Positions 1-64,000 of a stretch of 64,000 nucleotides of DNA are shown one piece after another (the first letter of the stretch is position 1; each line of letters opens with the position of its first letter). Position numbers and translations under genes: made by a program. Source of the DNA: Candidatus Hydrogenedentota bacterium (GTDB lineage: Bacteria > Hydrogenedentota > Hydrogenedentia > Hydrogenedentales > SLHB01); contig BTWA01000004.1 of the NCBI GenBank assembly GCA_045863295.1, positions 160,001 to 224,000 on the forward strand. Direction: 5' to 3'. The notes beneath the pieces are model-generated. The model was not told where the DNA came from and made no database searches. It saw only the letters and a list, made by a program, of their open reading frames with translations.

Positions 1-1
1 C

Positions 2-82
2 CGTCAATCCGTTTATGAAGCGGTTTATACATATGCGGAGTTTGGCGCGGAACGTGCCCTGAAAAGCGCGGATCCCGCCTGA
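2..82 (+). CDS. 3' end of an upstream gene (partial, unknown product)
   Basis: Open frame from window edge: RQSVYEAVYTYAEFGAERALKSADPA-TGA, ending 26 nt before feoA. Confidence 0.35.
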   Translation, partial: RQSVYEAVYTYAEFGAERALKSADPA

Positions 83-108
83 AGGGCTGAACGCCCACGT
101 GGCTTGGC

Positions 109-333
109 ATGCGGACGCTAGAACAACTAAAACCCGGCGATCATGGCGTGGTAGCGGGGCTCTTGGGCGACAGTGCCGTGCACCAGCGGATTCAGGAAAT
201 GGGTGTCATCGAGGGAGCCGAGGTTGAAGTCGTCCGAATGGCGCCGTTGGGAGATCCCATGGAGATCCGCGTGCAGGGGTATCACTTGTCATTGCGCCGC
301 AAGGAAGCTGCCATGGTGCAGCTTCAAGACTGA
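109..333 (+). CDS. feoA: Ferrous iron transport protein A
   Basis: 74 aa; RIQEMGVIEGAEVEVVRMAPLGDPMEIRVQGYHLSLRRKEA is the FeoA signature; directly upstream of feoB. Confidence 0.95.
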   Translation: MRTLEQLKPGDHGVVAGLLGDSAVHQRIQEMGVIEGAEVEVVRMAPLGDPMEIRVQGYHLSLRRKEAAMVQLQD

Positions 334-348
334 ATCTTCATACCTATC

Positions 349-2571
349 ATGACGCATGCCGCCGAAATATCCGCCCGTGACATAGTCATCGCAGTCGTCG
401 GAAATCCCAATGTCGGTAAAACCACGCTCTTCAATTCCTTGACCGGTCTTAGTCAAAGCACCGGCAATTATCCCGGAGTCACGGTGGAGCGTAAGTCCGG
501 CACTCTTGAGTTAAGCCATGCGCGGGCAACGTTGATCGACCTTCCCGGAACATACAGTCTCGCGGCCCGCTCTCCGGACGAAATCCTCGTTATCGATGTC
601 TTGTTGGGCCAAATGCCGGGGGAGCGCGACATCACCGCCATTCTCGCGGTGGTGGATGCTACCAACCTCGAACGAAATCTCTATCTGGTGTCTCAGCTCA
701 AAGAGCTTGGCAAGCCCATGGTCATTGCCTTGAACATGATGGATCTTGCCGAAAAGATGCGGCTGGTGGTGCAACCCCAAAAGCTCTCGGAGGCCTTGGG
801 CATGCCCGTGGTGCCGATCTGCGCGCACAAGCGGGTGGGCTATGACGCCCTGCGCGAAGCCTTGACGGCTACAATAACCAGCGGCTCCTTGGATCCGGAC
901 AAGCGGCCGGTCTATCCAGAAAAACTGGGGGCGGCGGTCGACTCGTTGTGGGAATCCCTGAACGCGCGTTCGCACGAATTGGGCCGCAGCATCCAACGGC
1001 CCGAAGCGTTTCGCGTGCTCGTGGATCGCGACGGGTATGCGGAACAACGCATCGGCAAGAAATTGGCCGGAGCGTTGAAGCCAATCCTGGAAGATCACCG
1101 CAAACGTGCTTCCGAAAATGGGCCGTCCTTGCATGCGATCGAAGCCAAGAGCCGGTATGCGTGGGTGCGAGAGGCGGTGGCGGCGGGCTTGGAACGTCCG
1201 CGCGAACGGATTATTACGTCGTCGGATCGGCTTGATTCGATTGTGACGCATAAGGTGTATGGCACGGTTCTATTCGTTGTCATCATGGCCATTGTGTTTC
1301 AGTCCATTTACCAGTGGGCCGGTCCATTGATGGATTTGATAGACGGGGGGCTGGGCTGGCTGGGCAAGCGCGCGGGATCGGTTCTTCCAGAAGGTGCGCT
1401 TCAGAGTCTGGTGGTAGATGGCATTTTCGGCGGCGTCGCCGCGGTAGTCGTGTTTCTGCCGCAGATTCTCATTTTGTCGTTGTTTATCGCGCTTCTGGAA
1501 GACTGCGGTTACATGGCGCGGGCCGCGTTTCTCATGGATCGGCTATTGAGCCGGTGCGGTCTTTCGGGGCAGTCGTTCATCCCCTTGCTGTCCAGTTTCG
1601 CGTGTGCGATTCCCGGTGTGATGGCCACGCGCACCATCGCGAACCGGCGGGATCGGTTTGCAACAATTCTGGTGGCGCCGCTGATGAGTTGCTCGGCGAG
1701 ATTGCCGGTGTACATCATTATGATTGGCGCGTTCGTACCGGATCGCACTGTTTTGGGTGGCGTGGTCAATGTACAGGGCCTGACGCTATTCCTGATGTAT
1801 TGCCTGGGTGTGGCGATCGCGATACCAGTGGCCTGGTTGTTGAAGAAGACCCTTCTCAAGGGCGACCCGCCACCATTCGTGCTGGAATTGCCATCGTATA
1901 AAACACCGCAAGTGGGCACCGTGGCGCGCAAGGTATGGAGGCAGGGCATGGAGTTTTTGAAGCGCGCCGGTACGCTCATCTTCGCAATTACGATCATCGT
2001 GTGGGCTTTGGCGTATTTCCCGCGATCGGAATCGATTTCCGAGTCCTTTGACGCGCAACGTGAGGCCGCCACGGCCGCGGCCATGAACGAAACGGACCTC
2101 GCGGAACAGTTGGCGAACCTGGACAACGAGGAAGCCAGCGCACACGTGGAGAACAGTTACTTCGCACGCATGGGCCACGCTATTGAACCCGTTGTCAGGC
2201 CGCTGGGTTGGGACTGGCGAATTGGCATGGCGACAATCGCATCGTTTCCCGCACGTGAAATCATCGTCGCCACATTGGGTACCATATTTAAACTGGGTTC
2301 GGACGTTTCAGAGGAAGACGAAGTGCTGCGCAATGCGCTTAGAGAGGCAACGCGCGCGGACGGCTCCCCGTTGTTCACATTGCCCGTGGCCCTGTCTGTC
2401 ATGGTCTTCTTCGCGCTCTGCTGCCAATGCGGCGCCACGCTGGTGGTCATTCGGCGGGAAACGCAATCGTGGCGGTGGCCGGCATTTACGTTTGCGTACA
2501 TGACTGCGCTGGCGTACGTGGCAGCGCTCGTGGTATATCAGGCAGGCACGGCCGCAGGATTGGGAGGCTGA
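349..2571 (+). CDS. feoB: Ferrous iron transport protein B
   Basis: GTPase motifs GNPNVGKT, GNYPGVTVE, DLPGTYSL, NMMD; membrane domain with LEDCGYMARAA, FACAIP, MSCSARLP. Confidence 0.97.
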   Translation: MTHAAEISARDIVIAVVGNPNVGKTTLFNSLTGLSQSTGNYPGVTVERKSGTLELSHARATLIDLPGTYSLAARSPDEILVIDVLLGQMPGERDITAILAVVDATNLERNLYLVSQLKELGKPMVIALNMMDLAEKMRLVVQPQKLSEALGMPVVPICAHKRVGYDALREALTATITSGSLDPDKRPVYPEKLGAAVDSLWESLNARSHELGRSIQRPEAFRVLVDRDGYAEQRIGKKLAGALKPILEDHRKRASENGPSLHAIEAKSRYAWVREAVAAGLERPRERIITSSDRLDSIVTHKVYGTVLFVVIMAIVFQSIYQWAGPLMDLIDGGLGWLGKRAGSVLPEGALQSLVVDGIFGGVAAVVVFLPQILILSLFIALLEDCGYMARAAFLMDRLLSRCGLSGQSFIPLLSSFACAIPGVMATRTIANRRDRFATILVAPLMSCSARLPVYIIMIGAFVPDRTVLGGVVNVQGLTLFLMYCLGVAIAIPVAWLLKKTLLKGDPPPFVLELPSYKTPQVGTVARKVWRQGMEFLKRAGTLIFAITIIVWALAYFPRSESISESFDAQREAATAAAMNETDLAEQLANLDNEEASAHVENSYFARMGHAIEPVVRPLGWDWRIGMATIASFPAREIIVATLGTIFKLGSDVSEEDEVLRNALREATRADGSPLFTLPVALSVMVFFALCCQCGATLVVIRRETQSWRWPAFTFAYMTALAYVAALVVYQAGTAAGLGG

Positions 2572-2575
2572 TCGC

Positions 2576-2719
2576 ATGGACTTCCAAACCATCCTCGCTT
2601 TCGGTGTCGTAGCCGCTTGCGCGGCGTTTTTGATTCGCCATTGGATCCGGCAATGGACGGGCAAGGGACACGCCTGCGGCGGGTGCGGCGGCCACTGCGG
2701 CGACGCGAAGTCCAATTAG
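2576..2719 (+). CDS. FeoB-associated Cys-rich small membrane protein (47 aa; below ORF-track cutoff)
   Basis: MDFQTILAFGVVAACAAFLIRHWIRQWTGKGHACGGCGGHCGDAKSN; one TM helix plus CxxCxxxC; starts 4 nt after feoB stop, GGAGG upstream. Confidence 0.85.
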   Translation: MDFQTILAFGVVAACAAFLIRHWIRQWTGKGHACGGCGGHCGDAKSN

Positions 2720-2728
2720 GCGGCCCCG

Positions 2729-3331
2729 TCACCCGAGCCGGATGCGCCCTTGAAGTGCGTGGGACAACGTCGCGCTGTCCGCATATTCCACACCACCGCC
2801 CATCGGCACCCCGTGGGCGATGCGGCTGACGAAAACATTCAGCGGCGTCAACAACCGGGTCAAATACAACGCAGTCGCCTCGCCTTCCGCTGTCGCATTC
2901 GTGGCCAGAATGACTTCGTCAATGCCTCCCGCTTTCACACGCTTTACTAATCGGTCGATGGTCAATTCGTCCGGTCCGGTTCCTTCCAGCGGGTTCAATG
3001 CGCCGTGCAACACGTGATACAGGCCCCTGTATCCACCGCCTTTTTCAATCGCGAGCACAGCCGCAGGGTGTTCAACCACGCAAATCAGGGCGCTGTCGCG
3101 TGTGGCGCTGCGGCAGATGGCGCACGGATCGCCATCGGTCAAATTGGCGCACACGGAACATGTCGTGACGCGTGCGCGCGCTTCCCGAAGGGCCGCGCTC
3201 ATGGCTTCCGCATCGGCGGCAGGCGCGCTCAGAAGATGCAGCACATACCGTTCGGCGGATCGCTTGCCCACTCCGGGCAGTTTCCGGAACGATTCGATCA
3301 GACGTTCTACGGAAGGCGATTCAAAAATCAT
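2729..3331 (-). CDS. recR: Recombination mediator RecR
   Basis: HhH LPGVGKRSAER, C4 zinc finger CSVC..CAIC, Toprim EVILATNATAEGEATA, SRIAHGVPMGG; start at MIFESPS inferred. Confidence 0.95.
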   Translation of the reverse strand: MIFESPSVERLIESFRKLPGVGKRSAERYVLHLLSAPAADAEAMSAALREARARVTTCSVCANLTDGDPCAICRSATRDSALICVVEHPAAVLAIEKGGGYRGLYHVLHGALNPLEGTGPDELTIDRLVKRVKAGGIDEVILATNATAEGEATALYLTRLLTPLNVFVSRIAHGVPMGGGVEYADSATLSHALQGRIRLG

Positions 3332-3389
3332 GACACAATACCCGTTGCAATCCCACTGGTTTTCCAAATCTCATTGTACGGGAAGGGAG

Positions 3390-3935
3390 TCATGCCCCGC
3401 CCTGTTCAAGCGCCACCTTGCCTGCGCGGCTAAGGCGGACCAGTTGCGTGGCCACCTCGTCAATGCGCTCGAGTATGGCCGGGGTGACAACACGCCCGTT
3501 CTCGACATCCGTTTCGAGGGCGTAGACAAACCGGGGAACAATAAGTGTGCGGAAGTCGAGCATGAGGCTGTTGGCAAGTCCCATGACGGCCATGTAACTG
3601 GATCGTCCGCCTGCGGCACACAAAAACGCGACCGTCTGGTTACGCCATGCATCCCCGGCAAGTTCTACCAGATTCTTCGCGGCCGAGCCGGCGCTGAAGT
3701 TGTACACAGGCACGGCAAATACCACGCCCTGGGCTTGGGCGATCCGTTGTTTCACGTCGGCCACTTCGGGATGAGCATAACTGTAGGAACCGTCGCACAA
3801 TGGGAGAGCATAATCGCGCAAATCCATCCAATCGGCGTGGTGGCCATGGCGGTCCAGCGCCGCCAAGGCGGCCCGGGCCAGGACTCTGCTGCGGCTATCG
3901 GGATTCAGACTGGAACTGATTACTAGAAACGACAT
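3390..3935 (-). CDS. NADPH-dependent FMN reductase (flavodoxin-like fold)
   Basis: SSSLNPDSRSR, AVPVYNFS..AKNLVEL, AAGG motifs. Confidence 0.85.
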   Translation of the reverse strand: MSFLVISSSLNPDSRSRVLARAALAALDRHGHHADWMDLRDYALPLCDGSYSYAHPEVADVKQRIAQAQGVVFAVPVYNFSAGSAAKNLVELAGDAWRNQTVAFLCAAGGRSSYMAVMGLANSLMLDFRTLIVPRFVYALETDVENGRVVTPAILERIDEVATQLVRLSRAGKVALEQGGA

Positions 3936-4024
3936 TCGCGGACTCAATCGTGTATTTGCTGCCGATCCACTTCTGGAATAGTACCCTAAAACCCCTCGAC
4001 GTTGCCTTTTTGTTCCCGTAAATG

Positions 4025-4054
4025 AAAAAGCCGGCTGGCAAGCCAGCCGGCTTT
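4025..4054 (-). terminator. Intrinsic terminator of the polysaccharide export operon
   Basis: Minus strand GCCGGCTGG-CTTG-CCAGCCGGC followed by TTTTT, ~25 nt after the wzc-like stop. Confidence 0.8.
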
Positions 4055-4078
4055 CCGAATGTTCGGGCTCGATCCACG

Positions 4079-6070
4079 TCAGATGCGCTTGTACACCGCT
4101 TTCGGGATCAACTGTTTGCGGTCCGTCAACACGGCTCCAAGTACGCGCCCCTTGGCTTCAGCCAGGGTTTCCATGGATCGCATGACCACTTCGCGGCGGG
4201 TGCTGTCTGTCTTGACAACAACGATCATGCCGTCTGCATGACGCACGAGATTCACCGCGTCGTGCGAGCTAAGCACCGGCGGAACGTGGAAAATGATGCG
4301 CTTGAAGCGGCCCCTCAGGTCGGCAATAACTTCGCGCATCCGCTCCGAATTCCAGAGGTACACGGGGCAGTCTTTCTGGGTGCCGCGCGACATGACGTAG
4401 AGGTCGCCGATGGTCGTAACGACGTCTTGCGCCTGGGCCTCGCCGAGGACAACATCCAGGAGCCCTCGGCCGCTCGCGGCTTCAGGTATGGCCGCGCCGT
4501 CAAAGTCGATGAGCAGAACGTGCCCATCGGGATCGCCTGCCGCGGCGTCCGCAAGAGTGCGGGCCACCTGGTGAGAGTTTTCACCGCCGATGGAACTGGC
4601 CACGCCGATGAATTGCAGCGGCTGATCCGAGTACAGCGCCTCGAGAATCGAGTTGAGTCGCTGGGCTTCCCTGTCATCGAGTTTGGTTCCACTGCTGCCA
4701 AAGAAGGATGCCAGCGGCGCGACGTTGAAGAAGTGTTCGACATCTTCCGGCGTCTTGATGCCGTGATCAAGGTATTCCAGAAAAAACGCCAGCGCGATAC
4801 CGCCCACGACACCAGCCATGATGCCGATGATCATGTTGAACGCCTTGCGGGGGCGAATGGGAGACGTGGGCGTGCTGGCATTTTGCACGACGCGTACGTT
4901 CTCGACACTCTGCTCCAAGAGGCCGTTCATGACGCTGGTTTCTTTTACCTTATTGGAGAAGAACTCGTACTCTTCAGCGCGCAGCTCCACCTGCTTCTGC
5001 AGAATATCGTGTTCATCGATGATTTCCGCCAAGGCTTTGCGCCTCTCTTCGACGGTCTTTTTCTGTTCGCCAATTCTCTGGCGCTCTTTCTCCAACGACG
5101 TCAGCAGGTTTGATTCGGCTTTTTCGATCTGATTGACGAGGCCCAAGAGTTCCGGGTGATCCTTACCCTTGGCCGTTGCCGTTTCATTACGTTGATTAAC
5201 GAGTCGCAGCAGTTGCAGGCGTTGTTCCGTGATGACTGTGCTGTCGGTTTCCCTGGAAAGTGTGGCGATGGGATCTTTCTCCAGATTTTCGCCAATTTCC
5301 TTCAATTGGATTTCGGAACGCAACAGACTGGAGTACTGTTCAGTAAGCAGTTCGTTTTCAATCTCGATCTCATACACATTCTTCGTTTCACGGAACGTTT
5401 TTAGGGCCCCTTGGGCGGCCTTCCACTTATTCTCGGAATCGACGAGTTTGTCGTTGAAATACTGAATAGCCTTCGGGCCCACGCTGTAGATTTCTTTGCG
5501 GCGATACTCCCGATACTGCGCCAACGTCTCCGTCAGAACATCCCGGGAAATTTTCGGGGTACCCAGCCTGCACAGCACTTCCAACGTGAATGAGTCCTTG
5601 ATCGGACGCACGACGATGGCAGCACGGAGCACTTGAATCCCGGCTTGAATCTGGGCCTCTTCATCGCTAACGCCAACCGCACTCTTCAGTCCGGACACGA
5701 CCGACTGAGCCGCATTCATGAGCGAACGTACGGGTCCAGTGCGGCCGGCCGTCAGAGATTCGAGTCCCATTTTCTTGACGACAGCTCCGAGCACGTCGTT
5801 GCTGAAAATAATCTGAATTTCGGAATTGATATCGAACTCGTTCATGGTCACCACGGCGGTCCCATTCTCTTGAATGACCGTGGGCTGCACGGAACTGCTT
5901 TCCGCACCTCGCACGAGTTGGATCTTCGCCTGGGACTCGTAGGTCTCGGGCCAAATGATGTTGCCCACGAAGACCCCGAGGATAACGATCACGGCGAAGC
6001 CAATGATCTGGACCTTACGTTTGAACAAAACCGTAAGGATGTCCCTCAGGTAGATTTGCCTTTGCTCCAT
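4079..6070 (-). CDS. Polysaccharide co-polymerase (Wzc/GumC family) with degenerate C-terminal BY-kinase-like domain
   Basis: N-terminal LRDILTVLFKRK + TM, coiled-coil periplasmic region, P..PIRPRK + second TM, EYLDHGIKTPEDVE, then CpsD-like fold (VLLIDFD, DGMIVVV, GRVLGAVL). Confidence 0.88.
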   Translation of the reverse strand: MEQRQIYLRDILTVLFKRKVQIIGFAVIVILGVFVGNIIWPETYESQAKIQLVRGAESSSVQPTVIQENGTAVVTMNEFDINSEIQIIFSNDVLGAVVKKMGLESLTAGRTGPVRSLMNAAQSVVSGLKSAVGVSDEEAQIQAGIQVLRAAIVVRPIKDSFTLEVLCRLGTPKISRDVLTETLAQYREYRRKEIYSVGPKAIQYFNDKLVDSENKWKAAQGALKTFRETKNVYEIEIENELLTEQYSSLLRSEIQLKEIGENLEKDPIATLSRETDSTVITEQRLQLLRLVNQRNETATAKGKDHPELLGLVNQIEKAESNLLTSLEKERQRIGEQKKTVEERRKALAEIIDEHDILQKQVELRAEEYEFFSNKVKETSVMNGLLEQSVENVRVVQNASTPTSPIRPRKAFNMIIGIMAGVVGGIALAFFLEYLDHGIKTPEDVEHFFNVAPLASFFGSSGTKLDDREAQRLNSILEALYSDQPLQFIGVASSIGGENSHQVARTLADAAAGDPDGHVLLIDFDGAAIPEAASGRGLLDVVLGEAQAQDVVTTIGDLYVMSRGTQKDCPVYLWNSERMREVIADLRGRFKRIIFHVPPVLSSHDAVNLVRHADGMIVVVKTDSTRREVVMRSMETLAEAKGRVLGAVLTDRKQLIPKAVYKRI

Positions 6071-6177
6071 TGTACGTTCCTCTTTGGCTAGCGCGGCGGG
6101 GGGCATTGCCCCCCTGCCGCGTTGCGTGTCAGTCGTTCAACTATACCGATTGGTCATCTCGAACGAAACCCGCTCGA

Positions 6178-7557
6178 TCAGGGCGTAAACTGAATCGCCT
6201 GATTGTTCGGGGTCGGAATCAAGTTGATGCCCGAATTGAAACTCTTGGACTTGACGTCCGAGGTTGTCTTTTGGGTGTTCAGGTAATACGTGCCCGTAAC
6301 GCCCAGGTTGTTGTCGAAAGGCACCACTTCGTCAATGTATTGTTCGACGAACAGGTCGACTTTCGAGATAATCTTCTTGGGCACGTAGACGACGTCAAAC
6401 GGCCGTAAGAGGAGATCGTTCTCGGTCTTGCCTTCTTTCAGGACCAGGTCGAGGTTGGTCTTGAATGTATACGGCTTGCCGTTCGGGTTGCGCCGGATAA
6501 CGACAATGCTGTTCAAGCGGGCGTCGTTGTTCACACCGCCGGCCATCAGGATGGCTTGCAACGCCGAGGGGGCGCCGACCAACGGGTACACGCCGGGAAC
6601 GCCGACTTCGCCACCCACGAAAATGCGGGCGCCGGTCGGCGATACCACATCAACGTGCGTATCCACGGCATTGAACGTCACCTGCGAATACAGGTCGTTC
6701 AGGTTCTGACGCATTTCTTCGACGGTGTATCCGGCGGCCTGAATCTCACCCACCCGCGGGACCGACACGCGCCCATCGGGACGGACGGTGTACGTGCCGT
6801 TCATCCCAGTAAGTTCCGTATTGATGAACGGGAACACGACAAGCGTGACTTCCGGTTCGTTCTTGAGGATCTTGGCCACTTCGGCCTTTACCGCCTCGCC
6901 CGCTTCGCCCACGGTCAGCCCCGCGATGCGCACGTCGGACTTGACGCCGGGAACGCGAATAGCGCCGTCGGGACGTACGATCACGTCGCGGCTGATATTT
7001 TCCAGACGGTCCGGGTTGGAGAAGTCGATGTTTACGGTTATCTGTTCCTGCTCATTCAGGATGCCCGTGCTCTTGTACAAGTTGACGAGCTTGGCTTCCA
7101 GGTCGGCAGGCTTGAGACCGGCGGCCATCACATCGCCAATGCGGGGCATGGTGATGAAGCCGTCGGGCCGTACGGTGCGGTTGGAGTTGAACGTCCAATC
7201 CACCAGGAAGCTGATACCGAGCAGGTCGCCCACGTCAATGACGTAGTCATGGCCGTCGGCCATTTTGCTCAGCACACGGACTTCCATGCGATCGCCAACT
7301 TCAATTTTGTAGTCCCACGGAATTTCGCCTTCGCGGTATTCCTTGATGCGGAACTGCAAATTGAGTTGATCGCCAACATTCACCAGATACGGCAAGTCTT
7401 CGCCGCTATAGTGTTGAATCTCTTCGGGTGTGACGGTCTTATCCGTCCCTTGCGGGTCGAGCATGAGGGTGCTGTCCGTTGTGGCGCAACCCGCCAAAAT
7501 CAACGGGACCAGCAGCCAGGCATGCCGCCTGAGTCGACTGAAGCCCTTCCGTTTCAT
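6178..7557 (-). CDS. Polysaccharide export lipoprotein (Wza/OPX family) with three poly_export units and an SLBB domain
   Basis: Lipobox LILAGC; three VGD-L strands and three VRPDG..P..G...AG motifs; IFVGGEVGVPGVYPL..ALQAILMAGG SLBB; LRPFDVVYVP. Confidence 0.9.
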   Translation of the reverse strand: MKRKGFSRLRRHAWLLVPLILAGCATTDSTLMLDPQGTDKTVTPEEIQHYSGEDLPYLVNVGDQLNLQFRIKEYREGEIPWDYKIEVGDRMEVRVLSKMADGHDYVIDVGDLLGISFLVDWTFNSNRTVRPDGFITMPRIGDVMAAGLKPADLEAKLVNLYKSTGILNEQEQITVNIDFSNPDRLENISRDVIVRPDGAIRVPGVKSDVRIAGLTVGEAGEAVKAEVAKILKNEPEVTLVVFPFINTELTGMNGTYTVRPDGRVSVPRVGEIQAAGYTVEEMRQNLNDLYSQVTFNAVDTHVDVVSPTGARIFVGGEVGVPGVYPLVGAPSALQAILMAGGVNNDARLNSIVVIRRNPNGKPYTFKTNLDLVLKEGKTENDLLLRPFDVVYVPKKIISKVDLFVEQYIDEVVPFDNNLGVTGTYYLNTQKTTSDVKSKSFNSGINLIPTPNNQAIQFTP

Positions 7558-7620
7558 GTGCACGTGCCTCCTCCTGTATCCAGCGACCATCGGACCAGCC
7601 TGATACGTTTATTCCTTCCG

Positions 7621-8502
7621 CTATCTGCTACCGCTCGATCCCTTGTCACCCGTCCTGTAAACAGGGTTTCGAGCGGCCTCTGTCTGCGTGATATAACGAC
7701 TCGTGAACGCGTCGGTTTTCGACGGTTGTTGCACGAATGGAAACTCTCTGAATCGTTGTTCGGGGTCGGGCAGACCGACACCGTAAGGCTTCGCGGCGAG
7801 CCGCGGCAGGCGCTCCATTTCGTCCTGCCGCATCGTCGCGCCGAGTTCGGGCCGTTCGATGTCCATATCCGGTGCGAACAGCTGCGCGGGCGTGATCTTC
7901 CGGCGTTGGCGTACGTTCGGAATGATACGGAACAAGCCTGAACGGCTCAGCAAGACGCTCTTGTATATTTCCGCAGGCAGCAACTGGCTCTGCTTGAAGA
8001 TGTCGAGCACGAGCGTACTGGCCTTCCACAACGCCGTCGCGTCCTTGGGATCGTCGGTCTCCATCGCAATGCGCTGCACGTGGTACATCACCGCGTCGCG
8101 GACGTCGTCCGCGCTGGCTTCCACCTTGGCGGAGTACGGCGGGAACAGGTCGAGCGATTCAACGGTAATCCGATAGAAATAGCCCGGGTTTTGCAGGTAG
8201 TTTGGCGCGGAGGGCTTGAGCACTTCGGCTTTGACCTGCGCCAAATAACGGACTTCGGTCTTGGGTAATTCCTGGTCGACATCGCCGGTATTGGCGGTAA
8301 AATCGGGCCCCCATTTGCGTTCGCGGGAGGTAATTCCAATCCGGCAGACATTGTACTTCTGCTCGATAATAAGATGATTCACGCCGTCGTTCAGGGGCAA
8401 GCCGTGAAACACCGCCTGTTGAGCGATCGCGGGGGCCGGAAACACGCAAAGTGCCGCCACGGCGGCGATCGTCACGGTGAGTTGGTTTAGTGCCTTTGCC
8501 AT
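7621..8502 (-). CDS. Uncharacterised secreted/periplasmic protein (293 aa)
   Basis: Signal peptide MAKALNQLTVTIAAVAALCVFPAPAIA-Q; ATG overlaps the upstream TGA (TGATG). Confidence 0.75.
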   Translation of the reverse strand: MAKALNQLTVTIAAVAALCVFPAPAIAQQAVFHGLPLNDGVNHLIIEQKYNVCRIGITSRERKWGPDFTANTGDVDQELPKTEVRYLAQVKAEVLKPSAPNYLQNPGYFYRITVESLDLFPPYSAKVEASADDVRDAVMYHVQRIAMETDDPKDATALWKASTLVLDIFKQSQLLPAEIYKSVLLSRSGLFRIIPNVRQRRKITPAQLFAPDMDIERPELGATMRQDEMERLPRLAAKPYGVGLPDPEQRFREFPFVQQPSKTDAFTSRYITQTEAARNPVYRTGDKGSSGSR

Positions 8503-9458
8503 CAGTTCAAATCTCCGTTCGCTCCGGCCGTTAACCGGCCCTGACGGGTAAACACGGTTTCCTGAAAGGCGGAGCCTTCGTCTATCCGCACATCGGCCAT
8601 GACGACGCACCGCTCCAGGGTGACGGGTTTGCTGATGGCCACCCGATCGCCCACGACCGTATCCACCAATTTGACGCCGTCCGCCATGCGGCAATCGGCG
8701 CCGACCATATGCGTAACGTTGAGTTTGCGCAACTGGCGCATCGTGCATTGGATCAAATCCGACGGATACGTGACATTGACGTCCCAATCCACGACCGGCG
8801 CGGCATGCACGGGGTATTCATAATCGATAAGGATCTGAATCGAGTCAGTCAATTCATATTCATCGCGCATGGCGGTGCGTGGCGTGCGGCGAATGGCATC
8901 GAATACCGGCAAATCAAACAGGTATATGCCGCACCCCTTAAGCGTATTCACGACATGGCGCGGCTTTTCGATCACCCTGCGCACGGATCCGTCGTCGCGA
9001 AGCAGAACCGAAAAGTTACGCTTTACGGCGTCGGGATCGCTCTCTTCCTTCACCGCGATAACCGCGGCGGCGCTCTTCTCTTCCATCATCCGGATCATGC
9101 GGCCAAGCTCGCTCACTTCAAAGAAAATGTCGCCGAGCATCAGCATGAACGGCCGTGTCATGTGCCGTTCCAGCAGGCCGACGGCATGCGCAAGGCCGAG
9201 CCGGCGCTCCTGCTCCACATAGTGTATGCGCACGCCGTAACCGGACCCGTCGCCGAGCGTCTGCGTAATGCGGTGGCCGAGATGGCCGATGACGATGTAG
9301 ACATCCTCAATCCCGCAATCGCGCATGTAATCGAGTTGGTAGGCCAGCAAGGGCTTGTTACAGATAGGCACGATGCACTTGGGCGTGGCTTCGCCAAAGG
9401 GGCCCATGCGGGTCCCGTGGCCGGCGGCGAGTATGGCTCCCTGGTAGCGGGTGGTCAT
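8502..9458 (-). CDS. Sugar-phosphate nucleotidyltransferase (RmlA-long/GlmU-like)
   Basis: GAILAAGHGTRM..PK, YVEQERRLGLAHAV, LGDIFF, IEKP, EYELTD; short beta-helix tail; ATGA overlap with upstream gene. Confidence 0.88.
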   Translation of the reverse strand: MTTRYQGAILAAGHGTRMGPFGEATPKCIVPICNKPLLAYQLDYMRDCGIEDVYIVIGHLGHRITQTLGDGSGYGVRIHYVEQERRLGLAHAVGLLERHMTRPFMLMLGDIFFEVSELGRMIRMMEEKSAAAVIAVKEESDPDAVKRNFSVLLRDDGSVRRVIEKPRHVVNTLKGCGIYLFDLPVFDAIRRTPRTAMRDEYELTDSIQILIDYEYPVHAAPVVDWDVNVTYPSDLIQCTMRQLRKLNVTHMVGADCRMADGVKLVDTVVGDRVAISKPVTLERCVVMADVRIDEGSAFQETVFTRQGRLTAGANGDLN

Positions 9459-10438
9459 TGGGAATCCACTCCGCTGTAACCGCCGGATCGAATCCAAGCG
9501 ATGGTGTTCTTCAGCCCCTCTTCCAATTGGACCTTGGGCTCCCAGTTGAGCAGCGTCTTGGCCTTGGTGTTGTTGGCCAGCACACGCTTAATCTCGCTCT
9601 TCTTGGGCCGGAACCGCTCGGGATCCGTGACAATTTGAAGATCGACTTCCATCAGCGTGGCGATCATTTGCGCCAATTCGCCAATAGTAACGGCCTGGGG
9701 CGATCCGAAATTCACCACCTCGCCCACCACTCCGTCCTCGACAGACATGCAAAGAAAGGCGTCGACAATATCGTCCGCATACGTGAAATTGCGGGTCGGA
9801 GTCACATCGCCCAGATGGAGTTCGTTGCGGCGCTGCAACTGCTGAATGATCGTCGGGATGACGAGAAAGCGTCCGACACGCGGACCGTAGGCATTAAAGA
9901 TGCGGCAAATGGACACGGGAACGTCGTATGAAAGATAGAAGCTTTCCACCACGGCATCGGCCGCCAGCTTGGAAGCCGTGTACGGATTGTGCGCCGCAAC
10001 GGGATGCGTCTCGTCAATCGGTTCCCCCGATTTGGAAGAACCGTAAACGCCGGCGCTGGAAGTGTGCACCAATCGGCGCACTCCCTCATGCCGGGCCGCG
10101 TTGCAAACGTTCAAGGTTCCGAACACGTTGGTCACTACCGTCTCTTCGGGGTTCGCGTAGGAATAGGCCACGCTGGTGATGGCGGCGAGGTGGAATATCG
10201 TATCCACCCCCACAGCCGCCTCGCGTACGAATGCGCCGTCACGGATGTTGCCACCACACACCTCCAAATTCTTCTTTAAGTTCTCGGGCATCTCGGTCAG
10301 GTAACCGATGCTGCCGCGCATGTTGCCGTGAACCATGCCTCGCACTTCGGCGCCGAGGCTAAGCAACCGTTCGCACAGATGGCTTCCAATGAAGCCTCCG
10401 GCGCCCGTCACCAACACTTTGCGGCCGGTCCATTCCAT
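9455..10438 (-). CDS. NAD-dependent nucleotide-sugar epimerase/dehydratase (extended SDR)
   Basis: VLVTGAGGFIGSHL, HLAA, TSS, YTASK (YxxxK), FNAYGPR. Confidence 0.92.
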   Translation of the reverse strand: MEWTGRKVLVTGAGGFIGSHLCERLLSLGAEVRGMVHGNMRGSIGYLTEMPENLKKNLEVCGGNIRDGAFVREAAVGVDTIFHLAAITSVAYSYANPEETVVTNVFGTLNVCNAARHEGVRRLVHTSSAGVYGSSKSGEPIDETHPVAAHNPYTASKLAADAVVESFYLSYDVPVSICRIFNAYGPRVGRFLVIPTIIQQLQRRNELHLGDVTPTRNFTYADDIVDAFLCMSVEDGVVGEVVNFGSPQAVTIGELAQMIATLMEVDLQIVTDPERFRPKKSEIKRVLANNTKAKTLLNWEPKVQLEEGLKNTIAWIRSGGYSGVDSQ

Positions 10439-10442
10439 GGCG

Positions 10443-11180
10443 TCAGGCCGCCGGCGCCGGTTTCGTCCACAAACCCATCATGTGCGTACAGGTGCCGCGC
10501 AATAACGGTGTGCGCATCTGCACGCGCTCCAAGGCCCGCACGGCAAGGGCCAACGGACCATTGAAAATAAAAAAGGCCCACATGCCGCCAATCATGTCGA
10601 GTCGTTGCCGTTGAAATCCGGCGGCGTGCATCGCGCCGGTGATCGCGGACGGCGTATTGGCGCGGTAATGCGCCGGAAAGGTGTCTTCGTCGTGTCCCCC
10701 AAAGAGGAAACGCTTGAAAAGTTGCTTGAGGCGATAGGGCCACAGACGCGCGATAACGGCGAAGAGGCTGTTCTTGTTCGGGGTCAGAATGGCAACCACG
10801 CCGCCGGGCCTCAACACGCGGCAGAACTCGCGAAAAACCGCGACCGGATCCGTCAAATGTTCGACCACAAATTTGCAAACGATGACGTCAAACGCTTCGT
10901 TGCGGAACGGCAACGCATTCAATACGTTCAGCACCCGGTGGCGAAACAGCGAATTGCCGCGCAAACCCAACTCGTCCGCGTCGCAAGCCACCGACATCGC
11001 GCCGTGATGAATCGAAGGCAAATCAGGATCCCCGCGGCTGGCGCCGGCGTCGAGCACGGACGTGGCAGGACCGATCGCGCCCGCATACAGCGCGTCGAAA
11101 GCACCATTGACATCGTTCACCCAGAGTTTGATCAAGCGGTAACGCCGCTCGCCAATCCGGGACACGACATCCGTGTCCAT
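10443..11180 (-). CDS. Class I SAM-dependent methyltransferase
   Basis: VLDAGASRG, LPFRNEAFDVIV, VVEHL, RVLRPGG; start MDTDVV inferred. Confidence 0.8.
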   Translation of the reverse strand: MDTDVVSRIGERRYRLIKLWVNDVNGAFDALYAGAIGPATSVLDAGASRGDPDLPSIHHGAMSVACDADELGLRGNSLFRHRVLNVLNALPFRNEAFDVIVCKFVVEHLTDPVAVFREFCRVLRPGGVVAILTPNKNSLFAVIARLWPYRLKQLFKRFLFGGHDEDTFPAHYRANTPSAITGAMHAAGFQRQRLDMIGGMWAFFIFNGPLALAVRALERVQMRTPLLRGTCTHMMGLWTKPAPAA

Positions 11181-11193
11181 CGCAAGGGATTTC

Positions 11194-12297
11194 TTATCCT
11201 GCGATGAGTTGTGCAAAGAGCCGCTCATAGTCTTCGGTAATCTGATCCCAGTCGTATTCGCGGCGGACCCGTTCCACCGCCTCATGGCCGTACTTGTCCA
11301 CTTCTTCCGGATGATCCACGAGCCACTGAATCTTGTCGCGTAGATCGTGGGTGTCTCTATTCTTGAAGGCGACGCCCGCGTGGGCCACCGCCTCGACGTT
11401 GTACGAGATGTCGCTGACGAGAACGCAGTTGCCCGCACCCATCGCCTCAAGGATGGCGGGGTGCGTGCCCCCCACTTCCATCGCGTTCACATACACATAC
11501 GCGTTGGCCTGCAAGGCCTTGTAGGCGTCGCCGTACAGCGCGCCGGGAAACAAAATCCGCGGGTCCTGCGTGGACTTCAGATCGCGTATGTACTCGTGGG
11601 CGAACGGCGCGCTCCCCACAATGAGCAGTTTCATGTCGGTCCGCACTTCCTCAAAGGCCTTCACGAGAATGTGTGCGTTGTTCTCGGGTTCGAGCCGGCT
11701 GACAAACAAAAAATACTTCCCGGGCTCGACCCCATACTGGGCCACCAACTCGCACCCGCGCCCACGCTCGACAATGTCGGCGCCATACGCGATGTACGTC
11801 GTGTCACGCTTAAACTTCTGCAAGTAGTACTCGCGTATCACCCGCGAGTCGGAAATCAGTACATTGGCCGTCTTGGCCCCCCACCACTCCGCAAACTTGA
11901 AATACCGCTGCGCCCACTTCGACCACTTCGCGCGCTCCCACTCCAGGCCGTCGGTGTTCAACGCCACTTTCACCCCAAAAAGCCGCGCCAGCCACAAAAA
12001 CGTGCTGTTGCCGGAACTGCAGTAGCAGGCGGCCTTTCCGGTTCGAGTCAGCGCCATATGCACGGTCGAAAAGAACGTGTGCGAGATTGAGTCCAGGTGC
12101 TTGGTATGGATGCTAGGCAATGCCACCAGGCGTACCCCACGGTATTCAGTCAGAATCTCGTCATAATTCGTGCTTCGACAGTAAACAGTCACGTCATGGC
12201 CGCGTGCGGCCAGCCGGACCGCGACCTCCTCCACAAACGTCTCAAATCCGCCGTAGTTGGCCGGAATGCCTCGGGTACCCAGAAAAGCCAACTTCAA
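11194..12297 (-). CDS. Glycosyltransferase family 4 (DUF1972-type N-terminus)
   Basis: LAFLGTRGIPANYGGFETF, VSRLEPENN, EVGGTHPAILEAMG; TTG start with GGAGGG SD. Confidence 0.9.
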   Translation of the reverse strand: MKLAFLGTRGIPANYGGFETFVEEVAVRLAARGHDVTVYCRSTNYDEILTEYRGVRLVALPSIHTKHLDSISHTFFSTVHMALTRTGKAACYCSSGNSTFLWLARLFGVKVALNTDGLEWERAKWSKWAQRYFKFAEWWGAKTANVLISDSRVIREYYLQKFKRDTTYIAYGADIVERGRGCELVAQYGVEPGKYFLFVSRLEPENNAHILVKAFEEVRTDMKLLIVGSAPFAHEYIRDLKSTQDPRILFPGALYGDAYKALQANAYVYVNAMEVGGTHPAILEAMGAGNCVLVSDISYNVEAVAHAGVAFKNRDTHDLRDKIQWLVDHPEEVDKYGHEAVERVRREYDWDQITEDYERLFAQLIAG

Positions 12298-12799
12298 GAG
12301 TTGGCCCTCCGGTTCGTTGGGACCCTGCCGGTCGCACTGTCTGGCGTGTGCATACCCCACATCCGGACGCCACTACGCGTGTTCTCGTACCGCCATCGGT
12401 CCGTAGGACGGACGAACCAGAAGGCAATTCGACAATATAGCCTATAAGCCTGAGGCGATTATACAAGATATTGTATTCGAGGTAAAGAAAAATTTTCCCA
12501 TTGTGCCGCAATTCCAGGATTCAGACACTTCCTGACACTTTGGACAGCAAAATCGCTGTCTCCAAGCCACTTATCGGCACTAACTACAACATACTGAAGC
12601 AATAGCTCTTTATGTACACAATATATATTAAATAAACAAAATAAGCTCTAAACTGGAACGCCCATCTTAAACGCATCCTCCCAAGCCCCTCTTGTGTGTC
12701 CAAATTGTCCGCCCAGACACTCATCTTGTCTCCTACCCAGTCGTCTCCAAACGCCAATGTACGCAGGCGCCCCCAATTCCGCCGCCCTCACCGCCTTTA

Positions 12800-12835
12800 G
12801 TCCTTTTTGTCCTTTTCGTCCCTTCTGTCCTTAAT
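12800..12835. repeat. Four tandem imperfect 9-nt units (GTCCTTTTT/GTCCTTTTC/GTCCCTTCT/GTCCTTAAT)
   Basis: Units start at 12800, 12809, 12818, 12827; read as GGAC repeats on the minus strand. Confidence 0.7.
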
Positions 12836-13094
12836 TCCTGCCTATCAAAAAGTATTCTCCTCCCCCACCGCCCCGATCACTACCGCCTCAAGCCAAAAAT
12901 GCGCAAGCCCCACGCTCGCAAGATACCTGCTCATCACCGGTGCAACATACCTTTTCTACTTCAACCGTCCCGCACACCCGCCAATTTCATAATTTACCCT
13001 TGTTTTGTTTTTTTGCCCTACATCGCCCAAAGGGCCGTCGCGCTCCAGTGCAACAACACGTGCTAAATGGTAGGGCGGAATACGCGATCGGATC

Positions 13095-14207
13095 TCAAGA
13101 AAGGGCGGACTGGTAGCCAGCGATGGCGGATCGCGCCATGGCTTGAAGCGAATAATGCGATGCCCGTTGAGTTCCCAATGCCTGAAGCTGGGCTCGAAGA
13201 GGCGCGTCGAGAAGTATCTGCTCCAGACCCGCCTCGATGGAGACATCGTCCAGCGGTTCGCAAATAACGGCGGCATCGCCCGCGACTTCTCGAAGCGCTC
13301 GGGTGCTGGAGGTGAGCACGGGAGTGCCGGCGGCCATGGCTTCGAGCACCGGCAAACCGAACCCTTCATAAAGCGAGATGTAGGCAAAGACAGAAGCGCC
13401 TTGGACAAGAGAGATCAGGTGTTCCTGGGCAACATAACCGGTAAAGATCAGCCGGTCGCCAAGGCGAAGCGATTCAATGGAATCGATCACCTCGTCGTAC
13501 AGCCACGTCTTCTTACCGGCAAGGACGAGTGCATGCGGAAGGCTGGGGTGTCTATCGACGACCCGCTTAAAGGCGGCGGCCAGCCGGACAAGGTTCTTCC
13601 GCGGCTGCAGAGCACCCACGTAGAGGACGTAGTCATTGGGTATCCGGTACTCCGATCGGGCGCTCGTAATGGACTCGGGCGAATGCCGCTCGAAGAACGC
13701 GGGATCGACGCCAGGGGACACCACGTCAATTCGATCGAGCGCGGTGCCGTACGTCTCATGGATTTCGTGTTTGATCGCGTGCGTCAGGGCGAATACACGC
13801 GCCGCGCGCCGCAATGTGCCGGGCACGAGCAGCGCAAGCCTTCGACGCATGCCTGGAGTGAACAGATCGGGATGACGTTCCCAACCGACATCGTGCAGGC
13901 TCACAACAAAAGGGCAAGGACACAACGGCGGCGCGTTGTATTGAACATGGATCAAATCGAGGTCCAGGCGCCATGCCGCCCACGGCAGTTCAAACGGAGT
14001 CCGCAAGATGGACGAGTGCAGCCTGAGTGGAAACGTGGGCATGCCCATGACGCAATCGGGGTCACGTCCAATCACGTCGCGTAGCGCAAGCGCCGTGAAA
14101 TCAAATTCCGGTGCAGGCGCCCGAAGTGCCGCAATCAGGGATCGAATGTACGTTTCGTTGCCGCCGGCCCCGGTGCCGATCGCGTGTGCGTCAATGCCGA
14201 TGCGCAT
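13095..14207 (-). CDS. Glycosyltransferase family 4 (mannosyltransferase-like)
   Basis: MRIGIDA..GGNETY, LYVGALQPRKN, SLYEGFGLPVLEAMAAGTPV. Confidence 0.92.
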   Translation of the reverse strand: MRIGIDAHAIGTGAGGNETYIRSLIAALRAPAPEFDFTALALRDVIGRDPDCVMGMPTFPLRLHSSILRTPFELPWAAWRLDLDLIHVQYNAPPLCPCPFVVSLHDVGWERHPDLFTPGMRRRLALLVPGTLRRAARVFALTHAIKHEIHETYGTALDRIDVVSPGVDPAFFERHSPESITSARSEYRIPNDYVLYVGALQPRKNLVRLAAAFKRVVDRHPSLPHALVLAGKKTWLYDEVIDSIESLRLGDRLIFTGYVAQEHLISLVQGASVFAYISLYEGFGLPVLEAMAAGTPVLTSSTRALREVAGDAAVICEPLDDVSIEAGLEQILLDAPLRAQLQALGTQRASHYSLQAMARSAIAGYQSALS

Positions 14208-14243
14208 GTGGACCCTGTTTCCATAGGCCGCGGGAAACCCGCG

Positions 14244-15401
14244 TTACTGACTCCGGTAAGAGGCAAGGGCCGCCCCGTACGTGTGATCGACCTGTTGAAT
14301 CATACGATCGAGTGAGAAATGCGTTTCAATACGCCGGCGCGCGGCGTCGCCCATTTCCCGGCGGCGGGCCGGATCGGCCGCAAGCCTCTCAATGGCCGCG
14401 GCGATGGCCAAGGCGTCTCCGGGCGGTGTGAGCACACCAGTCACGCCGGGCTCGATGGTCTCGCGGGATCCGCCAATATCAGAGGCGATGATGGGCAATC
14501 CCGCGGCTTCGGCTTCGAGGATGGCCGTCGGCAGCCCCTCCTGCTGCACCGAGGGTTGGGCGAAGAGGTCCATCGCGGCAAGAGCATCCGGCAGGTGCTG
14601 CACCCATCCGGGAAAGACAACTCGATGTTCTAGTCCCAGTTCCCGGGCTTGGGCTTGCAAGTCCGCGCGAACAGGTCCGTCGCCGATGATGAGAAGGTAC
14701 ACGTTGGGATGCGCGCCCTGCACGTGATGCACGGCATCGATCAAGTGCGTGTGGCCTTTTTCAATGGACACGCGGCTGACTGTGCCGACGACGCAGGCGT
14801 CTTCGGGGATGCCAAGCGACGCACGGAATTCGTTTCGCGATCCATTCGATTCGAGCGCCTTGATGCCAAGACCGGTGTGAATAACATGAATGCGCTCCGG
14901 CCGGGTGGGCCCTTTCAGAATCCGGCGCTTCATGTGATCGGATACGGTAATGACCGCATCCAGATTGGGCAATGCAAAATCGCGTTCTATCCATTGATAG
15001 ACGAAGCGGCGAAACGGAAACAAGCCGTCCCACCAGCCATACGCGCTGGCGACGCAGGCGCAAGACCATCGTTGGCGTCCGATGCCAAGAATGGTGTTGG
15101 ATTGAGGATCGTGTGCGTGTACAAGATCGATCTTGTAGCGGTCGATGAGATCGGCGATCGTGTTTCGCGCGCGATTCCAGTTTCCACGGGATTTCCACGG
15201 AATGCGTTCCGGGGCGACGTCCAGGCCGCGGGCGCGGGCTTGTGCTATGAACTGGTGATCGCCGTCGGTGTGGGCGTCGTAGGGCACACAGATGATGTTG
15301 TACCGGTCCTTGGGCATGTGCTCCATCAGCAGGAGCAGAATGGAATGCGATCCGCCGAATGCCCAGCAGCGGATAAGATAAAGAACATTCAACCGATCCA
15401 C
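14244..15401 (-). CDS. Glycosyltransferase family 4
   Basis: VSRVSIEKGH, IGDGP, QEGLPTAILEAEAAGLPIIASDIGG; GTG start overlapping upstream TAG. Confidence 0.9.
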   Translation of the reverse strand: MDRLNVLYLIRCWAFGGSHSILLLLMEHMPKDRYNIICVPYDAHTDGDHQFIAQARARGLDVAPERIPWKSRGNWNRARNTIADLIDRYKIDLVHAHDPQSNTILGIGRQRWSCACVASAYGWWDGLFPFRRFVYQWIERDFALPNLDAVITVSDHMKRRILKGPTRPERIHVIHTGLGIKALESNGSRNEFRASLGIPEDACVVGTVSRVSIEKGHTHLIDAVHHVQGAHPNVYLLIIGDGPVRADLQAQARELGLEHRVVFPGWVQHLPDALAAMDLFAQPSVQQEGLPTAILEAEAAGLPIIASDIGGSRETIEPGVTGVLTPPGDALAIAAAIERLAADPARRREMGDAARRRIETHFSLDRMIQQVDHTYGAALASYRSQ

Positions 15402-17524
15402 TAGGACTTCCAGCCGGCAACGGCAATAGTGGCGGTCTCTCCTGCTTCCACGTGAACCGATAGATCCGTCCCGTCGACAACATAGATGCCTGCAGGGCAT
15501 TGCACGGAAGATTTGCCTTCGGCATCGGTGGTGACCGTAATCGCCGCGGGCGAGACCGATTCGAGGTACGATTCGAGGCGCGTCATAACCGGTTTGGGTT
15601 TGCCGTCCGCCGACATCAATCCGCCACCCACCACGGAAGATGCACGGTCGGTGATGTCCCACCAGGTGATCGATTCAATCGAAGGATGTCCATACGCGAT
15701 CGTGTACACAAGCTCGGCAAACTCCGCCTGCAATTCAGGCGACCACTTCTCCCGCCAGTATCCGTTCTTGGCCTCGGGACCGTATTGATCGGGCAGCGAG
15801 AATTCGGTGATGTGAACCGGCTTTCCGAATTCCGCATAGCGATCGGCCAGATCCACCAGCGAGGCCGGCGTCACCGCCGGGCCCTGCAACCCCTGGAAGC
15901 GATCGCCGAACCGGAACCCGGGATAGAACTGCAACCCAACAACATTGAGTTGGGCGAGTTTCCCGGACGCCTGAAGCTGATCGAGGCATTGCGAATACGT
16001 CAACGGAAATGCATTTGCCGGCGTGCCATCCACATTGAAAAGGCTGTACTTCGCGCCAAAATCGATCTCGTGCGCGGCGTTTACCAACGAGACCAATTCC
16101 GGTTTGTACTCGATGCTCTCCGTCGCCGCCGCAAACAATTCGGTGACCTCTTCGCGGGACAGATTGACGGCGTTGGTGGCCGGCGGTTCGTTCATGGATT
16201 CCCAAATCGCAATGTCGTCAAAGTAACTCTCGAGCATGCGCTGCTGGAAGTCGATGGCCGCAAGGCGCAACTCGGCGGAGGGCATCGTGAACGCGCGTTC
16301 GGGCAGGATTCCATATCCCTGCAACCACACGACTCCATGGGCCTTGAGCGTGAATCCCAAGTCCTTCTGTTGTTGTATGCCGTAGGTCTTGTCGACTCCC
16401 GCCGCGTCATTGGTGTCTATCCAGCCCCAGCCCAGAAGCAGCGTGCTCATGTCGAATCCTGCTTCCCGGGCCGCCTTGTACACCGACGGCGTGTATTGTC
16501 CGCCCTCGAATACGCCGAAATGAAATTCCCTGGATTGCAGTTTCAGCGTGATTTCCTGATTCGCGGCAGGCTTGCCGTCGGCGTCCGTAACGGTGAGTTC
16601 GGCGGTGCCGTTGCGAAGCGAAGGCGCTGACGCCTTGGCCAAAGCCACTTCCAACTCGTCCCGCAGCCTGAGCGCAATCACGAGCAGTTCATCGGCTTTC
16701 GACGCCTGCTCCAAGGGGTCCTCGATTGCGGCGATCGCTCCGGAGGCGGCACTGAGCGCGGCGATTTCCAAACGGCTGGATTCCGGGAAATGACTGGATC
16801 GGCGGACCAGATCGGCAACCGCCGTGCGCGCGAGTTCCAGGTTCAAATCGATCACCATCGTCTCGCCTGGCGTGGCGGGAGCGAATCCCTTGCCCGCATT
16901 GTCTGCGCGCAACCACAGTTTCCCGTAGCCCCGCGTCTCCCAAAAGAGTACCTGCACGGCGCACGGCTCTCCCGGCTTCACGGCGAGTGCGGGCAGACCG
17001 ATTTCACGCGCGGACCCTTTTTGCCTCGCTTCCTCGTCATACACGGGCCAGATCACGGCCGGGGCCATGTCCATCTTCAAGTTGGTGGCGTAAATAAACT
17101 GATCGCCATGAAGACCGCGTGCGCGGAATTCCTGCCATCGCAAGAGATTGCCGTTGGAATCGCGTGCACGGACGGCGATGGTTGCGACTTCCGGCAGCGT
17201 AAGGGTTGGCGTTGGCTCGCCCTGGTACTTGTACACTCGAGGCGAATGGGCGTATCCCGCAATGCCGTCCACCGGATTGCCCGCGGGCGGCTGCACGACG
17301 AGATGGCCGGTCGCGGGCATGGTATCCACGGGAATGGAGAAGGCGCCGTCCGACCCTGTAAGCCCTTGCCCAAGAGAATCAAATGTATCCGAGAAAAGTC
17401 CGACATACACGGACGCAATTGGCGCGCCCTGCTCGGACTTCACGGTACCGGTAAAGGCGGCGCCGGCCTGTAGGTTCGCCGCCGCCAGCAGGATTACCGA
17501 TGTCAGCAGGCCGCGAAGTTTCAT
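15401..17524 (-). CDS. Secreted glycoside hydrolase with GH10-like TIM barrel and beta-sandwich (carboxypeptidase-regulatory-like) domains
   Basis: Signal peptide; HGVVW, WESMNEP (acid/base), VGLQF, KPVHITEFS (nucleophile), ITWWDITD, GL...DGKPKP match the GH10 pattern; ATGA overlap. Confidence 0.75.
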   Translation of the reverse strand: MKLRGLLTSVILLAAANLQAGAAFTGTVKSEQGAPIASVYVGLFSDTFDSLGQGLTGSDGAFSIPVDTMPATGHLVVQPPAGNPVDGIAGYAHSPRVYKYQGEPTPTLTLPEVATIAVRARDSNGNLLRWQEFRARGLHGDQFIYATNLKMDMAPAVIWPVYDEEARQKGSAREIGLPALAVKPGEPCAVQVLFWETRGYGKLWLRADNAGKGFAPATPGETMVIDLNLELARTAVADLVRRSSHFPESSRLEIAALSAASGAIAAIEDPLEQASKADELLVIALRLRDELEVALAKASAPSLRNGTAELTVTDADGKPAANQEITLKLQSREFHFGVFEGGQYTPSVYKAAREAGFDMSTLLLGWGWIDTNDAAGVDKTYGIQQQKDLGFTLKAHGVVWLQGYGILPERAFTMPSAELRLAAIDFQQRMLESYFDDIAIWESMNEPPATNAVNLSREEVTELFAAATESIEYKPELVSLVNAAHEIDFGAKYSLFNVDGTPANAFPLTYSQCLDQLQASGKLAQLNVVGLQFYPGFRFGDRFQGLQGPAVTPASLVDLADRYAEFGKPVHITEFSLPDQYGPEAKNGYWREKWSPELQAEFAELVYTIAYGHPSIESITWWDITDRASSVVGGGLMSADGKPKPVMTRLESYLESVSPAAITVTTDAEGKSSVQCPAGIYVVDGTDLSVHVEAGETATIAVAGWKS

Positions 17525-19044
17525 CGAGTTCGAGCGCCTTTGGCTGTGGAACCGCCGTTGGCCGCTTTGGCTTCCTGATCCGCGGCATAGGCATAGGGCA
17601 GCGTGGAAGCAATGACCACGACCATCCACCAGATCTTCTGGTTGAGTCCGTGCAGGAAAAACGAGCACATGAGAAATGCCACGAGACTAATCACAACGGC
17701 CCCGGACAGCAGCGCCATGGGCTGATCGCCCGCAGCACGATACAGTTTCTCCGCGCGCATGGCGTTTCGAAACGCGACAAAGACAAAGGCCAGCAACAGC
17801 AACAACCCGACAAATCCCGTTTCGCTCGCCAATTGCAGATACATGCTGTGCGGTCCGTAGTGGATGGGATCCCAGCCCCAATAACGAACCATCCAACGGA
17901 GCATTTGGGCGACCCAACTGTTCTCTTCCATGAACTTGAATCCGAATCCACCCAGACCGATGCCCGTAATGGGCCTGTCAAGCGCATATTGATAGGCATA
18001 TTCCTGAAGCTCAATGCGCGCTTCCGTGGACTGGCCCTCGTCGTAGATTTTCGGACTGAGCACACGGTCTTTATACGCCTCAGGCAGCACAAGCCAGACG
18101 ATGACCAGACCCACGGCCAATGCCGAAAGCCGGTACGGACTCAACCGCATCATCTGTTTGCCGAGCATGAGGGTAACGATGACCACGCCGACGATAAAAC
18201 CCATGCGGGTGAACGTCAGCACTAGCGCAATCAATTCGACCCCGATCGCACCGTACACGAGCAGTCTCTGGCGGCGCGTCTTGGCCATTGAATACCAATA
18301 GGTATTCAGCGGGAGAATCATCAGCAGCGCGTAGGCCAGCCACGTCGAGTGACCTAACGTGCCGGATACGCGCACGGCGCCGCCGCCGCTGCCCAACTCC
18401 GGATCGATGAACGCACCGCTCTGTCCACCGCCAATGGCTTCGATGCCCCCCACGCCGGAAAACTGCATGCTGGGAACAAGATATTGCATCACGGCGAAAA
18501 GGGACATGCCAACGCCGCAAGCGAGGATCAGGGAAACGTAGGTCTTCACCTTTTTCGAATCGTCGATGATGTGGATCGCGATAATGAACAGGACCACCAC
18601 GTTCGCGAGCCGGCCCCATTGCGGAGCTAGCACCCCCCACATTTCCTGTACCTGCCAGATGATTCCCAGGGCGGCCCAAGCCATGAAAGCCACCGCGAAC
18701 CAAAAATCCGAGTGAACTTTGATCGGCCGCCGGGTCACCAGCAGATTAAAGAACCAGGCGCCCACGGTTGCCAGTCCGCTCAACTTGGGCGCGGCCTGCG
18801 GGATGCTGACGGAAATGCCGGCCAAGGACAGGTTCAACCCGCCCATCAGCAGCAGGGCTGTCGTGATATAGAGGCCGATTGCGGGGTCACGCAAGTAAAT
18901 CACAAAGAAGAAACAGCCGATCACGAAGGCCAGCCCGAGTTCGGCCCAGCCGACCGTGGCAACGATGACACATGCGGCGAAAGCCACAATCAGAAATGGG
19001 GCGACAAGACTGCGTGGTTGAGCCGATTGGGTCGCGGCGGTCAT
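17521..19044 (-). CDS. O-antigen ligase / Wzy polymerase family membrane protein
   Basis: About 12 TM segments; RVSGTLGH, LTFTRMG, PITGIGLGGF, PHSMYLQLASETGFVGL. Confidence 0.88.
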   Translation of the reverse strand: MTAATQSAQPRSLVAPFLIVAFAACVIVATVGWAELGLAFVIGCFFFVIYLRDPAIGLYITTALLLMGGLNLSLAGISVSIPQAAPKLSGLATVGAWFFNLLVTRRPIKVHSDFWFAVAFMAWAALGIIWQVQEMWGVLAPQWGRLANVVVLFIIAIHIIDDSKKVKTYVSLILACGVGMSLFAVMQYLVPSMQFSGVGGIEAIGGGQSGAFIDPELGSGGGAVRVSGTLGHSTWLAYALLMILPLNTYWYSMAKTRRQRLLVYGAIGVELIALVLTFTRMGFIVGVVIVTLMLGKQMMRLSPYRLSALAVGLVIVWLVLPEAYKDRVLSPKIYDEGQSTEARIELQEYAYQYALDRPITGIGLGGFGFKFMEENSWVAQMLRWMVRYWGWDPIHYGPHSMYLQLASETGFVGLLLLLAFVFVAFRNAMRAEKLYRAAGDQPMALLSGAVVISLVAFLMCSFFLHGLNQKIWWMVVVIASTLPYAYAADQEAKAANGGSTAKGARTR

Positions 19045-19298
19045 AAGCGCGGACGCTCCTTGGGTTTCGGTACCGACCCGGCATACAAGGGCCTGCGCAC
19101 AGGTCGCAGTCTATCCTACATATAGTAGACGGATTTGTCCACCCTCAGGATATAGTGTATACGAAAATCTGAATTTCGTAAATAGCCATCTACTTGGTCA
19201 AGCGTTAAACCCGGCTCCGCTACGCTAGACACCGTTGCCAAATGCCGGGATTTCCCCGCTGAGAGAGCAACCGGTGCGCGACCCCGCGCCATCCGGTC

Positions 19299-19499
19299 TC
19301 AGGATAACCACTTGGGGGCGTGCCCTACTACAATCCATTGGTCTTCCAATTTGCGAAGACAGTAGAGCCCCCCTGCGGCGCTCAGCGCCCCCTCGTAGTA
19401 CTCGCCCTAGGCAGTAGCGTACGAGTTGCTGAACCTCGTCGAGCATCCTGTGAGGACGAACAAAATGATCTGGAGTGTCGCCGCAATAGTCTTGCTCAT
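19299..19499 (-). pseudogene. Small lipoprotein gene remnant with in-frame TAG at 19407-19409
   Basis: MSKTIAATLQIILFVLTGC-STRFSNSYATA*GEYYEGALSAAGGLYCLRKLEDQWIVVGHAPKWLS*; lipobox, ATGA coupling to upstream gene, protein-like sequence continues past the stop. Confidence 0.55.
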
Positions 19500-19801
19500 G
19501 GGTAGCGTGACTCCGCGGCAAGAATCAGTGCCTCGCATTCGTCCTCGTTCTGCGGTTTGACAAGGCTAAACCGTCCGCACTTTGGACACTCCATCAAGGA
19601 TCCTGTATATCGGGCGGATCGCGACAAGGCCTTCAGCTTGGCCTCTTTTCCTTTTGCTTCGAGCCACTTCTTTTCGGCGCGGATGTACTTCATGTGGTCC
19701 TCGTCTGCCACGACCATGTAGGTCTTGTAGGGCCGTGGCCTATTGGATTGCTGGGCCTTCAGGCTGGCCATTACGTAGTTGTATCCACAGGAACAGGTCA
19801 T
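19496..19801 (-). CDS. Hypothetical protein with CxC and CxxC pairs (possible zinc ribbon)
   Basis: MTCSCGY...MECPKCGRF; GGGAGG SD 8 nt upstream. Confidence 0.65.
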   Translation of the reverse strand: MTCSCGYNYVMASLKAQQSNRPRPYKTYMVVADEDHMKYIRAEKKWLEAKGKEAKLKALSRSARYTGSLMECPKCGRFSLVKPQNEDECEALILAAESRYP

Positions 19802-19948
19802 TGAAGCAACCTCCCGTTGTTGGCTAGTCACTATAATGGACATGGATCAAGGAAAGAAGACAATTGGGCAAATAAGGCGATGCCCCGCCGGCTAGATTCC
19901 GCCGGAGGCGATTTGTCACACTTGCGGGCAACTCAAGGGGAATGTGCG

Positions 19949-20698
19949 ATGTCCATGCCGAATGATGTTCCGGGGGCGAAGTTGCGCCTGGGTGATGTCG
20001 TTATTGATGTGCGTTTTGCCGTGGTGGCTTTTTTGGGCACTTTCCTCCCAATATTGTTTGTCTACCGGGGTACGGTCGCGAGGCTGTTTCCATTCCTCCC
20101 TCAGTCGTGGCACGGCATGCTGGGCCAGGGCATTCTTGAAATGGCACACATGCAGTTCATTCTATTTTTTGCGGTGCCGATTCTCGTGGTCATTTTTGCG
20201 TTCCGCGATCATCCCGAGGACTATGGTTTGGCCATCGGCCGCTGGCGCGAAGGATTGATTTGGACTTTTTCGCTTTGTCCGGCAATCGCCGTAGTGCTGT
20301 GGTTCACGGTTCCGACGGGCAACATTGATCAGTATTACCGCGCAATCTATTACGGAGCCAATGCTGGCGGCGGATCGGAATGGTTGCAGCACGGCCGCAT
20401 GATCTACACGTCCGTGCTTCAACTCTGGGGTTGGGAATATCTGTTGCGGGGATTTCTGCTCTTTGGCACAGCACGGATCATTGGACCGGGGCCTGCCATT
20501 TTTCTGCAGATGATTCCTTTCGCATTCGGGCATGTGTCCAAGCCCGAACTGGAAACGATGAGCACCTTATTCACCGGTCTGGGTATGGGATTCATCGCGT
20601 GGCGCACGCGCACGTTTCTCTATGTCTTCCTCATCCATTGTTTCATTCTGGTGTTTGCCAACTTGATGGCATCCGGAGTGTTCAGTCCGTCGCCGTAG
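19949..20698 (+). CDS. CPBP/Abi (CAAX-type II) intramembrane metalloprotease
   Basis: WEYLLRGFLL, FAFGHVSKPELE, FLIH motifs; multiple TM segments. Confidence 0.85.
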   Translation: MSMPNDVPGAKLRLGDVVIDVRFAVVAFLGTFLPILFVYRGTVARLFPFLPQSWHGMLGQGILEMAHMQFILFFAVPILVVIFAFRDHPEDYGLAIGRWREGLIWTFSLCPAIAVVLWFTVPTGNIDQYYRAIYYGANAGGGSEWLQHGRMIYTSVLQLWGWEYLLRGFLLFGTARIIGPGPAIFLQMIPFAFGHVSKPELETMSTLFTGLGMGFIAWRTRTFLYVFLIHCFILVFANLMASGVFSPSP

Positions 20699-21545
20699 GA
20701 TTTCCCCAAGTTTTTACGAAGGGATCGCCTGACTGCGCGCGGGCGCGGGTGGTGTTGGTCCGCCACCGGGTGTCTTCCATTCGCTCGAACCACGGCTGGC
20801 CCAGGCAACTCGCCCGTTGGGCGATGGATTCGAAAATGCGGTGGGCGATGACCAAGTTACCGGCCCGGTTGGCATGTACGCCGTCCGGGTCGATTAGCCA
20901 ATCCGCGCCGCCCTCCGCCTGCCAGACATCGGCCAGAATACACCCGTATTCCTTTGCGAGGCCGCGAATGCAATCGTTGTATTGCAGCGTGAGTTCGACC
21001 GATCCCTTGTCGTAGGGCGGATAACTTTTCCACCCGGTCATGTAGTAGACGGTGGTAAGCACAATTACCGGATCGCAGGCCGATTTCACGTCGCGGATGA
21101 TTGTGGACATATCCTCGCGAAATTCCTCGATGGGCATGCCGGCGCGCATGTCATTCAATCCATAACAGAGAATGAACAAATCGGGATCCCGATCGATCAC
21201 ATCTTGCTTATACCGTTCCAGGGCACTGGGCTTGCGGGAGTTTTCGTAACCGGGACTGCGCGGCGAAATCGCATTCGCGCCGATGCCTGCGTTGTAATAC
21301 TTCAGGCGCTTGCGCTGCGTCTTGGAAATCAGTTTGGCGAGAACATCCGCATACCGGTGTCTCTTGCTTGCCAGCCAGGGCCCGCCTTCCACTGTGCTTT
21401 CGCCCAGGATGACCATGCGTTCAAACGGCTCCGGCCTGAGATCGACCGATCGTTCGAATTCGGGCGGCGGAGCCGTTTCGGCGGGCGCCTGCCCGGTGCT
21501 CAGTGTCGCGATGATGGTCAATACAGTATACACGCAAGCATTCAT
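20682..21545 (-). CDS. SGNH/GDSL hydrolase (secreted)
   Basis: ILGESTV (block I variant), NAGIGAN, YGLND, DGVHAN. Confidence 0.85.
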   Translation of the reverse strand: MNACVYTVLTIIATLSTGQAPAETAPPPEFERSVDLRPEPFERMVILGESTVEGGPWLASKRHRYADVLAKLISKTQRKRLKYYNAGIGANAISPRSPGYENSRKPSALERYKQDVIDRDPDLFILCYGLNDMRAGMPIEEFREDMSTIIRDVKSACDPVIVLTTVYYMTGWKSYPPYDKGSVELTLQYNDCIRGLAKEYGCILADVWQAEGGADWLIDPDGVHANRAGNLVIAHRIFESIAQRASCLGQPWFERMEDTRWRTNTTRARAQSGDPFVKTWGNPTATD

Positions 21546-21678
21546 GGTTCCCCCCAATGCGCGGCCTTTCACGGCCGCATCCCAGCACGATACGCCACTT
21601 GCATATATTGTTTCACCCGTGCAATTGCTCCCGGCGGTGCCGATTGTTTACCCTTCGCACGGAAGGAGTCCGTCTACG

Positions 21679-22431
21679 GTGTTTGAAGGGAAAAAAGTCG
21701 TGGTCGTCATGCCGGCGTACAATGCCGCGCAAACGTTGCGCCGCACCCATGACGAGGTGCTGGCGCAGGGTATCGTTGACCACGTGATTGTCGTGGACGA
21801 TGCGAGTTCGGACGAGACTACCGCGATTGCCCGCGAATTGCCCCATACCACGGTCTACACCCACGAGAGGAACCGGGGGTACGGTGGAAATCAGAAGACG
21901 TGCTACCGGCTTGCGCTTGAGATGAACGCCGATATCGTGATTATGGTGCATCCGGACTATCAGTACACGCCAAAATTGATTCCAGCCATGGCTACGCTCA
22001 TCGGCCACGGCCTGTATCCCTGTGTGCTGGGTTCCCGGATCCTGGGCGGGCATGCCCGATCCGGCGGTATGGTTTGGTGGCGATACATTTCGAACCGCTT
22101 CCTAACTCTGTTCGGTAACGTATTGATGGGATCAAAGTTATCGGAGTTCCACACCGGCTACCGCGCGTTTTCGGGCGCACTTCTCCAAAAACTGCCGTTG
22201 CATGCAAATTCCAACGACTTCGTATTTGACAACCAGATGCTTGCGCAAATTCTTTTCCGCGGAGAGCCCATAGGCGAAGTGTCGTGTCCGACGAAGTATT
22301 TTGCCGAGGCATCGTCAATCAATTTCGCCCGCAGTGTGAAATACGGATTGGGCTGCCTATCTACGGCCCTTCAATTCCGGTTGGCCAAATGGGGTTTGCT
22401 GCGGCCCGCGATATTCTTTGATGCACACTAA
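21679..22431 (+). CDS. Glycosyltransferase family 2 (DPM-synthase-like)
   Basis: VVMPAYNA, VDDASSD, NRGYGGNQKT, HPDYQY, EFHTGYRAF; GTG start with AAGGAG SD. Confidence 0.9.
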   Translation: MFEGKKVVVVMPAYNAAQTLRRTHDEVLAQGIVDHVIVVDDASSDETTAIARELPHTTVYTHERNRGYGGNQKTCYRLALEMNADIVIMVHPDYQYTPKLIPAMATLIGHGLYPCVLGSRILGGHARSGGMVWWRYISNRFLTLFGNVLMGSKLSEFHTGYRAFSGALLQKLPLHANSNDFVFDNQMLAQILFRGEPIGEVSCPTKYFAEASSINFARSVKYGLGCLSTALQFRLAKWGLLRPAIFFDAH

Positions 22432-23197
22432 AAATCGCTTCCAGGATTTCTTTGAGGAGGGCAAATATGTCGTTCTCAAGAATTATCTCTACAACTACCG
22501 GCTTCGAAAGCGCGCCATAGAATCCCTTGTCGACCGGATTCAACCCGATACTATTCTGGAGATCGGAAGCGGCATTTCACCGGTGGTGACAACCGCCGAT
22601 CGGGTTGTCTATTCCGAACTTTCCACGCTGGCACTATCCACGCTGCGGCGTATTCATCCGCAGGGCGCGCACGTGGCCGCGGACGCCACCCGACTCCCCT
22701 TTGGAGATGGCGCGTTTCATATTGGGATTGGATCGGAGGTTTTCGAACATTTGCCAGACGACCGGACGGCCTTGCATGAACTAGCCCGCGTGATCCGGCC
22801 GGGCGGGCGGTTGATTGTGACGTTTCCCCACCGGCAGTTCTACTTTGCAAACGACGATCGGTTCGTCCATCACTTCCGCCGGTACGAATTGGCAGACATG
22901 GTGGAGAAACTGGAGTCCGCCGGACTTCGCGTGACACAGGTTCGTACGATATTGGGACCGCTGGAAAAGATCACGATGATGATTACAGTCGCGTGCTTTG
23001 CTCTCGCCCAGCGTGCCGGCGGCAACCGGCAGAAGAACGGAGGCTCCAGTATCGGACTGAAACTGTTGGCGCCTGCATTCGATTGGGCGAACAAATTGTA
23101 CGCGTGTTTCGCCTGGGCCGACGCTCGAATTACTCCCCGCCGGTTTGCCACCGTGTTGCTTGTAGAAGCCGAAAAACCTTCCTCCAAATCGAATTGA
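22421..23197 (+). CDS. Class I SAM-dependent methyltransferase
   Basis: ILEIGSG, ADATRLPF, EVFEHL, RVIRPGG, HFRRY; overlaps GT2 stop. Confidence 0.85.
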   Translation: MHTKNRFQDFFEEGKYVVLKNYLYNYRLRKRAIESLVDRIQPDTILEIGSGISPVVTTADRVVYSELSTLALSTLRRIHPQGAHVAADATRLPFGDGAFHIGIGSEVFEHLPDDRTALHELARVIRPGGRLIVTFPHRQFYFANDDRFVHHFRRYELADMVEKLESAGLRVTQVRTILGPLEKITMMITVACFALAQRAGGNRQKNGGSSIGLKLLAPAFDWANKLYACFAWADARITPRRFATVLLVEAEKPSSKSN

Positions 23198-23415
23198 ACC
23201 CCGCTTGTCAGAGGATATCTGTCAACAAGCGTAGGACTGTCTCTACAGCATGGTCCCCGGAGAAATGTCCGGCCGTCACCGTGTGTACTTTTTATGGACG
23301 GCGCTTTGCGTGTCCAAATGAATAGAGGCGGCACACATGCGTCTCCTGGATGTGAAACTTGTTGGGAACCTCCGGGTATTAATCAGCGTCGAGAGGCGCG
23401 GAATAGGAGGCAGTC

Positions 23416-24336
23416 ATGGCGGAGAGCAAATCAGAACGTATCGCAAAGTCCGTGTTTTTTTGGGGACTTTGGGTGTTGGCGGCGTGGGTGTTTACGGCGC
23501 ATTCGGTGGTGGTAGAGCCGGCGTCGATCACGTTCACCGCGCCGAATCAGACACACATTATCACGATCAGCTCCGGCGGTCAGCCTGTGGGCGCGGGTCA
23601 CATAAAGCCCACGGTGTACGTGGGGCCAAACGACTACAACGAGATGTTCACGTTCAGCAAGGCGGACGGCACATTGTCCGTATCGTCCATAGACTACACG
23701 CAGGCCGGGGTGTTTGATCTCATTATCGACACCAACGATGGTCAGGGACGCGTGCAGATTTATGCGCCGCTGAGCGACGTGCCGGACGTATTGCAAACGA
23801 TGGCCAAAGCGGAAGGCACGACGGTAGAAGCCGTGCGCGAAAGATTGGGCATGAGCGAGTCCTTGCGCGGGCACGCCGAGATTGGACTTCCTCCGGTCAT
23901 GTATGAAGGTCAGTTGTTGACGCTGACCATGCCGGTCAAGCAAGGCAACAAGCCGGTGTGGGAAGTGAACGGTACACCGCTGCAAACCGATTCGGCGACG
24001 TTGAATCATGTATTCAAGGAGCCGGGATCGTATGTGGTGACCTACCGAGAGAAAGCAGGCACTGAAGTGGTTGCCACGGCGAGCGCCGCGACCCAAGTAG
24101 TGCCCTACCCCGCCATACCGTGGGAAGTGCCGACGCGCGCGGAATTGACGTTTCCCACCATTCCGGGTTACAGCATCGTCACGTGGACTTTGGACGGAAA
24201 CCCGGTTGAGGGACCCTCGGCCACGCGCAAATACGTGTTGACCAAGGGCACGCATACGCTTGAGTGTCTGGCACGAAACCCGGATTCGGATGCATTCAGG
24301 CGGATAACGTACGCGATTACGGTCAAAGGACCGTGA
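23416..24336 (+). CDS. Exported beta-rich protein with Ig/PKD-like domains, unknown function
   Basis: AGGAGG SD; N-terminal hydrophobic segment; W-VNG...HVFKEPGSYVV and WTLDG...GTHTLEC are PKD/Ig-like patterns. Confidence 0.65.
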   Translation: MAESKSERIAKSVFFWGLWVLAAWVFTAHSVVVEPASITFTAPNQTHIITISSGGQPVGAGHIKPTVYVGPNDYNEMFTFSKADGTLSVSSIDYTQAGVFDLIIDTNDGQGRVQIYAPLSDVPDVLQTMAKAEGTTVEAVRERLGMSESLRGHAEIGLPPVMYEGQLLTLTMPVKQGNKPVWEVNGTPLQTDSATLNHVFKEPGSYVVTYREKAGTEVVATASAATQVVPYPAIPWEVPTRAELTFPTIPGYSIVTWTLDGNPVEGPSATRKYVLTKGTHTLECLARNPDSDAFRRITYAITVKGP

Positions 24337-24359
24337 CCGTGCCTCGAGCGCCGCACGTA

Positions 24360-25421
24360 TCAGCCATATCGAGCCCGAAGCCGCTTAGCGGCTTCGGCTT
24401 CGTTGGAAAGTTTGGCGTAGGCTTCGTCAATGGGGATTTCAGCCGCGTTCCCTGGAGCGAATCCACAATCGGGGTTGAGGTAGACCCGATCCGGTGAAAT
24501 GTGTTGGAGCGCCTTTTCCACTCGATCCACGATGAGTTCGGGCGAATCGATGGTTTCTCCCCGGCAGTCAACGCAGCCCAGACCCACGGAGCGATCTTCG
24601 GGGAGTTCCCGCAACACGGACAAGTCGCCCGCGACGGGGATGGTGAATTCCATCACGTACTGATTTACGTTCAGACGTTTGAGGCCGTCGAGAATGGGAT
24701 CGTATCCGCCTTCACCGACCCAGCCGGACCGGGCTTTATTGCGGCGGCACAAGTGCACCGCGGTGGTCACGCCCTTCACGCCATCGAGAATCTGATTGAG
24801 CAATCCAACGCACAGATCGACTTCGCGACTCGGATTGTCAAACTTCGCGCGCACGTTGGCATCCACAAACAGACATAGGTGCGGGTCGTCAAACTGAACG
24901 ATGTCGGCACCTGCTTCCACCAATAGTTCCAGTTCCTTGCGGAGAATGGGAACCAGTGCTTCCATAAACTTCTCGCGTGTGGAATAGGCCGCGGATGAGC
25001 GCTCAGCATCCCACATGCGCGTGCCCAGGAGATATGGAGAGGGTAGCGCGACCTTGATCATGCGTGTTGTACGCGAGCGGAGGTAAGCGGCCTCTTGCGC
25101 CGCGAGTCCGGGCCGGCTGTGACGCATGGGCTCGACGACGGTGTGCCACCAGACGCCCTCCTTTCGCTCCAACAAGAATCCGTCGCAGACATCTGAAATG
25201 ATTCCAATGTAGGAACGTCTGCGATACTCGCCGTCGCTGACGATATCCAACCCGGCGGATTCCTGGAGCGCCAGGATATAGTCCACAGCGGCGTCCATTC
25301 GTTTTTTGAAATCGACGGGATCGGCGGGGGTCTTGTCGGGGTCAAGCAGATCACGAACGAATTGCGATCGCGGCATACTTCCAACGATGCCTGCGGGAAA
25401 GAGCGGGCGTTGGGTCGTCAT
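24360..25421 (-). CDS. Cobalamin-independent methionine synthase II family (single catalytic domain, MetE-like)
   Basis: VGSMPR, QESAGLDIVSDGEYRR, Zn ligands HLC, E (VMEF), NPDCGF. Confidence 0.85.
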   Translation of the reverse strand: MTTQRPLFPAGIVGSMPRSQFVRDLLDPDKTPADPVDFKKRMDAAVDYILALQESAGLDIVSDGEYRRRSYIGIISDVCDGFLLERKEGVWWHTVVEPMRHSRPGLAAQEAAYLRSRTTRMIKVALPSPYLLGTRMWDAERSSAAYSTREKFMEALVPILRKELELLVEAGADIVQFDDPHLCLFVDANVRAKFDNPSREVDLCVGLLNQILDGVKGVTTAVHLCRRNKARSGWVGEGGYDPILDGLKRLNVNQYVMEFTIPVAGDLSVLRELPEDRSVGLGCVDCRGETIDSPELIVDRVEKALQHISPDRVYLNPDCGFAPGNAAEIPIDEAYAKLSNEAEAAKRLRARYG

Positions 25422-26176
25422 TGGGACCATTCCTTTCGGGCAAGGTGGAAATCCTGATTGGTGTCGATCTCCATGTAGCCGCCGTGCGTGGCCAGCGCGT
25501 GCATTTCGATGCCGTTATCGATCATTTCCTGAAACAAGTCAATCAGGTAGGCTTTGCGAAAATGTTTGGCGGCGCGAAAGGGGCCATCGCCGTGATGCGC
25601 CTTCGCCCGGTGATAATGGTCGCGTAACTGGCGCGCGGCTTCCGGCAAAAACCGGGCGACGCCGATGTACTCGCCGTGCGCATGATCGGAAGGCATGGTG
25701 CGGTTGATCGCGGCGATGCGCGTGCTGCCGTTGGTCAATGCGATCTTTTCGCCGTCATCCTCGGGATGATCGGACCGATGGATGTAGCGCGACCTCCAAT
25801 CCGTATCGGACACCAGCGTAATCGGATGCGGGCTCTTGACGAGGTCGCGGATGATCTCGGGGCGGTACAGGATATCCGCGTATGCGCAGACGAATCCTTC
25901 ATCCATGTACTCTTCGGCGTGCATAAGCGATTCGAGGATATTGTTGTTGGCCCAATCCCAGTTGTGGCAGAAAGTGAAATGCGGATAGGTCGATTTGACC
26001 AGATCGAATTGATACCCGGCGATAAAGACAATATCCGTCAAACCACCGGCATGCAGCGATTCGATGGCCCAATCCAATATACGCCGGCCGCCGACTTCCG
26101 CAAAACACTTGGGCGCATTTTCGGTATGCGGCATGAGACGCTGGCCGCGTCCCGCGCCAATGATAATGGCTTTCAC
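25418..26176 (-). CDS. Phosphocholine/phosphonate cytidylyltransferase family (LicC/PntC-like)
   Basis: KAIIIGAGRGQRL..PKC, NNILESL, YADILY, GEYIG, YMEIDT. Confidence 0.8.
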   Translation of the reverse strand: MKAIIIGAGRGQRLMPHTENAPKCFAEVGGRRILDWAIESLHAGGLTDIVFIAGYQFDLVKSTYPHFTFCHNWDWANNNILESLMHAEEYMDEGFVCAYADILYRPEIIRDLVKSPHPITLVSDTDWRSRYIHRSDHPEDDGEKIALTNGSTRIAAINRTMPSDHAHGEYIGVARFLPEAARQLRDHYHRAKAHHGDGPFRAAKHFRKAYLIDLFQEMIDNGIEMHALATHGGYMEIDTNQDFHLARKEWSQ

Positions 26177-26275
26177 GTTTGGCTCCCTTTGAAATGCAAG
26201 CGGGAACCATAGCAGGGGGCGAAGGTGATGCTCAAGAGCGGCCAGGGCGTGAGGGCTGGTCCAGCAAGGCGGCGA

Positions 26276-27190
26276 TTACCGCACGAAATCCAGGAGGCTG
26301 GGTTGAATCACGCGGGCGCCGGCACTGAGGGCGGCCTGAAACGCGTTTTCCTGGGCGTTCAGTTGAATGATTACCTCGGCGAGATCGGCATCCACGGTGT
26401 TCGAAAGCAGTTCCTGCAATTGCACCTGGATGTCTTCCAGGTCGGTCTCGCCGCTGGTCAGCCGGTTTTGCACGGCGCCTACCCGGGCCACGGCCTCGCT
26501 CAGTTGCGCCCGTGCCGCGTCGATTTCCAACAATCGGGTGTTGGACAGAGCGGCACGGTCTCCAGCAAGCAGGTTGTCTCGAATATCGATAAGCGTTTGA
26601 AAGATATCCTGATTGGATTGAAAAACTTCCGATCCGGATTCATTGACTTTTACTTCCACACCGTCCTGTATCGCGACGTTGATGGCTTCGTCGTTGCCTT
26701 CATATGCCACGGCGGTAATTCGGCCATTGACATCGCGCGTCTCGACGAAGGGCTGGGTGCGGGTGCGGGTGCCCGAGAAGACGAATCCGCTTTCGAATTC
26801 GGTATTGGCGGTGCTAAGCACGCCTTCCAGAATCTGGTCGATTTCGGCTGCAATGGCGTTCAGTGAATCCTGGCTGTTGCTGCCATTGGCGCCTTGCAGG
26901 GTCAGTTCGCGCGCGCGTGCCAGCCGGTCCTGGATGTTGGTGATCAGGGTTTCGGTGTTGTTCAGCCTGGGCGCGGCCTGCTGAATGTTTCGAAGATACT
27001 GTTCGTTCTTTGCGATGAAGGCCCGCGTGTTGATGGCGCGGCGCGTGTCAATGGGATCGTCGGACGGGGCATTGATACGGCGGCCCGTGGCCAATTGATC
27101 CTGCAACTCCAAAATACGCCGCTGCTGATCCTGGATATTGCGCAGGACGCGATCGACCAAAATCGGTTGGGTGACGCGCAGGGTTCCCAT
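26276..27190 (-). CDS. flgL: Flagellar hook-associated protein 3
   Basis: QLATGRRINAPSDDP, VFSGT, DADLAEVI..AFQAAL..VIQPSLLDFVR. Confidence 0.93.
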   Translation of the reverse strand: MGTLRVTQPILVDRVLRNIQDQQRRILELQDQLATGRRINAPSDDPIDTRRAINTRAFIAKNEQYLRNIQQAAPRLNNTETLITNIQDRLARARELTLQGANGSNSQDSLNAIAAEIDQILEGVLSTANTEFESGFVFSGTRTRTQPFVETRDVNGRITAVAYEGNDEAINVAIQDGVEVKVNESGSEVFQSNQDIFQTLIDIRDNLLAGDRAALSNTRLLEIDAARAQLSEAVARVGAVQNRLTSGETDLEDIQVQLQELLSNTVDADLAEVIIQLNAQENAFQAALSAGARVIQPSLLDFVR

Positions 27191-27195
27191 GCGGC

Positions 27196-27717
27196 CTAAC
27201 CCCGGTGGTCCAGCAGAGCGGGCGCCGCCGATCGGGCGGCAGGACCGTTGCCCTGGCGGTCATACGCGGACCCGGCGGTGTCACTGCGTTGCAACGTTTC
27301 CATACAGTGACTGAGGGCGCGAAGCGTGCGACGTGAGACTTGCGCGCTGGCGCGAACGAAGCGCCGGGTTTCTTCCACGGTGTTCTTGAGCGCCGTTTGG
27401 AAGTAGGCCAACCGGTCCGACCAGGGCTGCGGCGCGGCGGCAATTAGATTGGTCATGGTGGCCGATTCCGGCATCATGCCGAGCAGCGGCACAATGGCGC
27501 GGACAACCTCGAGCCGGCGGTGTTCCGCCGCCACGGCGTCGCGAATCAATTGTTCCAAACCCTGGGTGCGCGCCTCGACCGACTCGATATCGTGTGCTAC
27601 CAAGGCGTGATGCTGGGAGCGGCAGATTTCCCGGACGTTTTCCTGGCGTTCCAGTTCCTCGTCGAGTACCTGGCACAGACTTTCCAGCAATTCAGCCAAT
27701 GTGGGAGTGGTTTCCAT
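27196..27717 (-). CDS. flgN: Flagellar export chaperone FlgN
   Basis: Helical 173 aa, Q..AL..DI pattern, C-terminal YDRQG..LLDHRG; located between flgJ and flgL. Confidence 0.75.
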   Translation of the reverse strand: METTPTLAELLESLCQVLDEELERQENVREICRSQHHALVAHDIESVEARTQGLEQLIRDAVAAEHRRLEVVRAIVPLLGMMPESATMTNLIAAAPQPWSDRLAYFQTALKNTVEETRRFVRASAQVSRRTLRALSHCMETLQRSDTAGSAYDRQGNGPAARSAAPALLDHRG

Positions 27718-27724
27718 AGTTCCT

Positions 27725-27751
27725 TTATCGGCATTCCCTGGTGAAACTTGA
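27725..27751 (-). promoter_or_regulatory. Sigma28 (FliA) promoter for flgN-flgL
   Basis: TCAAGTTT-N11-GCCGATAA versus consensus TAAAGTTT-N11-GCCGATAA. Confidence 0.85.
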
Positions 27752-27799
27752 CCTGATTTGCCGCCTTGCCGGCAATCCTGCCCGCGTTATTGCGGCACG

Positions 27800-28174
27800 T
27801 TAGCGCTGATAGGCCCGCACCATAGGCGTAGCCGGCGGAGTGACCGGCGGCGTGTCATGGAGCGGCTCCTGCAAGACTTTGGCATCCCTGGTTTCGTTCA
27901 AACGCATTTGCTGATCCACCATTCGGGCAATGCCGAACTTGCCGGTCTCGGCAATTTGTTTGCTCATGATATCGTCGTACATCTGCTCGGCAAATTGATC
28001 GGCCTGGGTCTTGGGTACGAGGCTGTCCTTCGGGACCGACTTCCGCATTTCCTCCAGCAGCGTATATACGAAATACTGTTCCAGCTCTCTCAGCGCCACA
28101 TCCCGGCGGGCCGAATCGGCCAGCACGTTGCCGCCCTTGCTGATACCGTTTGTCAGTGGGTTCACGTAGATCAT
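27800..28174 (-). CDS. flgJ: Flagellar rod-binding protein (short FlgJ, no muramidase domain)
   Basis: LEQYFVYTLLEEMRKSV..QMYDD..FGIARMV..Q; follows flgI. Confidence 0.8.
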   Translation of the reverse strand: MIYVNPLTNGISKGGNVLADSARRDVALRELEQYFVYTLLEEMRKSVPKDSLVPKTQADQFAEQMYDDIMSKQIAETGKFGIARMVDQQMRLNETRDAKVLQEPLHDTPPVTPPATPMVRAYQR

Positions 28175-28178
28175 GGCG

Positions 28179-29285
28179 TTACATGATCTCGAGATCGGCG
28201 TCGAGTGCGCCGACGGCCCGGATGGCCTGAAAGATGGAGATCATATCCCGCGGAGTGACCTTCAGACGGTTGAGCGCCTCGGCCACGTCGCTCGCGGAGG
28301 TACCTTGCACCGGCATGAGGGATCCTTCCTCGATGATAGTGTCCACCTCCCCCGATTCGCCGGTGACGGTTTCCCCTTCGCTAAAGGGTTCAGGCTGGCT
28401 GACAAGCGGGGTTACTTCAACCCTGATGGTCAGATTTCCGTGGGCCACCTGACACGGCTTGATGATGACCTCCCCACCCACCACGAGGGTCCCTGTTCTT
28501 TCATTAATGACGACGCGGGACGGTACGTCGGCCTTGACGTTGAGGGCCTGTACTTCGGAAATGAATCCGATGAGATTCGCCTTGTGGGCCGAGGGAATGC
28601 GCACGTTAATTGCCGCCGCGGTGGTGGCGTGTCCAGTACCGGCGCCGAACGAACTATCGAGCGCTTCGCGAATGGCATTCGCAGTCGCGAAATCGGCCCG
28701 CTTAAGCAGAAGTGTGATGCGCTCACCGTCGGTAATGGTGGACGGTATCTCGCGTTCGATGGAGCCGCCCATGGGCACACGGCCGGCCGTCACGTGGTTT
28801 TGCGTCACCTGCGCGCCGCCTCCGCCCGCGGCAAATCCCCCCACGGACACCGGACCTTGAGCGACGGCGTAGATTTCCCCGTCCTCACCTTGCAGATAAG
28901 TAGGCAGCAAAGTGCCACCTTCCAGACTTTCCGCGTCGTAGATCGAGCTTACACGCACGTCAATACGCGTGCCCTCCTTTCCAAATGCTGGAAAGGTCGC
29001 ATCGACCCACACCACGGCCACGTTGTCCGACGTCAGCGCCTTGGGATCGAGGACGTCGATATCGAGCCGTTCCAGCAGGCGCGCCTGCCGCGCCACGGCG
29101 TCTTTGGCCTTGTCACCGGTGCCCGCGAGGCCCACGATAAGGCCGATGCCTCGCAGCGCGTTGGGGCGCGCGCCTTGAATCTCGCACAAGTCTTTCACGC
29201 GGGCCGCCCAAGCGGACGAACCCCATGCGGCCGCGCACAAGCACAGAATCGCAAGCCGGCTAACCAATTTCGTTGTTCGCAACAT
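28179..29285 (-). CDS. flgI: Flagellar P-ring protein
   Basis: RVKDL, N.LRGIGLIVGLAGTGD, SLEGGTLL, AVAQG, VVINERTGT. Confidence 0.96.
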   Translation of the reverse strand: MLRTTKLVSRLAILCLCAAAWGSSAWAARVKDLCEIQGARPNALRGIGLIVGLAGTGDKAKDAVARQARLLERLDIDVLDPKALTSDNVAVVWVDATFPAFGKEGTRIDVRVSSIYDAESLEGGTLLPTYLQGEDGEIYAVAQGPVSVGGFAAGGGGAQVTQNHVTAGRVPMGGSIEREIPSTITDGERITLLLKRADFATANAIREALDSSFGAGTGHATTAAAINVRIPSAHKANLIGFISEVQALNVKADVPSRVVINERTGTLVVGGEVIIKPCQVAHGNLTIRVEVTPLVSQPEPFSEGETVTGESGEVDTIIEEGSLMPVQGTSASDVAEALNRLKVTPRDMISIFQAIRAVGALDADLEIM

Positions 29286-29300
29286 GCCCACTCCCGAGTA

Positions 29301-29933
29301 TCAATACGGCGCGAACCAGTCCAGCAGTTTGGTGATCCATCCCCGGCGTTGGTTGTTCCACAGGGGCCCTTTGCCTTTGAGATCGATCTTCGCGTTGGCC
29401 ACCTTTGTTGAATCGATGGTATTGGCGGCGGTCACATCCAACGCGCGAATGGTGCCGGTTAGAAACATGGTGGTGTCTTCGCTGTTCACAGTGACGCGTT
29501 TTTCGCCCTGGATATCGAGCGTGCCATTATCGTTGACCTTGGTCACGGTGCATGAAATGGTCGTGGTGAGCCGGTTTGTGCGAACTGTTTCACCAGTGGT
29601 TCGGTGCTCGTTGTCGGCCTCAATTTGCCAATTGGGCAACTTACCCTCGTCCAGAAGCCCCAGTCCATCGGGCTTTGGATTAATGAGAAATCCGTTGTCG
29701 CCTGCATCGGCTTCGTTGCTGACCTCGGCCTGCTTTCGCGTGTTGGTATCGGCAGAGGTTTCGGCATTAAGCGTTTCGCGCACGGTCACGACTATGAGGT
29801 CACCTTCCTCGTACTGCGGCCGCTTGTTGGATATGAGGTTTCCGCGTTCGGCGGACGTTTTGCTGAACAGCGAATCCCCGTACGCGGTCGCGCAACCGGC
29901 AACCAGCAGACATACGATCCAACGTGAATGCAT
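29301..29933 (-). CDS. flgH: Flagellar L-ring protein
   Basis: LVAGC lipobox, GDLIVVTVRE, NGTLDIQGEK, GWITKLLDWFAPY. Confidence 0.93.
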   Translation of the reverse strand: MHSRWIVCLLVAGCATAYGDSLFSKTSAERGNLISNKRPQYEEGDLIVVTVRETLNAETSADTNTRKQAEVSNEADAGDNGFLINPKPDGLGLLDEGKLPNWQIEADNEHRTTGETVRTNRLTTTISCTVTKVNDNGTLDIQGEKRVTVNSEDTTMFLTGTIRALDVTAANTIDSTKVANAKIDLKGKGPLWNNQRRGWITKLLDWFAPY

Positions 29934-29939
29934 GCGTCG

Positions 29940-30875
29940 TTACTCCACAAGAACCGAGCCGTCCGCTTGAACGACTCCGTAGAATTCGGCTTTGGTATCC
30001 GGATTGATCAGCGGAATCATGTCGCCGGCGTGGCCGTCGCCCATGGCGCGCGCGCGGCCGCGCACGGACAAACCGCGAACCCTCGTTTCCACATTGACCG
30101 CTTGATTCCGTTTAATCAGACGGCGCGGCATAATCTGGCGATTGGTCAGCACCGCGCCGGCCATGAGGGTCGATTTCGCCAGTTGGCCGACCGCCTCTTC
30201 TGGTTCGGTAAGCGTACCGGGCCGCAACTGCGATAGGGCGCGCTTTTCAATGGAGATGTCGGCCGCCGAAATCATGGACCCGCGCGCAACGTCGTTGATG
30301 ACGATGAGCACGTCTTCATAGGCTTCCACGCTTGCGCGGACCTGCACCGTCTGTTTGACGTCACCGTCGACGATCACGTCGCCGCGAAAGGCGGCCGGAC
30401 CGATCCAGCGGTAAAGCGGCCCCGCGGTCCATTGGACCTGCACGTCGCCCTCGGGTATCACAACAGCCTGTCTGGGGATATCGATCGTGATTTGCGCGTC
30501 GTCAATCTCCCACGGCATTTCCGATTCGATGTACCGTTGCAGGTCGGCCGTCAATGTCTCGGCGGAAAGTTCCTGCGCCAGTGTATGCGCGGTGATTTGC
30601 GGGGAACCGCTTATCGCCACGGTTCCTTCAAAGCCCGCGTTACGAATCCGCGACTCGACAAGGGATGCGCTGAATTTCTTGGCAACGCCCGGCAATGCAG
30701 CCTGCACAATGACGACCGACGACAAAGTCTCGGCATTGTCGCCTTCGATGTCGGCGATCTCTCCCAGCAGTACGGACGGCCCTTTGACATAGGCTTCCGG
30801 TTTGACTGTAACGGTGTCCGCCACGGCCAAGGCCGCGACGCACCATGTCAGCACGATGATCCGGAATCTTGTCAC
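29940..30875 (-). CDS. flgA: Flagellar P-ring assembly chaperone
   Basis: Signal peptide, SAF domain, LIKRNQAV..GRAMGDGHAGDMI. Confidence 0.88.
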   Translation of the reverse strand: MTRFRIIVLTWCVAALAVADTVTVKPEAYVKGPSVLLGEIADIEGDNAETLSSVVIVQAALPGVAKKFSASLVESRIRNAGFEGTVAISGSPQITAHTLAQELSAETLTADLQRYIESEMPWEIDDAQITIDIPRQAVVIPEGDVQVQWTAGPLYRWIGPAAFRGDVIVDGDVKQTVQVRASVEAYEDVLIVINDVARGSMISAADISIEKRALSQLRPGTLTEPEEAVGQLAKSTLMAGAVLTNRQIMPRRLIKRNQAVNVETRVRGLSVRGRARAMGDGHAGDMIPLINPDTKAEFYGVVQADGSVLVE

Positions 30876-30908
30876 GTCTGCCTCCTCCCTATCGGGTCAG
30901 GTCACCGC

Positions 30909-31700
30909 TTACCGGCGAATCTGATTGGCGGTTTGAAGCATCTCGTCCGAGGTGGTAATCACTCGTGAGTTGGCCTCGTAGGCGCGCTGTGCAATGATCA
31001 AGTTCAGGATTTCTTCCACCACCTGCACATTGGAGTTTTCAAGGAATCCCTGGTTCAAAAACCCAACGCCGTCCACACCGGGTTCGCCGGTCACGGGGGT
31101 ACCCGATGCCTCGGTCTCCAACAATAGATTCCTGCCGAGTTTCGCATTGAGCCCGGCAGGGTTGGGAAAGCGAACCAGTTGAAGCGTGCCGACTTCGGTG
31201 GCGCCGGTTTGACCGGGCACTTCCACCGATACCACGCCGTCATTACCAATGGTGATCGACGTATAGTCCGTGGGTACGGTGATGGTTGGGGAAAGGATGT
31301 AGCCGTCCACCGTCACCATCGTTCCGTTGGCGTTGATTTTGAAATTACCGTCCCGCGTGTACGCCGTGGTGCCGTCCGGCAGTTCCAACTGAAAGAATCC
31401 TTCGCCCTCGATGGCCAGATCGGTCGGAGTACCCGTGCTGATCATGTTGCCCGGCGTGAATATCTTCGCGACCGACCCGACACGCACGCCGTGGCCGACC
31501 TGGACGCCTTCGGGGGTAATTTCGCCGGCGGAGTTGGGCGATCCGGGTGCTTTCAGCGTTTCGTAAATAAGGTCTTTGAAATTGACACGGCTCTTCTTGA
31601 AGGCGGTCGTGTTCACGTTGGCCAGATTGTTGGCCACCGTGTCCACATTCAGTTGCTGCGCCACCATGCCGGTGGATGCCGTGAACAAAGCCCGAATCAT
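30909..31700 (-). CDS. flgG: Flagellar distal rod protein
   Basis: ANNLANVNT, FKDLIYE, YTRDGNF, QGFLENSNV, AQRAYEANS. Confidence 0.96.
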   Translation of the reverse strand: MIRALFTASTGMVAQQLNVDTVANNLANVNTTAFKKSRVNFKDLIYETLKAPGSPNSAGEITPEGVQVGHGVRVGSVAKIFTPGNMISTGTPTDLAIEGEGFFQLELPDGTTAYTRDGNFKINANGTMVTVDGYILSPTITVPTDYTSITIGNDGVVSVEVPGQTGATEVGTLQLVRFPNPAGLNAKLGRNLLLETEASGTPVTGEPGVDGVGFLNQGFLENSNVQVVEEILNLIIAQRAYEANSRVITTSDEMLQTANQIRR

Positions 31701-31717
31701 TCAGCCCCCTTTATGCC

Positions 31718-32464
31718 CTATTGTGGAAACCCAACCTGATCGATGACGCGCCCCATGGTCTCGTCCATGGCATTGATGACGCGCTGATTCGCGGCGTAGT
31801 GCCGAAGACCGAGCGTCATGTTGACCATCTCCATGGGGAGCTGCACGTTGGACTGTTCCACCATGCCCGACACCACGCTGCTTTGGGTGGCGGGCGCACT
31901 CTCACCTTCCACTTCTTGGGACGCTATGTAGAAGTCATCGCCCGCGCGCGTTAACCGGCGGGGATCCTCGAATTCCACAATGCTGAGTTGGCCGGCCACC
32001 GTCCCATCGACAATGACGTTGCCTTCATTGTCGATTTCGACCTTGCCTTCGCCCACGTCAATCCCACCCGACACTTTGAACCCTTCGGTCGTCACAAGCT
32101 GGCCATCCACGCCGACAGTGAACTGGCCGTTACGGGTGTAGCGGGGCCCCTCCGGCGTGTCGACGGCAAAAAAGCCGGGGCCTTCAATCGCCACATTCAG
32201 CGGATTGCCGGTGTCCTGAAGCGGACCGGGCTTCAGGTCGGTAAATGTGGACCAGGGTCGCAGGCCACCACCGGGGCCGGCCTCGCGGTTGAAGAAGAAG
32301 GGATCGCGCATGGCTTTGAAGAAAACCTGATCGAAGCCTTCCTGCACCATTTCTTGACGGCGAAAACCCGGGGTAGTCGCGTTAGCGATGTTATTCGCCA
32401 CGACGTCTTGGAGTCGTTCGATGCCCATCATGCCGGTTGCCGCGGCGTATAACCCCTGGATCAT
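31718..32464 (-). CDS. flgF: Flagellar proximal rod protein
   Basis: ANNIANATTPGF, TGNPLNVAIEG, YTRNGQF, VEQSNV; precedes flgG. Confidence 0.88.
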   Translation of the reverse strand: MIQGLYAAATGMMGIERLQDVVANNIANATTPGFRRQEMVQEGFDQVFFKAMRDPFFFNREAGPGGGLRPWSTFTDLKPGPLQDTGNPLNVAIEGPGFFAVDTPEGPRYTRNGQFTVGVDGQLVTTEGFKVSGGIDVGEGKVEIDNEGNVIVDGTVAGQLSIVEFEDPRRLTRAGDDFYIASQEVEGESAPATQSSVVSGMVEQSNVQLPMEMVNMTLGLRHYAANQRVINAMDETMGRVIDQVGFPQ

Positions 32465-32609
32465 CCCTTCTACCTCTATCCTAATCGCCTTTCGGCGTCA
32501 TTCACGGGGCCCGGCTGGGGCATTCAGATGCGGCGACGAGGGATGCCACACCGGAAAACCGGGCCAACCACTCACGAAGAACCTGTATGGGTCAGGTGAA
32601 TGGCTATAG

Positions 32610-32624
32610 GCAAACGCTGTGCCA
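32610..32624 (-). promoter_or_regulatory. Sigma54 -24/-12 promoter for the flgF operon
   Basis: TGGCAC-AGCGT-TTGC, perfect GG-N10-GC, about 145 nt upstream of flgF. Confidence 0.85.
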
Positions 32625-32790
32625 ACAGGGATTTACCGTAAAAAAGCCTTAAAAAGTGAGGATCCGGATGGCCTACGGGCTGGACGAGAGCAATGGCAAC
32701 GGCAAGAAATGCCCATCTGAGGCAGGAATTTTCTGCAACGCATTGTCGGAATCTACCGGATCAGTCCTTGAACCGTGCGGAAAGGGGTGG

Positions 32791-33104
32791 CGGAGGGAAC
32801 CGCCGCAGGGGTTCGGACTGCGGCGGCTCCCTCCGAAGGAAGGATGGCTCTACGAGCCATGGTGAAAACAGAAAGTAGACCTCGGACGCCGGTACCGGCT
32901 ATGCAGTGGTCAGCACCCAACTGGTCTCGTAAAAGATCATGCCAACCGCAATAAACAACGGACGGCGTATGCGGTAGTGGAGTCGGTGTCCCCGAAAGGC
33001 AAGAAGATACGTAGCCTTGAGTAACGAGTTGGTTTCGATTTTGCTCGCCAACATGTTCTTCCGGTCCTTATGTTTTGCCCCGAGCGGGCAGTTTTTAATT
33101 GACA
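32791..33104 (-). ncRNA. Candidate sigma54-dependent small RNA (or mRNA for a 51-aa peptide at 32899-33054)
   Basis: Begins about 12 nt after a sigma54 promoter; ends in an 18-bp hairpin that pairs fully (one G-U) only on the minus strand. Confidence 0.45.
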
Positions 33105-33115
33105 AGACAGGAAAA

Positions 33116-33130
33116 GCAACGAGCATGCCA
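33116..33130 (-). promoter_or_regulatory. Second sigma54 -24/-12 promoter
   Basis: TGGCAT-GCTCG-TTGC(T), GG-N10-GC, with AT-rich upstream region. Confidence 0.75.
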
Positions 33131-33334
33131 AATCTATTTATTGACGCTAACAAACTGAAATTAAAGCTCTTATGCATCCAAAGTACAACATCGCGACGCA
33201 AGTATTCTTGTTCAAATTTGTCAATAAATATCTTTACTGTTCAATTTTGTACGCCTCATTAAAAGGAATGAACTTGCCGTCGGCTCCGTTACAAGGCAGA
33301 ATGATGGACCGGCCTTTGGAATCGATCCCATCTT

Positions 33335-34795
33335 ATGAGTGAATCCGAACTGCTTGACGAGCGGACCGCTGCACCCACAGACCGCCGTGTGGAAACTATC
33401 CGCCGGTGGCTGCCGTGGGTGGTGGCGGCCGCGCTGTTCATGGAGCACCTGGATGCGACGATCGTCAATACGGCCGTGCCGACCATCGCCAGCAGTCTCG
33501 GCGTTTCGCCGCTCAGTCTGAAAGGGTTGCTGGCGAGCTATACGCTGAGTCTGGCTGTGTTCATTCCGATCAGCGGATGGATGGCCGACCGGTGGGGAAC
33601 ACGGCGTGTCTTTGCGGCGGCAATCGTCGTATTTCTGTTGGGATCAATTTGTTGCGGCATTTCCTCCAATGTTCCCGCCCTTATCTTGTCGCGCATTCTG
33701 CAGGGTATGGGCGGAGCGATGATGATGCCGGTGGGACGGCTCACGCTGGTTCGTACGTTTCCCCGTTCGGAAATGATCGTGGCCATGAACTACGTGATCA
33801 TACCTGCGTTGATCGGCCCGCTCATTGGACCCTCGCTTGGCGGGGCCATTGTTCACTGGCTGCACTGGCGCATCATTTTCCTAATCAACATCCCCATTGC
33901 GTTGATGGGCCTTTACCTTGTGCACCGGTTTATGCCGGATTACAGGAAGGAATCCCCTGCGCCGCTGGATTTTCGCGGGTTTCTGCTGTTCGGTTCGGGC
34001 ACGGCGCTCATCTCATACGTGATTGAGGTTTTTTGGGAGCATGTCCTCCCCTATTCGACGCTTGCCGTGCTTGCGCTGCTTTCGTTTGGCTTGGTGGGCG
34101 GATATTGGGCGCACTCTCGCCGCACACCGCATCCCATGTTTGACCTGGATGTGTTCCGGGTTCGGACGTTTCGCCTTGCGGTAATGGGTGGATTCATTAC
34201 GCGCCTCGGAATCGGCGGCATGCCGTTTCTCCTGCCGCTGCTGTACCAGGTGGGCTTGGGTTTCGCACCCTGGCAAGCCGGCCTTTTGACCGTGCCACAG
34301 GCAATCGCCGCGATGAGCATGAAGGCGTACAGCCGGTATGTGTTGCGCCGGTTTGGGCATCGATCCGTGCTGATGGCCAATACCGTATTGCTTGGAGGTA
34401 CCATCAGCTTGTTTGCGCTGGTGGACAGGGGCACCCCCATTCCAGCGCTGCTGTTGCTTAGTTTCGCGCAGGGCTTTGTTTCGTCGCTTCAATTTACGAG
34501 CATGAACTCGCTGGTGTTCGCGGACGTGAGCGATGCGGAAGCCAGTAACGCGAGCAGCATCTCAAGCACGGCGCAACAGCTCTCGCTGAGCTTCGGGGTC
34601 GCGTTCGCCTCGTTAATTGCGGAATTGTTCCTGGCCAATGTGAATCGTGAAATTGCGAATCAGGTGCTGCCGGCACTGCATCAGGCCCTGATGGTCATGG
34701 GCGTGTTGACGGCGGTGTCGTCGGTCAGTTTCTGGGGACTTCACACGCGCGACGGCAGCGCGGTAAGTCAGTATAAGCCCGCGGAGAAAAGTTGA
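33335..34795 (+). CDS. MFS transporter, DHA2 (14-TM EmrB/QacA-like) family
   Basis: FMEHLDATIVNTAVP, GWMADRWGTRR, RILQGMGGAMM, WRIIFLINIPI. Confidence 0.92.
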   Translation: MSESELLDERTAAPTDRRVETIRRWLPWVVAAALFMEHLDATIVNTAVPTIASSLGVSPLSLKGLLASYTLSLAVFIPISGWMADRWGTRRVFAAAIVVFLLGSICCGISSNVPALILSRILQGMGGAMMMPVGRLTLVRTFPRSEMIVAMNYVIIPALIGPLIGPSLGGAIVHWLHWRIIFLINIPIALMGLYLVHRFMPDYRKESPAPLDFRGFLLFGSGTALISYVIEVFWEHVLPYSTLAVLALLSFGLVGGYWAHSRRTPHPMFDLDVFRVRTFRLAVMGGFITRLGIGGMPFLLPLLYQVGLGFAPWQAGLLTVPQAIAAMSMKAYSRYVLRRFGHRSVLMANTVLLGGTISLFALVDRGTPIPALLLLSFAQGFVSSLQFTSMNSLVFADVSDAEASNASSISSTAQQLSLSFGVAFASLIAELFLANVNREIANQVLPALHQALMVMGVLTAVSSVSFWGLHTRDGSAVSQYKPAEKS

Positions 34796-34855
34796 GTTTG
34801 TCCTGTAACTGCGTGAGCTGGCGGTCGCGGCCGGAATCCACGTACACTATGGCCC

Positions 34856-35560
34856 ATGGCCCACAATACCCTGATTCTTTTGCCCGCATTCAATGAAGCC
34901 GCGACGCTGCCGCTTGTGCTGCAAGCGGTGAAGTCGGCCGCGCCGGACTGCGACATACTGGTGATTAACGACGGTTCCCGCGATCGCACGGCTGAGTGCG
35001 CGATCGAGGGAGGAGCCACGGTGTGCACTCACCGGTTCAACATGGGCTACGGTGTAGCGCTGCAGACCGGATACAAATACGCATTGAGGCACGGGTATCG
35101 ATTCGCCGTTCAGATGGATGCCGACGGCCAACACGAGGCGGAGGACATCGGCCGACTATTGGACCGCGTGCAGGGGGACTCGTGTGATCTCTGCATTGGA
35201 TCCCGCTTTTTGGAAGGCACGCCGTATGCCATTCCGTTTTCCCGAAAAGTGGGTATGTATTTCTTCCGGCGTATTGCATCTATCATCCTCGGCCAGACGA
35301 TTACCGATCCCACGAGCGGATTTCAGGCCATGAACCGGCACGTCATCGAGTTTTTTGCCCGCGACAGTTATCCCGTGGATTATCCGGACACGGATGTGCT
35401 GGTCATGTTGCACCGGCATGGTTTCCGCGTCAGCGAGGCGCCAGTCCGGATGCGCGCGGGAATCCCCGGCCATACGATGCACGGCGGAATGCGGCCGTTG
35501 TATTACCTTTTTCGCATGAGTCTGGATATTCCGATGAACCTTGTCCGGAAGGAGCGTTGA
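34856..35560 (+). CDS. Glycosyltransferase family 2 (polyprenol-phosphate sugar synthase-like)
   Basis: LPAFNEA, INDGSRD, NMGYG, MDADGQH, IGSRF, DPTSGF. Confidence 0.9.
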   Translation: MAHNTLILLPAFNEAATLPLVLQAVKSAAPDCDILVINDGSRDRTAECAIEGGATVCTHRFNMGYGVALQTGYKYALRHGYRFAVQMDADGQHEAEDIGRLLDRVQGDSCDLCIGSRFLEGTPYAIPFSRKVGMYFFRRIASIILGQTITDPTSGFQAMNRHVIEFFARDSYPVDYPDTDVLVMLHRHGFRVSEAPVRMRAGIPGHTMHGGMRPLYYLFRMSLDIPMNLVRKER

Positions 35561-35563
35561 CCC

Positions 35564-35905
35564 ATGGACCCTCGGCAGCGAATTCTGGCGGCGGTGTTTG
35601 GCATTTCGTTGCTCGCCGTCATTTTGGAGTTGGTGAGGCGCAGGCGGTTGAAAGTGGAGTATTCCATACTCTGGCTGGTCGCGGGTGCCGCCATTTTGGT
35701 CGTCGGTCTGAACTACTGGATGTTAGAGGCTATCACCGGGTTTATCGGCGCCGGGTGGACGTCGTCAACGTTGTTCTTTTTTGGCATTTTCTTCGTGCTC
35801 GCGCTCAGCCTGCAATTCAGCGTCAAGATCTCAACGCTGGAAACCCAGGTAAAAAATCTGGTTCAGGAACTTGCCATCAATGAAGCCCGCCCACCCAAAG
35901 GCTAG
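35564..35905 (+). CDS. DUF2304-family small membrane protein (GT2 partner)
   Basis: ELVRRRRLKVEYSILW, 3 TM segments, ISTLETQVKNLVQELAI; directly after a GT2. Confidence 0.85.
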   Translation: MDPRQRILAAVFGISLLAVILELVRRRRLKVEYSILWLVAGAAILVVGLNYWMLEAITGFIGAGWTSSTLFFFGIFFVLALSLQFSVKISTLETQVKNLVQELAINEARPPKG

Positions 35906-36168
35906 GTTCCATCAATTTCTGTATGGGCCAGACAATGAAATACCCGGTTTTTATCCGGTTGTAGTTGTGCGCTGGCCGAAATCAGCTTTATTCCGCTTCC
36001 AACGATATTAGCCCGGACACTTCACGACTTTGTCCAATAAACTGTGTAACAACAGTTCCACCGCACCATTGTAGAATGCAACGCAAGTACAGTGTGCGCG
36101 TGAAATATCCTCAGCGATTCTAGCTCAAACAATTCTGAGTGAGCATTTTGCACCACGGAGACTGTACT

Positions 36169-37893
36169 TCAGTCTTCGTGGTGCAAAATGCGGGTTAGGC
36201 GGCGTTCCATCTCTCGGAGCGGCATGAGATCGCCCTTGCGGTTGGCGGCTTCGATGCCTTTGCGATACGCCTGCGCGGCGTCTTCCGTCCTGTTCAAGAA
36301 CTCGAAACACTTGCCGAGGCTGAGATAGGCGGCGGAGTAGTCCTTCTGCACTTTGGCCGCATGCTGTAAATAGGGGATGGCATCGCCAGGCTGATCCAGT
36401 TGCATGTAGGCCATGCCAATGCCATACGTGGCAAGCGGATCGTCGGGGTCGATATCCAGCACTTCGCGAAACATGACGATTCGCTCCTGCGCTTCCACGC
36501 GAATTCGCTCGCGTTCCTCGCGCGCAAGATCCTCCGCGCGCGCCTGATGGCGCGCCATCCGCAACTGCAACACCGCGGCCTTGGCCTTTTCCTCTTCCGC
36601 TTCCTGAATCATTCCTTTGGCCACGTAAAACACCGACAGATTCGTGTGCGCCATGATGCAATCGGGGTTCAACGTCTCCAGCCGTTTCATCACGGATATG
36701 GCTTCGTCGACGCGATGATGCCGGTTTAGAATTACGCCCAGCGCTTCGTATGCATCCTCGAAGGTGGGATACAACAGCACGGCGTGCTGCAATAGGCGTA
36801 TGGCGGTATCGTCCTCATCTTCTGTGTCGGATTCAAAGCGGGCCAGTGCCTCATCGTAGAGTTGGCGCGCACGTTCCTGGCGGGATGCCGCCTCGTAAAA
36901 GGGCAACACCGTTACAAGTGCCGTGTGAGTTGCGTCGCCGTGTTCTCCTGAAAACGACCGGACTTGACCCGGCGCTCGAATATCGCGATCGAGGTAAGCG
37001 AGTGCAATGTGCCGCTGCAGCGTGGGCGACCACGCCGCGCTCTTCATGGTTCCCACCCGCGTACCTTCCATATAGAGCGCCGTATCCAGGGTGGGCAACG
37101 CGTCTTCTGAGACAAGACCCATCAACGCGAATTTGGGCGTGCTGTAGGTCCGCATCTTGGCCACCACCTCTTGTCCGAGGTAGCAGCCCTTGTCGTAGCT
37201 CACACACGTGCGTTCCAGTGTCGTTTCCGGAAGGCGGTTGGAAGAGTCCATATCAATTCCAAACCGCGGGATTCCCGCCTCAATGCGTAGAACATCGCGC
37301 GCCTCCGGGCAAATTGATGCGGCGCCATGGCTCATGAGCTTCTGATGCAGTTCACGGCCCTCACCGGCGGGAACCACCAGCACAAATCCATCTTCGCCCG
37401 TCTCGGAAATTTGAAACGCGAGAACGTGATGATCGAGCAACACGATGGGGCGGCATGTGTAGGGTTCGCGCGGCAATGATTCCGCCGAATCGAATCCCAT
37501 GATCCCGGCCAGCAGCGCTACGCCTTCCGGTCCCTGCAACGCAATTTGATCAAGGTCGTCGCCCGCGTTTTCAATACGGACGTCTTCCAGAAACAGGTGA
37601 GCATCCAATAGATTCAACAAATGATCGGCTTGACGGCGCTCGGTAATGAGCCAATACTCGTCTTCCCACCGGTGCAACGTGAAACTGGCTTGAAGAAAGG
37701 CCTTGCGATCCAGCAGCGCGTTGGCATGGCCTTCGCCGGACTTCAACTTGAGGACGTCGTTTGAAGTTTGCGTTTGAAGCCAGGAGGCCACGTCGCGGCC
37801 GTCAAACCGGACGAACGTCATGTCCTCTCTGAGCCAGACACCCACATGGTTTCTGACCGACTCGACATCCCGCAATACAATCTCGTTAGTCAT
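36169..37893 (-). CDS. YgfZ/CAF17(IBA57)-like Fe-S maturation protein fused to C-terminal TPR modules
   Basis: GcvT-like fold (G.D...WLQTQTSND, LQGP, GEDGF, RIEAGIP), YgfZ signature KGCYLGQEV; last ~240 aa are TPR-like. Confidence 0.85.
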   Translation of the reverse strand: MTNEIVLRDVESVRNHVGVWLREDMTFVRFDGRDVASWLQTQTSNDVLKLKSGEGHANALLDRKAFLQASFTLHRWEDEYWLITERRQADHLLNLLDAHLFLEDVRIENAGDDLDQIALQGPEGVALLAGIMGFDSAESLPREPYTCRPIVLLDHHVLAFQISETGEDGFVLVVPAGEGRELHQKLMSHGAASICPEARDVLRIEAGIPRFGIDMDSSNRLPETTLERTCVSYDKGCYLGQEVVAKMRTYSTPKFALMGLVSEDALPTLDTALYMEGTRVGTMKSAAWSPTLQRHIALAYLDRDIRAPGQVRSFSGEHGDATHTALVTVLPFYEAASRQERARQLYDEALARFESDTEDEDDTAIRLLQHAVLLYPTFEDAYEALGVILNRHHRVDEAISVMKRLETLNPDCIMAHTNLSVFYVAKGMIQEAEEEKAKAAVLQLRMARHQARAEDLAREERERIRVEAQERIVMFREVLDIDPDDPLATYGIGMAYMQLDQPGDAIPYLQHAAKVQKDYSAAYLSLGKCFEFLNRTEDAAQAYRKGIEAANRKGDLMPLREMERRLTRILHHED

Positions 37894-37918
37894 GGCGCTC
37901 ACTGGTGTGCCGCAGCCT

Positions 37919-37952
37919 CAAAAACAACACCCCCAGATTTCGTCTGGGGGTG
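37919..37952 (-). terminator. Intrinsic terminator after the A-type carrier gene
   Basis: CACCCCCAGA-CGAAA-TCTGGGGGTG then TTGTTTTT. Confidence 0.75.
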
Positions 37953-37975
37953 CCAAAACACGTATGCGTGGAACA

Positions 37976-38332
37976 TCAAACGCTGAAGGATTCGCCACAA
38001 CCGCATGTGCTGGATGCGTTGGGATTGCGAAAGACAAACCCCTTGCTGTTTAGTCCTTCCTTGTAGTCCAGTTCGATCCCTTTCAGATAGATGGAGGATT
38101 TGCGATCCATGAGGAACCGGACGCCTTCGATATCGACGATGTTGTCGCCCTCACGGGACTTGCCGAATTCAAGCACGTAGGACAGCCCAGAACAGCCGCC
38201 GCCTTTAACGCCAAGCCGGACGCCATCGCACTCCGCCGCTTCTTTTTCCAATAGGCGTCTCAGCTCGCGCAGCGCGCCTTCGGTGGCGGTGACGAGGGTG
38301 CGAGGAGATTCCGTGTGTGTGCCAGATGTCAT
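37976..38332 (-). CDS. A-type Fe-S carrier (HesB/IscA/SufA/ErpA family)
   Basis: VRLGVKGGGCSGLSY, NPNASSTCGCGESF. Confidence 0.95.
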   Translation of the reverse strand: MTSGTHTESPRTLVTATEGALRELRRLLEKEAAECDGVRLGVKGGGCSGLSYVLEFGKSREGDNIVDIEGVRFLMDRKSSIYLKGIELDYKEGLNSKGFVFRNPNASSTCGCGESFSV

Positions 38333-38396
38333 CGATACTACCCCATTGATCCCTATGGTGAACAAGGTTTCATTCTACAACTTTGCCAGCACTAAC

Positions 38397-38903
38397 TCAA
38401 GAAGTAGCTTTGGCTTCGGTGGGCTTCACCAGGTCTTCAAGAACTTCCAGGAGCATCTCATGGTCAACCCCGTACGCCATGCAGACTTGACCTACCGTCT
38501 CATACTGGTTAATTCCGCAGTGTGAACACCCGCCCAAATGAAACGCCGCAAATACTTCGGCCACCCGGGGGTGGATAGACATTGCCTCCCCGATGGACAT
38601 ATCCAAGCTGAAAACGGGGCCATCGGAGGCAATGCCCAAGTGATCGCCGCCGTTGTCTTTCACATGGTCGTCATGCCAGTACTGGCCGAATTCCTCCTCC
38701 GAGGACTTGGTCATGTAGGCCATGTTGTTCATCTTCTTGACCACGGGATTGCGGATGCAGTCGATTTCGCCCGTTGCCGGAATGTACGTCATCTGGCGTT
38801 GAATGGTAAATGTCTCGTCGCATTCATAGTACACCCATGCATCCCCTTTGCCGGGGACCGGCTGGCTTACTTTGTAATAGAGCATATGGCTTGTTGCCTC
38901 CAT
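38397..38903 (-). CDS. Two-domain protein with C-terminal DUF1858-like Cys-rich domain
   Basis: DMSIGEAMSIHPRVAEVFAAFHLGGCSHC....ETVGQVCMAYGVD; N-terminal domain unassigned; start uncertain. Confidence 0.7.
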   Translation of the reverse strand: MEATSHMLYYKVSQPVPGKGDAWVYYECDETFTIQRQMTYIPATGEIDCIRNPVVKKMNNMAYMTKSSEEEFGQYWHDDHVKDNGGDHLGIASDGPVFSLDMSIGEAMSIHPRVAEVFAAFHLGGCSHCGINQYETVGQVCMAYGVDHEMLLEVLEDLVKPTEAKATS

Positions 38904-38960
38904 TAGTGAAAACACATCCCCCGGATGCGCTTATTTCACGCGCGGCCGCTCCCGATACAA

Positions 38961-41747
38961 TCAGGCGGGCTCCGCCGGCGCTTCATCCGAACTGACAACG
39001 GTTACGGGCGCAATGGTTTCGAGGCCTTCTTTCACTTTGGCCGCGTCGCCAAGCACGACAATCAGCATCTTATCCGGGTGTACCAACGTGGTGGCAATGT
39101 CCTGGACCTGCTCCGGCGTCGTGGCCTTATACCCCTCCACGACCCGCTGCAAATAATCTTTGGGCAGGCCGTTAATCTGAATCTTCCACATCTCGCGCAC
39201 GTTGTCGCCCGGCGTTTCAAGAGCCGAAGGAAATGCGCCAACCAGATAGGACTTGGCCTGCTTCAATTCGGCCTCGGTCGCGGGCTCGGACTGCATGCTT
39301 TTGATGACTTCCAGCAGTCCCTCAACGGTTTCCTTCGTCGTTTCCGTTTTGGTGAACGTACTCGCCATGAACACGCCGCAGAACCGGTAGGGCATGAACG
39401 TGCCGGAGGCGCCGTAGGTCAATCCGCGTTGCACGCGCAAAACGTTGTTCAGACGGCTGCCAAATGAGCCGCCAAAAACCTCCGCGAACACACGCGCCTG
39501 TATGAATTTCGGATGGTCGCGGTTAATTCCTTGCTGCCCCGCGTAGATATTGCTCTGCACGGCGCCCGGCGTGTCCACCAGGACGATGCGCGTAGACTCG
39601 ATCTCCGGAATGGCGGGTAATTTGACCTCCGGCTTCTTTCCTTCCGCTTTCCATGAGGCGAAATGTTTTTCCACTTCGGCAAAGGCCGCGGCCGGATCCA
39701 CGTCGCCCGCGATGTACATGACGCCCGCATCGGGCCGGCCGTGCGATGACCACCAGGCTTTCACTCGATCAAGGGTTACAGCGTCGAATGTGGCCAACTG
39801 GCCGTCGGCGGGCCGGGCATAGGGGTGGTTGCCGAAGTAGTATTTGCGAAACTCCTGCGCGACTTGATAGTGCGGATCGCGCTCCTGCGACGCGAGGTTA
39901 CTCTTCATTTGTCCATGAAGGGTTTTGTACTCATCCTCGGGAAACGTAGGCCGCAACAGGATTTCCGCGGTGAGTTCCAGGGCAAGGGGCAACTTATCCG
40001 CAAGCCCGGAAATGGCAAACGTGGTGGCATCGTTGTCCGCGCCTCCTTCGATGGAAAGGGCATTGGATTCCAGTTTCTCGGCGAGTTCAGTGGACGTATA
40101 GTGTTCGGTGCCTTTGGGCAGCATCCGCGCCGCAAAGTTGGCCACACCGGCGGGGCTATCGGGATCCTGCGACCAGCCGCCGTAATCCAACCCGAGCATC
40201 ACGGAAATGAACGGCACTTCTTTGTTCGGCACTACCACGACCTTAAGCCCGTTTTGAAGCGTCTTTTCTTCAAAAGGCGCCAACGGCAACTCTTCCAGCA
40301 ACCCTTTGACAGGCGGTTCGGAAGGCCATCCGGCGGGCCGTTCGACGCCTGTTTTCTGGTATTCGCGCGTGGGCGGCGCATAGTCTTTGGGATCCCAGCC
40401 TTCGTCCGGGTTGTATTCGAATTCCTTGTTGGGCACGACACTGACAATCGTGCGGCGTTCTTGGGTGAGGTACTTCTTCGCCACGCGTTGAATGTCGTCG
40501 TTAGTCACCGCTTCGATGGCCGCTTGCTCCTGGTTCAGCCAATCGGGGGAGCCATGGTTTACAATCGTATCGCCGATCTCGCGGGCTTTGTCGGCGATGG
40601 TGAGTTGATTAAAGACGATTGATCGCAGCCGTTGATTTTTTGCCTTCTGCAATTCTTCAGGGGTAATACCTTCCGCCTGCACCCGCGCGATGTGCTCGTC
40701 GAGCGCGGCAAAGACCGGCGCGGTCTCACGCTTGCTGAATGGATTCAAGGCCCCGCCAATCGCGAAAACGCCATCTTGCTGCAGAAACACATCAAAAACC
40801 ACTGTTTCCACGCACAGCTTGCGTGTCTTGACCAGGTCGACATTCAGGCGGCTGCTCTCCCCCATGGCCAACACGCTGATTAACAGGCTTAGAGGCACTT
40901 CATCCGGGTGCTTGCTGGCGACGCCGCGAAAGGCATACACGGCCATGGGCACCGGACCCAGCCGTTCCTGCAAGGTAACGGATCGCTCCCCGGTTTGGTC
41001 AGGCTCCACAATGGCGACCGGCTCCGGCTTGGGATACTTGGGCATCCATCCAAAATGACTCTTGGCCGCTTCCAGCGCCTGCTGGTGTGACACGGCGCCG
41101 ACAATGATCAGATTTGCGTTGGAAGGTACGTAATAGGTGTCCCAGAAGTGATGCAATTCGTCGATCTTTGCGGCTTCGAGATGAGCTATACGTCCGATGG
41201 GCGTCCAAAGATACGGATGTTTGGTGAAGATGGCGGGAAGCACACGCTCAAACAGCGTCCCGTACGGGGCGTTCAGGCCAAGCCTGCGCTCTTCCTTCAC
41301 CACGTTGCGTTCGGTTTCGAATCCTTCCTCGTTGATGTTCAGGAAAAGCATGCGTTCCGCTTCGAGCCAAAGCGCCAGATCAAGCTGGTTGGCGGGTACG
41401 GTCTGGTAGTAGTTGGTACGATCAAAATCCGTCGTGCCATTGAGATCGCCGCCAACCGAGTTTATCAATTGAAAATACCCCTCGGGCGGCAAGTTGCTGG
41501 TACCCCGGAACATCATGTGCTCAAACATATGCGCGAAACCCTGGCGATTCGGGTTTTCGTCTTTGGATCCAACGTTGTACCAAACCTGGACGGTCACGAT
41601 CGGACAGGAAAAGTCTTCCATTGTGACTACGCGCAGACCGTTGTCCAAAATCGTCTCTTTGAAATCGAAGGCGGGATCAGCCGATGCCGGCGCTGTAGAG
41701 GCGAGGCACGAAAGAACCAGAGTGGCGACCATGAAAAATCGTTGCAC
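38961..41747 (-). CDS. M16 (insulinase/pitrilysin) zinc peptidase, two-lobed, exported
   Basis: Signal peptide; LDNGL, GFAHMFEHMMFRGT (HxxEH), NGTT, ERNVVKEE; second half lacks HxxEH; GTG start inferred. Confidence 0.9.
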   Translation of the reverse strand: MQRFFMVATLVLSCLASTAPASADPAFDFKETILDNGLRVVTMEDFSCPIVTVQVWYNVGSKDENPNRQGFAHMFEHMMFRGTSNLPPEGYFQLINSVGGDLNGTTDFDRTNYYQTVPANQLDLALWLEAERMLFLNINEEGFETERNVVKEERRLGLNAPYGTLFERVLPAIFTKHPYLWTPIGRIAHLEAAKIDELHHFWDTYYVPSNANLIIVGAVSHQQALEAAKSHFGWMPKYPKPEPVAIVEPDQTGERSVTLQERLGPVPMAVYAFRGVASKHPDEVPLSLLISVLAMGESSRLNVDLVKTRKLCVETVVFDVFLQQDGVFAIGGALNPFSKRETAPVFAALDEHIARVQAEGITPEELQKAKNQRLRSIVFNQLTIADKAREIGDTIVNHGSPDWLNQEQAAIEAVTNDDIQRVAKKYLTQERRTIVSVVPNKEFEYNPDEGWDPKDYAPPTREYQKTGVERPAGWPSEPPVKGLLEELPLAPFEEKTLQNGLKVVVVPNKEVPFISVMLGLDYGGWSQDPDSPAGVANFAARMLPKGTEHYTSTELAEKLESNALSIEGGADNDATTFAISGLADKLPLALELTAEILLRPTFPEDEYKTLHGQMKSNLASQERDPHYQVAQEFRKYYFGNHPYARPADGQLATFDAVTLDRVKAWWSSHGRPDAGVMYIAGDVDPAAAFAEVEKHFASWKAEGKKPEVKLPAIPEIESTRIVLVDTPGAVQSNIYAGQQGINRDHPKFIQARVFAEVFGGSFGSRLNNVLRVQRGLTYGASGTFMPYRFCGVFMASTFTKTETTKETVEGLLEVIKSMQSEPATEAELKQAKSYLVGAFPSALETPGDNVREMWKIQINGLPKDYLQRVVEGYKATTPEQVQDIATTLVHPDKMLIVVLGDAAKVKEGLETIAPVTVVSSDEAPAEPA

Positions 41748-41927
41748 CGGAATGTCTCCCAGGTTGGACGGAAATCGGCAGCCCTTTGCCGCAAGCCCTA
41801 TCGACAGGCGCAATTATGATGGGACCCGAACACGAACGCAAGACGCGAAACCGCGGAAACAACCGCGGTCCGCAGACACCACCGGAGCATCTCGCCGGGA
41901 GGAAACAGGTCTGTCTGTCCGGCCGGT

Positions 41928-42995
41928 TTACCGGATTTCCAGCATCCGGTCAATGGAGACTCGGGCGCGCTTGATAAGGTCTTCCGGCAATTCGATTTTG
42001 TATTGGATTTTCCGCAATGCTTCGAGCGTATCTTCGAGCGTAATTTGGTTCATGTGGGGGCAGCGGATACTGCACAATCGGACAATATCCTTATTCGGGT
42101 ATTCCGCCATGATGTTGTCGCCCATGCTGCATTCGGTCAGCAACAGCAACTGGTTGGCTTCGGTCTTATTGATGAACTCGATCATCTGTTTCGTGCTGCC
42201 CGCGTAATCCACCTCGTCGATGACTTCGGGGCTGCATTCCGGGTGTGCCAGAATGGTCACCTCCGGGAACTGCCGGCGCACGTTGTGCACATCGCCGACG
42301 GTAAATTGATCGTGCACTTCGCATCGCACGTTCCAGCCGATAACACATGTATCGGCGGCCGGTTCGGGCATTCTTCCTCGCGAAGCAAGCGTAAATGGGA
42401 TCTCCAATTCATGCGCGGTGTTGCGCGCAAGAAATTCGTCGGGCAGAAACACAATCGTCTTGTGGCCTTTGGCCAACAGGTGCTGAACCACTTTGCTCGC
42501 ATTGCCCGACGTGCAGCAATAGTCCGCCTCGGCCTTCACGTCCGCGTAGGTGTTCACGTAGGTAACGACAACGCATCCGGGATAGGCTTCGCGCAAGGCT
42601 TTTACGTCGTCCGCGGAGATGCCCGCGGCAAGGGAACAGCCCGCCTTCTTTGATGGAATGAGAACGGTCTTGCCCGGATTCAAAATCTTTGCTGTTTCCG
42701 CCATGAACTGCACACCGCAGAACAAGATAATATCGGCCGGCGTTGTAGCCGAAATCCGGGATAACTCCAGGGAATCCCCGGTATAGTCGGGCACGGAATG
42801 GAACAACGCCGGTTCCATATAATTGTGACCCAGAATCACGGCGTTCAGTTCACGCTTCAGACGGTTGATTTCATACGCCAGTTCGGCCTTAATGCGGATT
42901 TCCACTTCAGGCACGACCCTGCGAAGCTTAGCCTCCATGCGAACCTGCGTTTCCTGCAGGCTTGGGGCATCCTGAACCAACAATGACTGTGACAT
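41928..42995 (-). CDS. nadA: Quinolinate synthase A ([4Fe-4S])
   Basis: LGHNY, GDSLEL, CGVQFMAETAKILNP, AGCSLA, YVNT, CTSGNA, CEVH, AHPEC, CPHM. Confidence 0.96.
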   Translation of the reverse strand: MSQSLLVQDAPSLQETQVRMEAKLRRVVPEVEIRIKAELAYEINRLKRELNAVILGHNYMEPALFHSVPDYTGDSLELSRISATTPADIILFCGVQFMAETAKILNPGKTVLIPSKKAGCSLAAGISADDVKALREAYPGCVVVTYVNTYADVKAEADYCCTSGNASKVVQHLLAKGHKTIVFLPDEFLARNTAHELEIPFTLASRGRMPEPAADTCVIGWNVRCEVHDQFTVGDVHNVRRQFPEVTILAHPECSPEVIDEVDYAGSTKQMIEFINKTEANQLLLLTECSMGDNIMAEYPNKDIVRLCSIRCPHMNQITLEDTLEALRKIQYKIELPEDLIKRARVSIDRMLEIR

Positions 42996-42997
42996 AG

Positions 42998-43033
42998 CGC
43001 TCCGACTTTCTTACGCCGGGAGCGGCCGGCGTA
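42998..43033 (-). promoter_or_regulatory. H-type pseudoknot covering the nadA SD (candidate NAD+-II-like riboswitch)
   Basis: TACGCCG/CGGCGTA stem; loop CGCTCC complementary to GGAGCG at the SD; A-rich linker AGAAAGTC. Confidence 0.55.
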
Positions 43034-43229
43034 GGGCTCCATACCTGAAGCCAACTCCGCATTTCCCGTAGAAATGCGCCGAAGGACGGATCAAGTGTAC
43101 TCCTACCTATAGCATACCAAGCATACCGGCTCTTCATCAATCGGTGATTTTGGCAATTCTCGCCCGTTCCGGCACGCACCGAATAGAGGGCAGGAGCTTC
43201 ATACGAGAAAACGCGGCGGAGAAACGAAC

Positions 43230-43682
43230 CTATTCCGTGGAGGCGACTTCGCCTTTGCCTTCCAAGGCATTCAACATGGCATACCAAGCCAGGGTGGCAC
43301 ACTTTATGCGCACGGGATACTCGCGCACCCCGCTGAAAACCATTAACTTTCCCAAGTCCGCTTCGCTCAATTCTTTGTCGGGCTCGGAGGTCACCATATG
43401 GTGAAATTTGACGAACATATCGTGCGCCTCTTTGGCCGTCTTGCCCTTGACCAATGTGGTCATCAACGAAGCGGACGATTTCGAAATGGCGCAGCCATTG
43501 CCCTGGAAGCTGATGTCGTCGATCCTATCGCCGTTCATTTTCAGGAAAATGGTGAACTGATCGCCACAGAGGGGATTGAATCCTTTGACCTCGTGATCGG
43601 GATTCTCGATGGCACGAAAGTTCCTCGGCGTCTTGTTGTGTTCCAAGATAACTTGTTCGTACAACGCGCGATTCTGGGTCAT
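43230..43682 (-). CDS. sufU: SUF system sulfur-transfer/scaffold protein SufU
   Basis: LYEQVILEH, NPLCGD, GCAISKSSAS, PVRIKCATL; TGATG coupling to sufS. Confidence 0.93.
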   Translation of the reverse strand: MTQNRALYEQVILEHNKTPRNFRAIENPDHEVKGFNPLCGDQFTIFLKMNGDRIDDISFQGNGCAISKSSASLMTTLVKGKTAKEAHDMFVKFHHMVTSEPDKELSEADLGKLMVFSGVREYPVRIKCATLAWYAMLNALEGKGEVASTE

Positions 43683-44983
43683 CACCCAAAGACCTCTTTT
43701 ACCCGATCGATGGCTTTCGCCACCGCATCAAGCTCGCTTTTGGTGTTGTAGAATGCGAGCGAGATGCGCGCGGTGGCTGGCACGCCGAATCGCTGCATGA
43801 CCGGCTGCGCGCAATGGTGTCCGGCGCGGATGGCAATACCCATCTCGTCAAATATCTGGCCAATATCGTGAGGATGAGCGGCATCCATGGTGAACGACAG
43901 CACGGACGCTTTGTTGCGCGCGGTGCCAATCAGCTGGACTCCTTCAATGCCGCCGAGAATATCTGTCCCGTATTGGGTCAAATCGAGTTCGTACGATCCG
44001 ATTCGATCCATCCCGATGGATTCAAGAAAGTCAATGGCGGCACCCATACCGATGGCGCCGGCAATGTTGGGGGTACCGGCTTCGAACCGGTAAGGCGGCT
44101 TGTTGTACGTCGTCTTTTCAAAGGTGACCGACAAGATCATGTCGCCGCCGCCCATGTAGGGAGGCATGGCTTCCAACAGGGGGGCTTTCCCAAACAAGAA
44201 ACCAATACCCGTCGGTCCGCAGAACTTGTGGCCGGAACCCACGTAGAAATCGCAGTCCAAATCCTGCACATCGACTTTCAGATGAGGCAACGCTTGTGCG
44301 CCATCCAACAGCACTACCGCACCGGCGGCGTGGGCTTTTTCGGTCAATGACTTCACGGGATTGATGGTTCCCAACGCATTGGAAACATGGTTCAACGCGA
44401 CCAGTTTCACTTTGCCGGTGAGCAACGTGTCAAAGGCGTCCAGGTCCAGTTCACCCGCGTCAGTAATGGGGCATACGCGCAATGTCGCACCGGTCTGCTC
44501 ACAGACCATCTGCCACGGCACGATGTTGGAATGGTGCTCCATGTGCGTAATCAACACTTCGTCGCCGGCCTTGAGGCGCTGGCGCGCGTAGCTTTGGGCC
44601 ACGAGGTTGATCGCTTCGGTGGCGCCGCGGGTGAACACAATTTCGCACCCGACAACCGCATTGATGAACTGCTGCACCTTTTTGCGGGCGTTTTCGTATT
44701 CGGCGGTCGCGACCTGGCTCAGGTAATGGACGCCCCGATGCACATTTGCATTCTGGCTCTCGTAGTAGGCTTTCACCGCATTGATTACAGAGTGAGGCTT
44801 TTGGCTGGTCGCGGCGTTGTCAAAATAGACAAGGGGGCGTCCTTTGCGAACCATGCCGAGGATCGGAAACTGCGATCGGATGCTTTCTATTTCAGCGTCC
44901 GACAACGCTCCGCCCGCCTGCGCCTTGGGCTGGCGGGAAGTTTCAGTAGTTATGACTCGTTCCGTCAAAATGTCACCACGCAT
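43682..44983 (-). CDS. sufS: Cysteine desulfurase SufS
   Basis: YFDNAATSQKP, NVHRG, MEHHSNIVPWQ, SGHK, IRAGHHCAQP. Confidence 0.96.
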   Translation of the reverse strand: MRGDILTERVITTETSRQPKAQAGGALSDAEIESIRSQFPILGMVRKGRPLVYFDNAATSQKPHSVINAVKAYYESQNANVHRGVHYLSQVATAEYENARKKVQQFINAVVGCEIVFTRGATEAINLVAQSYARQRLKAGDEVLITHMEHHSNIVPWQMVCEQTGATLRVCPITDAGELDLDAFDTLLTGKVKLVALNHVSNALGTINPVKSLTEKAHAAGAVVLLDGAQALPHLKVDVQDLDCDFYVGSGHKFCGPTGIGFLFGKAPLLEAMPPYMGGGDMILSVTFEKTTYNKPPYRFEAGTPNIAGAIGMGAAIDFLESIGMDRIGSYELDLTQYGTDILGGIEGVQLIGTARNKASVLSFTMDAAHPHDIGQIFDEMGIAIRAGHHCAQPVMQRFGVPATARISLAFYNTKSELDAVAKAIDRVKEVFG

Positions 44984-45012
44984 GGCGGTAAACCTCGTTT
45001 CGAGGCGCGCCC

Positions 45013-46344
45013 TTAAGCTTCGATAGGACTATACCGATCAAAGACCGATTTTTCGAGGTACTTTCGAAGGGGCTCGACCTCCAGTTCCCGCACGACTTCG
45101 TCGGCAAACCCGTACGTGAGCATGGCTCTCGCCATGTCTTCGGCGATTCCTCGCGTGCGGAAGTAATAGATTTGCTGGGGTTCATGCTGGCCGATGGTGG
45201 CCCCGTGGGTACACTTCACATCATCGGCATATATCTCAAGCTGCGGCTTGGTGTCCGCCGTCGCCTTATCGGACAGCAACAAATTCTGGTTGAGTTGGTT
45301 TGAGTCCGTCTTCTGCGCATGGGGACGAACGAACACTTTTCCCGTGAACACGGAATGGCTCTTGTCCGCCAGGACGCCCTTGTAGCCAATATAGCTGGAA
45401 CAATGAGGCTTGGCGTGCTCTATATGCGTGTAGTTGTCGATCAATTCTTCGTTCTGTGCGAGGTACAACCCGTTCAACAAGGTTTCCGCGCCTTCACCAT
45501 CGAGCAAAACGGACAATTCGTTGCGCGCAATATTGCCACCCAGGAAAATGGAAAACGACTTGAAATTGCTGTCCCGGTGCTGGCGCACTTTCATGGCAGA
45601 CAAATGATATCCATTGGGTGCTTCGTGCAGCACTTTGTAAAACTGGAGACGGGCCCCGTCTTGCAACTCTGCTTCGGTCACTACGTTGTTCAGGTAGGCC
45701 GCGTCCCCACCGAGATTGACATAGCTTTCAATGACGACCGACTCGCTATCGCGTCCGGCGACAATGAGATTGCGGGGATGGTGGGCCGCCGGACATTCCT
45801 GACGCGTTGTGATGTAAACAAGATGAATGGGGCTGGTTGCCTTCCTGCCGGGTTCAATGCGTATGTACGCCCCGTCTATCAGGAATGCCGAATTCAGGGC
45901 GCCGAAAACCCCTCCGGAACCGTTCAGCACCGCATTCAGGCAGGGCGCCAATTCGGCCTCGCGCGTGTCCAAAGCCTGCGCGATATTGGCCGCGATCACA
46001 CCCTCACACACCGTTGAACGCGACAAAGCGGGCGCATAAAAACCATTCACAAAAACCAGCGTAGTCCAGTCCGATCCGCCCAGAAGAAACGGGGCCACGT
46101 CGGACGCGGACAACCCATGCACGGCCGGCTCGGTCGGCGAGACAAATGCCGTGCGAAGTATCGGATTCACGTTGGTAAAACGCCACTCCTCCATGCGACG
46201 GCTCGGAAGAGGCATCTCGGCAAACCGTGCCGCGCCATTTTCTCGTATCGACTTAACCCATGCGGGCGCCGGCAGCGTGGACGCTTTTTCCATCGCCGTC
46301 AGGAAGTGGCTTTTGTCGTTTTGTGTGGACTGAACCAGCGTCAT
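45013..46344 (-). CDS. sufD: Fe-S cluster assembly protein SufD
   Basis: EEWRFT, AQKTDS, KPQLEIYADDVKCTHGAT. Confidence 0.95.
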   Translation of the reverse strand: MTLVQSTQNDKSHFLTAMEKASTLPAPAWVKSIRENGAARFAEMPLPSRRMEEWRFTNVNPILRTAFVSPTEPAVHGLSASDVAPFLLGGSDWTTLVFVNGFYAPALSRSTVCEGVIAANIAQALDTREAELAPCLNAVLNGSGGVFGALNSAFLIDGAYIRIEPGRKATSPIHLVYITTRQECPAAHHPRNLIVAGRDSESVVIESYVNLGGDAAYLNNVVTEAELQDGARLQFYKVLHEAPNGYHLSAMKVRQHRDSNFKSFSIFLGGNIARNELSVLLDGEGAETLLNGLYLAQNEELIDNYTHIEHAKPHCSSYIGYKGVLADKSHSVFTGKVFVRPHAQKTDSNQLNQNLLLSDKATADTKPQLEIYADDVKCTHGATIGQHEPQQIYYFRTRGIAEDMARAMLTYGFADEVVRELEVEPLRKYLEKSVFDRYSPIEA

Positions 46345-46360
46345 TGGATCCCGAGTCTCC

Positions 46361-47119
46361 TTACACGCTCGCAGGGACCGACTCGCGGACCCAGTCGTAG
46401 CCTTTTTCCTCGAGTTCCAACGCCAACTCCTTGCCGCCGGACTTCACGATCTTTCCCTGCACGAGGACGTGCACATAATCCGGCACTATATAGTTGAGGA
46501 GACGTTGATAGTGCGTAACCACAATGAATGCACGATCGGCGGACCGCAAGCGGTTCACGCCTTCGGAGACTATCTTCAGTGCGTCGATATCAAGGCCGGA
46601 ATCGGTTTCATCCAGAATGGCCAGCTTGGGTTCCATTACCGCCAACTGGAGGATTTCGTTCCGCTTCTTTTCGCCGCCGGAAAAACCATCGTTAACCGGG
46701 CGGCCGGCAAAGCCATGGTCGATCGCCACCAAATCCATCTTCTCACGCAACAGCTCGCGAAAGTCCATTGTGTCGAGTTCTTCAATGCCGTGGCTCTTGC
46801 GAATCTCATTCAGCGCCGCATGAAGAAAGTATTCGTTCGTGATGCCCGGAATCTCGACTGGATATTGAAACGCCAGAAACAACCCCAGTCGCGCGCGCTC
46901 CTCGGCAGGCATTTCCAGCAAATCCTGCCCCAGAAAGGTGACTGAACCGTCGGTGGGTTCATATTCTTCATTGCCCGCGAGGACTTGAGCCAAGGTGCTC
47001 TTGCCCGACCCGTTGGGCCCCATGATGGCGTGTACTTCACCCGGATTCACATTTAACGACACGCCGCGCAGAATCTGATTCCCTTCCACGCTAGCGTGCA
47101 GATTGCTGATTTCCAACAT
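46361..47119 (-). CDS. sufC: Fe-S cluster assembly ATPase SufC
   Basis: GPNGSGKST, FQYPVEIPG, FSGGEKKRNE, LDETDSGLD. Confidence 0.97.
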   Translation of the reverse strand: MLEISNLHASVEGNQILRGVSLNVNPGEVHAIMGPNGSGKSTLAQVLAGNEEYEPTDGSVTFLGQDLLEMPAEERARLGLFLAFQYPVEIPGITNEYFLHAALNEIRKSHGIEELDTMDFRELLREKMDLVAIDHGFAGRPVNDGFSGGEKKRNEILQLAVMEPKLAILDETDSGLDIDALKIVSEGVNRLRSADRAFIVVTHYQRLLNYIVPDYVHVLVQGKIVKSGGKELALELEEKGYDWVRESVPASV

Positions 47120-48621
47120 CAACCGACACTCCCTTCCAAACTCACACCCAGCAGTTTTGTCGCCTCAACGGCAAATTCCATGGGCAGGTGATCGAATACT
47201 TCCTTGCAAAAACCATTCACCACCATGGAAATGGCATCTTCCGTTCCAATACCGCGCTGCTTGCAGTAAAACAGTTGATCTTCACTGATCTTGGAGGTAG
47301 ACGCCTCGTGCTCCACCCGCGACGATCGGTTCCGCACCTCGATGTACGGAAATGTATGCGCGCCGCACTGATCGCCGATGAGCAGCGAATCGCATTGAGT
47401 GTAGTTCCGGCCGTTTTCGGCCTTGGGCATCATCAACACCTGGCCGCGGTAACTGTTGTTGCCATGGCCCGCGGATATCGTTTTCGAGATGATCGTGCTC
47501 TTGGTGTTCTTGCCCATATGGATCATTTTCGTGCCGGTATCCGCCTGCTGATATTTGTTGCTCACAGCGACGCTGTAAAACTCGCCCTTCGAATTGTCGC
47601 CCTGAAGGATGCAACTTGGATACTTCCACGTGATCGCGGATCCCGTTTCCACCTGCGTCCATGAAATGCGGGAATTGCGGCCCGCGCACTTGCCGCGCTT
47701 GGTCACGAAATTGTAAATGCCGCCCTTGCCTGTGTCGTCTCCGGCATACCAGTTCTGCACAGTCGAATAATTGATGTTCGCATCGTCAAGCGCAACCAAT
47801 TCCACGACGGCCGCATGTAACTGATTTTCATCGCGCATGGGTGCCGTGCACCCTTCCAGGTAATTCACGAACGCGCCCGGCTCAGCCACAATCAACGTGC
47901 GTTCGAACTGGCCCGTTTCGGCGGCGTTGATGCGAAAATACGTGGAAAGATCCATCGGGCATCGAACGCCCTGTGGAATGTAACAGAACGATCCGTCGCT
48001 GAATACGGCCGAATTCAATGCTGCGTAAAAATTGTCGTTCGCCGGAACAACGGAGCCCAGCCATTTGCGCACCAGTTCCGGGTGTTCCTTCACGGCTTCC
48101 GAAAACGAACAGAATATAACGCCTTTCTTGGACAGAATTTCGCGGTGGGTCGTGGCGACCGAAACGCTGTCGAACACGGCGTCTACAGCGACTCCCGCCA
48201 GGCGCTTTTGCTCGTCCAGGGGGATGCCCAGTTTGGCAAAGGTCTCCAGGAGTTCTTTGTCCACTTCATCAAGGCTGTTCAGCGGCTTCTTCTTGTCCCG
48301 CTTCGGCTCGGCGTAGTAACGCTGTTGCTGAAAATCGATGGGCGGATACTTCACATTGGGCCATCTCGGCTCTTCCATGGTCAGCCACTGATGAAATGCG
48401 TTCATCCGCCATTCGAGCAGCCAACCCGGCTCTTCCTTTTTCGCGGAAATCAGCCGAATCACGTCTTCATTCAGCCCACGATCAATCGTCTCCGTCTCGA
48501 TCGCGGTGGACCAGCCGTACTTGTACGACTGGTTGGCCAATTCCGCCACTTCGCGATTGCTCTGCTCGACGCGCGTACCGAGGTATTTGGCGTCTTTCAG
48601 TGTATTTTCAGGTTCGATCAT
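47119..48621 (-). CDS. sufB: Fe-S cluster assembly protein SufB
   Basis: [43 protein letters not shown]; no intein; start MIEPEN inferred. Confidence 0.96.
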
Positions 48622-48669
48622 GACTGCTCGCGATTTCCTTCGGCTAGTTACCTGCCCGCCCTTTGTGTC

Positions 48670-48945
48670 AACAACGAAAAGCAGCGGATCCAATCCCCGC
48701 AAGGGAGGATCCGGCGCCGTGCACAGCCCGTGGCAGGCAATCGGATGCCTTCGCGGCAACGGCCCGAAGCAGGTGGCCCGGGCGTCTCAAGACGGGAAAA
48801 CTTGGAACGTCTTTACAGCCCATGCTTCCCTTGCACACCATTCCGCGCCCCTACGACGCCCCGCGGGTCTCCAAGGGAACAAGCCCACCTACAGCCCTAT
48901 TCCCCATGGCTTTCCGCATCCAAATGGCGCATACGCCCGATCCGA
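48670..48945 (-). promoter_or_regulatory. Candidate structured 5' leader/attenuator of the suf operon
   Basis: Extended -10 TGCTATAGT at 48949-48957; nested helices; terminator-like hairpin at 48685-48713. Confidence 0.4.
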
Positions 48946-49005
48946 GAAACTATAGCATAAACAGGCCAGCGGCCTCCACCGATCGACCCCGAATAGACGC
49001 GGCCA

Positions 49006-49713
49006 TCATACTTGGGAAATCCGCTCCGGTAGTTCTTCCAGTGAACTTATTTCGAACGGGTTAGCCCCGCTCTTCGGCCCGCGGTTAATCCAAAACGCTT
49101 CCAATCCCGCTGATTTGGCGGCTGAGATGTCGTTTTCCCATTCGTCGCCCACATGAACATAATCGCCCGGCCGTCCCCCCAGCAGGTGGACTAGCGTCTC
49201 GAAGAACCTGGGATCCGGCTTGCTCCAGCCCAAGTCCGCCGAGGTGTGCACAGAGCGAAAAAACGGGGCGAGTTCTGTGGCTGTGATAAGTCTCGGCAGG
49301 CGGGAATCCCAATTGGACGCCACGGCACACCGAATGCCTAACTGGTTCAAGCGAGAGAGCGCCGGTCGCACGTCGTCATATACGTGCCAGGGGCCGGCTT
49401 CCGCGAATGCGTCGAACAGCGCATCAAAAAAGAGCCCAAATGCACTTCCGAAACCGGTGAGGAGGTTGGCCGAGTCAAATACCCGTTGGACCAAGGAATA
49501 CCACCATTCCCGTTCGATTTGTTCCGAGGTGTGAAATGGCGAAACGCCGCCGGAAGCGGTTCGCATGTCCGCATAGGCTTCTTTAAAGGCCTTATTCAGG
49601 ACAGCGGGGTCCGATTCCACCCCGTAACGGGCGGCGTGGGCCGCGTAGACATGGCCCACCGACGGGTCAACCCGCAGTAGGGTACCGGCAGCGTCGAAGA
49701 GCAGGGTGGTCAT
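49006..49713 (-). CDS. HAD-IA family hydrolase (REG-2-like)
   Basis: LLFDAAGTL, SNWD, KPDPRFF, HVGDEWENDI. Confidence 0.88.
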   Translation of the reverse strand: MTTLLFDAAGTLLRVDPSVGHVYAAHAARYGVESDPAVLNKAFKEAYADMRTASGGVSPFHTSEQIEREWWYSLVQRVFDSANLLTGFGSAFGLFFDALFDAFAEAGPWHVYDDVRPALSRLNQLGIRCAVASNWDSRLPRLITATELAPFFRSVHTSADLGWSKPDPRFFETLVHLLGGRPGDYVHVGDEWENDISAAKSAGLEAFWINRGPKSGANPFEISSLEELPERISQV

Positions 49714-49744
49714 TTACAGGCGACCTGATTGGAAGTGAAAAAGC

Positions 49745-49778
49745 AAAAGGAGTGCGCGCCCATAGGGAACGCACTCCC
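49745..49778 (-). terminator. Intrinsic terminator after the 35-aa gene
   Basis: GGAGTGCG..CCC-TAT-GGG..CGCACTCC then TTTTGCTTTTT. Confidence 0.8.
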
Positions 49779-49810
49779 GAAAATCTCGATCTGGAAAAAA
49801 CGGTCAGGTG

Positions 49811-49918
49811 TTAGAACGGCAACGAAATGCCCGCCGCACCCAACGCCGCCAGAACCCAATTCAGAATCCAGAGAAACAGCGTGTAACCGACTTCACCCAA
49901 AAATGCGCCAGCGTCCAT
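49811..49918 (-). CDS. 35-aa hydrophobic small protein
   Basis: MDAGAFLGEVGYTLFLWILNWVLAALGAAGISLPF; AAAGGAGG SD 8 nt upstream; own promoter and terminator. Confidence 0.7.
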   Translation of the reverse strand: MDAGAFLGEVGYTLFLWILNWVLAALGAAGISLPF

Positions 49919-49969
49919 GTCTAATGTCCTCCTTTTCGCAAAACGCTCTTCGCAATCCAACGTCACGAT

Positions 49970-49999
49970 ATGGTATTCAAACCCACAACCTTTTGTCAA
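49970..49999 (-). promoter_or_regulatory. Sigma70-type promoter for the 35-aa gene
   Basis: TTGACA-N18-TACCAT. Confidence 0.6.
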
Positions 50000-50419
50000 G
50001 CTTGTACTTGACACGGCATCGACCACGTGGCCAACACCGGAGCGGGCCTACACGAGAAACAAACCTCCCAGGATCCATTGCAGTATGGAAAACCCGAATG
50101 TAATGGCATAGTAAAAAATGACAAACGGGTTGAAGAGGACCAACGGATCGTAAATCACCTTTGGGCTTCTCCCTTATCGCCAAGCCCCGGCTTACGCCGA
50201 CGCAATTGGCCAACCCATTGACATCAAACCATTTGCAATACGAAAGGGGGCTTGATTCAAGACCGCTCTTTCACTTCCCACGATGAGCCGCCATCTTACA
50301 GCCTCCCTCAAACGATGTCAAGGAAACCCACTTACGGCTCTCGTCTTCAACACCTTCCGGAACGTCGCCGGAATCATAGCCACCATTCGAATCACAGTAC
50401 AGACGGAACCGCACGGATG

Positions 50420-52363
50420 TTACATGCGGTCCTTCAAACGGGATACATTCGTGTCGCCGGGTATCTCGGCGAGCCTGCGGCCGGCTTCGTTGGCAATGAG
50501 CAAGACTTGCCGCCGACCGACTGACTGCTCGCCTAGAATGGGCAACGACTTCAACGAAGGGTCTATGGCCAACATCCAGCGCCAGTCGTTATCCTGAACG
50601 AACATGAATGCCGGCTCCTCGCCTTGGAAGCCGGCGAAAAACTCCCCGGCCCACTGGGTGATCGCGGTAACGAACTGGTCCGCGACGGCGGTTTTTGACC
50701 GCGCCAGGGGCATGACCATTTCTACGGCCTTGCGCAACGATTTGAGTTCCTCCTCCGAGATGGCCGCGAGTTGCGCCACCTTTACGCGGTCCACGGCGCT
50801 CCGGAAACCGGCCGCCACCAGAGCCGCCTGGGTCTCCACCTCTTCATGGGTTAATCCCTCTACATCAAAATCGGGAAAATCCTCCACAAGGACCGGCTCG
50901 TGGAAGCGGTGTGCATAGAAGACATATTCCTCACGCGAGAACCCCAGGGAATAAAGCTTGAAGTCCTCTTCCGCCAAGGCCAATTCCCTTACGGGCGCGC
51001 AGAATCCCTTGGCGGATTTCCACTGGTCAATCACCGGAAAGACAAAGAGAGCGGCCATCAGTGCCAATCCCGCGAAGTGACCTGCAACGCCAAAGGGCAC
51101 CTTGCGGCCTTCCGCGCGCCAGCACCGGAGCGCAGCGTCGATGGCAAACCCCGCAGCGCATAGGCAAAACACTAGAATACCCGGCCCCCAAAGAGAGCCG
51201 TATTCGGGGCGAATATGGAACATAATTGCATAGGGCAAGATGGCCAGAAGTAACAGGCACAACGTCCACACGACGCCCACGGTACGCCTAATCCAGGCAG
51301 CCCACGCCAAATCGACAAGTTCCTCGACACTCAACGCGATAAGAATGGCGATGGCGGGATGTATGGGCAACAGGTAGATCGCTCTTTTGCCCGAGCTGAT
51401 GCTGAAAAACACGATGGCCGGCAATATCCAAGCGAGCAAAAAACGGATCATCGCTCCGTCTTTCCTGTGCTTATAGGTCCAGTAGACGGTCCACGGGACA
51501 AAAAGAGTCCAGGGGAAGAAATCGGCGGGTAATTCGACGAGATAGTACCATGGCGGTTGGGCCTTACTGACGCCGAGCACGAACCGGCCGATGATCTGCC
51601 GGTATAGATTCTCGCCGATACCCGAACTGACGGCTTCCGTCACTTCGCCGGCGCCCATGATTCGAGAGGGAATGAACCATGCGGCGACGATTGCAATGGA
51701 CGCGAGCAATCCGAAAACCCAATGCAGATTCTTGCGCTTATCACGTTGCTTCCAGTGAAACGCAAAAATGAGCAACAACGGAAACACGAGCGCGGGCGGC
51801 CCTTTGGCGAGCAAACCGGCACCGATCATGCCATAAAACAAGGCCAGCCATCCGCGTTTGCCGTCTTCGTGATGTCTCCAGAACGCATACAGGGCCACCA
51901 TAAGACAGGCGGTGAGCACCATGTCGATCTGGGCGGTTCTCGCCTGCCACCAGAATCGCGCGGCGGTCATCAGCACCACCGTGGCCATAAGTGCCGCACG
52001 AGTCCCCGCCATGCGCGCGGCGAGCTGAAAGGTGAAGTACAACGTGATCAACGCGGCGGCAATGGAGGGCACTCGCGCCGTGAATTCGGATACGTCTCCA
52101 AATGGCAACGATGCGAGCGCGATAAGCCAGAAAAACAGTGGCGGCTTCTCCATATACGGCTGGCCGTTAACGTGGAGCACGAGCCAGTCCCCGGACTGGA
52201 GAATTTCCCGGGCGACCTGCCCGAATCGGGGTTCGTCTGCTGGCCAGAGGGCATAACCGCCCACGTTTGCCGAGAAGAGCATGGTAGCCACGATCAGCAC
52301 GGCCGCAAGCGAAACAAATCGGGCGTTCAGGGAAAGCCCCGGATTCTGAATTGGCGCACTCAT
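50420..52363 (-). CDS. ArnT/PMT-like GT-C glycosyltransferase (lipid A or other lipid-acceptor modification)
   Basis: ADEPRFGQVARE, YMEKPPLFFWL, ARVPS, AQIDM, LAKGP, PPWYY, SGKRAIYLLP; ATGA overlap. Confidence 0.88.
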   Translation of the reverse strand: MSAPIQNPGLSLNARFVSLAAVLIVATMLFSANVGGYALWPADEPRFGQVAREILQSGDWLVLHVNGQPYMEKPPLFFWLIALASLPFGDVSEFTARVPSIAAALITLYFTFQLAARMAGTRAALMATVVLMTAARFWWQARTAQIDMVLTACLMVALYAFWRHHEDGKRGWLALFYGMIGAGLLAKGPPALVFPLLLIFAFHWKQRDKRKNLHWVFGLLASIAIVAAWFIPSRIMGAGEVTEAVSSGIGENLYRQIIGRFVLGVSKAQPPWYYLVELPADFFPWTLFVPWTVYWTYKHRKDGAMIRFLLAWILPAIVFFSISSGKRAIYLLPIHPAIAILIALSVEELVDLAWAAWIRRTVGVVWTLCLLLLAILPYAIMFHIRPEYGSLWGPGILVFCLCAAGFAIDAALRCWRAEGRKVPFGVAGHFAGLALMAALFVFPVIDQWKSAKGFCAPVRELALAEEDFKLYSLGFSREEYVFYAHRFHEPVLVEDFPDFDVEGLTHEEVETQAALVAAGFRSAVDRVKVAQLAAISEEELKSLRKAVEMVMPLARSKTAVADQFVTAITQWAGEFFAGFQGEEPAFMFVQDNDWRWMLAIDPSLKSLPILGEQSVGRRQVLLIANEAGRRLAEIPGDTNVSRLKDRM

Positions 52364-53067
52364 GTCAGATTCGTCTGGTTTTGCGCCGCGGCTGGATTGG
52401 CGTGAATGAACCACAGATTGCGGATGTAGACGAGTACGTTGGCCATCATGCCCACGGCGAAGATCCATTCCTTGCCGCCGCGCTGAACGAAACAGCCCAA
52501 CATAAGGGCGCTGGCCACAATACTGAGATACCAGAACGATTCGGGAATGACGCTCTTGCGCTGACGTTCGGTGGCAATCCACTGTACGAGAAACCGGCAC
52601 GCGAACAAGGCTTGGCCCAGAAGGCCCACGGCCAGCCATATCCAAGTGGTCTGGGCTTCGCTTGCGGGGGCCGCGGCGTTTCGATGCCATTCGCCGAGCC
52701 ATACCGCCCCCAGGAACGCAAGCGAAATCACGGCGATGACGGCAACCAGCAGGTGAATGGTCCAGTACCGAAATGCGGTCAGGGTTCCCCGTTCACGCCA
52801 GATGTGCACGAGATTCCGGGAGTAAATAAGGATGTTAAGGCTTTGGCTTAACGTGCCCAGCGGCGACTGACTGTGCACGCCGAACGCGAGGAGCAAGACC
52901 GAGCCCACACTGCTCATATACCAGAATGAAATCGGAAACACGCTCTGTTTGCGGCGTTCCGAAACCCACCATTGGACATAGAAACGGCCGTAAAATAGCG
53001 CCCCACCAATCACGCCCACGGTTATCCAGACGGCCTCCATGGGAGACCCGGGAATCAAATCATTCAC
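52360..53067 (-). CDS. Lipid-A-disaccharide synthase N-terminal (LAB_N) domain protein, two repeats
   Basis: Twice G..G..LF..RF.VQW..(S/T)ER...SV.P..FWY.S. Confidence 0.88.
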   Translation of the reverse strand: MNDLIPGSPMEAVWITVGVIGGALFYGRFYVQWWVSERRKQSVFPISFWYMSSVGSVLLLAFGVHSQSPLGTLSQSLNILIYSRNLVHIWRERGTLTAFRYWTIHLLVAVIAVISLAFLGAVWLGEWHRNAAAPASEAQTTWIWLAVGLLGQALFACRFLVQWIATERQRKSVIPESFWYLSIVASALMLGCFVQRGGKEWIFAVGMMANVLVYIRNLWFIHANPAAAQNQTNLT

Positions 53068-53786
53068 GGAACTTCTTCCCCTTCAACCGCGATTACCACA
53101 TAGCGTTTACGCAGCCAGCCCACTCCAACCAAGTCGTAGAGTCCGCGCCACAGGCGATTGCCAATGCCGTATTTGGATTGGCCATGAATGCGCGGATGAT
53201 GCGTGACCGGACATTCGGCAATGGTAAACCCGGCATTGCGCATCAGTACGGCGATGAACCGGTGCACGCCATTGAAGGCCACCACATGTTCAATGCACTT
53301 TCGCCGGTACGCCTTGCTGCCGCAACCCGAATCTCGGATGCCGTCGTGCAGGATGGCATTGCGGACAGCATTGGCAATTCGGCTCGACGCCTTGCGGACA
53401 AGCGAATCATTTCGCTGAGCCCGGAAACCGCACACGCAATCAAACTCCTGCAACAGCTCCAGCATTCGCGGAAAGTCACAGGGATCGTTCTGCAAATCGC
53501 CGTCGAGCGTGAGGATGTAATCCCCATGGGCTCGCCGCATGCCGGCCACCATCGCGGCGGATTGTCCCGAATTGCGCACCAGGTGGATGGCCCGTACGCG
53601 TGGGTTCGCCGCCTGTGCGGCTACAAGTCTCTCGCGGGTTTCGTCGGAACTTCCGTCGTTTACAAACACGCATTCGTAATCGTACTGCGGAAGCGACTCG
53701 AACACCGCGGCGATTTGCGACGCCAGCGGCTGCACATTGTCTTCTTCGTTGAAAAACGGAACTACCACGGATACCAAAGGCTTCAT
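53064..53786 (-). CDS. Glycosyltransferase family 2 (ArnC/DPM-like)
   Basis: VVVPFFNEEDN, VNDGSSD, RNSGQSAA, LDGDLQND, DSGC, HRFI, HHPRIHGQSKYG. Confidence 0.9.
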   Translation of the reverse strand: MKPLVSVVVPFFNEEDNVQPLASQIAAVFESLPQYDYECVFVNDGSSDETRERLVAAQAANPRVRAIHLVRNSGQSAAMVAGMRRAHGDYILTLDGDLQNDPCDFPRMLELLQEFDCVCGFRAQRNDSLVRKASSRIANAVRNAILHDGIRDSGCGSKAYRRKCIEHVVAFNGVHRFIAVLMRNAGFTIAECPVTHHPRIHGQSKYGIGNRLWRGLYDLVGVGWLRKRYVVIAVEGEEVP

Positions 53787-53900
53787 GAAATCATTATCCC
53801 GCGGAAAAAGGCCCCGGATCCCGGGAAGTCTGGTCTGGCGCGCATAACTGGATGGCGCGGACAGGTTGCATACCGGGCAGGAGTATACATGAGCCCTGGG

Positions 53901-55331
53901 TCAGCTTTCCTTAAATTCAGCGACCAAACCGGAAATAGTGGCTTTGGCGTCGCCGAAAATCATGCGCGTGTTTTCTTTGAAGAACAACGGGTTGTCAATC
54001 CCTGCAAACCCGGAGGCCATGGATCGCTTGAGCACGAAGACACTCTTGGCCAGATCGACATTGATAATGGGCATACCGTAAATCGGGCTGCCTTCGTCTT
54101 CCCGCGCGGCCGGGTTGACTACGTCGTTCGCACCGATAACCACCGCCACGTCCACGGTATCGATCGTGCGGTTGATATCGTCCATTTCGACGAGCTGCTC
54201 ATAAGGCACATTGGCCTCGGCAAGCAGGACGTTCATATGCCCCGGCATGCGGCCAGCCACGGGGTGAATGGCGTATTTCACTTCCGCGCCGTTCGTCTCC
54301 AGGATGTTGCCCAACTCGCGAACGACATGCTGCGCCTGGGCCACGGCCATGCCGTACCCCGGAACGAAAATGACCGATCGCGCCGCTTCCAACACGTAGT
54401 ACGCGTCTTGCACGCTCATGGCCTTGGCTTCGCCCTGCTGTGCCGAGGAAGCTTTCGATGTCGTGCCGGATCCAAAACCGCTGAACAACACGTTCGACAA
54501 GGACCGGTTCATCGCCTTGCACATAATCATGGTGAGGATAATGCCGCTCGCACCCACCAGCGAACCGGACACGATGAGCACCGTGTTCAAGATGACGAAA
54601 CCGGCGGCGCAGGCCGCCAGACCGGAGTAGCTATTCAACAACGAAATGACGACAGGCATGTCGGCGCCGCCGATTGGCACGGTGGCCATCACACCGAGAA
54701 TCAACGACAACACGCAGGCCACCACGAACGCCGGCCACATGGTCACGGGGTCCATGATAAAGAGAATGCCGCTAGCCACCGTCGCCAGGACGAGCAGGCC
54801 ATTCACAATCTGCTGGCCCTTAAAGAGAAACGGTTTGCCTGAAATGCGTTCGGCCAGTTTCGCATACGCGATCATGCTGCCCGTGAACGTGACCGCGCCA
54901 ATCAACGCGGCCAAATAGATGCTCGTGGCGGTAAACCACTCCGCCGGCGGCTCGCTAACGAGCGTGGATTTCAACACCATGAGTTCGCCCGACATCCAAT
55001 GGCTGCGGTTGTTCATGTATTCGGCGCACGCCACCAAAAGACTTGCGAGGCCGCCGAACCCGTTAAAAAGGGCAACGAACTCCGGCATGCTGGTCATGGG
55101 CACACGATAGGCCGACACCGCGCCAATGACGGTGCCGATAAGCGCGCCGACGATGATCCAATGATACGAAATAATGTTCTGATCGAGCAGCGTGACCACG
55201 ATGGCAATCAACATGCCGACACCGGAGATCAGGTTGCCCTTTCGCGCCGTCGCGGCCGAACTCAAGTATTTCAGACCGTAAATGAACAGAACCGAAGATA
55301 CGATATAGCTGAGTGTGATAACGCTGCTCAC
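53901..55331 (-). CDS. pntB: NAD(P) transhydrogenase beta subunit
   Basis: MTSMPEFVALFNGFGG, IGGADMPVVISLLNSYSG, MCKAMNRS, PGYGMAVAQAQH, HPVAGRMPGHMNVLLAEA. Confidence 0.97.
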   Translation of the reverse strand: MSSVITLSYIVSSVLFIYGLKYLSSAATARKGNLISGVGMLIAIVVTLLDQNIISYHWIIVGALIGTVIGAVSAYRVPMTSMPEFVALFNGFGGLASLLVACAEYMNNRSHWMSGELMVLKSTLVSEPPAEWFTATSIYLAALIGAVTFTGSMIAYAKLAERISGKPFLFKGQQIVNGLLVLATVASGILFIMDPVTMWPAFVVACVLSLILGVMATVPIGGADMPVVISLLNSYSGLAACAAGFVILNTVLIVSGSLVGASGIILTMIMCKAMNRSLSNVLFSGFGSGTTSKASSAQQGEAKAMSVQDAYYVLEAARSVIFVPGYGMAVAQAQHVVRELGNILETNGAEVKYAIHPVAGRMPGHMNVLLAEANVPYEQLVEMDDINRTIDTVDVAVVIGANDVVNPAAREDEGSPIYGMPIINVDLAKSVFVLKRSMASGFAGIDNPLFFKENTRMIFGDAKATISGLVAEFKES

Positions 55332-55618
55332 GGCTTGTTCCCCTGCTGTTTGCTGGTGAACATGCCGAGCATGCGATCCGTCACGAGGTAACCGCCGACC
55401 ACGTTGATCATCGCGAATGCGACGGCGGCCGTCCCGAACGCTACACTCAACCAATGCCCTTCGGTAGCCCCCGCGGCGATGAGCGAACCCACAATGGTGA
55501 TGCCCGAAATGGCGTTCGATCCCGACATCAACGGCGTGTGCAGTTGGGACGGAACCTTGGATATCAATTCGACGCCCAAGAAGATCGCCAGCACGAATGT
55601 GAACAATAGCAGTATCAT
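55328..55618 (-). CDS. pntAB: NAD(P) transhydrogenase alpha subunit, membrane part (alpha-2)
   Basis: VPSQLHTPLMSGSNAISG, INVVGGYLVTDRML. Confidence 0.95.
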   Translation of the reverse strand: MILLLFTFVLAIFLGVELISKVPSQLHTPLMSGSNAISGITIVGSLIAAGATEGHWLSVAFGTAAVAFAMINVVGGYLVTDRMLGMFTSKQQGNKP

Positions 55619-55636
55619 GGATAGACTAGCCCCCGA

Positions 55637-56794
55637 TTATATCTTGGCGGCCGGTTCGGCCAGCCCGTAGGTTTTTCGAATCATGGGATGGCGCACGTTG
55701 CCCGCGTGAGTCACAAGGCATCCATCGATAATTTCGTCGCCTATTTTCAGACTGAACACTTTTGCGTCCTTGTCCCAAAATTCTTCGACGAGATTCCCCA
55801 GATTGGCGGAATACATTTGACTCGCATGGACGGGCACACGTCCCTCGAGATTGCTTGTTCCCACAACCTTTACGCCGTTGATATCCGCGACTTCGTCGAG
55901 TCGCACGCCTTCGACGTTTCCGCCGGTCTCGACGGCCAGATCGACTATGACGCTGCCAGGCCGCATCCCGGCAACCATTTCCCGCGTAACCAGCGTAGGC
56001 GCCTTGCGCCCAAATAGCTTCGCCGTGGTAATGACAACGTCGGACTGGGCGCAAATTTTCGCCATGCCTTCGCGTTGCCGTTGCTGCTGCTCCGGCGTAA
56101 GTTCCTTGGCATAACCGTCCTTGGTCTGGCCGGTCTCGCCCAGATCGATTTTGACGAATTTGGCGCCGAGCGAGTGTACTTGTTCTTCAACAACAGGGCG
56201 CGTGTCGAATGCGTCCACTCGCGCCCCGAGCCGTTTTGCTGTCGCGATGGCCTGCAGCCCGGCCACGCCCGCGCCGATGATGAAAACACGGGCGGGTTTC
56301 AATGTACCCGCGGGGGTCATCATCATGGGAAAGGCCATATCCAGGGTGTTGGCCGCGATAATCACCGCGGCGTAGCCGGCCAGGTTGGCTTGGGAACTCA
56401 GCGCATCCATCTTCTGCGCCCGGGTGGTGCGGGGAATCATTTCCATGCTGATGGCACTCACGCCGCGCAAAGCGAGGGTCTCGACCAACGCACGTTCATT
56501 GAACGGATCGAGAAAGCTGACATGGATACTGCCGGATTTGAGTAGGTTTATTTCGTCCGCCGGCGGTTTGCGCAGGCGCAAGACCAAATCCGCATCGCCC
56601 AGCAAGGATTCGCGATCGGCCCGGATGGAAGCGCCTGCACTCTCGTACGCGCTGTCCGGTACGTGGATGGCCCCCCCAACACCTTTTTCCACGGCAATGA
56701 CGGCGCCTTTTTTTACTAACCGGTTTACTGTTTCGGGAATTATGGGAACTCGAGTCTCCCCGGGATGGGTCTCTTTCGGTACGGCAATCAACAT
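55637..56794 (-). CDS. pntAA: NAD(P) transhydrogenase alpha subunit, NAD(H)-binding part (alpha-1)
   Basis: VPKETHPGETRV, IPRTTRAQKMDALSS, GAGVAGLQA, DLAVETGGN. Confidence 0.95.
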   Translation of the reverse strand: MLIAVPKETHPGETRVPIIPETVNRLVKKGAVIAVEKGVGGAIHVPDSAYESAGASIRADRESLLGDADLVLRLRKPPADEINLLKSGSIHVSFLDPFNERALVETLALRGVSAISMEMIPRTTRAQKMDALSSQANLAGYAAVIIAANTLDMAFPMMMTPAGTLKPARVFIIGAGVAGLQAIATAKRLGARVDAFDTRPVVEEQVHSLGAKFVKIDLGETGQTKDGYAKELTPEQQQRQREGMAKICAQSDVVITTAKLFGRKAPTLVTREMVAGMRPGSVIVDLAVETGGNVEGVRLDEVADINGVKVVGTSNLEGRVPVHASQMYSANLGNLVEEFWDKDAKVFSLKIGDEIIDGCLVTHAGNVRHPMIRKTYGLAEPAAKI

Positions 56795-56904
56795 GACACC
56801 CCCTGGAACCTGTCGCGGTAATCCGCGAAAACGCAAAGTTACCGGAGATTATAGGCCTATGTGCTGAAAACCTCAAAAATCGCGGGGAAAACGAGATTCG
56901 GAAT

Positions 56905-58284
56905 CTATTTTCCAATGCAGAACGAGCTGAAGATTCGGGTCAGAATATCGTCGGAAGTCGTTTCGCCCGTTATCTCTCCAAGGGCATCGAGGGCCTCCCG
57001 GAGATCAATGCTGAGGAATTCCGGGGACGACTGAAAATTGGCCAGGCATTGGGTGAGGGCGGCGGCGGCCCGGCGCAGACTGTCCCGTTGGTGCATGCGG
57101 GTGATGAGGCCTTGATCGGGGGAAATGGCGCCTTCTTTCACCAGGAGCGAACCCAACACGTGTTCGAGTTCGGTGAGCCCTTCCCCGTTGCGCGCGGAAA
57201 GGCGCACAGCCCCGTCGAATTTCGTTGACCATGCTGGCCAGGCAGCGTCCGGGACAATGTCGCTTTTGTTCAGCACAAGTACCGCGGGAATGGCTAGATC
57301 GGAAATTTCGGCCGCGAGCGCCGTGTCCTCGTCTGTCACGGGTTTCGACGCATCCAGCAGCAGAAATACGGCATCCGCGGTATGCAGCGCGCCGCGTGCG
57401 CGTTCAATGCCGATTTGCTCGACTTCGTCATCCGTCGACCGCAGACCTGCCGTGTCCGACACGCGGACGGGTATGCCCTGAATGGTGATAACTTCCTCAA
57501 GTATGTCGCGCGTGGTGCCGGGTTGGCTGGTGACGATGGCGCGTGCATCGCGCAAGAGCGCGTTGAAGAGACTCGACTTGCCGACATTGGGGCGGCCGAC
57601 GATGGCCAATCGGGCGCCTTCGCGGTAGAGCCGGCCGGTTTCGGCGGTTGCGAGAAGTGCCAGCATGGATTCGCGGGCGGATTCGATCTGTCGCCGTAAT
57701 GATTCATCGACCAGGTCGGGTACGTCCTCTTCTGGAAAATCGATGGCAGATTCGACGCGAGCCAGTGCATCGCCAAGTGTTTGATTCAGTTCTTGGATGG
57801 CTTTGGATAGCGCGCCCCCGGCAGCGGCATGCGCTGCGCGCAATGCGGCACGCGTCTGGGCCTGAATGCGGTCGATGACGGCTTCCGCCTGGATCAAATC
57901 GATACGGCCATTGAGGAACGCCCGTTTGGTGAATTCGCCGGGCTCGGCAAGCCGCGCGCCATGAAGCAGGGTAAGTTCAAGGATTGCGTTCAGCGGCCCC
58001 GGGCCGCCGTGCGCGTTAATTTCGACTACGTCTTCGCGCGTGTAACTATGGGGTGCACGCATGATGTGCAGCAGGACTTCATCCACGGGTCCGGATGCAT
58101 CATGGACAACGCCATAAAAGATGCGGCCGCGACCCGATAATGGGTCGCGGCCGCGTGAGGATTGAAACAAAGCAGCCGCGATGGCAATGGCACGAGGTCC
58201 ACTCAGGCGAACGATGCCAATGCCGCCTTCCCCCGGAGGGGTCGAAATTGCGGCAATCGTGTCTTCAACCGGTGGTCGCTTCAC
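56905..58284 (-). CDS. mnmE: tRNA modification GTPase MnmE
   Basis: DTIAAISTPPGEGGIGIVRLSG, GEFTKRAFLNGRIDL, GRPNVGKSS, GTTRD, DTAG, NKSD, FCIGK; GTG start inferred. Confidence 0.96.
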   Translation of the reverse strand: MKRPPVEDTIAAISTPPGEGGIGIVRLSGPRAIAIAAALFQSSRGRDPLSGRGRIFYGVVHDASGPVDEVLLHIMRAPHSYTREDVVEINAHGGPGPLNAILELTLLHGARLAEPGEFTKRAFLNGRIDLIQAEAVIDRIQAQTRAALRAAHAAAGGALSKAIQELNQTLGDALARVESAIDFPEEDVPDLVDESLRRQIESARESMLALLATAETGRLYREGARLAIVGRPNVGKSSLFNALLRDARAIVTSQPGTTRDILEEVITIQGIPVRVSDTAGLRSTDDEVEQIGIERARGALHTADAVFLLLDASKPVTDEDTALAAEISDLAIPAVLVLNKSDIVPDAAWPAWSTKFDGAVRLSARNGEGLTELEHVLGSLLVKEGAISPDQGLITRMHQRDSLRRAAAALTQCLANFQSSPEFLSIDLREALDALGEITGETTSDDILTRIFSSFCIGK

Positions 58285-59434
58285 TTGGCTCCGACGGCGC
58301 CTCGCGGTTGTAGTTTCCTCCACCATTGGGTCCGTTGTAGCCGCGTCCTCTACCGCGTCCGCCGCGATGACGGCCGCCGCGACCGCCACGGTGCCGGTCG
58401 GAGGCGCCTCGGTCGGAGGATTGCGGCCGTTCATTCTTCGGGGCGATGACGACGCTTCGGATGGGCGAGTCGCCCACGCTGAACGTACGGACTTCGGGAT
58501 CTTCCTGCAAGGTCAGGTGGATAATGCGGCGTTCTTGCGGGCTCAACGGTTTGACGCGAACTCTGCGCCCGCTCTCCTTGGCGCGTTCGGCCATGCGCAA
58601 CGCCAGATCTTGCAGGGCCTCCTGGCGGCGTTCGAGGTAGTTCTCGATGTCCACCACCATTCGATCGTCTTCCCCTTCCTCGGCCCGTCGAATCATCCGA
58701 TTGATGAGGTATTGCATGGCGGACAGCGTCTTGCCCTTGCGGCCAATAAGGATGGCGGAATCTTCGGACTCCACGCCGAGGCAGGTGGTGCCGTCGTCCG
58801 TCTTTTTGCAGGTGACGGTGGCGGCGATTCCCATGCGGGAAATCAGTTCCTGCAGCAGCGCGGCGGCCTCGCGATCGCGCTCGTCTATCTCGCGATTGAC
58901 GGGCTTGGCCACCGGCGCCGGGCGTTCGGGCCGGGCCGGTCGTTCCGGCCGGGGCTGGTCCTGATTTCGAGTATCGGATCGCTGGGCTTGCCGATCGTTT
59001 CGATCGCGGCGGGGTTCCTCGTTGCGAGGTTGCGCCGGGCGGGCTTCCCTCCTGGGTTCCTGGCGATTGCCTTCCCGGGGGGCCTGCGGCGCCTGGGCGC
59101 GTGGAGGCTCCTGTCCGCCGCGCTTTTCCGGTTCCGGGCGCGGGCCGCGCCGATTCCGGTCTTGATGCCGGTCGCGGTTGCCACGATTCCGGTTTTCCGG
59201 GCTGATGGGCCTGGGCGCCGATACAAACTCCACTTCATCGTCGAACGATTCGCGTTCTCCGCCGGATTCGACCGTGACGCGCACGGTCCAGTTGCGCGCG
59301 CCAAAACCGAGGAATCCGGCGCTTCCCTCGCTTACCACTTCCACGGCGATTTCGTGCCGTTCGGCCTTGAGTTTGGCGAGGGCGACCTCAATGGCCTCTT
59401 CGCGCGTTTTCGCGCTGACTTCAACCGATCGCAT
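58265..59434 (-). CDS. jag: RNA-binding protein Jag/EloR (KhpB)
   Basis: Jag_N (EVSAKTREEAI..GFLGFG), KH (LIGRKGKTLSAMQYL), R3H (ERRIIH); AAGGAGG SD. Confidence 0.93.
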   Translation of the reverse strand: MRSVEVSAKTREEAIEVALAKLKAERHEIAVEVVSEGSAGFLGFGARNWTVRVTVESGGERESFDDEVEFVSAPRPISPENRNRGNRDRHQDRNRRGPRPEPEKRGGQEPPRAQAPQAPREGNRQEPRREARPAQPRNEEPRRDRNDRQAQRSDTRNQDQPRPERPARPERPAPVAKPVNREIDERDREAAALLQELISRMGIAATVTCKKTDDGTTCLGVESEDSAILIGRKGKTLSAMQYLINRMIRRAEEGEDDRMVVDIENYLERRQEALQDLALRMAERAKESGRRVRVKPLSPQERRIIHLTLQEDPEVRTFSVGDSPIRSVVIAPKNERPQSSDRGASDRHRGGRGGRHRGGRGRGRGYNGPNGGGNYNREAPSEPSEATTG

Positions 59435-59653
59435 TCGATGTTGCCTCCTTCGATGTATCTCGCTGTATGCGACGCGATCGGGCATCCAAAACATACTTGG
59501 GCGCGCTGTGCCGACCTGATGCAACGGCCGCCGGGTCATGGGGTACTGCTTGTAGTGACCGATTCCGTTTGGATGCCGTCTCCCTGAATAGGATCCGTAA
59601 ATCCGCTGATGCGGTATGTGAACCGCCGGCGATTGGGTGTGGCGCCGAGGCGG

Positions 59654-61510
59654 TCATTTGGGCGCTTTTTCCTTTTCGCCCGTTTTCTTTTTCGCTTCAA
59701 ATTTCTTTTGTTCGCGTTTTCGGGCCTGATACGCGGAGTACATGTTCTGTTTCTTCTTGGTCCGCTTTTTCTCGGGAATGTCTTCGGCGGATACGCGGAT
59801 AATCTTGTTCTGCAAAATGCCGATGACGGTGCTGACGAGAATGTAGAGGTTCAGCCCTGCCGCGAACGGATAACAGATGAGACCAAATACGACCGGCATG
59901 ATGGTCATCATCATGCGCTGCTGCGGGTTCTGCATGGGGCCGGTCTGGGGCATCATGCGCACGCTCAGAATCATGACGCCTATATTGAGCAGTGGCAACA
60001 AATGGAAATGGTCGAGGTATTTACCAAAAAAGGGCACCAACTGGAAAAAGGCCGGCAATGCGAACAGCGAGTCCGGCGCTGACAGGTCCTTAATCCAGAG
60101 GAACGGCGCACCGTAGAGTTCGTAGGCGTACCACAACATCCGGTAAAACGCGAAGAAGATTGGCATCTGCAAGAGCAACGGAAAACAGCCGCCGAGCGGA
60201 TTGACGCCGCGCTCGCGGTACATTTCCATGATTTTCTGCTGCATGACCTGGGGTTCGTCTTTGTACTTCTCGCGAATGGCTTCCATTTCCGGCTGCAGCA
60301 ACTGCATGCCCTTCATGGAGCGCATCTGTTTGATGGTGAGCGGAATCATGGCCGCACGAACCACCAGCGTCATGAGAATGATGGCGACACCATAGTTTGG
60401 AATTACGCCGTGGAACCAATTGAGCATGTTCAGCAGAAACTTGGAGAAGAGATCCATCAAGCGCGGGTATTGAAAGAAGAACAGCGCGGAATCGAGCGAA
60501 GGCCACGCCGCGGCGAGTTGCTCTTCATGATTCGGGCCGAGGTATACCTGGAACGTGTGCTCGCTGGCTTGTCCGGCGTCGAGTTGAATGCGGGGCACGG
60601 TCATTCCGAACCGGTAGGCATCGTAGGTGCCCAGACACCACGGCCGCGCGCCTTCGAACTCGGGCTTAAAGGCGGCTAGGAAATATGCGCTTTTGAGCGC
60701 AACCCACTCCAGCGAGGCCGTTCGGACGGCCCGTTCCGGGCCGGGGGTATTCGGGTCAAACTTGCTGGTGACGAGGTAGTACTTCTCGCCGGCGTCGCGC
60801 CAGATCAACGTGCTGGGAGCGCCGTTTTTCACCGGCGTGTCAAGGCGCGGACCCCAATTCAACACGTATGCCGGGGTACCGTCGTCGCGCCCGAGTACAC
60901 GCCGGTCCGCGCCGGTATTTTCGCAGGCGATGGTGACGGTCACTACATAGGGATTGTCGGTCAGGGTATACGTTTTGCGAATCGTGGCAAATCCGGGTAC
61001 AGCGAGCGCAAACGTGGCGGACTTTGCGTCTTGCTTTTCCAGCGTGAACAGCCGGCGATCGAGTTCATCGCGAATGGCCGGGTCGCTGAAACGGAGCCCC
61101 AGGGGGTAGACCGGAGTTTCGCCGGCTGCGACCAGGGTTTGTGGGACCAGGTCGAGTTTGTCCACCAGCAGTTCGGCATGTTGCACGCGCGCACCGACGG
61201 GGGTCAGGGAAAGGCGCAGGTTCGAATTCTCCAAAATGACCGGTTGGAGGTTTTCGATTTCGCTTTCGGCTGGTACCGGGGGCAACGCGAATTCGTCGGA
61301 AACGGTGAGCGAGCCAGTGGACGCGGCATCGGTGGCGGTTTGCGACTGCACACCGCCTGCCTGTTGCGGCTGCGTCTGACCGGCCGGAGGCGTATTGGCC
61401 GGCTGGCTGGGAAAGAGGTACTGCAGGCTCATCACCAGCAGCAATGTCATCAGCGCGAGGCCGATTGCCTGGCTTCGCGCTACTTTCTTATCGTTATCGT
61501 CATCCAGCAC
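59654..61510 (-). CDS. yidC: Membrane protein insertase YidC
   Basis: N-terminal TM, large periplasmic domain, NYGVAIILMT..R, NPLGGCFPLLLQMPIF, WIKDLSAPD. Confidence 0.96.
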   Translation of the reverse strand: MLDDDNDKKVARSQAIGLALMTLLLVMSLQYLFPSQPANTPPAGQTQPQQAGGVQSQTATDAASTGSLTVSDEFALPPVPAESEIENLQPVILENSNLRLSLTPVGARVQHAELLVDKLDLVPQTLVAAGETPVYPLGLRFSDPAIRDELDRRLFTLEKQDAKSATFALAVPGFATIRKTYTLTDNPYVVTVTIACENTGADRRVLGRDDGTPAYVLNWGPRLDTPVKNGAPSTLIWRDAGEKYYLVTSKFDPNTPGPERAVRTASLEWVALKSAYFLAAFKPEFEGARPWCLGTYDAYRFGMTVPRIQLDAGQASEHTFQVYLGPNHEEQLAAAWPSLDSALFFFQYPRLMDLFSKFLLNMLNWFHGVIPNYGVAIILMTLVVRAAMIPLTIKQMRSMKGMQLLQPEMEAIREKYKDEPQVMQQKIMEMYRERGVNPLGGCFPLLLQMPIFFAFYRMLWYAYELYGAPFLWIKDLSAPDSLFALPAFFQLVPFFGKYLDHFHLLPLLNIGVMILSVRMMPQTGPMQNPQQRMMMTIMPVVFGLICYPFAAGLNLYILVSTVIGILQNKIIRVSAEDIPEKKRTKKKQNMYSAYQARKREQKKFEAKKKTGEKEKAPK

Positions 61511-61556
61511 CTTGGAATCTCCAGGGGTGAGGATGAGCCTGCAGGGTCGAGGTCCG

Positions 61557-61778
61557 TTACGGGACGGGGTCGTGTCCGCCTGCGCAAAACGGCTGGCATC
61601 GCATGATTCGCCATGCGCCCAGCCGGATGCCTTTCAGCACGCCGTACTTCTCGATGGCTTCCACGGCGTATTGCGAGCACGACGGGGTAAACCGGCAACT
61701 GGCGCCCATCACGGCCACCAGCATGGGCGATAGAAAGCGTTGATACATTCTGATCAACGCGATACACGCCTTACCCAT
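61557..61778 (-). CDS. yidD: Membrane protein insertion efficiency factor
   Basis: [33 protein letters not shown]. Confidence 0.95.
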
Positions 61779-62127
61779 TCAGTACGTCTCCCTTTTCAAG
61801 GAGCCGCCGTATCGCCTGCTGGCATTGGTGAAAATCGAGTTCCGCTGCCGCGGGCCGCGCCACAAAAACGAGATGAACGTCATCGGAAATGCGGGCGCGG
61901 TGTGTCCGGTACACTTCGCGGAGATAGCGCTTTACACGATTGCGCGTGACAGCGTCGCCGACTTTGCGCGATACGGTACAACCGAATTTGCGTCCCTGAC
62001 CCTCTTGCCGGGTGGCAAAGCAAATGAAACAAGTTCCCACGCATTTCCGGCCGTCGGTATAGACCCGGTCGAAATCGGTTTTGCGCCTGAGGCGCTCGGC
62101 CTTGGGGAATGCGTTCTCACCCGGCAC
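61771..62127 (-). CDS. rnpA: Ribonuclease P protein component
   Basis: [31 protein letters not shown] (RNR motif); GTG start inferred. Confidence 0.93.
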
Positions 62128-62147
62128 TGCAAACTCATCGCCTCGGG

Positions 62148-62282
62148 TTACTGCGCCAACCGTTTGCGGCCCTTCGCGCGGCGGCGTCGAATTACTTCGC
62201 GCCCTCCCGGCGACGCCATGCGGGCACGGAACCCGTGGGTCCGCTTGCGCTTCAGATTTGAAGGCTGAAAAGTCCGTTTCAC
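62148..62282 (-). CDS. rpmH: 50S ribosomal protein L34 (44 aa; below ORF-track cutoff)
   Basis: [47 protein letters not shown] start with AAGGAG SD. Confidence 0.97.
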
Positions 62283-62380
62283 TGGTGTCTCCTTTTGTCA
62301 CGTTTTCGCGAATCAAACGGCGCGGATCGCGCCGGGAATTTGCCCGAATTCTGCCCGGCGGGCTCGAATTAAATCGAAGT

Positions 62381-62410
62381 AGTATAGACATTTATTGATT
62401 CGGGAGTCAA
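62381..62410 (-). promoter_or_regulatory. Sigma70-type promoter of the rpmH operon
   Basis: TTGACT-N18-TATACT about 100 nt upstream of rpmH. Confidence 0.65.
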
Positions 62411-62827
62411 TTCGGGGGTCTTGGCCAAGTACGGTTGGATGAAAGCCGCCTCTCATGGAAATTGCGGTGGCAGAATCGTGCACAAGGCGAAATGGAGACG
62501 CCGCTTACGCTTTTGCCTCCTCCTGTATCTGGTTGGTCAGACTATGCGGCGCGGCTCGGGGTGTGCAGCCACGTGCCAAAGAACTTAGGAATGGGTCATT
62601 GCCCCTATAGTATGGCTTTTTTGTTGCATTTCCTTAGCGGATTGAAACAAGGGTATATGATGGATTTACGCGGTTTGCGCATTTTTGGAATAAGACGGGA
62701 TAGATCGTGGCGTCGAGGAAAGAGATTACTCTTTGATACGCCCTAACTGTATATACTGCACTAGTACTATTATTATCGACTGATCCCGGATTTCCCAAAC
62801 AAGTGGCAGCATCCTAAGCAAAATGAT

Positions 62828-62851
62828 CGCACCCCGTCTACACGGGGCGCG
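62828..62851 (-). terminator. Possible terminator hairpin after the RND gene
   Basis: CGCGCCCCGT-GTAG-ACGGGGTGCG followed by ATCATTTT (weak U tract). Confidence 0.4.
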
Positions 62852-62874
62852 GGTGTTTTTCATCTGACGGACTG

Positions 62875-63999
62875 CTAGGAATTTGCACTCGCGCCCGCAG
62901 TAATTCGGAAGAAAATCGCGTAGAGTACAGGAACGACGATCAGAGTTAGTACGGTAGCAAACGTCAAACCAAATATGATGGTCACCGCCATACTCTTGAA
63001 AAAAGGATCAAGTAGCAGCGGAGCCACACCAAGCACTGTGGTCACGGCGCCCATGCTAACGGGACGTACCCGACTTGCCGCCGAATCGAGGATCGCGAGG
63101 AAAGGTTTCTTCCCCTCGCGAATCTCCATATCGATTTGATCCACAAGCACAATAGCGTTCTTAATCAGCATCCCCGTAAGACTCAAAAAGCCAAGGATTG
63201 CCATGAACTCGAACGGTGCTTGGAACATTAGAAGACCAATGGTGACTCCAATGATGGAGAGTGGCACGCAGAGCCAGATGATCAGAGGTTGGCGAATTGC
63301 GTTAAAGAGCATTACGACGATCACGACCATTGCAATGAAGCAAATGGGCAGCGTAGAGATAATGCCCTTTTGTGCTTTTTGTGAATCGCCGTATTCACCG
63401 TTCCAAATCAGCGAGTAGCCGGGAGGAAGCTCCATAGCCTCTATCTTGGGGCGAATGCGCTCGAACAATGTACTGGCGAGTTCGCCCGGGCCTGGGTCGC
63501 ACTGGGCTTGAATGGTAGGGAACCGATCTTCTCGGCGAATGATAGCGTTCTCATATGAGCTGTCGAATCTACTGACCACTTGGGTGATCGGCACGTATTT
63601 ACGCAATACCGGACTGAATACCTGAACTTGCTGGATCTCGTCCATGCTAATCCGCTCGCGCTCTGGAAGGCGCGACAGAATAGGCAACAATTTGTCGTCT
63701 TCACGATAAATCCCTACTTGGGTGCCCGAGAAGGAATACTGCAGGGATTTTCGAAGATCAGCAAGTGTTACACCTACACGGCGGGCTTGCGCTTCCGAGA
63801 ATACGGGATGCAGCAGGACCGTTTGTTGCCGCCAATCGTCCTGAATGGCAATTGCGCCGCCGTCTTCGTACATAATGGATTTCGCTTGGTCCGCGATTCG
63901 GCGCAGCATGCCGGGGTCAGGACCTCGGAACGCCGCTTCGATCTTGCTGCCGCCACCGGGTCCCAGCACAAATTTCCATGCTTTGCCTTGGGCATCGGG
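62875..63999 (-). CDS. RND efflux permease (AcrB/AcrD/AcrF family), 3' part, truncated by window edge
   Basis: LPPGY...GE, FNAIRQPLII, GMLIKNAIVLVD, RVRPVSM..TTVLG, GLTFATVLTL; frame open to window end. Confidence 0.92.
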   Translation of the reverse strand, partial: PDAQGKAWKFVLGPGGGSKIEAAFRGPDPGMLRRIADQAKSIMYEDGGAIAIQDDWRQQTVLLHPVFSEAQARRVGVTLADLRKSLQYSFSGTQVGIYREDDKLLPILSRLPERERISMDEIQQVQVFSPVLRKYVPITQVVSRFDSSYENAIIRREDRFPTIQAQCDPGPGELASTLFERIRPKIEAMELPPGYSLIWNGEYGDSQKAQKGIISTLPICFIAMVVIVVMLFNAIRQPLIIWLCVPLSIIGVTIGLLMFQAPFEFMAILGFLSLTGMLIKNAIVLVDQIDMEIREGKKPFLAILDSAASRVRPVSMGAVTTVLGVAPLLLDPFFKSMAVTIIFGLTFATVLTLIVVPVLYAIFFRITAGASANS

Positions 64000-64000
64000 A

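Follow-up and report, generated by a model that had tools for sequence, protein, structure and literature searches.

Three Poly_export domains predicted to nest through one loop of a PslD-like export lipoprotein in Candidatus Hydrogenedentota

A three-copy export lipoprotein in a polysaccharide locus

The window, that is, the whole stretch of 64,000 nucleotides that was analyzed, contains a minus-strand gene for a Wza/PslD-like lipoprotein of the OPX family (Table 1). A co-polymerase gene lies directly downstream, and the genes upstream on the same strand encode a conserved protein, a nucleotidyl transferase, an epimerase, a methyltransferase, three glycosyltransferases and a Wzy_C protein. 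The locus is a Wzy-type polysaccharide locus. The co-polymerase gene adjoins the OPX gene in all 34 family loci in which the OPX frame was recovered, and the order conserved gene, OPX, co-polymerase is kept in every family locus long enough to show it. Also inside the polysaccharide cluster, positions 15401-17668 of the minus strand encode a secreted-looking protein of 755 amino acids that has weak matches, below cut-off, to glycoside hydrolase family 10 and Ig-like domains. By eye, the co-polymerase has one tyrosine at its C-terminus, and its kinase-like domain seemingly lacks the Walker A lysine. PslE of Pseudomonas aeruginosa, to which it is likened on this lysine and on the C-terminal tyrosine, also has a fused kinase-like domain (PMC13434223).

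Table 1. Position of the OPX gene, its predicted parts and its neighbors in the window
Feature	Position	Strand	Basis
OPX (Wza/PslD-like) lipoprotein gene, 459 aa	6178..7557	-	ATG start behind Shine-Dalgarno-like purine run
Signal peptide and lipobox ending in Cys24, predicted lipid anchor	7486..7557	-	motif in sequence
N1, first strand of outer Poly_export domain, residues 57-71	7345..7389	-	motif, model
N2, first strand of middle Poly_export domain, residues 83-97	7267..7311	-	motif, models, coevolution
Inner contiguous Poly_export domain, residues 105-180, predicted co-polymerase-docking tip	7018..7245	-	Pfam, WzaB superposition
N3, first strand of inner domain, residues 105-117	7207..7245	-	motif
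Middle Poly_export remainder, residues 181-243	6829..7017	-	motif, fragment model; pairing with N2 by elimination
Outer Poly_export remainder, residues 246-306	6640..6822	-	motif, whole-protein model
Single SLBB (beta-grasp) domain, residues 310-395	6373..6630	-	Pfam, model superposition
C-terminal helix 396-411 and segment 414-428, predicted pore element	6274..6372	-	PslD alignment
Co-polymerase (Wzc/PslE-like, fused kinase-like domain), directly downstream of OPX	4079..6070	-	Wzz and GNVR domains
Co-polymerase periplasmic helical arm, residues 203-391, 189 aa	4898..5464	-	aligned anchors
Conserved gene directly upstream of OPX	7621..8502	-	33/35 family loci

The Poly_export profile (PF02563) matches the OPX protein in three stretches, with 120.7 bits against a cut-off of 28. 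The initial annotation had proposed such a scan in the expectation of one full and two split hits, and the best stretch is a contiguous inner copy at residues 102-177, which covers profile positions 4-76 of 77. An SLBB domain follows (PF22461 at 311-392 and PF10531 at 312-365, both above cut-off). PF18412 (Wza_C) is absent from the Pfam matches of the protein, and a C-terminal helix at 396-411 is predicted from the model. None of four NCBIfam models reached its curated cut-off (bits/cut-off: TIGR03027 136/180, EpsE 75/263, EpsY 76/320, PRK15078 58/333). The protein is called a lipoprotein by motif, and G23 and C24 of the lipobox are kept in at least 90% of 119 sequences.

As the initial annotation reported, three first strands (N1 to N3) come in a row and only then do three remainders follow; all six motifs that it quoted were found in place within one minus-strand reading frame. 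As motifs, the first strands cover residues 57-69 (positions 7389-7351), 83-95 (7311-7273) and 105-117 (7245-7207). The remainders, or C-halves, start at residues 128 (position 7176), 193 (6981) and 257 (6789) of the minus strand, and the last strands of the three copies occupy residues 173-179, 237-243 and 300-306. This N-N-N-C-C-C order leads us to reject a simple tandem repeat for this protein. Among the 120 matches listed of 177, 115 have NNNCCC followed by SLBB, four have NNNCCC, and the sole deviating homologue has NCCC followed by SLBB, with a single detectable first strand. The strand profile behind these assignments was used with a cut-off of 11, and its best score on 120 shuffled proteins was 9.3, which dismisses a chance origin of the order. 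The spacing from N1 to N2 is 26 residues and that from N3 to the C-half is 23 in 119 of 119 aligned sequences, and the spacing from N2 to N3 is 21-23 residues in the same set.

Full-length matches, at about 50-68% identity, occur in 40 of 135 genomes of Hydrogenedentota (the source genome counted), with fragments in three more. These homologues and the genome survey rule out an assembly artefact. The named close homologues are nearly all from Candidatus Hydrogenedentota, and none of 11 matches in plasmids was a full-length relative. Because the copies have diverged at the DNA level, where the only repeat is a 16-nt, three-copy one at the PDG motif, the duplications that produced three copies are taken to be old.

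Predicted pairing of first strands with remainders

Two structure predictions, both of monomers, bear on which first strand completes which remainder. An AlphaFold model of the whole protein, built from a family alignment, has a pLDDT of 78.5 and a pTM of 0.56; ten-residue means of pLDDT are 69-93 over residues 41-400, and values are below 50 from residue 412. The Poly_export domain (D1) plus D2 of PDB entry 7xfd superpose on residues 54-395 of this model (159 of 171 residues, Z 12.5, rmsd 3.6), and those of 9n9a superpose on residues 57-397 (160 of 160 residues, Z 13.1, rmsd 6.6), where the ranges give the first and last residue only. All nine OPX entries begin at model residue 57 or earlier, not at 105. 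A start near residue 105 would be expected if N3 completed the domain of the last half; the aligned count fits N1 plus the last half plus the SLBB domain, with about 180 residues skipped, and N1 is therefore predicted to pair with the last half. In a second model, of residues 78-246 (pLDDT 89.3, pTM 0.78), all nine OPX entries match residues from about 100 to 183 as one domain (Z 10.7-13.9, rmsd 1.1-2.0 Å). This inner domain superposes on D1 of WzaB with a Z of 13.9 and an rmsd of 1.1 Å over 75 residues and on Wza 84-171 with an rmsd of 1.5 Å over 77 residues, and N3 is predicted to pair with the first half. Since N2 and the middle half are what remains, and both are confidently modelled, their pairing is predicted by elimination, with weak support from coevolution.

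In the coevolution analysis, a template fixed from a different family gave the nested assignment a score of 1.50 and the other five assignments 0.08-0.85, on noisy data (effective depth 48-60) whose block scores of 0.37-0.59 are close to the null's 95th percentile (0.40). Taken alone, the strand-ladder part of the template did not discriminate in either family, and an unbiased ranking in the triple-copy family left the nine blocks unseparated, with registers that disagreed. Of the nine strand-to-half pairs within the top 40 couplings of the two-copy family, five link the first strand with the last half, ranks 2 and 3 included. The four-copy protein P0142 has as its outliers the first strand, at 15-25% identity, and the last half, at 21-28%, versus 35-60% otherwise. 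The repeat pattern of the five-copy protein P0153 fits more than one pairing, the in-register one included, and was dropped as proof of nesting. Foldseek returned known OPX entries only and left the pairing unresolved. A VIA search with the fragment found three of 48,161 chains at a Z of at least 5, all of them OPX, so that other relatives are neither shown nor excluded by it, and a PDB sequence search with the inner domain alone gave no match.

On these models, a nested topology of the three Poly_export domains is very probable. The proposal of the initial annotation that the domain was inserted recursively into one loop of itself thus draws support from two structure predictions and from structural superposition. 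The same order of motifs could arise if first strands were swapped between domains or between protomers of the oligomer, giving an interdigitated assembly and no clean nest. Such exchange of secondary-structure elements is known from the recursively inserted HABAS domains of Si3 (PMC11515920), the present models cover monomers only, and the P0153 repeats are compatible with more than one pairing. However, both models show the nested pairing within one molecule at high pLDDT, and the spacing from N3 to the first half is canonical in every aligned sequence. We regard swapping as quite improbable.

Insertion loop, docking end and partner arm

The insertion separates the end of β1 from the short helix behind it, in the β1-β2 loop. 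The equivalent site in Wza is D99-E102, at the start of that loop (numbering checked). In Wza, the β1-β2 loop forms a tyrosine gate (PMC12819527), and D99/E102 together with Y155 in the α1-β5 loop touch the arm tip of Wzc (PMC12881504); PslD binds PslE through its α1-β5 loop (PMC13434223). The long tyrosine gating loop of Class-1 Wza has no counterpart in the Hydrogenedentota protein, whose inner domain is short-looped and whose outer two domains carry inserted domains at this place. By analogy, the β1-β2 and α1-β5 loops would both face the inner membrane, so that each inserted domain would grow from the tip of the previous one. Only the innermost copy has both loops free, and it likely docks alone. 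In the outer and middle copies, the inserted domain occupies the loop that contacts Wzc in Wza (D99/E102; PMC12881504), so docking by them is unlikely, and the extra docking rings considered in the initial annotation are disfavored. The entropy of the α1-β5 loop is 1.39, 1.51 and 1.84 bits in the inner, middle and outer copies, respectively, and the inner loops are thus the most conserved.

The extra copies might also be binding platforms, and not a spacer, for the co-polymerase at several heights, for the product of the upstream gene or for the cell wall. The α1-β5 loops of the middle and outer domains do keep conserved surface positions, and 33 of 35 family loci contain the upstream gene, while the remaining two begin inside OPX. 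Yet in the outer two copies an inserted domain fills the β1-β2 docking loop, conservation drops from the inner to the outer copy, and the upstream gene has no match in 42 non-family loci, only one of which holds a multi-copy OPX. Platforms are therefore improbable. The upstream gene has no Pfam, NCBIfam or Atlas assignment; its product, which by eye seems to have a signal peptide, is a candidate partner of the triple-nested OPX.

The best PDB sequence match of the OPX protein is PslD (E 5e-17, aligned over PslD 80-254). By this match the protein is nearer to PslD than to the Wza named in the initial annotation. Residues 414-428, which are unstructured in the monomer model, align with PslD 240-254, the membrane-crossing strand, and the C-terminus is predicted from this alignment to resemble the PslD pore strand. 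In PslD, D1 and one SLBB domain reach 74 Å into the periplasm, and each subunit contributes one outer-membrane strand (PMC13434223). Hydrogenedentes relatives were filed as Class 1 by HHpred in the supplement of PMC9603273.

Three known systems offer comparisons. PslD-PslE of P. aeruginosa (PDB 9V6L/9V75; PMC13434223) has in common with the present pair a lipoprotein OPX, D1, one SLBB domain and a C-terminal helix plus strand, both of the latter being predicted here. In contrast, PslD has one D1 where the Hydrogenedentota protein has three, and the PslE arm has about 235 residues and two barrel strands, whereas the arm here has 189 residues and lacks the equivalent of the second strand. Wza-Wzc of E. 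coli (PDB 2J58, 9R60-9R69; PMC12881504) shares the D1 fold, and Wza D1 docks on the co-polymerase arm tip, as is predicted here; Wza draws length from a second SLBB domain, unlike the present protein, and crosses the membrane by a helix. The class-3 protein WzaB of Myxococcus xanthus (PDB 9N9A; PMC12819527) shares the D1 plus SLBB core, and its short-loop D1 is nearly identical to the inner domain, but WzaB has a single D1, no membrane-crossing C-terminus and a separate beta-barrel partner.

Arm length was measured between two aligned anchors. The source genome also encodes a single-D1 OPX with a PslE-like partner (locus L117, G000:C20:304-2900), which is a natural control pair; this partner aligns with PslE over its full length and has an arm of 234 residues, so the arm beside the triple nest is 45 residues shorter. 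A third OPX of this genome, on contig C14, has several SLBB domains. All 19 single-D1 systems measured from hand-picked Hydrogenedentota loci have arms of 230-234 residues. The range is 214-225 residues for 16 two-copy loci and 189-208 for 29 three-copy loci, the latter all of one clade. A four-copy system has 204 residues, two-copy systems with a second SLBB domain have 213, and all four two-copy loci with insertion at α1-β5 have 215. Single-D1 systems of other phyla have 209-248 residues (median 222, n=19) and overlap the two-copy systems. Left out of these counts were seven of the 35 three-copy loci, whose partners are split, truncated or near-duplicate; one of 20 single-D1 loci, which has no partner; three weak non-adjacent matches; and four loci without a full partner. 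The loss beside the triple nest is not of helix alone, as it includes the equivalent of PslE barrel strand 344-355.

With a helix rise of 1.5 Å per residue, the approximately 18-20 arm residues per extra D1 amount to about 14 Å. If D1 and D2 together measure about 62 Å (PMC12819527), this change per domain equals some half of a ring height, and any compensation would be partial at most. The shorter arms beside triple nests suggest that length is shared between OPX and partner, among kin that are not independent of one another. The telescoping extension proposed in the initial annotation stands as the likeliest function, with indirect support from the shorter partner arms, even though the arm trend is not clean.

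The arm data also bear on whether the extra copies, although nested, splay or hang as flexible arms outside the channel wall and tether the co-polymerase arm. That arm shortening is only about half the expected ring height would agree with such an arrangement, as would the pTM of the whole model and the linker between N2 and N3, where variability is highest (entropy 2.6 bits). The relative position of the two inner domains is nevertheless defined in the fragment model at its higher pTM, and there is almost no variation in the spacing between domains or in the junction residues; we consider splaying rather unlikely.

Other nests and the proposed role

The initial annotation called for a survey of homologues with one, two and three nested copies, and two to five copies do occur in other bacteria. 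The best 150 representatives at 50% identity, found with a query profile that favors β1-β2 nests, include 69 with at least two D1 halves. Sorted by eye, 65 of these 69 are nested, counts that are not frequencies. Insertion is at β1-β2 in 46 of the 69 (two, three, four or five copies) and at α1-β5 in 18, and one mixes both loops; two are true tandem arrays and two have repeated D1-SLBB units. In these putative α1-β5 nests, the last strand is missing from each domain, and two to four such strands stand consecutively before the SLBB domain; one nest of this kind is cut before its last strands. Examples are P0132, P0136, P0126, P0128, P0170 and P0212 and loci L133, L134, L139 and L141. P0153 (603 aa) is a five-copy nest with internal copies that are 90% identical, and its expansion is recent, judging by its sequence. 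P0142 (513 aa) and L143:3604-5184 are four-copy nests, and the L143 protein reads as a whole two-copy unit inside itself. P0140, P0394 and P0395 are three-copy nests with a region of PF08239, which we take to be SH3-type, in the N-terminal part.

The two-copy profile (E ≤1e-50) matched 50 of 401 sampled genomes from the phylum of a delta-proteobacterial locus, and two D1 halves were present by motif spacing in all 30 two-copy loci fetched. Cultured carriers of two copies are Desulfobacula toluolica and D. phenolica. A tree of 99 C-halves (58 columns, 31 open forks) was used only for well-supported clusters within proteins. In P0153, P0142 and P0245, the halves of one protein group with each other on strongly supported branches. 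In the triple-copy Hydrogenedentota family they instead group by their position in the protein, so nesting arose more than once and is old in the Hydrogenedentota family. The recent four- and five-copy expansions, seen in single sequences, might be taken as tolerated accretion of duplications in the loop, with no selected role for the additional domains. We hold this to be very improbable, because three copies with fixed spacing are kept in the 40 Hydrogenedentota genomes despite the divergence of the family, and the partner arm differs in step inside one genome.

Building on observations of the motif order and how well it is kept, of the neighboring genes and of the shorter arm of the partner, and on the strand pairings as predicted, we favor as reasonably likely a PslD-like OPX lipoprotein in which three D1 domains, nested via their β1-β2 loops, form a periplasmic spacer whose innermost copy alone docks. 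The nest would stack and likely lengthen the export tube. Both chain ends would be tied to the outer membrane, the N-terminus by its lipid and the C-terminus by its pore strand, and the ends of D1 itself appear to lie together, so a new D1 could be added at the tip facing the inner membrane with no lengthening of linkers. An octamer would have four periplasmic rings (SLBB and three D1), compared with two in PslD, and the co-polymerase arm would then need less reach. The nests may have originated by duplications inside the gene, repeated in several lineages. More tentatively, and with somewhat less than even confidence, we suggest a second, unrecognized way of setting the length of a trans-periplasmic tube, in which the docking domain is inserted recursively into itself, an invention made repeatedly at either inner-membrane-facing loop, with up to five copies and with the arm shortened in exchange. 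Ring number and arm length would then form a ruler of the periplasm.

Recursive self-insertion is known from HABAS/hybrid-motif domains, as in Si3 of the cyanobacterial RNA polymerase β' subunit (PMC11515920, PMC13114784). Like the OPX nest, Si3 is an elongated module with a domain inserted in its own copies, but its fold and function are unrelated, and it is branching and strand-swapped. The OPX nest is linear, lies in one loop of a secretion-channel domain and uses two alternative loops across lineages. It would thus add a clean linear case to the few known recursive self-insertions, and it could serve as a template for extending ring-shaped channels with both chain ends fixed.

Length matching between OPX and co-polymerase across the periplasm has become newly testable through the 2026 structures of Wza-Wzc and PslD-PslE. 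The natural series of one to five nested domains, with partners of different arm length and with pairs within one genome, offers a set for testing both the sharing of length and the effect of length on polymer size.

In the OPX classes defined by Saïdi et al. in 2022, Poly_export occurs once while the number of SLBB domains varies (PMC9603273). The single contiguous Poly_export of the canonical classes is not what is found here, where there are three copies, two of them split. In the supplement of that paper, eight of 27 Hydrogenedentes rows read Poly_export×3 and are filed as Class 1, and 162 strings from representative genomes have a double Poly_export, many cultured genomes having two. These are linear strings of hits, folded into the one-Poly_export class with no comment on nesting in the supplement, and the words "nested" and "tandem" are absent from the preprint text of Saïdi et al. 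We found no description of Poly_export nesting in the openly accessible literature searched, and the nested topology is probably undescribed so far. The impression of the initial annotation that the architecture was new is therefore retained for the nesting and given up for the triple Poly_export string, which was already tabulated (PMC9603273) and belongs to a widespread architecture. The few percent of OPX proteins annotated with repeated Poly_export hits have probably been mis-parsed as tandem arrays. File 3 of the same supplement also gives rows with a double Poly_export for Azotobacter vinelandii and for several cyanobacteria and planctomycetes. A search directed at the double-domain proteins named for Azotobacter did not recover them. 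If nested, the proteins in these rows would be tractable models.
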